The notes beneath the pieces are model-generated. The model searched no databases. It was not told the DNA's origin and saw nothing but the letters and a program-made list of their open reading frames with translations. This document shows, piece by piece, positions 1 to 41,786 of a DNA stretch of 41,786 nucleotides. How positions within the stretch are numbered: position 1 is the stretch's first letter; each line of letters starts with the position of its first letter. Position numbers and translations under genes: made by a program. This DNA comes from an uncultured Methanosarcinales archaeon (GTDB lineage: Archaea > Nanobdellota > Nanobdellia > Woesearchaeales > SKGA01): the NCBI GenBank assembly GCA_964534065.1, contig CAZHNR010000001.1, positions 1 through 41,786 of the forward strand. Reading direction: 5' to 3'.

Positions 1-38
1 GAGATAAACAAAACAGATATTCTACGCTTCGAGGAAAA

Positions 39-260
39 ATGGCTGAAATTCTTACACAACACCTCCTTTACGAAGCTGCAGCAGAACAAAACATGGTTTC
101 TTATCGAAATGGAACTATTAAATATTTTAACAGACGCTTCGATCAAGGAGCAGAAATAGATCAAGTCTTTCAATTTTACGGTGAACAACCATTCTACAAT
201 ATGATTATTGAAGTAGCAAAATTTGATAATTTGGCTGTTACGCTTGACACGCAAAAATAA
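39..260 (+). CDS. hypothetical protein (may be the C-terminal part of a gene starting upstream of the window)
   Basis: 73-aa ORF. The same frame stays open back to nt 3, so the true start may be off-window. No recognisable motif. Confidence 0.3.
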   Translation: MAEILTQHLLYEAAAEQNMVSYRNGTIKYFNRRFDQGAEIDQVFQFYGEQPFYNMIIEVAKFDNLAVTLDTQK

Positions 261-261
261 A

Positions 262-1431
262 TTATATTTTCTTAAGCACAACTAAACTTTCTACATGAGG
301 AGTTTGCGGGAAGAAATCAAAGGCTTTATGATAGATTATTTCGTACTTGCCTCCTAATTCTTCAATGAGTGCTAGATCAGAATTTTGTGTTTTAGGATTA
401 CAAGAAAGATACACTATTGTTTTTGGTTCAAGTTCAAGAATTCGTTTGAGAGGTTTTTTCCCTACTCCTGCACGAGGAGGATCAAGAATAATCGTATCTA
501 CTTCAAGCGGTGCGTAGTCTTTGAGATGTTTCATATCTGCAGTGAAAAAAAGAGCTTTGGAATTATTGCGCTTAGCATTCTTTTGCGCCTGCTCTATAGC
601 TTGACTTACGAGTTCAATACCAAGCATGGAATTAGCTTGCTTCTCAAGACCTAAGGTAATTGCGCCCACACCACAACAAATATCCATGGTGTTTCCTGAA
701 ACAAATTCTTTCATGATGGAAAAGACGTGCTCAGCCATTGCTGTATTTGACTGGAAAAAACTATGCGGGCCGTACTCTAAGGACTTTTCAAGAATAATTT
801 CTTTAATTGTGGGGCTTCCTCCTTGCCACACGGGTTCTGTTGGAGGAATAGAAACGTCTGTTAACGTGTCATTAATAAACCAATATACTGAGTCAGCCAG
901 TGAGGTTAACTTACTGAGAAACTCTTTAAAACGCGTTTCAAGTGCAGGGTCTTGTGGAGTAGTTGATGTGGCAATAAGCATACTTTGCTTTGTAGTCGGG
1001 GCGTATCTAAAGGTAATATAGCGAAGAAAACCTTTTTGTTCTTCTAAGTCATAATGAGGAAATTGATAGTTTGCGAGAAGTTCTTGTGTCTTTTGAAATA
1101 ACTCAAGAAAATAAGGAGGAATGAGATGGCACTCTTCAATAGGGATGATAGTGTCAAAAGTTTTTCTAAGGCTCAACTTTCCCTGGACATAAATAAAATC
1201 CATACGGTTCCTATAATAATAAGGAGAAGGTGCTGCTACAACTTCCACAGGTTTTTTGAAAAGATGCTCAAGATACTGTTCTTTGACCATAATTTGGCTT
1301 GCATAGCTTATATTTTGGAATCTACATCCACCACAAGAACCAAAATGTTTACAGACAGGCTCAGTCTTTTCAAGGGAAGAATAATCAAAGGTTTTGAAAA
1401 AATCTTTCTTTTTACGTTTCTTTCCAGCCAT
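262..1431 (-). CDS. RNA (uracil-5-)-methyltransferase, TrmA/RumA (RlmD) family
   Basis: N-terminal Cys cluster CKHFGSCGGCRFQ, SAM-binding DICCGVGAI, DPPRAG and nucleophile motif YLSCNP. ATG at 1431 preferred over the TTG at 1440 used by the ORF track. Confidence 0.8.
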   Translation of the reverse strand: MAGKKRKKKDFFKTFDYSSLEKTEPVCKHFGSCGGCRFQNISYASQIMVKEQYLEHLFKKPVEVVAAPSPYYYRNRMDFIYVQGKLSLRKTFDTIIPIEECHLIPPYFLELFQKTQELLANYQFPHYDLEEQKGFLRYITFRYAPTTKQSMLIATSTTPQDPALETRFKEFLSKLTSLADSVYWFINDTLTDVSIPPTEPVWQGGSPTIKEIILEKSLEYGPHSFFQSNTAMAEHVFSIMKEFVSGNTMDICCGVGAITLGLEKQANSMLGIELVSQAIEQAQKNAKRNNSKALFFTADMKHLKDYAPLEVDTIILDPPRAGVGKKPLKRILELEPKTIVYLSCNPKTQNSDLALIEELGGKYEIIYHKAFDFFPQTPHVESLVVLKKI

Positions 1432-1455
1432 TATAAACAAGAAAAAAAGAGGAGT

Positions 1456-2361
1456 TTAAAAGTCCTGCTTTTTAGTGAACTTCGCAAGGAAAAAACCCTG
1501 TGTTTTCGTTTTGTCAGGCCACAGTTTTCTTGTCTTTGCAAGCTCTGAAGAAAGTTCGTTTCCAAAGACCGTTGTTGCGCCAGGTTCGCCGTAAGGAAGT
1601 GAAATATCAACTAAAACCATATCTTCATAGGTATCGAGTGCCCACTGCACCAGTAATTCATCTTCTTCAGGTTCTAAAGAACAAGTGGAATACACTAAGG
1701 TGCCACCAACTTCAAGCACTTGATACGCTGAACGAAACAATTCTTTTTGTAAACGAGAACGATCTTTAAAATCTCTTGGCGAACGCTTCGTAAAATAATC
1801 AGCTTCAATACAAAAGTTTCCTGAACACGGTGCGTCAAGAAGCACATGAGAACAAGAAGGTAGAATATCTGCAGCATACACTGCATCTTTTCGATAGGTG
1901 AGCACACTCTGTATACCTAAACGCTCACAATTGAACTCGATTTTTTTTAGACGAGGTAAGGTGATATCCAAAGCAATAATAGGAATTTTATCCTGTGTTA
2001 ACTGAGCAAGTTGCGTTGTCTTTGAACCTGGAGCAGCACACATATCAAGAATAGATTTTGGCGTAGCACCATCTTCAAGAAGAATGAGCGCAGGAAGCAT
2101 ACTTGCAGTTTCTTGTAAGTAAAGATACCCTAATAAATACTCTTCAGAAGAAACTAAAGGGAAAGGTGCGTCATACACATACGCTGCAGGAATATGATCA
2201 AGAGCAGTAAGCGTGACACTTTTTTGGCGAAGACGAGCAACACAGTCACTTTCAGAAATTTTAAGCGTATTGATGCGCAAAGTTTTTTGTATATCAACAG
2301 TATCAGGATTAAAATCGTGACCCAAATCAACGTAGCGTTGCAAAAGCTTAGCTTTGGACAT
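1456..2361 (-). CDS. NOL1/NOP2/Sun-family RNA cytosine-C5 methyltransferase
   Basis: DMCAAPGSKT SAM motif, DAPCSG and STCS catalytic Cys motifs. Start taken at MSKAK (ATG 2361), overlapping the upstream gene stop by 14 nt. Confidence 0.8.
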   Translation of the reverse strand: MSKAKLLQRYVDLGHDFNPDTVDIQKTLRINTLKISESDCVARLRQKSVTLTALDHIPAAYVYDAPFPLVSSEEYLLGYLYLQETASMLPALILLEDGATPKSILDMCAAPGSKTTQLAQLTQDKIPIIALDITLPRLKKIEFNCERLGIQSVLTYRKDAVYAADILPSCSHVLLDAPCSGNFCIEADYFTKRSPRDFKDRSRLQKELFRSAYQVLEVGGTLVYSTCSLEPEEDELLVQWALDTYEDMVLVDISLPYGEPGATTVFGNELSSELAKTRKLWPDKTKTQGFFLAKFTKKQDF

Positions 2362-3478
2362 GGGGCACCTCAAGAGTAATTGTTTTCTCTTTGAAATCAA
2401 TCTTAGAAACAAAAGGAAAGGAAAGATACTTTTTTTCTAGTTCTTTTGTAGAGAGTTTTTTACTATCTTCATTAAATTGATAGAGAAGTGTTGAAAGTTC
2501 CTTGTATTTCTCATAGAGTAACTCTCCTTTAGCTTGAAACTCTTGTTCCTTCTTCTCTAACCCTTCAAGCTGTTTTTGCTGTGCAAAGACAATTTTCTCA
2601 AACTTGTTTCTTCGTTTCGCTGTTTGTGAAGCTAAATCTTTCTGTTCTTTAGCTTCCTCTTTCTCTAAAATAAAACCAGCAATAGCCTTATTAAAGGATT
2701 TCTGCAAAGAACCTGTACCTGCGTTAGCCAGAGCAAAAGGAAAAACAGCATCCTCTGTTCTTACAGCAGCAATAGGTCTTGACAAGACTGCCTGCAAAGC
2801 CTCATAAATTTCTTTAAGTTGCGCATCCGAGAGCTCTTTTGGAGGAGTTTTTTTAGATATAGAAGTCTGTGCAAGTACTTCCTCTGCAAATACTCCTCCA
2901 AGACTACAAGTCATCGCAAGCGACTTCACAATAATTGGTGAATCAGATTCTTGCATTAGTACAGAAAACTCATCATAAGAAAATGTTCTTGGATCTTTTT
3001 TCGCTTCAGGTAACACATATACTTTCCCTGGTCGAATATCTCGTTTTTCATTCCAAGTCTTATGGTATAATGTAGTGAGTATAAGACCTGATTCATCAGT
3101 AAGAATCATATTTCCCGGTGTTAACAACTCAATATAGAGAAAACTTAGACCGTGCTTTGACATAAAGCTTAATTTAATAATACGTTCAAAACCAATCTGT
3201 TCAATAGATTGCAGGCGAGCATTTGTTATTTTTCTACGAAGACTTGCAACAAAATGAGGAGGAACATTCGGGAAATCAGGCTTAAAATCAACTTGACAGA
3301 CTACACCTTTCAAGTCAATATAATAATACAACTTTCCCACTTGCGAACTATGAAAAGAGATAAGAAATATGTCATCAGGTTTCTCTTGACCAAAAACTTT
3401 TTCTACTTTAGCACCAACAAAATGATCCCATTCTTTTAGTGCGTACGAGAGTTCCACAGCGGAAAGTTGTTCTTTCAT
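2348..3478 (-). CDS. NFACT-N (FbpA/Rqc2-like) domain protein, short form
   Basis: MKEQLSAVELSYALKEW... has the N-terminal pattern of NFACT/FbpA proteins, followed by a Lys/Glu coiled coil. ATG 3478 has a TTTAAAT box about 25 nt upstream. The 71 extra N-terminal codons in the track ORF look non-coding. Confidence 0.6.
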   Translation of the reverse strand: MKEQLSAVELSYALKEWDHFVGAKVEKVFGQEKPDDIFLISFHSSQVGKLYYYIDLKGVVCQVDFKPDFPNVPPHFVASLRRKITNARLQSIEQIGFERIIKLSFMSKHGLSFLYIELLTPGNMILTDESGLILTTLYHKTWNEKRDIRPGKVYVLPEAKKDPRTFSYDEFSVLMQESDSPIIVKSLAMTCSLGGVFAEEVLAQTSISKKTPPKELSDAQLKEIYEALQAVLSRPIAAVRTEDAVFPFALANAGTGSLQKSFNKAIAGFILEKEEAKEQKDLASQTAKRRNKFEKIVFAQQKQLEGLEKKEQEFQAKGELLYEKYKELSTLLYQFNEDSKKLSTKELEKKYLSFPFVSKIDFKEKTITLEVPHVQS

Positions 3479-3598
3479 GAAAAGTATAAGCTCCCCACAA
3501 CATTTAAACTTAGCGGGTAAAGATGAAATGAAATGATAAGAAGTTTTAAACAAATAAAGAAATGAAAAGAAAAGTATATAAACCAGAGAACAATAAAG

Positions 3599-3616
3599 AA
3601 CACTAGATGTAGTGTT
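3599..3616. promoter_or_regulatory. 18-bp palindrome AACACTA-GATG-TAGTGTT (operator-like site 1)
   Basis: Perfect 7-bp inverted arms read directly from the sequence. The same arms recur 31 bp downstream. Confidence 0.5.
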
Positions 3617-3629
3617 TGTACAAGTTGCA

Positions 3630-3647
3630 AACACTAAACCTAGTGTT
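3630..3647. promoter_or_regulatory. 18-bp palindrome AACACTA-AACC-TAGTGTT (operator-like site 2)
   Basis: Arms identical to site 1. Centre-to-centre spacing is 31 bp, about 3 helical turns. Confidence 0.5.
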
Positions 3648-3677
3648 TCCCCTGGTGGAACTGGGTGTGTGTGAATT

Positions 3678-3748
3678 GGCAAGCAAACCAAGACTGGTGC
3701 GTTATTTTTTTGCGGCGAGGCAAAAAAACGGTGCCAGTCTTAATTGCC
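3678..3748 (-). terminator. long imperfect hairpin with internal T7/A7 tracts (candidate terminator of the RNR-like gene, or part of a small RNA)
   Basis: GGCAA/TTGCC outer pairs, AAGACTGGTGC/GTGCCAGTCTT (two G-U pairs), inner TTTTTTTGC-GGCGAG-GCAAAAAAA stem-loop. It starts 11 nt past the stop of the 3759-4889 gene. Confidence 0.35.
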
Positions 3749-3758
3749 TCCCATTTTT

Positions 3759-4889
3759 TTATGATAAAGAATTTTTTCTATACACAGTGATACCTTTGAG
3801 TCCACGCGACTTAGCAAGCTCAAACACATTTCGTGTTTGTTCAACTCTCGCATTCGCAGGTAACACAACAGTTTTACTCATAGCCCCACCAATATGTTCT
3901 TGCAATGTGGCAAGCAAAGCTATCTGGTCTTCAAAACTGTAGGTTTCTAATTCTATTCCTGAACTTACACCTAACAAGCGACTCGTCGCTCCTGTGGGAG
4001 AAATAGCTCCTTGTGTTCCAAGAACTCGTCCAAGAAATGCACACAATTGCTTTGCCTCAGAACTATCAGGAGTGAGTACCAGACCTTCAAGAAATTCTTG
4101 AAGACCTAAAACACCAATATGTATTGACGCGTGCTCAGATGCTTCATTATTTTGTTCAGACACGTAGGTATGTTTTTTATGACATCGTTGCACAAAACGC
4201 ATCGCAAGTGTATGGGCTTGCAAAAATTCTTCAACTTCAAACATACCTTTACGAACGAAACTTGCTAGATTAAGATGCACGTAACACTTACTTTGCCAGT
4301 GAATTATTGCGGACTGCGCACACGGAGCAACAAGTGAACTGCGCATTTCTTGAAAAATAATTCCTGGATCACCGCATGCATGAGCGGCTCGCACAAGAGA
4401 CTCAGAAATAGTTTCTTTTGTAAGCACAACAGAGAAATTAATATGTGTTAATTCCTTATGCTTGTTTTTTAATCCTATAAACTCTTCAATACAAGGATGT
4501 GTATCTTTGCACGTAAGCATAGTTGCGCCGGGGCGCTTAGCACGTTGCAAAACATTTTTAAAAGAAAGTAAAAAACTGACAAAATTCTGACCAAAATCTG
4601 TATGTGACTCAGGTACTTCTAGCGATACTCCTAAACCATGCGCCAACATACTGCTAATTTTTTCTCGTTGCTCCCAAGGAAGCGCAATATCAGAAGCGTA
4701 GCAAGGATGCTTCTCACCTGCAGTCCAAAGCACCATAGACGGAGGAATAAACTCTTTGTGAATAAGAGCTTGAAAAAAATCCTCTTCCTCCATAACCTCA
4801 TCAGCTACCGCTTTTGCTACACGGCGACAGAGATCCACATAATTATGTTCTCCATTTTGTAAGTATTGCTTGAGTAACTCAGTATCCAT
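3759..4889 (-). CDS. ribonucleotide reductase (class II, NrdJ)-like protein, strongly shortened and with a degenerate active-site motif
   Basis: RNR-like motifs in the expected order: FIPPSMVLWTAG, RPGATML..THPCIEEFI, INFSVV, GDPGIIFQE, APCAQ (in place of NPCGE), ISPTGATS, SSGIE, SKTVVLP, KGITVYR. Only 376 aa. Confidence 0.6.
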   Translation of the reverse strand: MDTELLKQYLQNGEHNYVDLCRRVAKAVADEVMEEEDFFQALIHKEFIPPSMVLWTAGEKHPCYASDIALPWEQREKISSMLAHGLGVSLEVPESHTDFGQNFVSFLLSFKNVLQRAKRPGATMLTCKDTHPCIEEFIGLKNKHKELTHINFSVVLTKETISESLVRAAHACGDPGIIFQEMRSSLVAPCAQSAIIHWQSKCYVHLNLASFVRKGMFEVEEFLQAHTLAMRFVQRCHKKHTYVSEQNNEASEHASIHIGVLGLQEFLEGLVLTPDSSEAKQLCAFLGRVLGTQGAISPTGATSRLLGVSSGIELETYSFEDQIALLATLQEHIGGAMSKTVVLPANARVEQTRNVFELAKSRGLKGITVYRKNSLS

Positions 4890-4937
4890 AAAAAATGAAA
4901 AGAAAATCTGTCTAATAAAGATTGTTAATTATCTGAA

Positions 4938-5678
4938 TTAATCATTATCCACACGAGGTGCAAGAACAAAAGCAAGCTCTACTTTATTTTGCACAACGTA
5001 TTCAAGACGAAGAGGGTAATCTTTGCTGAATTTAATTGCTACAGTATCAGCTAATTTTGCACCTTGCATCATTTTTTTCAAGTACTCAATAGAATATTTC
5101 GCTGAAGCGTCTTCATCTTCACAGTTCACTGCAGTAACTGTATCAGCAGGAATGTCAACATTCACTTTAGAAATATCGCCCTTACTACTGACAGAAAAAA
5201 TATTTGGAGAAGCAGATAAATGAACACTTTCACCAACAACATCTACATCTTCAACCGCATCATTAAAAATCTGAGAAGCAGTATTGACGGTAACTGTAAA
5301 GGAAAGATCAGGAACTTTTTGATTCTTATCCTCGAGTTCAATGAGGGGCAAGTAGAATGTTCGTTTGGAAGAAGACTGCAAGGTTAACTTCAACTTGTTT
5401 TCCTCATCTTCCATCGTGAGCGTGTCGCCACCTTTTATTCGACGAAGTACTTGCTTGAGCGTATTCAAATTAATAGTAAATTTTTCTGTGTCCTTTTTTT
5501 CATAAGTGACAAATGAAGAGGAAAGGAGTTGAAAAGATACCATTGCAACGTTTGCAGGATCCATTGCGATAAGCTGCATACCATTATCAGTGAGATGAAT
5601 AGTCGCTTCTGTCACGATTTCAGAAATAATTGCTAAGCTGTCTTTCAAATACTTTGGTTCTGCAAGTGTAAGTTTCAT
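4938..5678 (-). CDS. pcn: DNA polymerase sliding clamp (PCNA)
   Basis: 246 aa with typical archaeal PCNA length and N-terminus (..LKDSLAIISEIVTEATIHLTDNGMQLIAMDPANVAMV..). TATA-like TTTATATAT lies upstream on the - strand. Confidence 0.9.
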   Translation of the reverse strand: MKLTLAEPKYLKDSLAIISEIVTEATIHLTDNGMQLIAMDPANVAMVSFQLLSSSFVTYEKKDTEKFTINLNTLKQVLRRIKGGDTLTMEDEENKLKLTLQSSSKRTFYLPLIELEDKNQKVPDLSFTVTVNTASQIFNDAVEDVDVVGESVHLSASPNIFSVSSKGDISKVNVDIPADTVTAVNCEDEDASAKYSIEYLKKMMQGAKLADTVAIKFSKDYPLRLEYVVQNKVELAFVLAPRVDND

Positions 5679-5732
5679 TCATAATTCCCCGTACATACGA
5701 TAATAAAACAAATAGTTTGACATATATAAACA

Positions 5733-7037
5733 TTATGCTCCGTAGCTAAAAGATTCTAATAAGCCGAGTTTTACAGCAGAAATGTCATCGAATTCTTTAA
5801 TAATCTCTTCACAAGCTTTGACACCAGAAGGTTCAGCATGAGAAGGAAGCACATGAGTTGGCCTCACCCAATCAAATAATTCTCTGTGGTCTTGTTGATG
5901 AGCATGACCAGAAACGTGAACATCTGTTATACATTCCACCCCTTGCTTTTTTAACTGAGTTTCTAAACGTTCACGGTTATCAATAGTAATTGGAGTAGGA
6001 ATAGTCTTACACGAGAAGACAACAACATCTCCTTGCTTGAAATCAAAAATTCCATCAGCCATACGAGAAAGCACTGCATTAGGTTCTCCTTGATGGCCCG
6101 TCACAATAAAGACATACTTTGTTGGATCACCTACTTTTTCTAGGTAACGGTTAATATCAGAACGAAACTTCAACTGCTTGTAGCGTTTACTTTCCGGATA
6201 AATATGCTCTCCAGCTTCTAAATATTTTGACAATGATCGACCAACAAAAATAGGTGTTCGACCAAGAGATAAGGTAAGATCAATTAAGGAACGAATTCGT
6301 GAAATATGAGATGAAAATGTAGAGAGCACAATAGCTCGCTTATCTTCAAGTTTTTCTTTAAGAGCCAGCACTTCCTCTCTGGCCTGTGACTCTGATAAAC
6401 ATTTGCCTGGCGTGTCAGCATACAAAGAATCAACAATTAAAAAAGATACTTTACCTTTCAAAGCCTGCAGACGACTCACATCGGAAGGAGGCTGAAATGG
6501 TGGATGCGTATCATTTTTGTAATCATTAGCATACATAATTATTCCATCGTTTGGTGAATGCAAAGCAAGCAAACAAGACTCAGGAGTAGAATGTGCAAGA
6601 CGAATAAACTCAACAGGAATACCACTTACAGAAACAGTATCTCCAGGATTTACTATATGTAAACTCGGCGTTACTCTGTGCTGCTGACAAAGGCTTCGAA
6701 TTATATTTCCCGCAAAACGCGTCGCATAAATAGGACACTGTAAAGATTTTGCTAGGAAAGGAAGTGCTCCTACGTGATCGAGATGAGCATGAGAAATACA
6801 TATGCCAACAATATCTTTTTTCCTGCGCATCAACCACCTTCTATCAGGGATGGCCTGAGCAGTAAGTAAGCGACGAAGAAGATGCTTTCTTCCAGGAAAA
6901 TCATCCCCTGTGACTGAAATGTACCTTTCTAAATGAAAACCCATGTCGCAAATAATAATTTTTCCATCAATATCAACAGCAATACAATTACGTCCAACTT
7001 CACCGACACCGCCTAAAGGAGTTATACGTACTACCAT
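5733..7037 (-). CDS. metallo-beta-lactamase/beta-CASP ribonuclease (archaeal RNase J-like)
   Basis: HAHLDHVGALP metal motif and N-terminus MVVRITPLGGVGEVGRNC typical of RNase J. Start set at ATG 7037 because the longer track ORF runs into the tRNA gene at 7110-7236. Confidence 0.75.
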   Translation of the reverse strand: MVVRITPLGGVGEVGRNCIAVDIDGKIIICDMGFHLERYISVTGDDFPGRKHLLRRLLTAQAIPDRRWLMRRKKDIVGICISHAHLDHVGALPFLAKSLQCPIYATRFAGNIIRSLCQQHRVTPSLHIVNPGDTVSVSGIPVEFIRLAHSTPESCLLALHSPNDGIIMYANDYKNDTHPPFQPPSDVSRLQALKGKVSFLIVDSLYADTPGKCLSESQAREEVLALKEKLEDKRAIVLSTFSSHISRIRSLIDLTLSLGRTPIFVGRSLSKYLEAGEHIYPESKRYKQLKFRSDINRYLEKVGDPTKYVFIVTGHQGEPNAVLSRMADGIFDFKQGDVVVFSCKTIPTPITIDNRERLETQLKKQGVECITDVHVSGHAHQQDHRELFDWVRPTHVLPSHAEPSGVKACEEIIKEFDDISAVKLGLLESFSYGA

Positions 7038-7109
7038 TTTTCTATGAATATAATGCAAGAAAAGGCGGTGAAAAAGAATTCTTTTTCGGACCTCTTCCGC
7101 ATAAATGTA

Positions 7110-7236
7110 TGCAGGAAAAGGGACTCGAACCCCTGTAGACATAAGTCAATGGATTGCTCAGTCATTACCAGCAATTGCTGGCTCTTCACTCAATAACACT
7201 TGAGTCCATCCCGTTTGACCGCTCCGGCATTCCTGC
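7110..7236 (-). tRNA. tRNA-Leu (anticodon CAA) with a 44-nt intron at the canonical 37/38 position
   Basis: Hand fold: acceptor GCAGGAA/UUCCUGC plus discriminator A; anticodon stem AUGGA/UCCAU; loop CUCAAGA after splicing; long variable arm (GAC-UUAU-GUC); T arm AGGGG-UUCGAGU-CCCUU. Intron about 7155-7198, framed by a bulge-helix-bulge (CUCA/UGAG helix with 3-nt bulges AGU and CAA). No encoded CCA. Confidence 0.85.
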
Positions 7237-7277
7237 ATAATGAGCTTTCTTAGAGAAGAAGGATATGATATATAAAA

Positions 7278-7643
7278 CTATTTGAGGTTTGCAAGCTTCT
7301 TCTCAATAGAAAGAATAGCTTCGTTTAATTTATCAATCTCAGATAAAGAAGGAGGAGCAACAGGTGAAACTGTTTCATGCTTCTGAGCAATGCTTCGCTG
7401 AGGTTGTGCATGAAATTCCTTGAGCAAGTCTTGGTGTGGAAGCTCTTGTTGTAAACGAGCAACTGTATCTGCAATATAGTGCAATTGAGACGTAATAGAA
7501 TCACGCAACTCAAACTTCTGTTTCGCTAGCTTTTCTAAATGGAGTTGAGAACGTGTCACTTGAAGAATATTCTTTGATGCAGACAAAATATTCATCTGCA
7601 AATGTTTAGGTTCCTTCAATTGTATAAAATACGAGTCTGACAT
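7278..7643 (-). CDS. hypothetical coiled-coil protein (member 3 of a three-gene set)
   Basis: 121-aa ORF with ATG start. N-terminal DSYFIQLKEP.. segment followed by heptad-like Leu/Gln-rich sequence. Lies 5 nt downstream of the preceding gene. Confidence 0.5.
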   Translation of the reverse strand: MSDSYFIQLKEPKHLQMNILSASKNILQVTRSQLHLEKLAKQKFELRDSITSQLHYIADTVARLQQELPHQDLLKEFHAQPQRSIAQKHETVSPVAPPSLSEIDKLNEAILSIEKKLANLK

Positions 7644-7648
7644 TGTTA

Positions 7649-7876
7649 TTATTGCTCCGGTTCAAAAAGAGTCTGGTCAACTTCATGCAATTGTCGTTCA
7701 ATATCTTGCAAGTGTTTTTTCCACATATCTAGTTCCTTTTGTTCTTCAGTACGAATATCTTCCAATTCCTTGTAAGATTCTTTGACTGCGAGTAACTGTT
7801 GTTTCAACTCGTCAGCCAAATCAAGAACTTCTCGGTAATTGTCAATTTTGATAAATACGGATGATTTTTGCGCCAT
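7649..7876 (-). CDS. hypothetical small coiled-coil protein (member 2)
   Basis: MAQKSSVFIKIDNYREVLDLADELKQQL.. ATG at 7876 is preceded by a GGTGA Shine-Dalgarno-like box. The track ORF starts 9 nt earlier at a GTG. Confidence 0.5.
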   Translation of the reverse strand: MAQKSSVFIKIDNYREVLDLADELKQQLLAVKESYKELEDIRTEEQKELDMWKKHLQDIERQLHEVDQTLFEPEQ

Positions 7877-7885
7877 GATTTTCAC

Positions 7886-8698
7886 CTATGAGAAGAGTAT
7901 ATGCTCCTCTATTTTTGATAAGACATCTTCAGCTGCTAAACTCTGCTTAATCCCTTTTTTTAAGATATTTGTGTAGGCTTCTGCAGTGATAGACGTAGTA
8001 TTTTCTTGTGCTAATTGTTTTTTGAGTAATTCGATATTTCCTAGAAATGATACGTATTTTGGTTTACTGATAAATACTTCCTCAGGAATAAGATCTGCAT
8101 AATTGTCAGGAATAGTAAATGAAGGCGCTTCATGCGCTGAGGAAGATGCAAGTTCTGTTTTTTTTTCTGTAGAGACTGCTGGAGCTTTCTGCTTCTCTGC
8201 TGTTTGCAAAGGCAGTTCGTCTGGTGAAATTGGAGCTTCAGGTTGAGTGAGTTGTTCAAGTGAGGGTGGTTTTTCAGGTTCCGCCACAGAGTTACTTTCT
8301 TTGATTTCAGGTTGGAAAACCTCAGGTTGAGAGGCTTCAGTTTCAGGTGTTTCAATATGTAGCTCAGGCACCGTTTTTTCCATCGGTGGCGAAGTTGAGG
8401 ATTGTGTAGATAAAGAAGGGAGATCAAGTGGCACATCATCGTCAGTTACTGCCGGCGCAGCGGAGGCCATAGGAGTTTCAGGAACTATACTAGGAGATTG
8501 CGTAGTTGTCGTTTCAGTTACAGGAGCTGCAACAGGTTCTTGAGAAGGAAGTGGAGGCATCGTTTGAGGAGGAGTTTGCGGCGTTTTTTCAGCAGCATCT
8601 AGGGGCTCAGTTGTAGTGGTTGGAGGTGGCGGAGGCAAATCAGCAGCCGTTTGGCTAGCAACATGACGTTTTTTCTTGAGAAAATTTAGTATACCCAC
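7886..8698 (-). CDS. hypothetical Pro/Thr/Glu-rich protein with N-terminal amphipathic helix and C-terminal coiled coil (member 1)
   Basis: GTG start preceded by GAGGTG. MGILNFLKKK N-terminus, about 200 aa of low-complexity P/T/E/S sequence, then a C-terminal EEVFISKPKYVSFLGNIELLKKQL segment resembling member 2. Confidence 0.5.
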   Translation of the reverse strand: MGILNFLKKKRHVASQTAADLPPPPPTTTTEPLDAAEKTPQTPPQTMPPLPSQEPVAAPVTETTTTQSPSIVPETPMASAAPAVTDDDVPLDLPSLSTQSSTSPPMEKTVPELHIETPETEASQPEVFQPEIKESNSVAEPEKPPSLEQLTQPEAPISPDELPLQTAEKQKAPAVSTEKKTELASSSAHEAPSFTIPDNYADLIPEEVFISKPKYVSFLGNIELLKKQLAQENTTSITAEAYTNILKKGIKQSLAAEDVLSKIEEHILFS

Positions 8699-8834
8699 CT
8701 ACAACACCTCTTTTTAAAACTACATAGACGAAGTTGCTTTTAAAAGATTTCTCACCACTCTCAAAGTACGACAACGAAAATGTTCCGGAAAAAAGAGAAA
8801 TACCTACTAAAAAAGAAAAAAACGTAATCAATGT

Positions 8835-10451
8835 ATGAAATGGCAATATATACTCTTGATATGCATTGTACTGACAACTCTCCCCGGTAGTTATGCAGAA
8901 GAATTCCAAAGCAAACAAATCGTTATCGATACTGAACACGTGACAGTAACGCCACAACTCACTAGCTGTGTAGATACAGAAAAAGTATTTCGCATTGAGC
9001 GAGAAAATTATATCAGTGGGGCAGAACAACTCAGCTTTACATACACCTACAAACACCAAGGTAACGGAAACCACAGTAAAAACATTACAAAAACAATCAA
9101 CAAATATACAACAAGTAGCACTGGCAACTTCATTGCTAGCGACAATCCACAACAAATTTTCTTTAAGTATGAAAACACAAGCCTGCAATGGAATGTTTCT
9201 TGGTTGTGTGCAGTGCATAATGTGACAACTCCCCCTGAGATTTCTCCCATAAATGAAAGCGTGCAAACTCCACAAAATGATTCAGAAGTGTTACCTCCAA
9301 TACCGGAAACTAACGACACCGAAACAACAGCACCAGAAACAATCACGGAAACCCAAGTCTGTCCCAAGCAATTTGCGATAGACACTGACGCAGCACAATA
9401 TGAAAAAGGAGAAAAAATTTTATTTCGTCCCGCATTTGATAGTTCACCAGAAGAGTACAGCATCACCTACTGGATAGAAGATGCCTGGGGAGAGACTGTC
9501 AAGAAAAAAATAACTACAAACAATCAAAATGAAAAAAGCTATACACTTTCAAAATCACTTCAAGACCATAGCTATCTTCACCTTCTAGCAAAAGCCAGCA
9601 CGAACTGTGGAAACTACGCCACAGCTACAATCATAGGAATTGACGGTGAAACACAACAAGAAGTACTTCTTATTGAAGTAGAAGACGTCAAAGAACTAGT
9701 AGAGGCAACTATTCAAATTACTTCACCAGAAGAAACAAACTACAAAGTGGAACTTGAAACTATTGATAATAAAAAAATACGTTCACTTGCACAGTTAGTT
9801 GTTGAGCCAGGAAGTCAAACCACTATGACACTTCAGTTCATTCCACCAAATGAAGCCTATGCAAAAATTGTTCTTTCAGGAAAACAACGACAACAAGAAG
9901 CATATTTCGCTACAGGTAAAGAAGAAACAGTGCAAAAAGAACTTTCTCTTGTCAACACTTATACACGGCAAACGAAACTTGCTGATGACATACACTGGTA
10001 TGTTCGCAGCCAAGGTACTGCACCCTACGTTATCAATGTCAGCGCAGGCAACCAAAGTCAAAGGCAAGAAATAAGCACCGACAAAGAAATAACTTCAACT
10101 TTTACTTTTTCCGGGCTTGAGGCAAATACTACCTTCACTACCATTGTGCAAAACGACAAAGAAGAAATGCAGGAGGAAGAAACAATACTATTTACAGTTG
10201 AAAAGACATTCAAAGATACACTGGAAAAAGAAAAAGAAAACAGAGAAGAAGTCCAAGTTCCCGTAGTCACCGGAGCCGTTGTTGGCACACAAATCTCATC
10301 CAAAACAAAATTACTCGGAGGCAGCGTTCTTTTACTTGCAGGAATACAATTAACCATCTATCTAAAAAAACGATTTATAAAGGAAGGAACTTTTATAAAG
10401 CATAAGGCGTCACAAGCAACTACACATAAAGGAGCTACACGGAATGAATAA
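8835..10451 (+). CDS. secreted, C-terminally membrane-anchored surface protein (hypothetical)
   Basis: Signal-peptide-like MKWQYILLICIVLTTLPGSYAEE, Pro/Thr/Glu linker, many N-x-S/T sequons, C-terminal hydrophobic span LLGGSVLLLAGIQLTIYL followed by basic residues. Confidence 0.6.
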   Translation: MKWQYILLICIVLTTLPGSYAEEFQSKQIVIDTEHVTVTPQLTSCVDTEKVFRIERENYISGAEQLSFTYTYKHQGNGNHSKNITKTINKYTTSSTGNFIASDNPQQIFFKYENTSLQWNVSWLCAVHNVTTPPEISPINESVQTPQNDSEVLPPIPETNDTETTAPETITETQVCPKQFAIDTDAAQYEKGEKILFRPAFDSSPEEYSITYWIEDAWGETVKKKITTNNQNEKSYTLSKSLQDHSYLHLLAKASTNCGNYATATIIGIDGETQQEVLLIEVEDVKELVEATIQITSPEETNYKVELETIDNKKIRSLAQLVVEPGSQTTMTLQFIPPNEAYAKIVLSGKQRQQEAYFATGKEETVQKELSLVNTYTRQTKLADDIHWYVRSQGTAPYVINVSAGNQSQRQEISTDKEITSTFTFSGLEANTTFTTIVQNDKEEMQEEETILFTVEKTFKDTLEKEKENREEVQVPVVTGAVVGTQISSKTKLLGGSVLLLAGIQLTIYLKKRFIKEGTFIKHKASQATTHKGATRNE

Positions 10452-11034
10452 AAAAGAAATTCGAGCACACATAGAAGAAGGATATGTACGAGTTGCAGTT
10501 ATATTTGAACTTGTAGGAAAGCCAAAAAGTCACATTGAACAAACATTAAAAGCATATGTTGAAAAAGTGGCATCACAAGAAGATATCACACTCTTAAAAG
10601 AAGAATACGAAGACACGAACGAACTTGAAGAAGGCGTCTTTAGTGTTATTGCAGAACTTGAACTTCTTGTCAAAGACATGGAAAAACTTACTTGGCTCTG
10701 TCTTAACTTCACTCCAGCCTCAGTAGAAGTACTTGAACCTGACTCAAAAACACTCCAGCAACAAGAACTTACTCACTGGTTAAACGATCTTCTCGCTCGA
10801 CTTCATGAAATAGGGATGGTGCAGAAAAATCTCCAAGGACAACATCACGTCCTTGTGAAGAACTTCAATGCAATGACGCGAAATGCTCTCCTGCTTGCCT
10901 TACAACACACGAAAGAAGTGAGTGTACTAGCTAAACAAATTGGAATGGATGTTGAGCATACCAAGAAATTTTTGGAAGCCCTTATTAAAGAAGGGAAAGT
11001 GCGAGAAGAAAAAGGTAATTATCATTTACAATGA
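10444..11034 (+). CDS. hypothetical protein with C-terminal winged-helix-like domain
   Basis: 196 aa. The C-terminus (ALLLALQHTKEVSVLAKQIGMDVEHTKKFLEALIKEGKVREEKGNYHL) looks like a wHTH. Stop overlaps the scpB start (ATGA). Confidence 0.45.
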   Translation: MNKKEIRAHIEEGYVRVAVIFELVGKPKSHIEQTLKAYVEKVASQEDITLLKEEYEDTNELEEGVFSVIAELELLVKDMEKLTWLCLNFTPASVEVLEPDSKTLQQQELTHWLNDLLARLHEIGMVQKNLQGQHHVLVKNFNAMTRNALLLALQHTKEVSVLAKQIGMDVEHTKKFLEALIKEGKVREEKGNYHLQ

Positions 11035-11837
11035 ATGAACTTGCAAAAAAAATTGAAGCAATCCTCTTCGCGTCAGGAAAAGGCGTTGAAGAAAGCGAGT
11101 TGCAATCACTTACCGAAAGCACACCTGCGAAAATAAAAACTGCAGTGCAAGAATTACAAAGCTACTACGAACAGCAAGACACAAGCCTAGTTATCAGCGA
11201 GTATCAAGGAAAATGGAAACTTACAGTACGTGCAAAATATACTGAATATATTCAACGTCTAGTAAGTGAAACCGAGCTTGCACCAGCACTTCTCAAAACC
11301 TTAGCAGTAATTGCATACAAAAGTCCTGTTCTCCAGTCAGACATTGTTTCTATGCGAGGACAAGTAAGTTATGATCATGTAAAAGTACTTGTTAAAGAAA
11401 AATTCGTCACCAAAGAAGAATCTGGAAGAAGCTACATACTCAAAATCACTGATAAATTCTATAATTATTTTGACATCGAAGGAGATGAAGAAATTCGCGA
11501 AGTATTTAGTCAACTGCGAAGTCAAGAAGAACGACGCGCGGCGATTGAAGAAGAAGTCAAAAAAGAACAACAACAAAAATTAGGTGGTCTAGAAGTTGTT
11601 GAAGCGGACGATAGCACCGATCATGAAGGAATTTTTGACTCTCCAATTCGAAAAGAAAAAACACAAGAAGAACGAAAAGAAGAAGAAGAATTTCTCACCG
11701 ACATTGATAGTCGAATTACACAATTAGCACAACGAGTAGAATCCCAAAATATTCCTCAACGTAATGCTGAACCTGTCGAAAAAACAGCAGAAGATGAGCC
11801 TGAGGAAGAAAAAAAACCTGAGGAAGATTACTTGTAA
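11031..11837 (+). CDS. scpB: segregation and condensation protein B (ScpB) with long acidic C-terminal extension
   Basis: N-terminus ..KIEAILFASGKGVEESELQ.. and the second wHTH (LKTLAVIAYKSPVLQSDIVSMRG) match the ScpB pattern. The last roughly 100 aa are Glu/Lys-rich. Confidence 0.75.
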   Translation: MNELAKKIEAILFASGKGVEESELQSLTESTPAKIKTAVQELQSYYEQQDTSLVISEYQGKWKLTVRAKYTEYIQRLVSETELAPALLKTLAVIAYKSPVLQSDIVSMRGQVSYDHVKVLVKEKFVTKEESGRSYILKITDKFYNYFDIEGDEEIREVFSQLRSQEERRAAIEEEVKKEQQQKLGGLEVVEADDSTDHEGIFDSPIRKEKTQEERKEEEEFLTDIDSRITQLAQRVESQNIPQRNAEPVEKTAEDEPEEEKKPEEDYL

Positions 11838-11838
11838 A

Positions 11839-11988
11839 ATGCTTCTTGTTCTTCGTTGCCCAAACTGTCATCAAAGTATGAAATATGAGTCGCGCGGTGA
11901 AGCAATAGGTAAGACTAAAAAATGCGTGTATTGTGGAAAAGGATTTGTGGTCAATAGAGACCGTATAGACAAGTTATTAGCCAAATAA
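11839..11988 (+). CDS. small zinc-ribbon protein
   Basis: 49 aa with CPNC...CVYC. ATG 11839 lies 2 nt after the scpB stop. The longer track ORF overlaps the scpB tail. Confidence 0.45.
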
Positions 11989-12029
11989 CAAGAGAAACAT
12001 TTATAAGCAAAACAGAGTTCTATCAAGTT

Positions 12030-14495
12030 GTGAATAACGACGAAAATCAACCTTCCGTTAACGGAGGAAAAATCATTTCTGCAGTCATCGAAGATGAGAT
12101 GAAAACGGCCTATCTAGACTATGCGATGTCCGTTATTGTAGGGCGTGCACTGCCTGATGTTCGTGATGGTCTTAAACCTGTACATCGTCGTATTATGTTT
12201 GCAATGAATGAGATGGGAATTACATTCTCTAAAGGTTATAAAAAAAGTGCACGTATTGTAGGAGAAGTACTTGGTAAGTACCACCCTCATGGCGATAGCG
12301 CAGTATATGACAGTCTTGTGCGAATGGCACAAGATTTCTCTTTACGATATCCTCTCATCAAAGGTCAAGGAAATTTTGGTAGTGTTGACGGCGATAGAGC
12401 GGCAGCAATGCGTTATACCGAAGCAAAGCTTTCCAAAATAAGTGCTGATGTTCTCGCAGATATTGAAAAAGAGACAGTTGATTTTACGAATAACTTTGAT
12501 GAAACACTCAAAGAACCAAGCGTGCTTCCAACACGTGTACCAAATCTACTTATTAACGGTTCCAACGGTATTGCAGTGGGAATGGCAACTAATATTCCAC
12601 CGCATAATATGACTGAAGTTATTCATGGAACTATTGCATTGCTTGACAATGAAGATATTGAAATTCAAGAACTTATGGAACACATTACCGGACCTGATTT
12701 TCCCACAGGAGGAACTATCATCGGGAAAAATGGACTGTTGAGCGCATATCATCATGGCCGAGGAAAAGTAAAAGTTCGTGCAGTCATGCATGAAGAACCG
12801 GTACGAAACAAAACAGCAATCATTATCACAGAAATTCCTTATCAAGTCAATAAATCCGCATTGCTTGAACAAATTGCAGACAATGTCCGTGACAAACGTA
12901 TCGAAGGAATTAGTGACTTACGAGATGAAAGTGATCGGACAGGAACACGCATCGTTATTGAGCTAAAAAAAGATGCAAATATTGAAGTAACAAAAAACCA
13001 ACTCTACAAACACTCACGATTACAAACCACTCAAGGGATCATATTTCTTTCACTCGTAAACAAACAACCAAAAGTCCTCAATCTTAAGGAAATGCTCGTT
13101 TACTTTATCGAACACAGAAAAGAAGTTGTTACGCGAAGAACTCAATACGATTTGAGCAAAGCAGAAGCTAAAGCGCACATTCTTGAAGGACTTACTATCG
13201 CACTTGATCATGTCGATGCAGTTATTGCACTTATTAAAAAATCAGCTTCAACACAAGATGCTCGTGACGCGCTACAAGCAAATTATTCCTTATCTGAAAA
13301 ACAATCTCAAGCAATTCTTGATATGAAATTACAACGCTTAACAAATCTTGAACAAGGAAAAATCCGAGAAGATTATGAAGCAACTATCCAACTCATTGAA
13401 GAACTCAAAAGCATACTTGCAAGTACAGATAAAATTAAAGACATCATCAAATCTGAACTTCAAGAAGTACTTGAAAAATACGGTGATGAACGAAAAACAT
13501 CTATCAGTGAACTTGACGATGAAGGTATTGAAGATGAAGACCTTATCCCTCAAGAAGATCAAGTCATCACCATCACCAAATCAGGGTATGCGAAACGACT
13601 CGCAATTGACACGTACCGTGTACAAAACAGAGGAGGAAGAGGAGTTATTGGCACAAATATGAAAGAAGAAGATATCGTTGAGCATCTTTTCATAGCTAAT
13701 ACACATTCCTATCTCCTTGTCGTTACAGACAAAGGTCAAGTACACTGGCTAAAAATATATAAAATTCCTGAAGGAAGTAGACAATCAAAAGGAAAAGCAC
13801 TTATCAACCTTATTCAAATGGAAAAAGGAGAACGAGTTGCAGCAGTCATTCCTGTTAAAGAATTTGATGATCAGCATTACCTTTTCATGGCTACCAAACA
13901 AGGTACTATTAAGAAAACAAATCTTGAAGCATATTCTCGTCCACGAAGTAACGGTATTCGAGGAATCACCCTTGATGAAGGAGATGAAGTTATCTCAGTT
14001 ATCAAGACCGATGGAAATCAACAATTACTTCTTGCAAGCAAAAATGGACAAGCAGTACGATTCAATGAAACTGACGCACGTCCAATAGGCCGAACAAGCC
14101 GAGGAGTCCGAGGTATTAGTCTTGCAAGTAATGATGAAGTTATAGGAATGATTCCTGTGACTGAAGAACAAACAGTCTTTACTATTACTGAGAATGGCTA
14201 CGGAAAGCGAACCAACGTAAGCGACTACCGTCTTATTAACCGAGGAGGAAAAGGTGTACGCAACATTCTTTGTAGCGAACGTAACGGTGCAGTAGCAGGA
14301 GTACGTGCTATTGAAGGTAACGAAGATATACTTCTCATTTCTAAAAACGGTATTATCATCAGAACAAGTGCCGAACAAATCAATATTATCGGAAGAAATA
14401 CCCAAGGAGTCCGAGTCATGAGACTCTCCACAGATGATAAAGTCACGAGTATCGCTAAACTCGTGCATGAAGACGAAGAACCCGATGTTACATAA
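12030..14495 (+). CDS. gyrA: DNA gyrase subunit A
   Basis: [27 protein letters not shown], active-site AAMRYTEA, repeated C-terminal beta-pinwheel blades (GGRGV/GGKGV). GTG start. Confidence 0.95.
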
Positions 14496-14533
14496 ACAAC
14501 AAGTTTTTAAGTACTAAAGTCCAAAATTTTTCT

Positions 14534-15052
14534 ATGAAGTTGCGTGAGAACCGATTAAAAGAGAAAGGGTGGTCAGACGAGCAGATTGACCACGCTAAAG
14601 GAATTTTACGCGAAGCAGACAAGCAAAAGAGTAGCAAAAAAAAGTTACATGAAGAAATTCTTCTTTGGATTCTTTTGGTACTTATCTCTTCAGGATCACT
14701 TATCGGAGCATGGATAGCACAGCCAGTTCTGCTTCTTCTCAGTCAGACGCAAGCAATACTTGCGCTGTCAGTCATCGGAATTTTTTTCGGCCTCTTTGCA
14801 GGATGGATTGTAGCAGAACTTGAAGAACTTGAAAGTCATCATCATACGTTTATGACTATCAGTATTCCTGTTGTTTCAATAGCGAGTGCAATTCTTATTA
14901 GTCAACGAGTAAGTCTCATTATCGCAGCAAGTCCTGCTTTTGAAGCAGTGAATCACAATCCTTATCTATTAGCACTTAGTTATGCTATCGCAACAATTAT
15001 ACCTTACAGCATTATTTTGTACGTGGAGAAGAAGCGGTATGAAACTCATTGA
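14534..15052 (+). CDS. hypothetical integral membrane protein
   Basis: 172 aa with a charged N-terminus followed by about four hydrophobic spans. Confidence 0.5.
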   Translation: MKLRENRLKEKGWSDEQIDHAKGILREADKQKSSKKKLHEEILLWILLVLISSGSLIGAWIAQPVLLLLSQTQAILALSVIGIFFGLFAGWIVAELEELESHHHTFMTISIPVVSIASAILISQRVSLIIAASPAFEAVNHNPYLLALSYAIATIIPYSIILYVEKKRYETH

Positions 15053-15431
15053 ATGGACGCAAATATTTATCAAATTTCAGGACTGTATGAAAAAACAGAT
15101 TGTTTCATGCACGCCCCTGCAAAAAGGATTTTTTGTTGAAGAAAAAAAAGAAACAAAAGAATACCTTGTCCTGCCTGTTCTTGAAAAGCTCTCTTTTGAA
15201 AAGAAGACCGATAGAAAGTACGTGGTTACCTTTAATAATGAACAGAACGTCTCCTATGTCATCCAACATTGGAAAGAGCTTGTCGCGGACGCAAGCCTTA
15301 CCTTCCTTTTTGTAAACACAAAAACAAATGAAAAATGGCATCTGCACCCATCGCAACATCAAAAAATAAGTGAAGACATCACCAAGAGCCTTCACATACT
15401 ATTAGAAAGTATAGATCAACAAGAATCATGA
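15039..15431 (+). CDS. hypothetical protein
   Basis: ATG 15039 (MKLIEWTQIF..) overlaps the upstream stop by 14 nt, and its own stop overlaps the radB start (ATGA). No recognisable motif. Confidence 0.4.
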   Translation: MKLIEWTQIFIKFQDCMKKQIVSCTPLQKGFFVEEKKETKEYLVLPVLEKLSFEKKTDRKYVVTFNNEQNVSYVIQHWKELVADASLTFLFVNTKTNEKWHLHPSQHQKISEDITKSLHILLESIDQQES

Positions 15432-16129
15432 GAACAAAAATAAGTACAGGAACAGAAGCGTTTGACTGGTTGCTTGAAGGCGGATACGAAAACGAAGTGA
15501 TTACTACTATTTATGGTCCTGCAGGAAGTGGTAAAACCAATCTTTGCTTACTGTGCGCTGCAAGTTTCACCGATAAAAAAATAATTTATATTGATACCGA
15601 AGGCTCATTCTCCCTCTCACGATTCCGACAAATTACTGATGACGTAGAGAAAAAACTTGACAACATCATGATTTTTAAACCAACAACGTTTGCCGAGCAA
15701 AAAAAAGCATTTAGTGAACTACGCAAAATTAACCATGATCATACCGGTATCATCATTGTAGATTCTATTGCAATGCTCTACCGTTTAGAAATAGGACAGA
15801 CAAAAAATGTATATGAAGTGAATCGGCAACTCGGCATGCAACTTTCACTCTTAACTGAAATAGCAAGAAAAAATAACTTACCTGTCCTCTTGACAAATCA
15901 AGTCTATCAAGATTTTGAAAATAAAGAAAAAGTAAATATCGTAGGAGGCGATTTGCTCAAATACCAAAGTAAATGCCTTATTGAATTACAAAAAAAAGAT
16001 GATGGTGTACGAAGAGCAATTATTCGCAAACACCGATCAATAGAAGAAAATAAAGAAATTCTTTTCAATATAGTTAATTTAGGAATAGAAGAAGTGAGAA
16101 CCGATGAGGAAGAAAGCAATACTCTTTGA
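15428..16129 (+). CDS. radB: RadB-type RecA-family ATPase
   Basis: 233 aa, ISTGTEAFDWLLEGG.., Walker A GPAGSGKT, IYIDTEG, no N-terminal HhH domain. Confidence 0.8.
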   Translation: MRTKISTGTEAFDWLLEGGYENEVITTIYGPAGSGKTNLCLLCAASFTDKKIIYIDTEGSFSLSRFRQITDDVEKKLDNIMIFKPTTFAEQKKAFSELRKINHDHTGIIIVDSIAMLYRLEIGQTKNVYEVNRQLGMQLSLLTEIARKNNLPVLLTNQVYQDFENKEKVNIVGGDLLKYQSKCLIELQKKDDGVRRAIIRKHRSIEENKEILFNIVNLGIEEVRTDEEESNTL

Positions 16130-16730
16130 TTTTGACGGAACTATAGTCAATAGTCAACCCATTATTGATGAATTTATGAATGATCTTTATGCAACAAAAC
16201 ATATTATACTTAGTTCAGAAGAAAGTTTTGTTACCGCAGGAATGAGTATTAAAGATTTTGCACAGTGGCTAGCCGAGCATAAACGTATCACGCTCCACCC
16301 TGAAGACATTACTGTCAAAGACCCCGCATATCTAGAACGCATCGAAATGTTTCCAGGAGCAAAAGCTACATTAGCACTTCTCAAATCACGAGGATATAAA
16401 ACTGCGCTAGTGACTAACTCACCAAGAGATTATGTTGATTGGCTTCTCAAAAAGCACAATATGCTCCCTTACTTTGATACTACCATAACTGAAGATGAAG
16501 CGCTGGTTGCAAAACCTCATCCACGAATGCTAGAAATGGCTTGTGATGAACTTAAAATTGATCATCAAGAATGTATTATGATTGATGACAACGTTCCTGG
16601 AATCACTGCAGGAAATGTTCTAGGAATGATTACCATACGTATTGGAGAAAAAGGAAAAGCAACCTATGCGGTTGAGTCAGTAACAGAGTTACCGGAAAAA
16701 ATAAAAGAAATACACTTTACTCTTCAGTAA
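16104..16730 (+). CDS. HAD-superfamily hydrolase (phosphatase/beta-phosphoglucomutase-like)
   Basis: Motif I FDFDGTIV, motif II VTNS, motif III/IV K...DDNVPGI. Overlaps the radB end by 26 nt. Confidence 0.8.
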   Translation: MRKKAILFDFDGTIVNSQPIIDEFMNDLYATKHIILSSEESFVTAGMSIKDFAQWLAEHKRITLHPEDITVKDPAYLERIEMFPGAKATLALLKSRGYKTALVTNSPRDYVDWLLKKHNMLPYFDTTITEDEALVAKPHPRMLEMACDELKIDHQECIMIDDNVPGITAGNVLGMITIRIGEKGKATYAVESVTELPEKIKEIHFTLQ

Positions 16731-17316
16731 ACTGTTCTACAGTGTATTCAAATGCTTGACCTTTGTTTGAAAGTCCTTTGAATTCCATATAATACTTAGC
16801 TAAAAGATAGAATACCAAACCAAGGCTCTTCTTTCCTTTGTTATTACAAGGAACAACTAAATCTACATTATTTGCAGGATTATTCGTATCACAAAGTGCA
16901 ACAATAGGCAATCCTACCTTTACTGCGTCTTTCACTGCATTCTTATCAGGGCCTACATCAGTTACGAGCATGACTTTTCCTTCAATAAAGTTTTTCAGCT
17001 GAGGATTTGTCAGGACACCAGGAGGGTATCGCCCAGGAAAATGTTTTGCACCAGTAATTTTAGCAAACATTCGTACAGGTCTCCATCCGTTTTCACGTCG
17101 GCTTACGACGATGATTTCTTCTGGTTCATATTTTGCAAGGAGTTGAGCTGCGAGTTTGATACGATTATCAATCTCTTGGATATTCAGTACAGAAAGACCA
17201 TCACTACGAGTCTTATAGACGAATTTTTCCATATATTTTGTTCGAAACTTGGTACCGATATGGATACCTGACTTGAGATAGTCTTCTGTGGGAATTAACA
17301 AATTTTCTTCTGACAT
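16717..17316 (-). CDS. rps2: 30S ribosomal protein uS2
   Basis: 199 aa, ..YLKSGIHIGTKFRTKYMEKFVY.. is a typical archaeal S2 pattern. The 3' end overlaps the convergent HAD gene by 14 nt. Confidence 0.9.
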   Translation of the reverse strand: MSEENLLIPTEDYLKSGIHIGTKFRTKYMEKFVYKTRSDGLSVLNIQEIDNRIKLAAQLLAKYEPEEIIVVSRRENGWRPVRMFAKITGAKHFPGRYPPGVLTNPQLKNFIEGKVMLVTDVGPDKNAVKDAVKVGLPIVALCDTNNPANNVDLVVPCNNKGKKSLGLVFYLLAKYYMEFKGLSNKGQAFEYTVEQFTEE

Positions 17317-17475
17317 GTGTATTACCTAGTTTTTACTTACCTAAGCACAAAGAATACAGCTTGAAGCACCATTCTTACCCGCGCTCATGAGGTAAGGCAG
17401 TTGAAACAACAACGTTGCAGATACAGAGTATCTTATTGCCTTACAAGGTAGTAAAAGAAAGAAAGTAAAATTTAT

Positions 17476-17799
17476 TTATAAATCTTCGTCTTCGTCTTCA
17501 TCGCCAAAGCTCTCAGAATCATTTTCAGTATGCAATAATTTCTCTATTTCAGGGTCCAAAGGCTCTTTTTTAGGCTTAAAGACTTCCTGAGGAGACTTGA
17601 GCTTCTCAATAAGTTCCCCAAAAGCAACTTTTGGCAATACTTTAGTGATACGAATTTTTACAAAATCGCCTTTTTCTACACGAGGAACAAATACTACGAA
17701 ACCTTTAATTCGTAAGATTCCATCGCCTTTTTCCCCTACATTGCCAACAATGGCAGAATGTTCTTCACCTTCTTTTACAGGTGGTTTTTTATCATTCAA
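17476..17799 (-). CDS. TRAM-domain RNA-binding protein with acidic tail
   Basis: GEKGDGILRIKGFVVFVPRVEKGDFVKIRITKVLPKVAFGE is a TRAM-like beta-barrel pattern. TTG start preceded by GAGGT. The C-terminus is Asp/Glu-rich. Confidence 0.65.
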   Translation of the reverse strand: MNDKKPPVKEGEEHSAIVGNVGEKGDGILRIKGFVVFVPRVEKGDFVKIRITKVLPKVAFGELIEKLKSPQEVFKPKKEPLDPEIEKLLHTENDSESFGDEDEDEDL

Positions 17800-17834
17800 T
17801 TCAATAACCTCAAAGAAAAAGAAAATATGACCAT

Positions 17835-18647
17835 TTACTTAGTCACCTTTGCTAATGATTCCCATGCTAAATCAAACAACTGATCTAATGCAGATGAAAA
17901 AAATGGAGTATTCACCCATATACCAATATCATAGGTTGGATGTACTTCATCATCATGCATAACCATAAAAATAACTTCAGAACCATCAACGACAACAAAA
18001 CGTGCATTGATATGATCAACATTTCTGATTTCTGCGATGCCGTCCAGATCTTTTACTGCAGCTTTTGCTTCATCCGTTGTGATAGGTGCAGCAATACGAA
18101 TCTTTACGCCTCGTTTTACTAACTCTTCCATAACAGGTTTCAGTCCTTCAACTTTTCGAACTAAACCTTGGGTTGTCGTCATAATAGTAACTGTTTCTTC
18201 TGCACCACGAATAGTGAATTCAATATGGTTGTATAAATTTAGTCGACCACGAAGTGAACCAGAAAGATCAGTAGGTTCAACAAGCTCAACACCTTGTGTG
18301 TGTAAGTTGTTTAACTCTTCAATCATATCAGTTTGCTTTAACTCGTCAAGTTTCTTGATATGATCTTCAGTAGATGTCATCAAGTTTTTCTTCACGCGTT
18401 CAAGTACTTCTTTTGGTGGAACTGCAATATATTTGATAGGTTTGCCAATTTTCATAACGACAAAACCTTTTTTTTCTAGAGATTCTAGGACATCATAGCT
18501 ACGGGAACGTGGAACATTCGCAATATCAGATAATTCACCAGCAGTACTTACTCCTCTTGACAGAAGAGCAGTCCAGACCTTTGCTTCATATAGATTTAAC
18601 GAAAAGTACCTTCGTAGCTTTCCTAAAAACTCGTCTTTCACAATCAT
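17835..18647 (-). CDS. TrmB-family transcriptional regulator
   Basis: N-terminal wHTH LYEAKVWTALLSRGVSTAGELSDIANVPRSRSYDVLESLEKKGFV plus a C-terminal effector-like domain. ATG 18647 chosen. Confidence 0.8.
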   Translation of the reverse strand: MIVKDEFLGKLRRYFSLNLYEAKVWTALLSRGVSTAGELSDIANVPRSRSYDVLESLEKKGFVVMKIGKPIKYIAVPPKEVLERVKKNLMTSTEDHIKKLDELKQTDMIEELNNLHTQGVELVEPTDLSGSLRGRLNLYNHIEFTIRGAEETVTIMTTTQGLVRKVEGLKPVMEELVKRGVKIRIAAPITTDEAKAAVKDLDGIAEIRNVDHINARFVVVDGSEVIFMVMHDDEVHPTYDIGIWVNTPFFSSALDQLFDLAWESLAKVTK

Positions 18648-18772
18648 TAATTTTCCCTCCAAAAAAGGACCTCTCACCTTTTTCCAATGTTGATATGCTC
18701 GTAACTACTATTTATATGTTACTGTTTTTAACCCACGAGTAATAGTTACAGAATAGTGCTCTACAAGCGTAG

Positions 18773-19609
18773 TTACTTTTGTATACAGTAAAATAACTCA
18801 TTAGGTAAAGAAAATGTAGTAAACTCCCAACCTTCCTTTTCACAGAAACGTTCTAACCATACTCTTTTGGAAGATTGAATAGATGATTTCCCTCCAATAG
18901 ATACTAAAGGAAAAGAAACAACAATAAACGGAGCTTGCACCACACTTAATAATTTTTTAGAGCTATGTCGTCGTACCGTCTCAAAAGAATCAAGTGCTTT
19001 CAAGAAAAAAACTACATCAAAACATTCTTTCTCAAGATACGATAAAAAAGCATCACTCAATACATCAGCTCCAAAAGCTTTTCCAGAAATATTCATGTTT
19101 GAAAAAAAATGTTGTATGCATGCTAATTCACGAGAAGATAAGTCAACAGCAACATATTCCGTTGGAGCTACAGGTAAGAACTGGTAAGCGAAAGGATTGT
19201 AGCCGCACGCAACATCCAGTAATCGAAAATCTTTAGAAAGACCCTTCTTGAATAATTCATCGAATAGACGCGCATATAGTGTTTTGTAATAAGGAATTCT
19301 TTCCTCTGTTGAACGATGTTGGTCAAGAAGAACAACAGCATCATCAAGAGTAGTGATTTGATTGACCTGTTGCATCGTTACAGGTTCTTTAAGAAATAAA
19401 CCATATACTTCACGAAGTTGTTTTCTTACTTCACGAAGATACGCCTTTATTTTTTTATTTCTTAGTGCTTGTTCAAAAGAATTGTATACAGCAAGATCAG
19501 GAAGAATATGGATATTTTTATGCAAGTAATGGAGAACGAAAGCATCATCAAGAAAAGCAAGTTCTTTTTTTTGTTTTACCCAAGAAACAAACTCATTTTC
19601 ATACCGCAT
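18773..19609 (-). CDS. SAM-dependent methyltransferase resembling the ArmA/RmtB (FmrO) 16S rRNA m7G1405 methyltransferase family
   Basis: Colinear motifs HRSTEER, LLDVACGYNPFA, YVAVDL, DVVFFLKALDSFE, IVVSFPLVSIGGK, NELFY, as recalled for ArmA/Rmt proteins. ATG 19609 overlaps the pelota stop by 11 nt. Confidence 0.55.
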   Translation of the reverse strand: MRYENEFVSWVKQKKELAFLDDAFVLHYLHKNIHILPDLAVYNSFEQALRNKKIKAYLREVRKQLREVYGLFLKEPVTMQQVNQITTLDDAVVLLDQHRSTEERIPYYKTLYARLFDELFKKGLSKDFRLLDVACGYNPFAYQFLPVAPTEYVAVDLSSRELACIQHFFSNMNISGKAFGADVLSDAFLSYLEKECFDVVFFLKALDSFETVRRHSSKKLLSVVQAPFIVVSFPLVSIGGKSSIQSSKRVWLERFCEKEGWEFTTFSLPNELFYCIQK

Positions 19610-20651
19610 TCTTCCACCTAAGTATAGCAACTACACCACCAAGACCATCGATAGTTTTCGCTGTTGCGTCATCATAAAGAATATGTATTTTCCCTCTTGT
19701 CGTATCAACCGTTTGTAACAATTGATCAACTACATCATACGTTGCTTGTTGCTTAGCGTTTTCAATGTACTCATTGGTCAGTATAAGTGACAACACCGCT
19801 CCATTCTGTGCAGCTACAGAAACATCTTCAAAGCCATAGGCAACTTTATCTTTAGCCAGTGATGTAAGAACTTCTTCAACAATTGCCTGCTCTTTTGTAA
19901 CTCGTTGGTTTGCAACAAGAGACTTGAGTTCAGGACGAGCAAGCAATTGACCTACCACACTTTTTTCTGCACCGTAAGCCGTAACCAAAACTACTTTTTT
20001 TTGCAAAGCATCAGGCAATAGTTTCTTGAAAGGAGCATGCCAAAATCCAGGAGAACCTACAATAATAGTTTCAAAAGATTTACGTTTTACTTGTTCTTGA
20101 AGCTCATGAATAATTTCACTAATAACTGAAGAAGAAGCATCTGTAGCGTACTGTTTATTTTGTACTTCCGATTTTAGTTCAGCCACATGTTTAATTCCTT
20201 GTTGTGTTATTTCAGAAAACAAAGCTTTCTCCCTATCAAAAACAACAACTAACAATTGCTGTGCAGTATTTGCGACCGCGTCTGCTAACTTATCTTTCAA
20301 GTATGCAGGCCAAGATTTTTTTTCTAAAGAAAACTCATCATTCAAACTCAAACCAAAAGAATGGTGAGCACCTAAAGGTACGTCATCAGTTCCTCTGGCT
20401 ACCGTACCCTTTACTCGCAAAATGCCTCCTTGTTCTAGCTCAGTTCCAATAACGGTGAGTTGCAAAGTGATAGTTTTACGAACAACAGAAGTTCTTCCTG
20501 CAGTTACATCACCAATTTTAATTTTACGCTCAGTTTTGGAAGTAATAAGATCACCTGGAAGAATGAGATGCGATAAATACCACAAATCATCTAGAAGAGA
20601 AATTTTTAGTTTGACATAACCTTGGTTAAAATTCTTCTTAATAACGAGCAT
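19599..20651 (-). CDS. Pelota (Dom34) mRNA-surveillance/ribosome-rescue factor
   Basis: 350 aa. N-terminus ..GYVKLKISLLDDLWYLSHLILPGDLI.. and eRF1-like central and C-terminal domains. Confidence 0.85.
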   Translation of the reverse strand: MLVIKKNFNQGYVKLKISLLDDLWYLSHLILPGDLITSKTERKIKIGDVTAGRTSVVRKTITLQLTVIGTELEQGGILRVKGTVARGTDDVPLGAHHSFGLSLNDEFSLEKKSWPAYLKDKLADAVANTAQQLLVVVFDREKALFSEITQQGIKHVAELKSEVQNKQYATDASSSVISEIIHELQEQVKRKSFETIIVGSPGFWHAPFKKLLPDALQKKVVLVTAYGAEKSVVGQLLARPELKSLVANQRVTKEQAIVEEVLTSLAKDKVAYGFEDVSVAAQNGAVLSLILTNEYIENAKQQATYDVVDQLLQTVDTTRGKIHILYDDATAKTIDGLGGVVAILRWKNAV

Positions 20652-20690
20652 AGAAAAGAAAAAAGAAAAAAAGTATAAAAACTCTTGGTT

Positions 20691-21632
20691 TTATATGTCC
20701 TTAATACCTTCAGTCACAATTTCAAAGACGCATTCTCCGTCAGGAAGATTAGGACTGTCTACAAGTTTACCAACTCGCGTACCTTTCTTACCTTTTCGCA
20801 AGTATATACGAAACGTGCTGTTATGCGCAACAATATTTCCACCAATGGCTTCAGTTGGATCGCCAAAGAATGCATCAGGTTTGGACATCACTTGGTTTGT
20901 TACATAGACGCAACAATTATGTAAATCCGCAATTTTTGCAAGCGTGTGCATATGTTTGTTTAGTTTCTGTTGACGTACAGCAAGCGTTCCTCTTCCTACA
21001 AACTCAGCTCTAAAATGTGCAGTAAGACTATCAACAACTACCACACGCACCTTGTCGCCGTTTTTTACTAACTCATCGACTTTTTCAGCAAGAAGCATCT
21101 GATGATCGGAGTTAAAAGCTCGAGCTACACGAATATTGTTTAAAGTCTCTTCAGGATCTAGTCCAAAACCTTTAGCGATTTGTTGAATACGTTCAGGACG
21201 GAATGTGTTTTCAGTGTCTATGTATACAGCAACAACGCCTGGTTCTTGAACCTGAGCACTTACACACAAAACATGTGCGATTTGTGTCTTGGAACTTCCA
21301 TATTGACCGAAACATTCAGTGATTGCTCCAGTTTCAAAACCGCCATCCATCATGGAATCAAAACTTTGACTTCCAGTAGAAACACGAATAACTGTATTTC
21401 TTTTCTCAAGTATGTCACCGCCTGACTGAAAACCCATGTTCATGTTTGAACGTGCTGCTTGAATCATTTTTCTAGCCGCTGTTTCAGTGACACCAGAAGC
21501 GTCTGCTAGCTCGCCAGGAGTGGATACGGCAATAGACATAAGATTATCATAACCGCCAGCAATGAGTTTTTCAGCAGTTGCTGCACCTACACCAGGAAGA
21601 TCCTGGATATCTAATTCTTTTGTTGCAGCCAT
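20691..21632 (-). CDS. radA: DNA repair and recombination protein RadA
   Basis: N-terminal HhH (LPGVGAATAEKLIAGGY), Walker A GQYGSSKTQ, VYIDTENTFRPERI, Walker B VVVDSL. Confidence 0.95.
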   Translation of the reverse strand: MAATKELDIQDLPGVGAATAEKLIAGGYDNLMSIAVSTPGELADASGVTETAARKMIQAARSNMNMGFQSGGDILEKRNTVIRVSTGSQSFDSMMDGGFETGAITECFGQYGSSKTQIAHVLCVSAQVQEPGVVAVYIDTENTFRPERIQQIAKGFGLDPEETLNNIRVARAFNSDHQMLLAEKVDELVKNGDKVRVVVVDSLTAHFRAEFVGRGTLAVRQQKLNKHMHTLAKIADLHNCCVYVTNQVMSKPDAFFGDPTEAIGGNIVAHNSTFRIYLRKGKKGTRVGKLVDSPNLPDGECVFEIVTEGIKDI

Positions 21633-21633
21633 T

Positions 21634-21912
21634 TTATATCTCCTCTATGCCGTCGCCTTCTTCTCGAATAGTAATATATTCGTAGGCCTTGTTGATTACT
21701 AATGCAGCTTTTGGTAAATCTTGTGTTCGTAGTGAAGTTGTTGATTTCCAAGCCCCATCTTTATCTTTATAGGTACGTTCTACAGAAACAGTTCGATAAA
21801 GGCGTGTTTCGCCTTCTTTAGTCTTTACTTCATTGGTCCAAATCGTTGCTGAAATTGGACTTGCTCTGAATTTCTTTTCAGGTGTGTTTTTATCTATATT
21901 TATTGATGTCAT
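21634..21912 (-). CDS. small hypothetical protein translationally coupled to radA (possible nucleic-acid-binding fold)
   Basis: ATG 21912 is preceded by a strong AAGGAGGT box. Its stop is 1 nt before the radA ATG. The motif SVERTYKDKDGAWKSTTSLRTQDLPKAALVINKAYEYI is only tentatively PC4-like. Confidence 0.5.
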   Translation of the reverse strand: MTSINIDKNTPEKKFRASPISATIWTNEVKTKEGETRLYRTVSVERTYKDKDGAWKSTTSLRTQDLPKAALVINKAYEYITIREEGDGIEEI

Positions 21913-22084
21913 GGTTATACCTCCTTGGTTGTCCCTTCTTATTTCACTCATTGACCGCGGTCATGAGGGGGTGGCCATCACAATACTGTTATTTTGAGAT
22001 GTTTAAATAGCTTATGAGCACATGTCCAGTGCCAATTTAGATGTACAGAAACAAGATTGTTTCTACCAATAAGAAATAAATCAC

Positions 22085-22102
22085 AGTCTCAGTACTGAGA
22101 CT
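22085..22102. repeat. 18-bp perfect palindrome AGTCTCAGTACTGAGACT (copy 1)
   Basis: Read directly from the sequence. Followed by GAACACCCCTTTAT. Confidence 0.9.
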
Positions 22103-22169
22103 CACAGAACACCCCTTTATTTCGTTTGGAACACCTTTTAATATTGAATAATATGGAATAATTAGTCTC

Positions 22170-22187
22170 AGTCTCAGTACTGAGACT
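22170..22187. repeat. 18-bp perfect palindrome AGTCTCAGTACTGAGACT (copy 2)
   Basis: Identical to copy 1. Preceded by an extra AGTCTC half-site at 22164-22169. Confidence 0.9.
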
Positions 22188-22222
22188 CATTTGAGACTAT
22201 TGAGACAGTCTCAGAAAGAGAC
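22181..22222 (+). repeat. phased TGAGAC/GAGAC repeat array (iteron-like)
   Basis: TGAGAC at 22181, 22192 and 22201 (11- and 9-bp spacing); GAGAC-A-GTCTC mini-palindrome at 22202-22212; GAGAC at 22218-22222. Confidence 0.7.
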
Positions 22223-22300
22223 CACAATACACAAGAAATACTCCCTTTTCAAGGCACATGAAACCATTGATTTAAAAATCCTGAGTCATTCGTAGTCTTT

Positions 22301-22726
22301 ATGGAGGAGCGCAAGTATGAAAAGGCCGTTCGTATGCTCCAAGAGCGGCTTGAGCGAATGAAATCACAATTAGAACATCCGCAACCACTCACTGAAGCCA
22401 CAATTCAAAAGGATGAATTAACGGATGAAGAAGATATACTCCCTCAAGAAGAGAGTCTCAGTCCAGTCTCAAAACCCCATATATACGACATAGAGCCCTC
22501 TATACACGTGTTCTCAAGTAAAAAAGAATCTCTTAAGCACAGTATCTTGCAAATATTGCTTCAAGGACAGCAGACAACAATACAACTTAAGAAACGCTTT
22601 GTCGATCTGGATAAGAAATGTTCGAAAGCAAGCTTTTACCGCTACGTGCAAGAGCTAAAAAAAGAACAAAAAATTACAACTGTCCACATAGGATCACTAG
22701 AATATTGTATTCGGGTTGAAAAATAA
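22301..22726 (+). CDS. small hypothetical protein with C-terminal winged-helix-like domain
   Basis: 141 aa. The C-terminal SILQILLQGQQTTIQLKKRFVDLDKKCSKASFYRYVQELKKEQKITTV resembles a wHTH. ATTTAAAAAT box about 25 nt upstream of the ATG. The gene itself contains AGTCTCAGTCCAGTCTCA at 22454-22471. Confidence 0.5.
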   Translation: MEERKYEKAVRMLQERLERMKSQLEHPQPLTEATIQKDELTDEEDILPQEESLSPVSKPHIYDIEPSIHVFSSKKESLKHSILQILLQGQQTTIQLKKRFVDLDKKCSKASFYRYVQELKKEQKITTVHIGSLEYCIRVEK

Positions 22727-22767
22727 AAAAAATATGTGCCAGAGCACATACAAAGAAGGCCAAGGCC

Positions 22768-23076
22768 TTATTTCTTTTCTTTGGAATGTTGTTTGTGTTG
22801 TTTCACTGTACGTGGACTTGGACTTCTTTTGCTTCCCTTTTGGGCAACTTCAATATCTAAATCCTTCAGAGCAGCTGCAACAGCAGCGGAATCCGCCCCT
22901 TTAGCAACAGAAACACTTTGTTTTGTAGGTTCTAAATGCAGTACATTGCATTTTCTCCGTCGAGTTTGGCCGTCAATAGTGACAAAACCTTTTTCGAGTT
23001 CATCTACAATAACACAGTATTTTCCTGCGTCTCGTCCAGCGAGTTTAATACAAACTCTTCCTATGGAATATAACAT
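22768..23076 (-). CDS. rpl14e: 50S ribosomal protein eL14
   Basis: MLYSIGRVCIKLAGRDAGKYCVIVD is a KOW-type N-terminus. GGAGGA lies upstream of ATG 23076. Basic C-terminal tail. Confidence 0.8.
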   Translation of the reverse strand: MLYSIGRVCIKLAGRDAGKYCVIVDELEKGFVTIDGQTRRRKCNVLHLEPTKQSVSVAKGADSAAVAAALKDLDIEVAQKGSKRSPSPRTVKQHKQHSKEKK

Positions 23077-23150
23077 TTTTTGTTTCCTCCTTCTCATCAA
23101 CTATCAAGATAGGTCGCCCGTATCTTGCGAGATGGTTAGAATGCTTGGCT

Positions 23151-23417
23151 TTATTGCCGCGCATCTACTTTGATAGTGTCTTTAAGACACCGACTGCACA
23201 ACACTCCCCCATACATTCGCTCAGGCCGTTTCTGTGTTTTGGACAGCTTTGCGATATCTGCAGGGTTACCTCTAGGAATACCATGAAGTTGAGTACCACA
23301 TCTTGCACAATGTGCAGGATTAGGCTTTCGACGTAGGTATCGAGTGGTTGTTGATCCGCCAGGTAACTTAGTAGCTACTCGACGGAAAGTTCTTGATTTA
23401 AACATTCCTCGTGGCAT
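23151..23417 (-). CDS. rpl34e: 50S ribosomal protein eL34
   Basis: 88 aa, ..RTFRRVATKLPGG..RRKPNPAHCARCG.. is the eL34 pattern. Confidence 0.85.
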   Translation of the reverse strand: MPRGMFKSRTFRRVATKLPGGSTTTRYLRRKPNPAHCARCGTQLHGIPRGNPADIAKLSKTQKRPERMYGGVLCSRCLKDTIKVDARQ

Positions 23418-23470
23418 AGTTTTAACCTCAAAGATTAGAATGAAACAAACGTAGCTTTATTTATAAAGCT

Positions 23471-24259
23471 TTATGCTAATTTGAGAAGTTTTCTCATAGA
23501 TGTTGAGAAAATAAGAGAGAAAAGAATATACGCACCAAGCCAACCCCAATTATTCACCCAAGGAATATCTTGAAGAATAAATATTCCATCAAATATTTGT
23601 AATTTTTGATAGCCTACAGTTACCGTATCGAATGCAACACCATTTACAGGAAGTACAGGCGCATATTGTGCTTGATTTGAAGATACTTCTATAGGGAGAA
23701 TGAACTCTTCTTCAGAAGCTACATGGCGGAGAATAAGCTCATACGAACCGGCAGTCTCAGCACTGAGACGCCAAGAGACTTGATTGTCAACAGGATATTT
23801 TGTGAGATTTGTTGCCACACTAAAACCCTCAGGAAGATCAAGCGTTACTGGTCCCTCTGCTGAAGGCAGTACATCAACTGTTATATCAAAGCCCGCGCCA
23901 GGAACTACTGGAGCAAAGGAAAGGAAAGCACTTAACCAACCAAAAAAAAGAATTACTGGAAGAAAAGTGTATAAAGTGGAACGAAGTGAAGACTTCATAA
24001 ACTGACCATTTAACTTCATCATTTCTTTTTGCAAAGCCATTGCTTTTTTTGGGTCTTCCTTCTGTAACTGTTGTGCCTTCTTTTGATGTCGCTTCAAATC
24101 AGCTTTCAGCTTACGTAACTTAGTCTGATCGGTTGTATACTTATATACAATAGTCGTAAGTCCAGAAACAAAGAAACTAACAATAACAATTGTCCAAAAA
24201 GAACCTACACTTTCAAGCAAAGGAAGGAGTATTGGAGAAAGAAAATCTGAAAATGCCAT
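23471..24259 (-). CDS. DUF106/EMC3-type (archaeal YidC/Oxa1-like) membrane protein with a large inserted loop domain
   Basis: TM1, then a basic coiled coil (LRKLKADLKRHQKKAQQLQKEDPKKAMALQKEMMKL), then TM2, as in DUF106 proteins. It occupies the conserved slot after secY. An extra non-hydrophobic segment of about 130 aa precedes the last TM. Confidence 0.6.
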   Translation of the reverse strand: MAFSDFLSPILLPLLESVGSFWTIVIVSFFVSGLTTIVYKYTTDQTKLRKLKADLKRHQKKAQQLQKEDPKKAMALQKEMMKLNGQFMKSSLRSTLYTFLPVILFFGWLSAFLSFAPVVPGAGFDITVDVLPSAEGPVTLDLPEGFSVATNLTKYPVDNQVSWRLSAETAGSYELILRHVASEEEFILPIEVSSNQAQYAPVLPVNGVAFDTVTVGYQKLQIFDGIFILQDIPWVNNWGWLGAYILFSLIFSTSMRKLLKLA

Positions 24260-24263
24260 TTAC

Positions 24264-25613
24264 TTATCGCACCATCATTTTTCGAAGCATTGGATTCATA
24301 TCTTCCATGTGATGCTTTGCAATATCTTCATAGAGTTTATAGATAATCATTACTGTAAGTAAGACACCAGTTCCACCACCATAGACACCAGTCATATCTG
24401 CAACAGATGCAAGAAGACCAATAAAGATTCCTCCCATAACAGTCAAAGGATAAATATAGCGTTTAAGCATGCGTTCGAGTACTCGAGGATCTTTTCTAAA
24501 TCCAGGAATTTGCAGCCCAGAAGCCATCATTTGTTTTGCTTGACTTTTCGGATCAAGACCTGAAGTCTGCATCCAGAACCAACTGAATAAAACTGATGCG
24601 CTTACAAAAAATAAGACGTAAGTAACTGATTGCGCTATGAGAAGCGCAGTTGCATTTCCAGTAATAAGACGTTCAAGAAGTAAGGTATTGGAAAGCCAAG
24701 GAATAACTTGATTTACCCAACCAGTTCCACCACCAAATGAACCAAAAAGCTGCAAGTTAGCCACTAAAGCAGAAACCAAAATAACAGGAATAACATTTGT
24801 ATAAACAAAATTTAAAGGCCATCTGATACCCTGCCCTCGGACTCGACCAAAGGAAAGCGGAATTTCAACTTTCATAGACTGAGCAAACACAACAATACCA
24901 AAGACAATGAGTGTTGCAAGAATACCACCAATAGCAATACCTGCAGTAATAGAATCACCAGCACCAAGTGCTTGGAAGAACTGAGGAATAGCTCCAACGG
25001 AATACGCGCCACTATCAACTACACCTGCAGTAGCTTGCCGCAGCGGACTAAAGATTCGAATAAAAATTGTTTGGGAAACACCTGCAGCAATGAATAAAGA
25101 GATACCGCTACCAAAGCCCCATTTATTGATGACACCATCAAGCCAAACGATAAGCATACCACCAATAAATAATTGAATAATCAACACTAACGGAGAGATT
25201 CCTGCTTCTGGAGATAAACCCCCCATGACAACATAAATAATAGCTTGAACAACAATGAAAAATATAGTAAGTAAACGTTGGAGACCTTGAAATTTAGAAC
25301 GTCCTTCAGGAGACTGTAAATTAAGACTCATAATACCTGAACCTGCAAGGAGCTGCAAGACAATCGATGCAGTTACAATAGGACCAATACCTAAAGAAAC
25401 AATGGAACCAAAACTTGCACCAAGAACTACAGAGAGAAACTCGAATTGTGAAAGCGCGTTCTCTCCAAGGCCATAAATTGGAACTGCACTCAAGACAAAG
25501 AATACAAGTAACACTATACCTGTCCATGTCATTTTCTGTCGGAAAGAAAGATGTTTCTGCGTAGGAGCTTTGACATCAGGAATCAAACCAATTAATCTGT
25601 TAAGTACACTCAT
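24264..25613 (-). CDS. secY: preprotein translocase subunit SecY
   Basis: 449 aa with 10 hydrophobic spans, in the conserved position after uL15. Confidence 0.95.
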   Translation of the reverse strand: MSVLNRLIGLIPDVKAPTQKHLSFRQKMTWTGIVLLVFFVLSAVPIYGLGENALSQFEFLSVVLGASFGSIVSLGIGPIVTASIVLQLLAGSGIMSLNLQSPEGRSKFQGLQRLLTIFFIVVQAIIYVVMGGLSPEAGISPLVLIIQLFIGGMLIVWLDGVINKWGFGSGISLFIAAGVSQTIFIRIFSPLRQATAGVVDSGAYSVGAIPQFFQALGAGDSITAGIAIGGILATLIVFGIVVFAQSMKVEIPLSFGRVRGQGIRWPLNFVYTNVIPVILVSALVANLQLFGSFGGGTGWVNQVIPWLSNTLLLERLITGNATALLIAQSVTYVLFFVSASVLFSWFWMQTSGLDPKSQAKQMMASGLQIPGFRKDPRVLERMLKRYIYPLTVMGGIFIGLLASVADMTGVYGGGTGVLLTVMIIYKLYEDIAKHHMEDMNPMLRKMMVR

Positions 25614-25669
25614 TTTACGTCCTCAATATGAAATAAAAAGAAAAAGAAAGTGATAGTTTTTAAGTGTTC

Positions 25670-26119
25670 CTACTCGCTAGAGCCAAGAACCAAAGAACCA
25701 CCGAGTGCTTCAACTTTTTTAATTGCACCAGGAGTAGCTTTTGCAACAACAAGTTCATACTTGTGTTCAGCTAAACCAGTACCTAAAAGTTTGTGCACAC
25801 CAAGAGCAGAAAGATTTACTTTGTACGCGTCTGCCTCTTTAACAGCATTTCCTGCAGCAACAAGCTTGTCAACTGCAACATTTAGCTGCTCTAAAGACAT
25901 GATCTGCTCAGTCTTGGTTGTTGGATTCGTAAAGCCGTGCTTACCAGAAAAATTTTTAATTTTCCAGTAACTAGGTTTTTTAGCATCTCCTCTTTTACCG
26001 GAGCCCGCATTACCACGTCCACCACGGTGACCTGCACCACGATGTTTTTTCTTCTCTCCCCAACCATGGGTGAAAGATCCTCGTTGTCGGCTATTTTTTT
26101 TACGATGATTAACTGTCAT
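25670..26119 (-). CDS. rpl15: 50S ribosomal protein uL15
   Basis: Gly/Arg-rich N-terminus (GAGHRGGRGNAGSGKRG) and conserved operon position. Confidence 0.9.
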   Translation of the reverse strand: MTVNHRKKNSRQRGSFTHGWGEKKKHRGAGHRGGRGNAGSGKRGDAKKPSYWKIKNFSGKHGFTNPTTKTEQIMSLEQLNVAVDKLVAAGNAVKEADAYKVNLSALGVHKLLGTGLAEHKYELVVAKATPGAIKKVEALGGSLVLGSSE

Positions 26120-26129
26120 ATGTATTCAC

Positions 26130-26483
26130 CTACATCATTTTTTGAAGCAGAGCATCCATTTGTTTTCGGTCGCCAAGAGCGCCACCTACAACAAAAGATT
26201 TCTTGATACCTTTACGCTCAAAGCCACCAACCGGTGGAGCAAGGAAATATACTCCCTTCTCATGCTTTTCGCGTTTTGCATCAAGAGCTGCAATGGTTTC
26301 GTCAGAGACGGCACCATAAGTAACGTAATCTTGTACTTTTTTGAGCATACCTTGGTTAACAGGAGTGTCTTCAATAATAACACATGCATGTTTTTTTCCC
26401 AAGTTCAGACTTTTTAAGGTCAAACGAATATCGTGATTCATACCAATAAAACCTCGGATAAGAACAACTGCGATTTTACTCAT
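26130..26483 (-). CDS. rpl30: 50S ribosomal protein uL30
   Basis: IAVVLIRGFIGMNHDIRLTLKSLNL pattern and operon position. Shorter than typical archaeal uL30. Confidence 0.85.
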   Translation of the reverse strand: MSKIAVVLIRGFIGMNHDIRLTLKSLNLGKKHACVIIEDTPVNQGMLKKVQDYVTYGAVSDETIAALDAKREKHEKGVYFLAPPVGGFERKGIKKSFVVGGALGDRKQMDALLQKMM

Positions 26484-27279
26484 CAGACTTCACCTCAGAT
26501 TTTTTTGTACTTCCTTCTACAATAGAAAGAATTTCTCGATGTTGCGGTTGAACGCTTACTTGAGAAAGTTTTCGAAGTGCTTGAACAGTTGCTTTTACAA
26601 CATTAATTTTGTTCTTGGTCTGACCAACACTTTTTGACCAAACATTTTGAATACCTGCCATGTGTAAGATCTTTGCGACTTCTTTATCACAAATAAGCCC
26701 TTTACCTTTTGGAGCAGGCATTAATCTGATTGTGTAAGAGCCACATTTACCTTCAACTGCAAAAGGAATACTGTGCGCCTCAGGACTTCTATCTTCCCAA
26801 GAACCAGCTCCTCGTCGAAGTACCATCATGTTCATCTTTGCTTGAGCAAAAGCTTTTTCCCTTGCAGGAACAGTTTCTTTACTTTTACCGTAACCGACGC
26901 CTACATGACCGTTCTTATCTCCTACAACTGCCATTGTAGCAAACTTAGGTTTATTCCCTTCACGGGTTTTTTTCTGAGTTTGTCTGAATACTCTTCGTTG
27001 ACCGCCACCGAACTTACCTTTCGCCTGACCAATAAGCAACAGCTCTTGTTCAGTCTTGAGTAAAGTATCTACAATCTCTGGTTCGAGAATTGGACGTCCA
27101 CTACCTAGAATATCATCAATATGTTTGATTTCTCCTGCTTTCACTTTTCGACCAAGTTCTGTTTTAGGAACCCAGTTCTCAAAAGTATTTTCTTTTTGCA
27201 TAGGAGGTCGTTGATTTCGTTGATTTCGACGTTGACCTTGTTTTCCTTGCCGTGGTTTGTTAGTATCTTTATTCATCAT
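26476..27279 (-). CDS. rps5: 30S ribosomal protein uS5 (basic N-terminal extension)
   Basis: dsRBD plus S5 C-terminal pattern (..FATMAVVGDKNGHVGVGYGKSKE..) and operon position. Confidence 0.9.
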   Translation of the reverse strand: MMNKDTNKPRQGKQGQRRNQRNQRPPMQKENTFENWVPKTELGRKVKAGEIKHIDDILGSGRPILEPEIVDTLLKTEQELLLIGQAKGKFGGGQRRVFRQTQKKTREGNKPKFATMAVVGDKNGHVGVGYGKSKETVPAREKAFAQAKMNMMVLRRGAGSWEDRSPEAHSIPFAVEGKCGSYTIRLMPAPKGKGLICDKEVAKILHMAGIQNVWSKSVGQTKNKINVVKATVQALRKLSQVSVQPQHREILSIVEGSTKKSEVKSDE

Positions 27280-27286
27280 ACTTCAC

Positions 27287-27844
27287 CTATTTCTGGATTG
27301 AATCTTTTGCAGATGCAAAAGCTTTTGGAAGGTCTGCAAGAGCAATTTTTTGCTTTGCATAACTTGTTGCTTTAGCTGCAAGTGCATCGCCACCATTAGC
27401 GATGTGTTGTCCTGAAAGTCGTTTTTCGGAAGGAAAGACGTCTGGATTATGCGGAATACTTACTCCTGCATCAACAACACCTTTGAGTGTTGCGTAAAGA
27501 CGTGAACCTTTTTTAGGTGTTTGTAGGCCAAGATCAAGAATTGCTTCTTTTGCTCCTTTTGCAAGTGCTTGTTTACCAGCAGCTAGCCCTGCAAGATAAC
27601 ATGCAGGAAGAGATTTTTTAGAGTAATTCCATCCAAAACCATCTAATTTCTTTGAACTGAATGTGCAAAGGACTTTATCACCATCAGGTTGATAACTGAT
27701 AAATTGAACTGTAACACCAGTATTACTTTTTCGAATAACTAGACGATCCTTACCGCTTTTAAGAAGTTCAAGTCGCTTTTTGAAATGCGTTTTTCCTTCT
27801 CGTTTACGACGGTAACCGACTGTATATATTGCGTTTCGTGCCAT
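27287..27844 (-). CDS. rpl18: 50S ribosomal protein uL18
   Basis: Sequence pattern and operon position. Confidence 0.9.
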   Translation of the reverse strand: MARNAIYTVGYRRKREGKTHFKKRLELLKSGKDRLVIRKSNTGVTVQFISYQPDGDKVLCTFSSKKLDGFGWNYSKKSLPACYLAGLAAGKQALAKGAKEAILDLGLQTPKKGSRLYATLKGVVDAGVSIPHNPDVFPSEKRLSGQHIANGGDALAAKATSYAKQKIALADLPKAFASAKDSIQK

Positions 27845-27849
27845 CGTAA

Positions 27850-28302
27850 TTACCTCTGTTGTACGAAGTTATGCTCTTCGATATAGATTTTGATGTGACG
27901 TTTGTTACGGAAGAAACCACCTTTTGACTTTCGGTACAAATTTTTGAATCCTTCTTGATTAACAATGCCTTTTTCACGGAGTTCCTGAAGGAAAGCTCGC
28001 TGCACACGGATTTTTGTCATCCATGCTTGCTTTCTTGGAACGATTGCTGTACGTTTTCCTTTTCGCTTTCCAGGACCTCGTTGAAGACCTTTTCGTCGTT
28101 GATTTTCTCGATGTCGTGCTCGAACACGAGAGACACCTTTTTCTTGTTCTTTGAAAATAAGACCTTGATTAACAAGAGCCCGTACATCTGCTTTTGTAAT
28201 AGCATCCTTAATGTCTGCTACACGGTCAGCAACTAAATGTACACGTTTTGGCGAACATTTCAGTACATCGCCAGCTAGTCTTTTTTGGACAGAGAGCTTC
28301 AT
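27850..28302 (-). CDS. rpl19e: 50S ribosomal protein eL19
   Basis: MKLSVQKRLAGDVLKCSPKRV.. is the eL19 pattern. Operon position. Confidence 0.9.
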   Translation of the reverse strand: MKLSVQKRLAGDVLKCSPKRVHLVADRVADIKDAITKADVRALVNQGLIFKEQEKGVSRVRARHRENQRRKGLQRGPGKRKGKRTAIVPRKQAWMTKIRVQRAFLQELREKGIVNQEGFKNLYRKSKGGFFRNKRHIKIYIEEHNFVQQR

Positions 28303-28895
28303 AGTTGTTCACCTTTTTTCGTAAGAATCTTATCCTTCTCTTTCTTTTCAGCAGCTTTTGTTTCACTGTCAGAAGCTTTGGATTCAGTAGATTCTTTTTT
28401 CTCAGATTTCTCAGCCTTTTTAGCTGCAGCCTGATGCTGTGATTTTCGCTTTTCAAGAGCTTTTTTGTGAGCTTGTTTTTCACTTACTTTTTGCTTTTGT
28501 TTTTGCTCGAATGCAGTAGCATCAATATTGAGTACGGCAAAGTTTTTTGACTTTGCATGAGCAAGTAATTCGATTCTTCGTCGATTACCTACTGTTCGTG
28601 AAACAATAATACCATCTTTTTTCGCATCTAAAGATTCGAAATCACTCAGTTTCTCAACACGATTTTGGACCAATCCTTCACGGGAAAGACCTTTTACTTC
28701 TTGAGGTGAACTGAAACCGGTGGACCTTGAACGAGCATAGCCTTTCATGTTCAGACGCATCTTGTTTTGAAGACCTTTTGGTCGTCGATAAGATGAGGAT
28801 GAAACACGCTTCTTTTTGTGCGAGTCATGTCGTTTAAAGGTTGGTTTTTTGCTCTTGAGTTTGTTTCGAAGTGCGAGTAATGTTTCTTTTATCAT
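28299..28895 (-). CDS. rpl32e: 50S ribosomal protein eL32 with Lys/Glu-rich C-terminal extension
   Basis: FKRHDSHKKKRV..YRRPKGLQNKMR is the eL32 core. About 70 extra K/E/A-rich residues at the C-terminus. Confidence 0.85.
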   Translation of the reverse strand: MIKETLLALRNKLKSKKPTFKRHDSHKKKRVSSSSYRRPKGLQNKMRLNMKGYARSRSTGFSSPQEVKGLSREGLVQNRVEKLSDFESLDAKKDGIIVSRTVGNRRRIELLAHAKSKNFAVLNIDATAFEQKQKQKVSEKQAHKKALEKRKSQHQAAAKKAEKSEKKESTESKASDSETKAAEKKEKDKILTKKGEQL

Positions 28896-28906
28896 AATAT
28901 CATCAC

Positions 28907-29455
28907 CTAACTAATTGCTTTACCATCCTTATTGATGATGTAGATACCATCTTGAAAGATTCGTCGATCGAATCCGTTCCGTCGCGTTAATGTTTCGATA
29001 GAGGCTGCAGTCTGTGCTACAAGCTCCTTATCGATACCTGTTACGACAATGATATCTCCGTTGATCTTTACTTCTGCGCCGTCTTTAATAGTAAGATGGC
29101 GTGGAACAGCTTCTCCAATAAAATTTTTCACTTCAAAGGTTTTACCCTTTAAGCTTACATTCATAGGGAAGTGGCCTGAACAAATTTTGAGTTGGTATTC
29201 ATGACCTTCTGTTACTCCTTTGAACATGTTATTCACGTGTGCTTTGAAAGTATTCATAATTTTCTTTTCATTCTGCGTATATTTTTTAGCCACAAATTGA
29301 ACTTCATTATTCTCAACACCAATAACTACACGTGGATGTAGGAAGTTTCGAGTTACTGTACCTTTTGTACCTGTAACGGAGAGGACACTCTCAGAAACTT
29401 GAGCTTGTACTCCTTCAGGACAAGGAACAGTTTGCGTAATATTTTCTGTAGACAT
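28907..29455 (-). CDS. rpl6: 50S ribosomal protein uL6
   Basis: Sequence pattern and operon position. Confidence 0.9.
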   Translation of the reverse strand: MSTENITQTVPCPEGVQAQVSESVLSVTGTKGTVTRNFLHPRVVIGVENNEVQFVAKKYTQNEKKIMNTFKAHVNNMFKGVTEGHEYQLKICSGHFPMNVSLKGKTFEVKNFIGEAVPRHLTIKDGAEVKINGDIIVVTGIDKELVAQTAASIETLTRRNGFDRRIFQDGIYIINKDGKAIS

Positions 29456-29464
29456 TTTTTTCTC

Positions 29465-29857
29465 CTAGTAACAATAACTAATGAGTCGCCCACCAACATG
29501 TTTTTCTTTAGCTTGGTTATGAGTTAACAAGCCTTGGTTGGTAGTGACAATGAGTACACCAAAACCTCGTGCAGGGAGATGTTGTTTTTCGTATTTTTCT
29601 AAATTATCTACTTGCACAGTGAATCGTGGTTTGATGACACCGCATTTGTTGAGTTTTCCATTTAATGTAATAACAAGGTAGTTTCCTTTACTGTCAACTT
29701 GTTCTTCGACACTTGCCAAATATCCTTCATCTTGCATAAGCTGAAGAGTTTGTTTGATAAGTTTTGAACTAATGTTTGTCGTAATTGAAGGTTTCCCTAC
29801 TTGCACTGCATTATTTAGTTGTGAAAGGACGTTTGCTAATTGATCGTTTGCTGTCAT
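29465..29857 (-). CDS. rps8: 30S ribosomal protein uS8
   Basis: DQLANVLSQLNNA.. N-terminus and ..GGRLISYCY end. Confidence 0.9.
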   Translation of the reverse strand: MTANDQLANVLSQLNNAVQVGKPSITTNISSKLIKQTLQLMQDEGYLASVEEQVDSKGNYLVITLNGKLNKCGVIKPRFTVQVDNLEKYEKQHLPARGFGVLIVTTNQGLLTHNQAKEKHVGGRLISYCY

Positions 29858-29866
29858 TTTTTCCCT

Positions 29867-30097
29867 CTAGTTAAATTTCTTGAAGCCTAAAGATAATGCA
29901 TTATCTCTAAAACATTGACGGCAAATTTTAAGACCATATTTTGAAATATGACCGCCCGTTCGACCACAAACAGAACATTTCTTAGTGGATTCACCGAATG
30001 TTCGTTCTCGTGGCGTATTGTGCTTAAGATACTTAGCGTATTTTCCTGGTTTATGACCAATTTGTTTGAGTACTTTTGTGTGATCTGAAGTTGTCAT
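29867..30097 (-). CDS. rps14: 30S ribosomal protein uS14 (zinc-ribbon type)
   Basis: CSVCGR...CRQCFR zinc motif and operon position. Confidence 0.9.
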   Translation of the reverse strand: MTTSDHTKVLKQIGHKPGKYAKYLKHNTPRERTFGESTKKCSVCGRTGGHISKYGLKICRQCFRDNALSLGFKKFN

Positions 30098-30100
30098 TAT

Positions 30101-30610
30101 TTATTCCTCCAATGCTACACCGAAACGCTCAGTCATAAAACCAATTGCTTCATCTTTTGAAATTAAGTGTGACTTACCAATAGAAGCTTTGTTCAGTTTT
30201 CGTTTCTTAACCCGAAAACCAGGCCGTGCAAGAGTTAAAGATACTTGCAGTCCTAAAATACCAATTTCTGTATCGTATTTTACTTCTGGAATGTCCACAT
30301 ACTCGTGAATACCAAAAGAGACATTTCCATGATTATCAAACCATGAAGGATTAATTTTTTTCTCTTTTGCTACTAGTAAACGAGCTGCGAGCTCATAGAC
30401 TTGTTCTCCTCGTAGCGTTATTTTTGCTCCGATAGGAAGTCCTGGTCGAAGACCCCATGCAGCTAACCTTTTTTTCGTGGTTGTTTGCACTGGATCAATA
30501 CCAGTAATGTTCTTGAGAAGTTTCACTGCCTTCTTGAGTACTTTTTCATCTCGTCCAGCACCAATATTTAAGGTGAGCTTCTCAATTTTGATTTCTTTCA
30601 TTGCGTTCAT
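30101..30610 (-). CDS. rpl5: 50S ribosomal protein uL5
   Basis: Sequence pattern and operon position. ATG 30610 preferred to the TTG at 30616. Confidence 0.9.
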   Translation of the reverse strand: MNAMKEIKIEKLTLNIGAGRDEKVLKKAVKLLKNITGIDPVQTTTKKRLAAWGLRPGLPIGAKITLRGEQVYELAARLLVAKEKKINPSWFDNHGNVSFGIHEYVDIPEVKYDTEIGILGLQVSLTLARPGFRVKKRKLNKASIGKSHLISKDEAIGFMTERFGVALEE

Positions 30611-30627
30611 TTTCAAAACCTGTACAA

Positions 30628-31320
30628 TTATTCAACTGTAATAATTGGCTTGTTTTTTCCAATAATTAAAGCATAAGCTTTCTTTGTTCGAAAGGATTCA
30701 TCACCGACTTTAACGACAATAATGTTTCCTTCAATCTCTTCAACGGTTGCGATAGCACCTACATGTTTTCCTGCATCAAGAAGAATAGTCATACCTGTTT
30801 GGAACGGTAGATGATCAACAATCTTTTGATCAGGAAGACTGATAACTAAAGAATCTCCAACAGCATATTTTTTTGTGTCATCAATAAGGAAATTTCTTCC
30901 ATCAAGAGTATTCAGTTGCGTCAAACCTTTTCGTAGAGAAGACTTCTTTGTAATTTTACATACTTTCGTTGTTGCTTCTTTCTCATTGATAGGAAGTGCT
31001 ACAATTTTATTCTTCGCGTTGATTCCTACTCGGAAATACTCTTTTGCCTTTGGCAAACTTACTACATCAAGAAGACCAACAGGTCGCTTATTATCATGAC
31101 AAACTTTACCGTCAATTAAGCAGTCCTTATTATGCAGGACGTATTTTACTTCTTTTTGTGTATGTAGTAAACCAACAATATCTCGAAGGAATAAACTTAC
31201 TGGAACTTGATGTTCTAGTTTGTGTGCTCCTGGATTTGGTCGTGCAATATATTTCAAAGTCTTTTTAGGAATAGGCCAAGTACTTGGACTTGCAAGACGT
31301 TTTAAATGTAATTTTACCAT
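30628..31320 (-). CDS. rps4e: 30S ribosomal protein eS4
   Basis: HLKRLASPSTWPIPKK.. is the eS4 N-terminus. Operon position. Confidence 0.9.
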   Translation of the reverse strand: MVKLHLKRLASPSTWPIPKKTLKYIARPNPGAHKLEHQVPVSLFLRDIVGLLHTQKEVKYVLHNKDCLIDGKVCHDNKRPVGLLDVVSLPKAKEYFRVGINAKNKIVALPINEKEATTKVCKITKKSSLRKGLTQLNTLDGRNFLIDDTKKYAVGDSLVISLPDQKIVDHLPFQTGMTILLDAGKHVGAIATVEEIEGNIIVVKVGDESFRTKKAYALIIGKNKPIITVE

Positions 31321-31321
31321 T

Positions 31322-31702
31322 TTACTTGTTCACCTTTGCGTGTTTAAATCGTCGCTTATCTTCTTTAACAGATTGAATAAGGAGATTGGATGGATGAATA
31401 GGGTATGGAACTTTATTCCCATCTGTTTTGACATTTTCTGCGCCTGCAACAAAAATTCGTTCTCGAGTAACATCCACAGTAGTTACTTCGCCTTCAATGT
31501 TTTTGAATTGACCACGAAGTATTTTTACTTTGTCACCTGTTCGTACACGAGCACTACGAACCCCATATTTAGTAGCAAGATCTTTTGCAAGTCGTGCATT
31601 AAGGAATTCGCCTTTTTTATGCATAGGAGCATTGAATCGGTATTTACGTTGTTTTCTTGGCTGTGAGCTAGAAAGCCAACTTAAGGAAAAGATTGATTTC
31701 AT
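31322..31702 (-). CDS. rpl24: 50S ribosomal protein uL24
   Basis: KOW motif (GDKVKILRGQFKNIEGEV) and operon position. Confidence 0.9.
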   Translation of the reverse strand: MKSIFSLSWLSSSQPRKQRKYRFNAPMHKKGEFLNARLAKDLATKYGVRSARVRTGDKVKILRGQFKNIEGEVTTVDVTRERIFVAGAENVKTDGNKVPYPIHPSNLLIQSVKEDKRRFKHAKVNK

Positions 31703-31703
31703 T

Positions 31704-32105
31704 TTAGATCACCATATTTGCAACTTTTGCAACAGCAGGCCATCTTCCAGCCGCTTCTTTTGCAATAGGACCTTTAAAGATAGTTCCTTTAGGATTACCT
31801 TTTTCATCTTTAAGTACAACTGCAGCGTTATCTTCGAACGTTACACGTGTACCATCAGGTCGTTTGTATTCTTTTCGTTGTCTTACAATAATAGCATAGA
31901 CAACTTTTTTTCTCATATCAGGACGGCCTTTTTTTACTGCAGCAACAACCATGTCACCGACACCAGCTCCAGGTACTCGACCTTTCACTGTTTTTTTCCG
32001 CTTGACACCAGTAATCTTTATGAGTTTCGCTCCAGAGTTGTCACAAGTTTCAATGATTGAACCAACTTGCAGACCGTTTGTTACGTTTGCTTTGATTGCT
32101 TTCAT
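31704..32105 (-). CDS. rpl14: 50S ribosomal protein uL14
   Basis: Sequence pattern (..CDNSGAK..) and operon position. Confidence 0.95.
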   Translation of the reverse strand: MKAIKANVTNGLQVGSIIETCDNSGAKLIKITGVKRKKTVKGRVPGAGVGDMVVAAVKKGRPDMRKKVVYAIIVRQRKEYKRPDGTRVTFEDNAAVVLKDEKGNPKGTIFKGPIAKEAAGRWPAVAKVANMVI

Positions 32106-32374
32106 TGTTCACTTGCCTCCGGAGAAACTACTTCTACAACGATAAAATTCTTCGTTTTGGAAAGAGGACGGGTCTGTTGAATCTTAACAATATCCCCTTC
32201 TTTTGCATTAATAGATTCTGGGTTATGAGCGTTAACTTTACTTCGTCGTTTTTCGTATCGCTGGAATTTTGGAATTAAAACTCTTCGTTCCCACTGTACG
32301 ACAACTGTTTTGTGCATCTTTGCACGGACAACTTTTCCGGTAAATGTCTTACCGCGAATGCTTATATTTTCCAT
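32102..32374 (-). CDS. rps17: 30S ribosomal protein uS17
   Basis: Sequence pattern and operon position. Confidence 0.9.
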   Translation of the reverse strand: MENISIRGKTFTGKVVRAKMHKTVVVQWERRVLIPKFQRYEKRRSKVNAHNPESINAKEGDIVKIQQTRPLSKTKNFIVVEVVSPEASEQ

Positions 32375-32634
32375 TATTTTGATCTCCGATTTTTTATTCG
32401 ATCTTCGAGACGTTTTTCAATATCTCTGCCTGGAATGAGTTTGCCATTGATGAGAAACACCGTTCCTTTTTTCAGGATGAGTTTCTCCTCTCCCAAGTGC
32501 GTTTGCACTCGGAAAGCGTATTTTGTTTCATCAACAACGGTGCCTGTGATGCCAACGTAATGAGCGTTAGCTGCCTCACGGACTGAGAGAGTGTTGCCAA
32601 TGAATGGTTTATCGACCAAATTTACTTGGTACAT
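32374..32634 (-). CDS. rnp1: RNase P protein component 1 (Rpp29/Pop4)
   Basis: ..GITGTVVDETKYAFRVQT..KKGTVF..RLEDRIK pattern, in the conserved slot between SUI1 and uS17. Start uncertain: ATG 32634 or ATG 32685, both overlapping the SUI1 3' end. Confidence 0.75.
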   Translation of the reverse strand: MYQVNLVDKPFIGNTLSVREAANAHYVGITGTVVDETKYAFRVQTHLGEEKLILKKGTVFLINGKLIPGRDIEKRLEDRIKNRRSK

Positions 32635-32941
32635 GTTTGGATACCTCAATTGTTTCCGGTGCAAAACCGAACTCAACCAATGCATCCTTTATGGTTGCAA
32701 GATGATTTCCTTGCAATTCAACCATATCTTTTTTTGATGTGCCTCCGCAGGCAAACTTGTTCTTAAGTTTTTTTGCGGTTGCTTTGATATCAATTTCTGC
32801 ATTGAAACCTTCAATTACCGTATACTGTTTCCCGAATTTTTTTCGGATAATGTATACTTTGATTTTCTGGTTTTCTTTTGCAATATTATCCCAAGCGGAA
32901 AGTTCTTTTGGAAGTCCAGTTATTGGATCAAATTCAACCAT
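32609..32941 (-). CDS. translation initiation factor SUI1 (aIF1)
   Basis: ..KKFGKQYTVIEGF...LKNKFACGGT..VELQGNH.. is the SUI1 pattern. Confidence 0.85.
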   Translation of the reverse strand: MVEFDPITGLPKELSAWDNIAKENQKIKVYIIRKKFGKQYTVIEGFNAEIDIKATAKKLKNKFACGGTSKKDMVELQGNHLATIKDALVEFGFAPETIEVSKHVPSKFGR

Positions 32942-32942
32942 T

Positions 32943-33122
32943 TTACTCCTTAAGGGATTTTATCTTGGCAATTGTTCGTTTCAATTCCTTGATTTGACCT
33001 GGGCTTTTAGGAACTGTTCCTGTAGCTACTTGGCCATTTAGTTTAAGCAAATCTTTTTTTGCCTCAACAAGTTTTTTCTCCCGGTCTTCAGGAGAAAGTT
33101 CTTTGATCTTAGCGAATTTCAT
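32943..33122 (-). CDS. rpl29: 50S ribosomal protein uL29
   Basis: Not in the ORF track because it is under 60 aa. Hand translation gives MKFAKIKELSPEDREKKLVEAKKDLLKLNGQVATGTVPKSPGQIKELKRTIAKIKSLKE. Its ATG shares one nt with the uS3 stop (TAATG). Confidence 0.85.
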   Translation of the reverse strand: MKFAKIKELSPEDREKKLVEAKKDLLKLNGQVATGTVPKSPGQIKELKRTIAKIKSLKE

Positions 33123-34045
33123 TATTTTTCACCCTCTGTAGATTCTGCCTTTTTCTCTTCAGATTGTTTTTCTACTTTTTCCTTAGATTTCTCATCAGCT
33201 TTAGCTTCGGATTTCTTTTCAGATTTATCTTCTGCTTTTTTATCAGCTTCTTTTTCGGTTTTTTCTTCGGACTTTTCTTCAGCTTTTTTGGCAGCTTTCT
33301 TAGTAGATTTAGTGGAAGTTTTTTTGCTTGTTTTCGTCGACTTCTTAGTAGATTTCTTTTCAGCTTCTTCTTTTTTAGCTACTTCGTTTTCTAGAGCTTC
33401 ATCTTTAACTTCTTCGACAACAGGAGCGGAAGCTGCTGCTTCACGTTCTCTTTTATCAAATGAAATCTGATCAGGTAGTTTTGTCGTTGCAGGCATGATT
33501 CGTACTTGTACACCTACGACTCCAGTTTTTAAGGATGCAAAATCAATTGCGGTATCAACACCAGTAATTGCGAGATCTCCACACTTTTTCATGTATCCAT
33601 CAGCAAATCGCCAAGTTTTTGCTCGACTTGAAGGAATTTTTCCAGAGATAAGGATTTCAACACCTAATGCCTTGGAACGCATGATAGCTTCAACAGTCTT
33701 ATGACCTACGCCTTTAAAGCGTTGTGTACCGAATCGTTCTAATTGATTCACTACAGATTCCGCAACAACAGTCGCGTCTAAGTTGAAGTCTTTAATTTCT
33801 TCAATTTCGATCTGCGGATTTTCAAGACCGAACTCTTCTTTTAACTCTCGAGTTAATTTTTGAATAGTAGAACCACCACGACCTACAACTAAACCTGGAC
33901 GGGACGCTACGACAACAACTCGCTCACCAACGCTGGTTCGTTGTAGCTTAACACTACTTAGACCAACACGGCTAAGAGATTTTTTGACATATTCTTTGAT
34001 TTGGAACTCTTTGAAGTTCTGTGCGATAAATTTTCGTTCAATCAT
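33122..34045 (-). CDS. rps3: 30S ribosomal protein uS3 with a Lys/Glu/Ser/Thr-rich C-terminal tail of about 110 aa
   Basis: KH-domain core (..VVVASRPGLVVGRGGSTIQKL..) and operon position. The tail is KKSTKKSTKTSKKTSTKSTKKAAKKAEEKSEEK... Confidence 0.9.
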   Translation of the reverse strand: MIERKFIAQNFKEFQIKEYVKKSLSRVGLSSVKLQRTSVGERVVVVASRPGLVVGRGGSTIQKLTRELKEEFGLENPQIEIEEIKDFNLDATVVAESVVNQLERFGTQRFKGVGHKTVEAIMRSKALGVEILISGKIPSSRAKTWRFADGYMKKCGDLAITGVDTAIDFASLKTGVVGVQVRIMPATTKLPDQISFDKREREAAASAPVVEEVKDEALENEVAKKEEAEKKSTKKSTKTSKKTSTKSTKKAAKKAEEKSEEKTEKEADKKAEDKSEKKSEAKADEKSKEKVEKQSEEKKAESTEGEK

Positions 34046-34641
34046 TGTGCGTCACCAGTTACAGTTTCCTGCTTATCAGCGGACTGAGTTGCAGGTTTAG
34101 CTTCTGTTTTTTTTGCTTCTTTTACAGGAGCTTTTTTCTCTTCTGCTTGAGGCTTGCTTTCAGCTTTTGATTTGGAAGCAGATGCTTTTTTGACAGTTTT
34201 CTTTTCTGCAATTTCTTTTAGTGCGACTTCAACATGTGATCGTTTCATCGCTCTTCGTCGTTGACGACCTTGATGGAAAGGAGTTGCGGCTTTATGAGCG
34301 CAAATATGAACAATTTGTAAGTCATCTGCAAGACCTTGGTTTGCTGCGTTTGCAATAGCTGACTTGATAGTCGCTTGAATTGCTTGAGCTGCTTTTACAG
34401 GGAATCGACCTGAAGCCATAGGACCTTTACGGTGACCTACACCATCAGTGAACCGAGTATAAGCGATAGCCTGTCTTTTTGCAATAACATTGTCAAGTAA
34501 ACGAAGTGCCTTTTGTGCATCCATCCCTCGAAGTGTATTACAAATATTAATTGCCGCTTTCGTTGAAATACCTAAATCTCGACCGTAAGCCTTCACCATA
34601 TCAGATGAAACATTTTCTAGTGCATAGTTAACTTTTGCCAT
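34042..34641 (-). CDS. rpl22: 50S ribosomal protein uL22 with Lys/Ala/Glu-rich C-terminal tail
   Basis: Sequence pattern and operon position. The last roughly 55 aa are low-complexity. Confidence 0.9.
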   Translation of the reverse strand: MAKVNYALENVSSDMVKAYGRDLGISTKAAINICNTLRGMDAQKALRLLDNVIAKRQAIAYTRFTDGVGHRKGPMASGRFPVKAAQAIQATIKSAIANAANQGLADDLQIVHICAHKAATPFHQGRQRRRAMKRSHVEVALKEIAEKKTVKKASASKSKAESKPQAEEKKAPVKEAKKTEAKPATQSADKQETVTGDAQ

Positions 34642-34642
34642 C

Positions 34643-35005
34643 TTACTTCTTCGGTTTGTTTGTCACACCAACACTTGTGTGTTTTGCACGTTTACGTGTG
34701 AGAGCATATTCACCAAAATAATGACCAATCATTTCTCCTTGAATAGTCACTGCTTGGAACTGGTTACCTGTATAAATTTGGACCGTTTTCCCAACCATTT
34801 TTGGCAAGACAATCATGTCTCGTAAATGTGTTTTGACGTTGTTCTTTTTCTCGATTTTTTCGATAAGTTTCAAGTGCTTGTCAGAAAAACCACGTTGAAT
34901 GGTTCTTCGTTGACGACTTGGAAATAAGGCTGCAATCTCACCAAGAGAAAGTTCCTTTAGTTCTTCAATCGTTTTTGACTTGAATTTGAATTCTTTTAAT
35001 GCCAT
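34643..35005 (-). CDS. rps19: 30S ribosomal protein uS19
   Basis: ..VQIYTGNQFQAVTIQGEMIGHYFGEYALTRK.. pattern. Confidence 0.9.
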   Translation of the reverse strand: MALKEFKFKSKTIEELKELSLGEIAALFPSRQRRTIQRGFSDKHLKLIEKIEKKNNVKTHLRDMIVLPKMVGKTVQIYTGNQFQAVTIQGEMIGHYFGEYALTRKRAKHTSVGVTNKPKK

Positions 35006-35016
35006 CTTTCAATTAC

Positions 35017-35727
35017 CTACTTTCTACCACCACGGCCCGTTTTACGAGCTCGGATTGCACCAACTTTTCGACCAGGAGGTGCGTTCTTAGGTGCAGGTTT
35101 TGCTTTGGACTTCCGAAGGGTACGTTTGTTCCCGAATGGGTGGGCAACTGCGTTCATCGCACTTGCGGAAACGGAAGGCCAGTATTTGTTTCGTGCTTTC
35201 ATAGCAAAGTATTTGTTACCTGCTTTTAGGAATGGTTTATCAACTCGACCGCCACCAGCTGCAATGCCAATAATAGCTCGGCATTCAGGATGGAATTTCT
35301 TTTGCTTCCGACTTGGAAGTTGCAAAACAACGCCATCTTTTGCCTTACTGATAACTCGAGCTGAAGCACCACTTGAACGTACTAATTTACCACCATCATT
35401 TGGTCGTAACTCGACGTTAAATACCGTAACTCCTTCTGGAATTGCTTTAAGCGGCATGATATTTCCAAATTTAATTTCTGCTTCTTCACCAAAAGCCATT
35501 TGGTCTCCGACAGAAATTCCTTCAGGAGCAATCATTAATCCGATTTCGCCATCGTCATAGAAGACTTGTGCAAGAGGTGCAGTGTGTCCTCGACAATGGA
35601 GAAGATCCATAACAATCGCGTTTTCTTTGAATGGAAGCATCTTCGCTTCGCCTTTAAATTTGAATGAGGGAGATCGGAACGTTTGAGAACCTTTTCCTCG
35701 TTTTTGTGCTGTAATTGGTTTACCCAT
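35017..35727 (-). CDS. rpl2: 50S ribosomal protein uL2
   Basis: ..MNAVAHPFGNKR.. and an overall uL2 pattern. Confidence 0.95.
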   Translation of the reverse strand: MGKPITAQKRGKGSQTFRSPSFKFKGEAKMLPFKENAIVMDLLHCRGHTAPLAQVFYDDGEIGLMIAPEGISVGDQMAFGEEAEIKFGNIMPLKAIPEGVTVFNVELRPNDGGKLVRSSGASARVISKAKDGVVLQLPSRKQKKFHPECRAIIGIAAGGGRVDKPFLKAGNKYFAMKARNKYWPSVSASAMNAVAHPFGNKRTLRKSKAKPAPKNAPPGRKVGAIRARKTGRGGRK

Positions 35728-35737
35728 TTTTCATTAC

Positions 35738-35986
35738 CTACATCAGTTCTAACTTCGTTGCCAAATCTACCGCTGGCGTCTCATCAGCAAACGTGACATA
35801 CGCACGTTTTTTTCCATCTGGACCGATAAGAGTGTTGACATTTGTGATCTTTACATTAAACAGACTTACTAACTCGTCTTTGATCTCTTTCTTGTTTGCT
35901 TTTTTATCAACGATAAAAATTAACTTGTTCTCAGATTCCATCAAACGAATGGATTTCTCAGTTGCTAAGGGCGCGTGAATAATCAT
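35738..35986 (-). CDS. rpl23: 50S ribosomal protein uL23
   Basis: Sequence pattern and operon position. Confidence 0.9.
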   Translation of the reverse strand: MIIHAPLATEKSIRLMESENKLIFIVDKKANKKEIKDELVSLFNVKITNVNTLIGPDGKKRAYVTFADETPAVDLATKLELM

Positions 35987-36813
35987 TGCATACCACCTTC
36001 TGTGAATAATTTTCTTTGTGCAAGTACATCTAGTGCACCATCAGTAAAGAGTGTCAATCGACCTTCGTGCGTTCCCGGTGCAAGAAGCTCAGCGTTCAAA
36101 CTATTCACTGGAACAATGTCTGCGCCTGCAATGTTTGCTGCTGCTTTAAGCAAAGGACAATCTTTAGAAACTACGAATAAGAAGGATTTCTTTGTCACAG
36201 TTTTTCGTCCTCGACGTTTACCAAGACCTGCTCGAATTGTTGTTTGAGAAGCTCTGTCAAGTTCTGCATCAAAGCCCATAAGCTTTAGTGCTGCAATAAC
36301 ATCCTTTGTTTTTGCAACTTCTTCAAAAGTTGTATCAAGTACAAAAGGAAATGCTTTTGGAATTTTATGACCTCGTGCTGCAACGAGTTCAGATGACATG
36401 GTTGCTGCAAGAGCGGAACGAATCGCTTTTCGTCGTTCTTTAATATTGATTTTTTGTACCCAATCCTTTTCAGCTTTTGGAGGATGAGCTCGTCGACCAC
36501 CTACAGTTTGTGGCGCAAATGCACCCACGTAGTAGAATCGAGTTCCTCGTCGATTAAGAACTTTTCTTGGAGTTCGACTTTGACCAATACCGTATGTACC
36601 TCGGTACGCGCGTCGTCGTTTAGAGAGGTATGCAGAGTATTGCTTACCTGCCTCAGGACTTGCACCGTATCTTTGTCTCCGTGCAGCTTGCAGCGCAAGC
36701 ACTGCTCGCTTAATAAGATCTTTTCGAACAGGTTCGGAAAATTGGTTTGGAAGCGTTACGGTTTTTGTTTCGCTATTATTTTTATCAAATACTTTAACTT
36801 TCACTTTACACAC
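35983..36813 (-). CDS. rpl4: 50S ribosomal protein uL4
   Basis: Sequence pattern and operon position. GTG start immediately after the uL3 stop. Confidence 0.9.
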   Translation of the reverse strand: MCKVKVKVFDKNNSETKTVTLPNQFSEPVRKDLIKRAVLALQAARRQRYGASPEAGKQYSAYLSKRRRAYRGTYGIGQSRTPRKVLNRRGTRFYYVGAFAPQTVGGRRAHPPKAEKDWVQKINIKERRKAIRSALAATMSSELVAARGHKIPKAFPFVLDTTFEEVAKTKDVIAALKLMGFDAELDRASQTTIRAGLGKRRGRKTVTKKSFLFVVSKDCPLLKAAANIAGADIVPVNSLNAELLAPGTHEGRLTLFTDGALDVLAQRKLFTEGGMQ

Positions 36814-37797
36814 CTAGTTTCCTTGTTTGGATTCTTGACTGATAAAGTCAACAGCTGGAGCAGCTTTTTTCTCATGCGCTCGTAAAGGAGCAGTCATGGT
36901 AACTAATCGTTTCTTTGCACCTTGTACAGAACCTTTAACAAGTACACAAGGTTGTTTGACTTCACCAAAATTAATGAAACCACCTCGCGTGTTTACTTCT
37001 TCAGGATTTTCTACAATCGCTAAAATTTGATTATTATATTGTGTACGTTGATGGTAACCCATTTGACCAGCAAATGCGACACGGTACATGCTATGTCCCT
37101 GTGCGATCCATCCACCTAAAGAACCAGGTCCACGGATAGTCTTTTCGGATTTGTGACTTCGAAGGCTTACGCCGAATCGTTTTACAGGTCCTTGATATCC
37201 TTTCCCTTTCGTTACAGCTCGCGTATCGACCATTTGACCGACTGTAAAGACATCTTGCACAGTAATTTCTTTTTGTGCGTGCTCTTTAGCAAATGCGAGT
37301 TGTTCTTCAACACTTCCACCTAATGGAAGTTCAAAGATTTCAGGAGTTTTTTTGTCAACACCAGAAAGTTTAGGTTGCGTATAGACTTGTAGCGTAATAT
37401 GCGTGATTGCATCGAGTGCGACTTTGTCTAGTTCGCTTACATCATGTGATTTTGAAGCATTATTTGTCTTTCGAGCAAGTTCTTTTGAAGCTTTCATAAA
37501 TACTTCTTTACTTACTGCAGTACCGTAGCCTGCAGCAGTGTAAAATCGTACAGATGCGACTTTCATCGGTGGACATTCAATAACTGTAACAGGAATACTC
37601 AGTTTTTCTCCTTTTGTCGGGGAAGTTTTACTCGTATCAGTTGCAACAACATGCGTCATACCTGCTTTATATCCTGCAAAGCCTAAAATTTTAGCATCTT
37701 TACCAGGGACAGATCGTACACGCGCATAAGGACGGGAAGCTCTAACTCGTGGCCAGAACTGCATACTTCCGTGACGAGGGTTTTTTCTTTTTGCCAT
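36814..37797 (-). CDS. rpl3: 50S ribosomal protein uL3
   Basis: PRHGSMQFWPRVRA.. N-terminus. First gene of the cluster. Confidence 0.95.
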   Translation of the reverse strand: MAKRKNPRHGSMQFWPRVRASRPYARVRSVPGKDAKILGFAGYKAGMTHVVATDTSKTSPTKGEKLSIPVTVIECPPMKVASVRFYTAAGYGTAVSKEVFMKASKELARKTNNASKSHDVSELDKVALDAITHITLQVYTQPKLSGVDKKTPEIFELPLGGSVEEQLAFAKEHAQKEITVQDVFTVGQMVDTRAVTKGKGYQGPVKRFGVSLRSHKSEKTIRGPGSLGGWIAQGHSMYRVAFAGQMGYHQRTQYNNQILAIVENPEEVNTRGGFINFGEVKQPCVLVKGSVQGAKKRLVTMTAPLRAHEKKAAPAVDFISQESKQGN

Positions 37798-38049
37798 TTT
37801 GTAACACGTTTAATTTGTTTATTTCATTTTTCCCAGAAACAATCTTGAATAATCAGTAGAAGCGAGCAGCAAGTGTATTTGGCGCTGATTGCGGTACTGA
37901 AAAAAGATTTATTTCCAGGCCTTCTATATCATAAACAGTTTGTATATGAGTGAGTGCTAGAAATCGTTATTTCTTTATAAAGGTTTTGTTTCTTTGCACC
38001 TTAAAATCAAATTTAGAAGACAAAAAAACTTTTTTAACTTTAAATAAGA

Positions 38050-39657
38050 TTATTTTGAGCTTTTTTCTTCTTTTTGAGCCTTTTTTAACTGTTTCTTTTT
38101 TGTGGTTCTTGTGGCCTTTTTCTTAGGTTTTTTGTTTGCCTGCATGTCTTGTTTTCTTTTTGCATACATTGCAGGGTTATTAATTCGTTTACAGAAGCCA
38201 TCGGGCTTACAAAACCCTAAAGAGACATAATAATCCTTATTTGAACAATTTGGAGGAGGCATTGGCTTCTTTCCTTTCTTTATCTGGGCTAATTGACCTT
38301 TAATATATTGTTCACGAAGAGGTTCTGGATGCGCATCATTCCATTTTGTTACATATTCTGTCACTGCTTCAACAGACCAGCCACTTACTCGCAGGAAATT
38401 CATCAACACAAACAAAGCTCGTTTTTTCCCATCTTCCATAGGAGCAGAAATATACTGCATGCACGGCGGGAAAAATTCCTCACCAATTGCCACTTCTGGA
38501 AGCTGAATCTCTTTTTTTGCAACAATTTTCTCAGAAATATCTGCGTGAATATGTCCTAAATCAGAGAGCTCCTTACTCAAAGATTCTTGTAGCAAGGGCA
38601 ACGTTTCTTCAGCAAGAGCATGGGAGCGATCAAGAAAAGGAGTGTCAAAAACAATGTGCTCGGGCTTCGCGCGGTTTTTATCAAAATTCAAAATATCTTT
38701 TGCAGGAATAGGAAGGGAAACAAGACCAGATTTTTCATGTAAAGAATAAGGCATGCGGTATAAGTGACGTGAAGAGAGAAGTACCGTATCAATCTCAACT
38801 ACTGCAAGGAGATTGAGAAAATGCTGAGGTTTTTTCTTACTCCCACAATAGGAACAACTTGCTTGTACTAATCGTTGTGAAACAGGAGAATTGCAACGCT
38901 CACAGTGAATAAATTCAGGAGAACCTGTAGGCTTGGACTCATGACCGCAGGCACTACAAAGATAACGATACGATGTAGTAAAACGCTGTTTATACTCTTT
39001 GGAACAATCAACACATTGACGAGCAAACAAAGTTTTATTTGATTTCTGTGCAACCTCTTCGAGCTGCGCGAACGGAAAGGTAAACTCCTCAAGAAAAGTT
39101 ACTTCTTGCTCACCAACAGTAATATATTTTGAAGTAATATAACTCAAAAGATACAAAGCAATCTTTTTTGGGAGTTCGGGAAAAAGATTTTTAGTTTGAC
39201 GCATCTCCCCATCAAAAAAAACTGTTTCTGGAAAAGCCTCAAAAGGAACTGCAACATGAAAACCTTTGTTTCCAGAAAATTTGACAGAAATGGAACGAAC
39301 ACCATGATCCTCAAGAGCCTGAACAAAAAGAAAAGTAATGAGTTTAGACAAGTCCCATTGAGGACAATCAACATCTAAAATGAGATCCCAACCTTTACGC
39401 ATTTCATCAAGTTCAGAACGTTTCATGCCTGTAGCAATAGAAAGAGGATTATACCACAACTCCTCAGAGCAATGAAAAGAAGAAGCCTTTTTCTTTGCAA
39501 AATCAAGCACATCCTGTTCATAACCTAGAATGTCTGGACGTTTGCCAAACTTATCTTTATTGAAGATAACGCTAACTTCCTTATCATCAGCCTGAGCAAC
39601 TAATGCCTTGCGAACGTCAGGACGCTTATAATGATTTAAAGAAGTTGCAATAAACAT
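38050..39657 (-). CDS. archaeo-eukaryotic DNA primase, single-chain PriS catalytic domain fused to a PriL-type Fe-S C-terminal domain
   Basis: AEP motifs LILDVD, FSGNKGFHV, RMPYSLHEKSG. Zn-knuckle Cys pairs (CVDC..CSAC..CERC..CSYC). C-terminal FPPCMQYI plus CSNKDYYVSLGFCKPDGFC Cys set, typical of the PriL CTD. Lys-rich tail. Confidence 0.8.
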   Translation of the reverse strand: MFIATSLNHYKRPDVRKALVAQADDKEVSVIFNKDKFGKRPDILGYEQDVLDFAKKKASSFHCSEELWYNPLSIATGMKRSELDEMRKGWDLILDVDCPQWDLSKLITFLFVQALEDHGVRSISVKFSGNKGFHVAVPFEAFPETVFFDGEMRQTKNLFPELPKKIALYLLSYITSKYITVGEQEVTFLEEFTFPFAQLEEVAQKSNKTLFARQCVDCSKEYKQRFTTSYRYLCSACGHESKPTGSPEFIHCERCNSPVSQRLVQASCSYCGSKKKPQHFLNLLAVVEIDTVLLSSRHLYRMPYSLHEKSGLVSLPIPAKDILNFDKNRAKPEHIVFDTPFLDRSHALAEETLPLLQESLSKELSDLGHIHADISEKIVAKKEIQLPEVAIGEEFFPPCMQYISAPMEDGKKRALFVLMNFLRVSGWSVEAVTEYVTKWNDAHPEPLREQYIKGQLAQIKKGKKPMPPPNCSNKDYYVSLGFCKPDGFCKRINNPAMYAKRKQDMQANKKPKKKATRTTKKKQLKKAQKEEKSSK

Positions 39658-39692
39658 GGATTATAGCAAGAGCAACCTACATAAAAACGTTT

Positions 39693-41786
39693 CTATGACT
39701 CATCTAAACCTTGCTCTTTTTTGGCTCTTGTATAGGAAAGGCTGAGCATACGTTTAATCTCTTTGGCTTTCTTAGGACCGATTTTATCAATCTCTTGTAA
39801 CTCCTCAAGACTTGCTTGAAATAAACGCTCCAAGGTATCAAATTTTTTGAGTAAATTTTTTGCAAGTACCCCGCCCGTACCAGGAAAACTACTTACAATA
39901 TATTCAAGAAGCTCCTTGTCAGAATAAGGTTTGGCATTATGAAAAGAAAATGAAGATGAACTTCCTTCTTGTTCACGGCGAGCAAGAGCGAGCAGTAACT
40001 GTGCAGAATCCAAAGGTGAAGATGACTGTAAAATAGGAATACGATAGGACACTGCAATTGTTGCAAGCATACCTTGTATGGCCGACTCATCAATACGCCT
40101 TCGCATCGTATTACTCGCATCACCTTTTTCTAATAAAATCACTGGTTTGGCATATTTTTTTAATTGATGCAACTGCGCAATAAGTCTTCCATCAGCAATG
40201 GAATCAAGAAAATCATCATAGCGTTTGTATTCAATACAAGCTTCAGGACCAACCACATAATCACCAATTGAGAGTTGTTGCAACTCAATATGCACATTGA
40301 GATTTCGCAGGGCTTTCATGACCGGCGAACCTTTTTCTCTATGATCAATAATAACTGTACACGTCGGTTCTTCTTTGGGCTGGGTGAACTGTTGCAAAGA
40401 ACGCTGTGCAGCTTGTTGCAGTTGAGGAGAATTCTTCAATTTCTCAAGAACACCATACATGCGCCGTTCTTTATGGAATGCCACCCACCTGTAGGTCTCG
40501 TCACGAGTATTTTTTGTCATAAGTACTGAGACAAAACCCTTCTCATGCCGTCCAGTCCTTCCCCTCCGTTGGACTGTACGAATCGCACTTGGAACAGGTT
40601 CATAAAAAAACACATGATCAACCGTAGGAATGTCTAAACCTTCTTCTGCAACACTTGTTGCTATCAGACAAGAAAACTCATTGCTTCGAAATTGATCTAA
40701 TACTTCTTTTTGTTTCTTCTGGGAAAAACCTACTCCGTTTTTTTTAGCCTGACCAAAAAAAATACTTTGTGATATCTCATGCTTCGCAAGCAACTGTGCA
40801 ATTGCCATTGCAGAATCTCTAAACTGACTGAAAATAATCACTTTTGCTGAAGGTTTCTTTTGTAAAATTTCTCTCACCTGAGCGACAAGTAAGGTGAGTT
40901 TAGGATGCTCAATACCTGCAGCCAAAAGATCCCGCGTCTTTGCAAACGCACTTATGACATCTACGTCTTGAGCTAATTGTTTGTAGGCTTTTACTTTGGA
41001 AGTCCGTGCCTGTTGCATGAGTGACGCGATATATTGTTTACATGCTTGCAAACATTGTGTTTCAAGTAATTCTAGCGCGTGTTGAATTTTAAGAGCCTGT
41101 GCAAGGAGACTAATACTTTGCAACAGCTCAGGAACATATTCTTGTTGTGCTTGCAGGTGCAATTCTTTTTGTAATTTAAGCAGTTGCATCTTAGAAAGTG
41201 ACATATATTTTTCGGAGAGATAGCCGTGTGTGCGTACTTGTTGGAGCCGAGAACTGTAGGCTCTTTTCAAATACGCTGCTGCTTGTAAAAAATCCTTTGG
41301 TAATTCAACCTGCAACCATTGCACCTCGGTTTCTTGCGTAAAATCTTTCACATCAGGATCAGATGATTTGCGATACTCAATTTTTTGCGTGCAAAGATTT
41401 GTCATTACTTCTTTAATCTTTGTTTCATCAGTTCCTGGACTTGCAGTAAGCGCAAGAATTCGCGGGTGACGCGAGTGCTTCTGATACTCACCAGCTAAAA
41501 ATACGTAAGCATAGTCACCAGTGGCTCGGTGCGCCTCATCAAAAACTATAAGAGAAACTTCATCAAGCTCGATTCGTTTTGCAAGGACATCATTTTCCAA
41601 AGTCTGTGGAGTTGAAAAAATAAATCTTGAACTCTCCCATAATTCTTGCCTTTTTTTTGGTGGCACGCTACCAGTAAATAGAACAAAGTCTTGAGCATCT
41701 TTTTGAATGTGTTTCATGAAAGTTTCCATTTGTTGCTGGACTAAGGGTTTTGTTGGTGCTAGAAAAACAATTTTACTACTTGGATA
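39693..41786 (-). CDS. hef: Hef-type helicase-nuclease (SF2 DEAH helicase + XPF/ERCC4 nuclease + HhH2), 5' end off-window
   Basis: FDEAHRA, TASPG, QRRGRTGR helicase motifs; IDHRE...GDY...EYK...D nuclease motifs; C-terminal HhH (IDKIGPKKAKEI). The frame stays open from 41729 to the window edge (..VFLAPTKPLVQQQ METF..). Confidence 0.85.
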   Translation of the reverse strand, partial: YPSSKIVFLAPTKPLVQQQMETFMKHIQKDAQDFVLFTGSVPPKKRQELWESSRFIFSTPQTLENDVLAKRIELDEVSLIVFDEAHRATGDYAYVFLAGEYQKHSRHPRILALTASPGTDETKIKEVMTNLCTQKIEYRKSSDPDVKDFTQETEVQWLQVELPKDFLQAAAYLKRAYSSRLQQVRTHGYLSEKYMSLSKMQLLKLQKELHLQAQQEYVPELLQSISLLAQALKIQHALELLETQCLQACKQYIASLMQQARTSKVKAYKQLAQDVDVISAFAKTRDLLAAGIEHPKLTLLVAQVREILQKKPSAKVIIFSQFRDSAMAIAQLLAKHEISQSIFFGQAKKNGVGFSQKKQKEVLDQFRSNEFSCLIATSVAEEGLDIPTVDHVFFYEPVPSAIRTVQRRGRTGRHEKGFVSVLMTKNTRDETYRWVAFHKERRMYGVLEKLKNSPQLQQAAQRSLQQFTQPKEEPTCTVIIDHREKGSPVMKALRNLNVHIELQQLSIGDYVVGPEACIEYKRYDDFLDSIADGRLIAQLHQLKKYAKPVILLEKGDASNTMRRRIDESAIQGMLATIAVSYRIPILQSSSPLDSAQLLLALARREQEGSSSSFSFHNAKPYSDKELLEYIVSSFPGTGGVLAKNLLKKFDTLERLFQASLEELQEIDKIGPKKAKEIKRMLSLSYTRAKKEQGLDES

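Follow-up and report, generated by a model that had tools for sequence, protein, structure and literature searches.

The window, that is the whole stretch of 41,786 nucleotides analysed here, belongs to a tiny-genome DPANN archaeon (Woesearchaeota) whose assembly comprises 1.12 Mb, is 98% complete and contains one gene of the FmrO family. This gene is translated into 278 amino acids followed by a stop codon and lies between the genes of a TrmB-family regulator and of the ribosome-rescue factor pelota (Table 1). Both neighbours had been named in the preliminary description and were confirmed by Pfam, with pelota reaching 83.6 bits for eRF1_1 and 50.5 bits for eRF1_3, and the same holds for the overlap of 11 nt with the pelota stop codon, which can be read from the sequence. 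The five motif blocks quoted for the protein (HRSTEER, LLDVACGYNPFA, DVVFFLKALDSFE, VVSFPLVSIGGK and NELFY) are all present in the translation, exactly as they had been given.

The start codon of the methyltransferase falls within the final codons of pelota (aag aAT Gcg gta TGA). The AGGTGG in front of it is complementary to GATCACCTCC, the 3'-terminal sequence of 16S rRNA in congeners, and may act as a Shine-Dalgarno site. An in-frame TTG at position 19630, which would extend the protein by seven residues, was rejected as start codon, since the N-termini of the homologues align with the ATG at 19609 and the Shine-Dalgarno-like site is located there. The local GC content (0.365) agrees with that of the rest of the window, neither mobile-element genes nor an integrase were found in the neighbourhood of the gene within the window, and an Rfam scan of the window gave no matches.

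Table 1. Features at the pelota-methyltransferase locus (positions refer to the window)
Feature	Position	Strand	Basis and remarks
TrmB-family transcription regulator	17835..18677	-	Downstream neighbour; Pfam TrmB 68.3 bits
Putative TATA box of the TrmB gene, ATATAAATA	18717-18709	-	Inside the 95-nt methyltransferase-TrmB spacer
FmrO/Arm-family SAM-dependent methyltransferase (predicted to act on rRNA), CDS, 278 aa	18773..19609	-	Pfam, PDB sequences, AlphaFold2 model, Foldseek
Overlap of 11 nt, ATGCGGTATGA	19599..19609	-	Methyltransferase ATG and pelota TGA; read from the sequence
Shine-Dalgarno-like AGGTGG	19614..19619	-	4 nt upstream of the methyltransferase ATG, inside the pelota CDS
Pelota (aPelota/Dom34), ribosome-rescue factor, CDS	19599..20651	-	Directly upstream, co-directional; eRF1 domains 1, 2 and 3
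TATA-like candidate, TTTTTATA	20674..20681	-	39-nt radA-pelota spacer, ~30 nt upstream of the pelota ATG; found by eye

Linkage to pelota

The overlap of the two reading frames implies that translation of the methyltransferase is likely coupled to that of pelota. The likeliest transcription unit would be a pelota-methyltransferase bicistron, with the TATA-like element in the radA-pelota spacer as its candidate promoter. Because the TrmB gene appears to have a TATA box of its own in the spacer that follows the methyltransferase, it is probably transcribed as a separate unit.

The coupling to pelota, which had been suggested for this locus alone, turned out to be widely conserved. The gene order orf105-RadA-pelota-FmrO-TrmB-TRAM-S2 is kept across the genus and the family. 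At 11 further loci from other lineages, in which the identity of FmrO drops to 31-39%, pelota is still located directly upstream, and TrmB was detected downstream in about half of them. Among the 28 loci with pelota upstream, 26 show an overlap of 4-25 nt between the FmrO start and the pelota stop, and this overlap persists at FmrO identities down to 31%; the search for related loci used an archaeal-only peptide pattern specific to this branch, and the counts are therefore confined to this phylum. Our literature search yielded no paper on the coupling of pelota with FmrO, nor on the FmrO carriers with A1405 described below.

Family assignment, fold and residues

The methyltransferase belongs to the FmrO/Arm (Sgm, Rmt, ArmA) family, as the preliminary description had proposed, and this assignment is upheld by Pfam, NCBIfam, sequence matches in the PDB and an end-to-end comparison of the fold. 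FmrO (PF07091) was the top Pfam match: its 78.8 bits (E=5.6e-22) exceed the cut-off of 27, the alignment spans model positions 35-254 of 255 and residues 61-274 of the protein, and the generic class I methyltransferase models stayed below their cut-offs. The lack of a significant FmrO score, which the preliminary description had named as a refutation, did not occur. All NCBIfam matches were to Rmt models. The equivalog model NF000466 (Rmt family 16S rRNA (guanine(1405)-N(7))-methyltransferase) scored 119.5 bits (E=1.5e-34), which is below its cut-off of 250 bits, and the specific models for Rmt A-H scored 28-56 bits, where at least 500 are required. Close homologues carry the label 16S rRNA (guanine(1405)-N(7))-methyltransferase at JGI. 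The closest homologue is 74% identical to the protein studied here. Sequence matches in the PDB were restricted to Sgm, RmtF, ArmA, RmtB and RmtC, with Sgm (3lcu) as the best one (E=8e-19); the E values for Pfam FmrO and for Sgm place the family resemblance far beyond what chance would produce.

An AlphaFold2 model built from 69 homologues (pLDDT 95.5, pTM 0.91) consists of an N-terminal helical domain (approximately residues 1-121) followed by a C-terminal Rossmann-type domain of alternating strands and helices. In a Foldseek comparison with the PDB, the best 16 matches were all Arm/Rmt structures aligned over their full length with TM scores of 0.6-0.8 (Sgm 0.76/0.81, RmtB 0.71/0.81, RmtF 0.72/0.77), and the next fold, Dot1L, followed with a TM score of approximately 0.42. 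Sgm, the m7G1405 methyltransferase of the producer type from Micromonospora zionensis (PDB 3LCU/3LCV), is thus the best match in both sequence and structure, although the two proteins share only ~24% identity and a long branch with full support lies between them in the tree; Sgm serves to protect the organism that makes the antibiotic, whereas the archaeal gene is not in such a setting. RmtC (PDB 6PQB; 30S complex 8GHU), RmtB, RmtF and ArmA have the same two-domain architecture at 23-25% identity. While RmtB, RmtF and ArmA are acquired enzymes borne on plasmids and transposons of Gram-negative bacteria, the archaeal gene is chromosomal and overlaps pelota.

Residue conservation was assessed in an alignment of 85 sequences (44 archaeal and 41 bacterial), with the roles of the residues taken from the RmtC-30S cryo-EM paper for RmtC and from Husain et al. 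2010 (PMC2896518) for the cofactor residues of Sgm. According to the latter study, Sgm binds its cofactor with T105, R108, A133, D156, D182, L198 and Q207. The first six have identical equivalents in the archaeal methyltransferase, in which T101, R104, A134, D156, the Asp of GADVL and L203 are found together with S100 as SAM residues, and Q207 is the sole one that is changed (V212). Lys204 of RmtC, described in the cryo-EM paper as essential and universally conserved, corresponds to K204 here and is Lys in 44/44 archaeal sequences. Equally constant among the 44 are an aromatic residue at the position of RmtC Y60 (F72 here), the equivalents of the SAM-contacting Ser107 and of Arg50 (the latter R62 here), and Asp or Glu at the position of Asp160, likewise a SAM contact in RmtC. 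In the loop that clamps helix 44 (h44), the exchanges are like for like (Arg241 to K241, Met245 to I244).

The N-terminal domain differs more. The N1 set of residues by which RmtC docks to the 30S subunit consists of K20, Y21, R50 and H54, which are nearly universal among the characterised enzymes; only R50 is kept here. K20 and Y21 align with E16 and L17, with a Lys one position before, and the archaeal branch has E in 32/44 and L in 40/44 sequences at these positions. His54, essential in RmtC according to the cryo-EM paper, is replaced by R66 in our protein and by Arg in 32/44 archaeal sequences. The bacterial sequences, in contrast, carry K in 39/41, Y in 38/41 and H in 41/41 cases. At RmtC position 207, where the bacterial enzymes have Pro, all 44 archaeal sequences carry Asp, R211 and K236 of RmtC are Thr and Val in the archaeal methyltransferase, and the N-terminal domain of the latter contains an insert of 15-25 amino acids. 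Given that the SAM-binding and catalytic residues are kept while the N1 docking residues are replaced, catalysis looks conserved and docking to the 30S subunit looks remodelled in the archaeal branch, as judged from the alignment.

Distribution and descent of the archaeal branch

FmrO is present in 17/17 genomes of the same family, in 13 of the 43 other sampled families of the order, and, with other orders included, in 229 of 401 genomes of the phylum (57%), each of which was at least 90% complete. None was detected in 14 model genomes, four of them archaeal. All named homologues derive from metagenome-assembled genomes of Woesearchaeota, Nanoarchaeia or Nanobdellota.

The comparison with ArmA, Rmt and Sgm enzymes that the preliminary description had called for separated the archaeal branch cleanly from the bacterial enzymes. 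In the maximum-likelihood tree, a branch with an SH-aLRT support of 100% separates the 44 archaeal sequences from Sgm, ArmA, RmtB, RmtC, RmtF and 36 environmental bacterial members on the other side. The family represented in the window forms a fully supported clade of its own. As the tree has no root and its groups mirror in part the way the sequences were retrieved, we read it as a separation of the two sides and not as evidence on the direction of any ancient transfer between the domains. The bacterial side comprises more than 1,363 clusters, many of them from Chloroflexi/Anaerolineae, and environmental homologues of this origin are also mentioned in the RmtC literature. The homologues in environmental Chloroflexi/Anaerolineae and Planctomycetota resemble the archaeal gene in being chromosomal PF07091 members outside of producers and pathogens; however, the K-Y and His54 signature of the bacterial enzymes is retained in them, and the tree places them with the bacterial sequences. 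Taken together, the archaeal FmrO proteins appear to be a distinct, old branch specific to Nanoarchaeota/Woesearchaeota. A recent horizontal acquisition or a resistance island was rejected as explanation for the gene, as mobile genes are absent and the composition is uniform.

The preliminary description put forward an archaeal homologue of this family, and our results bear it out, but such a homologue had been known before. Husain et al. (2010, PMC2896518) described NEQ545 of Nanoarchaeum equitans, with unclear function, as the 'first archaeal ortholog' of the Arm family, and the gene studied here is one more member of the archaeal branch known since then. Both are chromosomal Arm/FmrO members from DPANN archaea of the same phylum, and in NEQ545, too, the C-terminal catalytic motifs are conserved and the helical N-terminal domain has diverged (PMC2896518). 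They differ in that NEQ545 belongs to another order and is without one N-terminal helix (PMC2896518), whereas the Woesearchaeal protein has the above-mentioned insert. We infer that NEQ545 is orthologous to the Woesearchaeal branch. The remaining interest lies in the target nucleotide and in the conserved link to pelota.

Target nucleotide and proposed role

The source assembly had no match to the 16S motif of nucleotides 1394-1407 and no match to SSU rRNA, the 3' end of its 16S rRNA gene being missing. The sequence context in helix 44, whose examination the preliminary description had recommended, was therefore read from six complete 16S rRNA genes of the same genus and family (...CACACCGCCCGUCAAA... 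and ...AAGUCGUCACAAGG...GGGGAACCUGCGG). All six carry CCCGUCAAA...AAGUCGUC, which corresponds to the pair G1405:C1496, as well as U1406, C1407, A1408, A1492/A1493, U1495 and an unchanged GGAA loop in helix 45 (h45). The presence of G1405:C1496 in these congeners indicates that the canonical substrate context exists in the lineage.

A pattern search for 16S rRNA genes with a nucleotide other than G at position 1405 gave 12 matches in all. Seven of these were rejected as chance matches inside coding sequences, and the one in genome G391 was set aside as unreliable, as it is located on a contig of 1.5 kb and has an abnormally short helix 44. The other four are true 16S rRNA genes with A1405 and a compensating U1496, found in phylum genomes of four different families and in three of the four cases on large contigs. 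All four genomes carry intact FmrO reading frames with the catalytic Lys and the SAM motifs.

Nanoarchaeum equitans is the one cultured carrier with a mapped helix 44. In the published mapping of its 16S rRNA, the RNase T1 fragment UC(Am)(Am)Gp was assigned to nucleotides 1406-1410, and the release of this fragment means that the enzyme cut after G1405. As m7G blocks cleavage by RNase T1, m7G1405 would have prevented this cut, and the data therefore argue against m7G1405 in N. equitans. Fragments with nucleotide 1402 were missing in this mapping, and its authors considered a sequence ambiguity at G1401 to be suggestive of a modified guanine. These observations may bear on NEQ545 and, one step further, on the archaeal methyltransferase described here. 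The changes in the docking residues, the carriers with A1405 and the data from N. equitans weaken G1405 as the site of the archaeal branch, and the family name suggests more certainty about the target than there is.

The analysis shows the family membership, the fold, the conservation of cofactor and catalytic residues, the wide vertical distribution and the coupling to pelota; from these we deduce which RNA and which of its bases would be modified, and to what physiological end. We consider it moderately probable that the protein is a native helix 44 methyltransferase with G1405 as the most likely target in this genus. The kept catalytic residues, the 30S-specific architecture, the wide vertical spread in genomes of ~1 Mb and the link to pelota together point to an enzyme that constitutively modifies the SSU rRNA of its own cell. 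It would be a vertically inherited, native member of the FmrO/Arm family, expressed as the second cistron of the pelota-methyltransferase operon. Its helical N-terminal domain would dock, as in RmtC, on the surface formed by h24, h27, h44 and h45 of the mature or nearly mature small subunit, and a guanine from the upper end of helix 44, flipped into the active site of the Rossmann domain, would receive a methyl group at N7 while the conserved Lys204 and the aromatic Phe72 hold the flipped base in position. In this genus, the base would most likely be the equivalent of G1405, paired with C1496. The role of the enzyme would then be a constitutive modification of the decoding centre of its own ribosomes and not an acquired drug resistance; should the enzyme act on G1405, the cell would, as a by-product, be insensitive to 4,6-disubstituted deoxystreptamine aminoglycosides. 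The genome also keeps the universal KsgA/Dim1.

It is possible, albeit in our view on the unlikely side, that an enzyme of the same family and chemistry modifies another nucleotide, with G1401 as the best candidate, or another site of the small subunit, and does not form m7G1405. The remodelled N-terminal domain, with K20, Y21 and H54 replaced and Pro207 changed to Asp throughout the archaeal branch, would dock differently, four genomes keep an intact FmrO next to an A1405:U1496 pair, and the T1 fragment and the suspected modification at G1401 of N. equitans fit this assumption, given the resistance of m7G to RNase T1. However, the loop that in RmtC clamps helix 44 beside G1405 has kept equivalents of R241 and M245 (K241 and I244), G1405:C1496 is intact in this genus, and family enzymes with another site are not known. 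In addition, NEQ545 has diverged strongly, so that the Woesearchaeal enzymes may differ from it, and the T1 fragment proves that some molecules were unmodified but not that all were.

The same three observations, namely the A1405:U1496 carriers, the cut after G1405 together with the suspicion on G1401 in N. equitans, and the replaced docking residues, would also permit a wider and more tentative reading, which we deem rather doubtful: the Nanoarchaeota branch as a whole may place a housekeeping m7G or other mark elsewhere in the decoding centre, again with G1401 as the best candidate, and not m7G1405, and its near-obligatory coupling to pelota may tie this mark to ribosome rescue or to a late quality control of the 30S subunit.

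We regard it as improbable that the gene is a true aminoglycoside-resistance determinant acting through m7G1405, whether taken up from bacteria or retained owing to contact of the archaeon or its host consortium with aminoglycoside producers. Every characterised member of the family gives high-level resistance in this way, the archaeal 16S rRNA of this genus and family has A1408 and G1405 and hence the nucleotides of the bacterial-type drug site, and the spread over 13 of the 43 other sampled families of the order is patchy. Against this stand the lack of a mobile element, an integrase or a composition shift nearby, the conserved block of core genes with the pelota overlap across the order, the monophyly and depth of an archaeal branch that is found in more than half of the sampled phylum genomes, and the persistence of copies where nucleotide 1405 is A. 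Moreover, aminoglycoside uptake in bacteria needs respiration, an argument made in a preprint for CPR bacteria, and the genome yielded no cytochrome oxidase, which makes the uptake of these drugs, and hence a selection for resistance, doubtful.

A substrate other than SSU rRNA (tRNA, 23S rRNA or a protein), or a catalytically dead factor that binds ribosomes or assists their assembly, is very improbable: the diverged docking residues, a TRAM-domain RNA-binding protein in the neighbourhood and the fusion of FmrO to a second class I methyltransferase in the relative G391 would agree with it, but cofactor and catalytic residues that are invariant over 44 divergent sequences indicate retained catalysis, the full, 30S-specific two-domain Arm architecture is kept, and the gene is linked to a ribosome factor.

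Among archaea, the clinically important m7G1405 resistance methyltransferases have native relatives that form a large sister branch and reside in a probable core translation operon. The activity and target of this branch bear on the question whether the resistance enzymes derive from housekeeping modifiers of the ribosome. Its target also bears on the intrinsic aminoglycoside insensitivity of many DPANN archaea, and on the ability of the family to recognise a site other than G1405.

The A1405:U1496 genomes and position 1499

In four genomes of the phylum, the 16S rRNA carries A1405:U1496 in place of G1405:C1496 (E. coli numbering; 16S loci L068 of genome G364, L069 of G103, L070 of G113 and L074 of G369), which is a compensatory double change. 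An intact FmrO gene was retained in all four (loci L081-L084), and the protein encoded at L081 reads HESTRGR where the HxSTxER motif is expected.

A further feature of these 16S genes was observed at position 1499, which lies on the decoding-centre strand facing C1402-C1404. While E. coli and most archaea have an A at this position, a C was found in the 16S loci L017-L022, from the genus and family of the window's archaeon, which read GUCGUCACAAGG, and the same reading recurs in L068-L070 and L074.

A fused FmrO gene in genome G391

In the related genome G391, FmrO is fused with a second class I methyltransferase domain in one open reading frame of approximately 460 aa (locus L080 on contig C14). 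The second domain was identified as Methyltransf_11 (92.7 bits), and here too the gene is directly preceded by pelota. A 1.5-kb contig of the same genome (C18, locus L076) holds a 16S-like 3' end in which position 1405 is an A and helix 44 is extremely short. Contamination or an unusual rRNA may explain this sequence, which was excluded from the counts of 16S genes with A1405.

Record titles and conserved neighbours

Eleven of the related contigs are titled 'uncultured Methanosarcinales archaeon' (those of L028, L031, L032, L036, L038, L042, L045, L048, L051, L058 and L061) and one 'Acidobacteriota bacterium' (L059). Because FmrO on most of these 12 contigs is of the Woesearchaeal type and shows the same synteny with pelota and TrmB, the titles look like the result of mis-assignment or mis-binning.

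Small genes and the TrmB regulator around the methyltransferase gene of the window
Feature	Position	Strand	Remark
TRAM-domain protein, 107 aa	17476-17799	-	TRAM RNA-binding domain, 45 bits
TrmB-family regulator	17835-18677	-	adjoins methyltransferase gene
105-aa ORF	21634-21951	-	directly upstream of radA

The TRAM protein has an acidic tail rich in Asp/Glu, and its gene keeps its position between TrmB and ribosomal protein S2 throughout the family. A Pfam search with the 105-aa ORF returned nothing at E<=0.01; the ORF is syntenic in all family loci, with 59-71% identity. TrmB is unusually highly conserved, with 70-90% amino-acid identity between loci (the window and L006-L064), whereas the adjacent FmrO and pelota share only 31-50% in the same loci.

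Follow-up and report, generated by a model that had tools for sequence, protein, structure and literature searches.

An Origin Recognition Box between Iteron Arrays beside a Winged-Helix Gene of Woesearchaeota: A Candidate Replication-Control Locus

Introduction

Canonical archaeal replication origins (oriC) carry two origin recognition boxes (ORBs) in opposite orientation around an unwinding element, ORB(-)/DUE/ORB(+), and usually lie beside cdc6. To our knowledge, the archaeal control of Orc1/Cdc6 after firing is largely unknown, and the DPANN archaea are not yet open to genetic study.

In iteron plasmids (pSC101, F, P1 and RK2), phased direct repeats and promoter inverted repeats at a winged-helix gene are found together with a box for the host initiator. 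The datA and DARS sites of E. coli (with IHF/Fis) and crtS of V. cholerae are located away from the origin, where the initiator and an accessory DNA-binding protein both bind. In ParR/parC, the omega heptads, AspA of pNOB8 and Bacillus RTP/Ter, a small dimeric, autoregulatory protein is encoded beside its own arrays of sites in mixed orientation; we know of none among these systems that encloses an initiator box.

WhiP, the Cdt1-like protein of Sulfolobus oriC3, is described with two winged-helix domains, and oriC3 itself, which is specified by the adjacent initiator gene and has the pattern IR(+)/ucm/IR(-), is without ORBs (PMC4010727; preprint 10.64898/2026.08.15.744077). In the Sulfolobales, the non-initiator DNA-binding protein UBP has specific sites (ucm, an essential motif of the origin) next to ORBs (PMC12141716). 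UBP is abundant in the nucleoid and has >300 sites; the ucm motif occurs singly, within the DUE, and no linkage of the UBP gene to the origin is described (PMC12141716).

The locus described here was found in a window (the whole stretch of DNA analysed, 41,786 nucleotides) from an uncultured archaeon of the Woesearchaeota. It is like oriC3/WhiP in that a winged-helix gene adjoins a central motif flanked by repeats, but it is set apart by the description of WhiP: its protein has one winged helix-turn-helix (wHTH) domain and an N-terminal helix, and the motif at the centre is an ORB. The WhiP-type inverted repeats (TACTACTACTAC) and the ucm motif (TTATACAAAC) are absent from the intergenic region, 21913-22300, and their counts in the window are at chance level. 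With UBP, an accessory factor at Orc1 sites of the kind proposed for this module has a precedent, although the protein considered here has many predicted sites at just one locus, next to which its gene lies. The orphan-ORB/iteron module of Woesearchaeota is new, without earlier description.

Results

Anatomy of the Locus

The module is a single-copy, chromosomal element of ~220 bp, in which two GTCTCA arrays surround one ORB, with the wHTH gene adjoining. Among complete genomes, it is placed near 870.4 kb of CP010425.1 (Archaeon GW2011_AR15, 1,157,790 bp) and near 868.7 kb of JAVZCZ010000001.1. Its features in the window are the following.

21913-22300: intergenic region between the p92 gene and the wHTH gene
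21634..21912, minus strand: p92, a conserved 92-aa gene upstream of radA (71 homologues, mostly 92 aa; synteny)
22002..22031, minus strand: predicted promoter region of the p92-radA operon (conservation)
22002-22009, minus strand: TATA-like box of p92, TTTAAATA, kept in relatives
22010-22018, minus strand: conserved box GCTTATGAG, next to the p92 TATA box
22024-22031, minus strand: conserved box GTCCAGTG of the p92 promoter region
22085..22102, no strand: left iteron array, a single perfect palindrome, AGTCTCAGTACTGAGACT (exact match)
22110..22131, minus strand: ORB, TTCCAAACGAAATAAAGGGGTG (match to TTCCANNGGAAATNNNGGGGTG, 1 mismatch)
22132..22164, no strand: spacer from the dyad end of the ORB to the right array, moderately AT-rich, not a conserved unwinding element (AT comparison)
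22165..22222, no strand: right iteron array, including the second 18-bp palindrome at 22170-22187 (sequence matches)
22270..22279, plus strand: TATA-like box of the wHTH gene, ATTTAAAAAT (sequence; ATG 22 nt downstream)
22301..22726, plus strand: gene of the 141-aa candidate iteron-binding protein (61 distant homologues, alignments, AlphaFold model)
22455..22471, no strand: two intragenic GTCTCA copies, 11 bp apart, in the linker-coding part of the wHTH gene (motif search)

The true start of p92 is the ATG at 21912, which has GGAGG 6 nt upstream and yields the 92 aa seen in most homologues; hence, the intergenic region extends from 21913 to 22300. No Pfam match was obtained for the p92 protein. 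The neighbours of the module in the window are p92/RadA and L14e, and the ribosomal-protein operons of this lineage direct their transcription at the module. P92 bounds the module on the left in the lineage of the window only, being a neighbour in ~13 of the 80 species compared.

Both TATA-like boxes were found where the initial annotation had placed them. The p92 TATA box, GCTTATGAG and GTCCAGTG keep a fixed distance to the p92 start in all syntenic relatives. Ahead of the wHTH gene, relatives show a TTTAAATA box ~10-15 nt after the last GAGAC. In the window, the distance of 22 nt from TATA box to ATG suggests that the wHTH mRNA is leaderless or near-leaderless, judging from the predicted transcription start. 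An Rfam search of 21500-22900 gave no match; scans for sigma-70 promoters and terminators are not meaningful in an archaeon.

The two 18-bp palindromes reported at 22085-22102 and 22170-22187 are indeed identical and exact, and both are embedded in a 30-nt direct repeat (90% identical). A search for AGTCTCAGTACTGAGACT with up to 3 mismatches, for which 0.01 matches are expected by chance, revealed a third copy with 16 of the 18 bases at 23753-23770, within an EMC3/YidC-like gene; this copy is not conserved among relatives. The left palindrome is composed of GTCTCA (22086-22091) and TGAGAC (22096-22101), and in relatives its position holds 2-6 copies of these hexamers in variable arrangement. 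The right array contains GTCTCA at 22165, 22171 and 22208, TGAGAC, as described before, at 22181, 22192 and 22201 (spacings of 11 and 9) and GAGAC at 22218. The earlier count of nine GTCTC/GAGAC pentamers (22085-22222) is also correct.

Over the whole window, 18 copies of TGAGAC/GTCTCA were found against ~22 expected. Eight of them are within 22086-22213, four are at 22455, 22466, 23754 and 23764, and the other 6 are scattered, the motif being otherwise depleted. The 11-bp spacing occurs from 22181 to 22192 and again, inside the wHTH gene, from 22455 to 22466. Intragenic pairs are present in three relatives too (L020, L035 and L057), and a contig from IMG/VR (L215) carries 5 phased copies within the linker-coding region.

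The Origin Recognition Box

Searching the window with TTCCANNGGAAATNNNGGGGTG gave one match, with 1 mismatch located in the dyad, where 0 are expected. The box consists of the dyad TTCCAAACGAA and the G-string GGGGTG, whose end faces left on the plus strand. The GAACACC..TTTA sequences at 22107 and 22129, previously read as a pair of direct repeats, do form a 14-nt repeat (79% identical), but the pair is not conserved in relatives, and its first copy is the G-string end of the ORB.

With a strict pattern, an ORB is found beside the wHTH gene in 57 of the 80 species. All 70 strict matches in 1.38 Mb are at the module, against ~0.3 expected from composition. The relatives have one to three copies, always in the same orientation (direct tandems in some), and over about 60 species, the full initiator-type consensus is kept, including the G-string. 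The core ATTTCCACTGGAG, present in the box of two relatives (L016 and L026), has exactly the sequence of the ORB2 and mini-ORB probes used in Cdc6-binding assays on P. furiosus ORBs (PMC1904270). An unbiased scan of metagenomes with the ORB pattern recovered cdc6 within 2 kb at 29 of 120 loci, and at 15 of the 36 with adequate flanks. By its consensus, the box at the module is a genuine archaeal origin recognition box, predicted to bind Orc1/Cdc6. An iteron abuts its G-string (GGGGTGTCTCA) in ~20 of the 53 loci with a single ORB. The copy in the window has a degenerate iteron (GGGGTGTTCTG) on the G-string side.

The Winged-Helix Protein and Its Iterons

The 141-aa protein is of a coiled-coil/winged-helix type, with an N-terminal helix (residues 3-25), a disordered linker (26-73) and a C-terminal wHTH domain (74-138); its recognition helix, CSKASFYRY, is nearly invariant in the alignments. 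The AlphaFold model (pLDDT 82, and >95 for residues 74-138) contains a single wHTH domain, and its closest folds are PadR/ArsR winged helices. As Cdc6 is not among these best folds, the possibility that the protein represents an Orc1 winged-helix domain on its own was discarded. Pfam gave nothing for the protein itself and no Rep family match in the protein or its homologues; the FUR wHTH model matched 23 of the 61 homologues weakly. A profile search against PDB sequences returned coiled-coil noise only, with no significant match. The homologues themselves required an exhaustive search, as a word-indexed one found only the protein itself.

At least 4 GTCTCA copies lie within 900 bp of the wHTH gene in 70 of 80 Woesearchaeota species, and in most of the 80 this is the top enriched hexamer upstream of the gene. 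Its density is 5.1 per kb beside the wHTH gene and 0.27 per kb elsewhere, and all 88 clusters sit at this gene, in agreement with two of the expectations set beforehand, that the motif be locus-specific rather than a dispersed repeat and that it be conserved in relatives. A regulon search found no inverted or everted GTCTCA pair in 1.14 Mb outside the modules. The other neighbouring genes vary by lineage while the arrays accompany the wHTH family. Direct copies are spaced with a sharp peak at 11 bp (114 cases) and lesser ones at 22 and 32-33 bp; the arrays are on both sides of the ORB, within about -120 to +100 bp, and in 7 lineages, an array lies 3' of the wHTH gene.

The repeat changes together with the recognition helix: CSKSTFYRH is paired with GTCCCA iterons, CSRATLYRH with ATCTCA, and both CSKSSFYRI and TSKSSFYRI with ATTCCCA, the phased layout being the same for all of these variants. 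In two distant members of the family (L210 and L212), iteron arrays are present and an ORB is not; hence, the protein-iteron unit can exist independently of Orc1. This co-inheritance and co-variation strongly support the GTCTCA repeats as the predicted cognate sites of the adjacent 141-aa protein. The initial annotation had proposed an operator of the wHTH protein, and this part stands, as the arrays track the gene (70/80) and the repeat co-varies with the helix, but the module is more than a promoter operator: 7 lineages have the array 3' of the gene, and 1.1 Mb of flanking DNA contains no other targets.

Discussion

Proposed Gating of the Orphan ORB by an Iteron Coat

The best explanation, to which we give a rough probability of 0.5, is that the wHTH protein coats the iterons of this single-copy module, regulates its own gene and gates Orc1/Cdc6 at the orphan ORB, the module being a replication-control site or a weak secondary replicator. 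The 141-aa protein would dimerise, probably via its N-terminal helix. The two wHTH domains would hang on long flexible linkers, so that half-sites could be used in direct, inverted or everted order, and with the 11-bp phasing, the molecules would line up next to each other along a single helical face. The protein would coat both arrays and may bridge them. Such a coat would immediately precede the wHTH TATA box and would also occupy part of the wHTH gene, from which autoregulation is proposed; since the array is 3' of the gene in 7 lineages, this cannot be universal. Where an iteron abuts the G-string (GGGGTGTCTCA), the presumed coat would meet the contact point of the AAA+/ISM part of Orc1 and hence would help or hinder Orc1/Cdc6 at the solitary ORB. 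The locus would be an auxiliary docking site for the initiator, that is, a replication-control locus, and at most a weak, non-canonical secondary replicator. The replication-control role is inferred by analogy with bacterial systems. A further proposal is tentative and somewhat doubtful: apart from oriC, Woesearchaeota would keep a dedicated locus on the chromosome, and there the lineage-specific wHTH protein, bound to its phased iterons, would capture Orc1/Cdc6 or let it go at the one high-consensus ORB.

A Possible Second Origin

An origin-like element had also been suggested for this region. What remains of that suggestion is a canonical ORB between the arrays; the GAACACC repeats and the AT-rich core do not support it, and neither a reliable skew switch nor an inverted ORB pair is present. 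From sequence comparison, the module is probably not the main origin, as canonical oriC is seen on other Woesearchaeota contigs, each kind of locus having been found on its own set of contigs within the group. In three cdc6 loci (L207-L209), ORB(-), a long AT tract and ORB(+) precede cdc6-DP1-DP2, with MCM adjacent, and a GTCTCA cluster is lacking. The absence of an Orc1/Cdc6 gene from the window was confirmed with phmmer (query, the Cdc6 of 1FNN), and the same search found no cdc6 in ~85 loci of +-10 kb (best E-value 0.13).

The module could still be an active second origin of the iteron-plasmid type, perhaps a captured extrachromosomal element, in which the wHTH protein would be the locus-specific factor and Orc1/Cdc6 on the ORB, like DnaA on the single box of pSC101, would load MCM. 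Phased direct and inverted repeats at the promoter of a winged-helix gene, plus a host-initiator box, fit this account. So does the adjacency of the module to the gene of its candidate binding protein, as in archaeal origin-initiator pairs (PMC4010727). Furthermore, relatives of the protein are found with iterons on two IMG/VR contigs, one adjoining a recombinase-like ORF. We nevertheless consider it unlikely. The intergenic region is 62.6% AT with a maximum of 80% over 40 bp. This maximum averages 0.835 at the modules and 0.84 in other intergenic regions (p = 0.40), as opposed to 0.95-1.0 upstream of cdc6, and no AT-rich unwinding element of at least 40 bp was found in the intergenic region of the window or in the modules of relatives. 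The AT-rich stretch noted earlier exists but is unremarkable, and an easily melted core, neither conserved nor unusual in this comparison, is not borne out. An inverted ORB pair is absent as well, the window having one ORB and the modules of relatives single boxes or direct tandems. Sulfolobus, by contrast, needs both of its inverted ORBs (PMC12141716).

Nucleotide skew favours an origin at first sight only for the third codon position: GC3 skew is slightly higher in the genes that would be leading-strand (p = 0.03, for a test without positive control), but the signal is lost when the wHTH gene or a syntenic group is removed (p = 0.08-0.11), and it is equalled at a mock centre. Raw GC skew, right minus left of the ORB, has the wrong sign for an origin and is confounded by gene strand, and the inflection looked for at the module is not present anywhere across the window. 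Skew is treated as uninformative here. Genes diverging from the module were not seen, and in the lineage of the window, the ribosomal-protein operons point at it. Finally, the protein, with a single small wHTH domain in its model, is unlike the two-domain Rep and the Cdt1-like WhiP as they are described.

Transcriptional, Segregation and Other Readings

In a purely transcriptional element, distinctly unlikely in our opinion, the wHTH protein would regulate its own gene locally, Orc1/Cdc6 would use the ORB as an operator to adjust transcription of the wHTH gene and its neighbours (here, p92-radA), and replication would not be involved. The arrays of the window do lie between two divergent promoters, and in most species the wHTH TATA box follows the last iteron after 10-50 nt. 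The wHTH domain is similar to PadR/ArsR/FUR regulators, and the distant family members mentioned above carry arrays without any ORB. A precedent is offered by Orc1 paralogues, which can regulate transcription, as PMC9738581 describes for Orc1-2 in the Sulfolobales. However, about ten sites are gathered at one locus with none in about 1.1 Mb elsewhere, so a wHTH regulator would have nothing but itself to regulate. Moreover, the flanking genes switch between lineages while the ORB stays, its consensus is that of an initiator box in about 60 species, G-string included, and the wHTH gene precedes the module in 7 lineages.

It is very improbable that the module is a centromere-like segregation site with a small dimeric adaptor covering its arrays (cf. 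ParR/parC, the omega heptads and AspA of pNOB8), the N-terminal helix recruiting a motor or division protein and the ORB coupling segregation to replication. The two 11-bp phased arrays of mixed orientation around a central element, with the gene 5' or 3', would suit such a site, as would its single copy. The N-terminal helix and long linker suit an adaptor, and the best folds include winged helices of the PadR type; AspA is also PadR-like. On the contrary, no gene for ParA, ParM, TubZ or another NTPase is conserved beside the module among the neighbour families of 80 loci, and we know of no centromere with an initiator box.

A functionless chance cluster, dispersed repeat or mobile-element remnant, as might be read from the exact 18-mer and its 30-nt context (resembling a recent local duplication) or from the 16/18 copy in the nearby gene that relatives do not keep, is already refuted by the 0.01 matches expected by chance, the depletion of the motif elsewhere in the window, its clustering at the gene and the conservation of the module across about 70 species whose proteins are 25-45% identical. 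The reading as a polar fork trap (Ter-like) was dropped as well, since neither side of the ORB favours one iteron orientation over the other.

Significance

If the orphan ORB is indeed gated by the iteron-binding protein, the module would be an archaeal counterpart of datA, DARS or crtS and the first archaeal initiator-control site with its own specificity factor. The module offers a testable handle, consisting of two small recombinant proteins and a DNA fragment of 150 bp. The GGGGTGTCTCA juxtaposition predicts cooperation or competition between the initiator and a dedicated partner. The natural variants of helix and iteron (GTCTCA, GTCCCA, ATCTCA and ATTCCCA) are a ready set for the study of specificity in a compact winged-helix DNA reader. 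Furthermore, ORB-based tools for origin prediction may call a second origin at the module in Woesearchaeota (Nanobdellota); the module has neither an unwinding element nor an inverted ORB pair, which speaks against such a prediction.

Comparison with Known Systems

The module shares with the canonical oriC the same ORB as is found beside cdc6, composed of the dyad (TTCCAnnGGAAAT), a 3-nt spacer and the G-string (GGGGTG). Unlike in the canonical arrangement, the ORB stands alone or, in some relatives, forms direct tandems, about ten putative sites of another protein flank it, an AT-rich unwinding element is lacking and cdc6 is absent within 10 kb.

The likeness to iteron plasmid origins lies in the phased repeats, the promoter inverted repeats and the initiator box. 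However, the iteron core of the module is 6-8 bp with 11-bp phasing, in comparison with 17-22 bp for plasmid iterons, the AT-rich region is missing and a single wHTH replaces the two-domain Rep. The module is, moreover, chromosomal and placed among housekeeping genes. From the repeat-array operator and centromere systems, the module differs in the absence of a partner NTPase gene.

The nearest functional analogy is with datA, DARS and crtS, the effect on the initiator being putative here. Those sites belong to another domain of life, contain several DnaA boxes and employ general nucleoid proteins, whereas the module of Woesearchaeota has a dedicated gene adjacent to it.

Gene setting and repeats of the window

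The source organism is a DPANN archaeon (Woesearchaeota/Nanoarchaeia). The intergenic region harboring the repeats separates two oppositely oriented genes:

Left of the intergenic region, all minus strand: genes for TrmB, FmrO, Pelota, RadA and the 92-aa protein
21634-21912, minus strand: 92-aa gene, whose start is 21912 and not 21951
21913-22300: intergenic region, 388 bp, between the 92-aa and 141-aa genes
22110-22131, minus strand: origin recognition box (ORB), TTCCAAACGAAATAAAGGGGTG
22301-22726, plus strand: 141-aa winged helix-turn-helix (wHTH) gene
Beyond the 141-aa gene, all minus strand: L14e, L34e, EMC3/YidC-like, SecY and ribosomal-protein genes

The twin identical 18-bp palindromes reported in the initial annotation are present as described: AGTCTCAGTACTGAGACT occupies 22085-22102 and 22170-22187. 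The same window search, which allowed three mismatches (0.01 matches expected), also gave a further copy, matching 16/18 bases, at 23753-23770. Both 18-mers are embedded in a 30-nt direct repeat of 90% identity. The third near-palindrome, AGTCTCAGCACTGAGACG, lies within the EMC3/YidC-like gene and was not found in this gene of relatives. The hexamer TGAGAC/GTCTCA occurs 18 times in the window, for which about 22 copies are expected. Eight of the 18 fall within 22086-22213, four more are found at 22455, 22466, 23754 and 23764, and only six in the remaining 41 kb; hence, the hexamer is concentrated at the locus and depleted outside. Among the relatives (L007-L086), its density outside the module is 0.27 per kb. 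Two explanations are conceivable for this depletion: stray sites may be selected against, or GTCTC may be avoided as a type IIS restriction site.

Two iterons, 11 bp apart, lie at 22455-22471 in the part of the wHTH gene encoding a disordered linker, and five phased iterons occupy the same part of a relative on IMG/VR contig L215 (428-487). The linker-coding DNA may also serve as a binding array.

The iterons and the 141-aa protein

The 141-aa protein appeared as an orphan in a word-indexed homology search; an exhaustive search recovered 61 distant relatives. These share an N-terminal helix, a variable, disordered linker and a C-terminal wHTH domain similar to PadR/ArsR/FUR domains, in which the stretch CSKA(S/T)FYRY is almost invariant.

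One genome per species was scanned, giving 80 loci in 80 assemblies. GTCTCA is the top enriched hexamer beside the wHTH gene in most of them, with four or more copies up to 900 bp away in 70/80 species and a density of 5.1 per kb adjoining the gene vs. 0.27 elsewhere. All GTCTCA clusters (88/88) are located at the wHTH gene, which remains beside the arrays even where these shift to its 3' side. The RadA/ribosomal context of the window recurs at only ~13 of the 80 loci; the neighbors elsewhere are DUF192, HIT, metallophosphoesterase, ABCE1 or large surface-protein genes. Predicted sites of the 141-aa protein are many at one locus, with none elsewhere in 1.14 Mb. Direct iteron copies are spaced by 11 bp in 114 cases, with lesser peaks at 22 and 32-33 bp. 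Inverted or everted pairs have no fixed spacing, so the perfect palindromes of the window are an arrangement of one lineage.

In four relatives with an altered recognition helix, the repeats are altered too, while the phased layout is unchanged. ATTCCCA arrays, with GTCTCA absent, accompany the helices CSKSSFYRI (L210) and TSKSSFYRI (L212); GTCCCA accompanies CSKSTFYRH (L213) and mostly ATCTCA CSRATLYRH (L211), the latter two in window-type RadA synteny. This co-variation is the strongest evidence for the pairing of the 141-aa protein with the iterons, which we infer to be established. The multi-site operator proposed for the wHTH protein is well supported by the species count, the clusters and the co-variation. 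The locus specificity and conservation of the motif were borne out, and the observation itself is genuine.

In the divergent branch with helix ...SSFYRI, ~10 phased (C)ATTCCCA repeats adjoin the gene (L210, 2750-2990; L212, 40-240), no ORB was found, and L210 has three copies of AACTCTCACTTTT farther upstream. Upstream of the wHTH gene of L051, L053 and L063, single phased arrays contain both GTATCA and GTCTCA under an unchanged recognition helix; hence, the third iteron base seems to tolerate variation. Contig L215 (UViG_3300032020_000585; 3.6 kb, classed as viral) carries a wHTH relative and GTCTCA arrays at 1-760, directly following an ORF end resembling a serine recombinase. Mobile elements may carry the module as well.

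An origin recognition box between the arrays

Alignment of relatives revealed a conserved element between the iteron arrays, reading TTCCA(Y)(A/T)GGAAAT-NAN-GGGGTG on the opposite strand, usually followed by TCTC(A). Across 1.38 Mb of Woesearchaeota sequence, the strict pattern matches 70 times (~0.3 expected from composition), 70/70 at the wHTH gene; the window contains a single such box. Two relatives (L016, L026) have ATTTCCACTGGAG in their boxes; the same 13-mer is at the core of two probes, ORB2 and mini-ORB, with which Cdc6 binding to P. furiosus ORBs was assayed (PMC1904270). In an unbiased scan of metagenomes, TTCCANNGGAAATNNNGGGGTG gave 120 loci, the source organisms having 26-71% GC. 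At 29/120, cdc6 is no more than 2 kb away (mostly within 500 bp), as it is at 15/36 of the loci flanked by 1.5 kb or more on each side. The wHTH gene and GTCTCA arrays occur at 2/120. The strict pattern, the probe identity and the cdc6 adjacency together identify the element as a genuine ORB. The GAACACC repeat noted initially corresponds to the G-string end of this ORB.

Iterons span about -120 to +100 bp relative to the ORB, on either side of it and in either orientation; a preferred site abuts the G-string, the contact point of the Orc1 AAA+/ISM part on DNA (preprint 10.64898/2026.08.15.744077). Except in two distant relatives, the ORB is the sole constant companion of the protein-iteron pair.

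The 92-aa/radA operon side

The 92-aa protein (71 homologues) constantly adjoins radA on its upstream side in the group and matches no Pfam family. Its predicted structure (pLDDT 85) combines four beta-strands with a long helix at the C terminus. Pur-alpha, PC4 and SSB are among its fold matches, all weak (E >0.04), and single-stranded nucleic acid is therefore a possible ligand. The 5' leader of the operon (21913-21980, minus strand) is structured and conserved, with CCCTC, a variable hairpin and GTGAAATAAGARGGGAAACCAAGGAGG immediately before the start codon. Compensatory changes affect 4/5 hairpin pairs (15 relatives), CCCTC could pair with the Shine-Dalgarno GGAGG, and no Rfam family matches the leader. 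The boxes GCTTATGAG and GTCCAGTG (22010-22031) adjoin the TATA box of this promoter and are kept in all syntenic relatives. TCCAGTG is half of an ORB dyad; it may be the site of another regulator or what remains of a mini-ORB.

Proposed role of the module

The window has no Orc1/Cdc6 gene, and none lies less than 10 kb from the module at any locus. Woesearchaeota cdc6 is highly conserved (75-94% identity, many clusters), and three of its loci (L207-L209) have the classical arrangement: TBP, MCM, an OB-fold gene and SpoIIM (opposite strand), an intergenic region of 620-1320 bp (L207 5381-6000; L208 5215-6000; L209 4681-6000), then cdc6, PolD DP1 and DP2. This region has inverted ORBs at its ends, is 95-100% AT over 40 bp, contains no GTCTCA cluster, and looks, by sequence, like the canonical Woesearchaeota origin. 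The arrangement is similar to that in Pyrococcus. From the breadth of both, we infer that the module and the cdc6-adjacent origin coexist within one genome.

The module carries a single ORB or two to three co-oriented ones, unlike the published ORB(-)/DUE/ORB(+) pattern, where DUE is the AT-rich unwinding element (preprint 10.64898/2026.08.15.744077). In Sulfolobus, neither of the two inverted ORBs is dispensable (PMC12141716). Judged from its layout, the module is hence not a canonical origin. Of the origin-like reading, the initiator site stood, as the ORB. The melting core did not, since the module AT is indistinguishable from that of other intergenic regions (0.835 vs. 0.84, p = 0.40; 62.6% in the window intergenic region), and origin activity is probably absent. 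For a true iteron-type second origin, a rival reading, nucleotide skew gave no support at the module, and no gene divergence from it was observed.

The many sites at one locus, the gene linkage, the constant ORB and the site abutting the G-string lead to the proposal of ORB gating. The 141-aa protein would coat the arrays cooperatively on one helical face, repress its own, probably leaderless promoter and gate Orc1/Cdc6 at the orphan ORB. On this proposal, the locus would serve replication control or be a weak replicator of non-canonical type. A purely transcriptional operator and a centromere-like site are further, less likely rivals.

Comparison with known systems

Full-text literature searches yielded no paper connecting ORBs, origins or skew to Woesearchaeota, and those on DPANN/Nanoarchaeota origins and non-origin ORBs gave no description of the module. 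The ORB is common to oriC1-type origins, but the layout differs. WhiP-type origins likewise have an adjacent winged-helix gene but lack ORBs, and their motifs were not found at the module. An accessory protein acting at Orc1 sites has a precedent in the Sulfolobales ucm/UBP pair, although UBP is a genome-wide nucleoid protein, unlike the single-locus 141-aa protein. The repeat logic is shared with iteron plasmids and with ParR and omega arrays, and the idea of a non-origin initiator site with bacterial datA, DARS and crtS.
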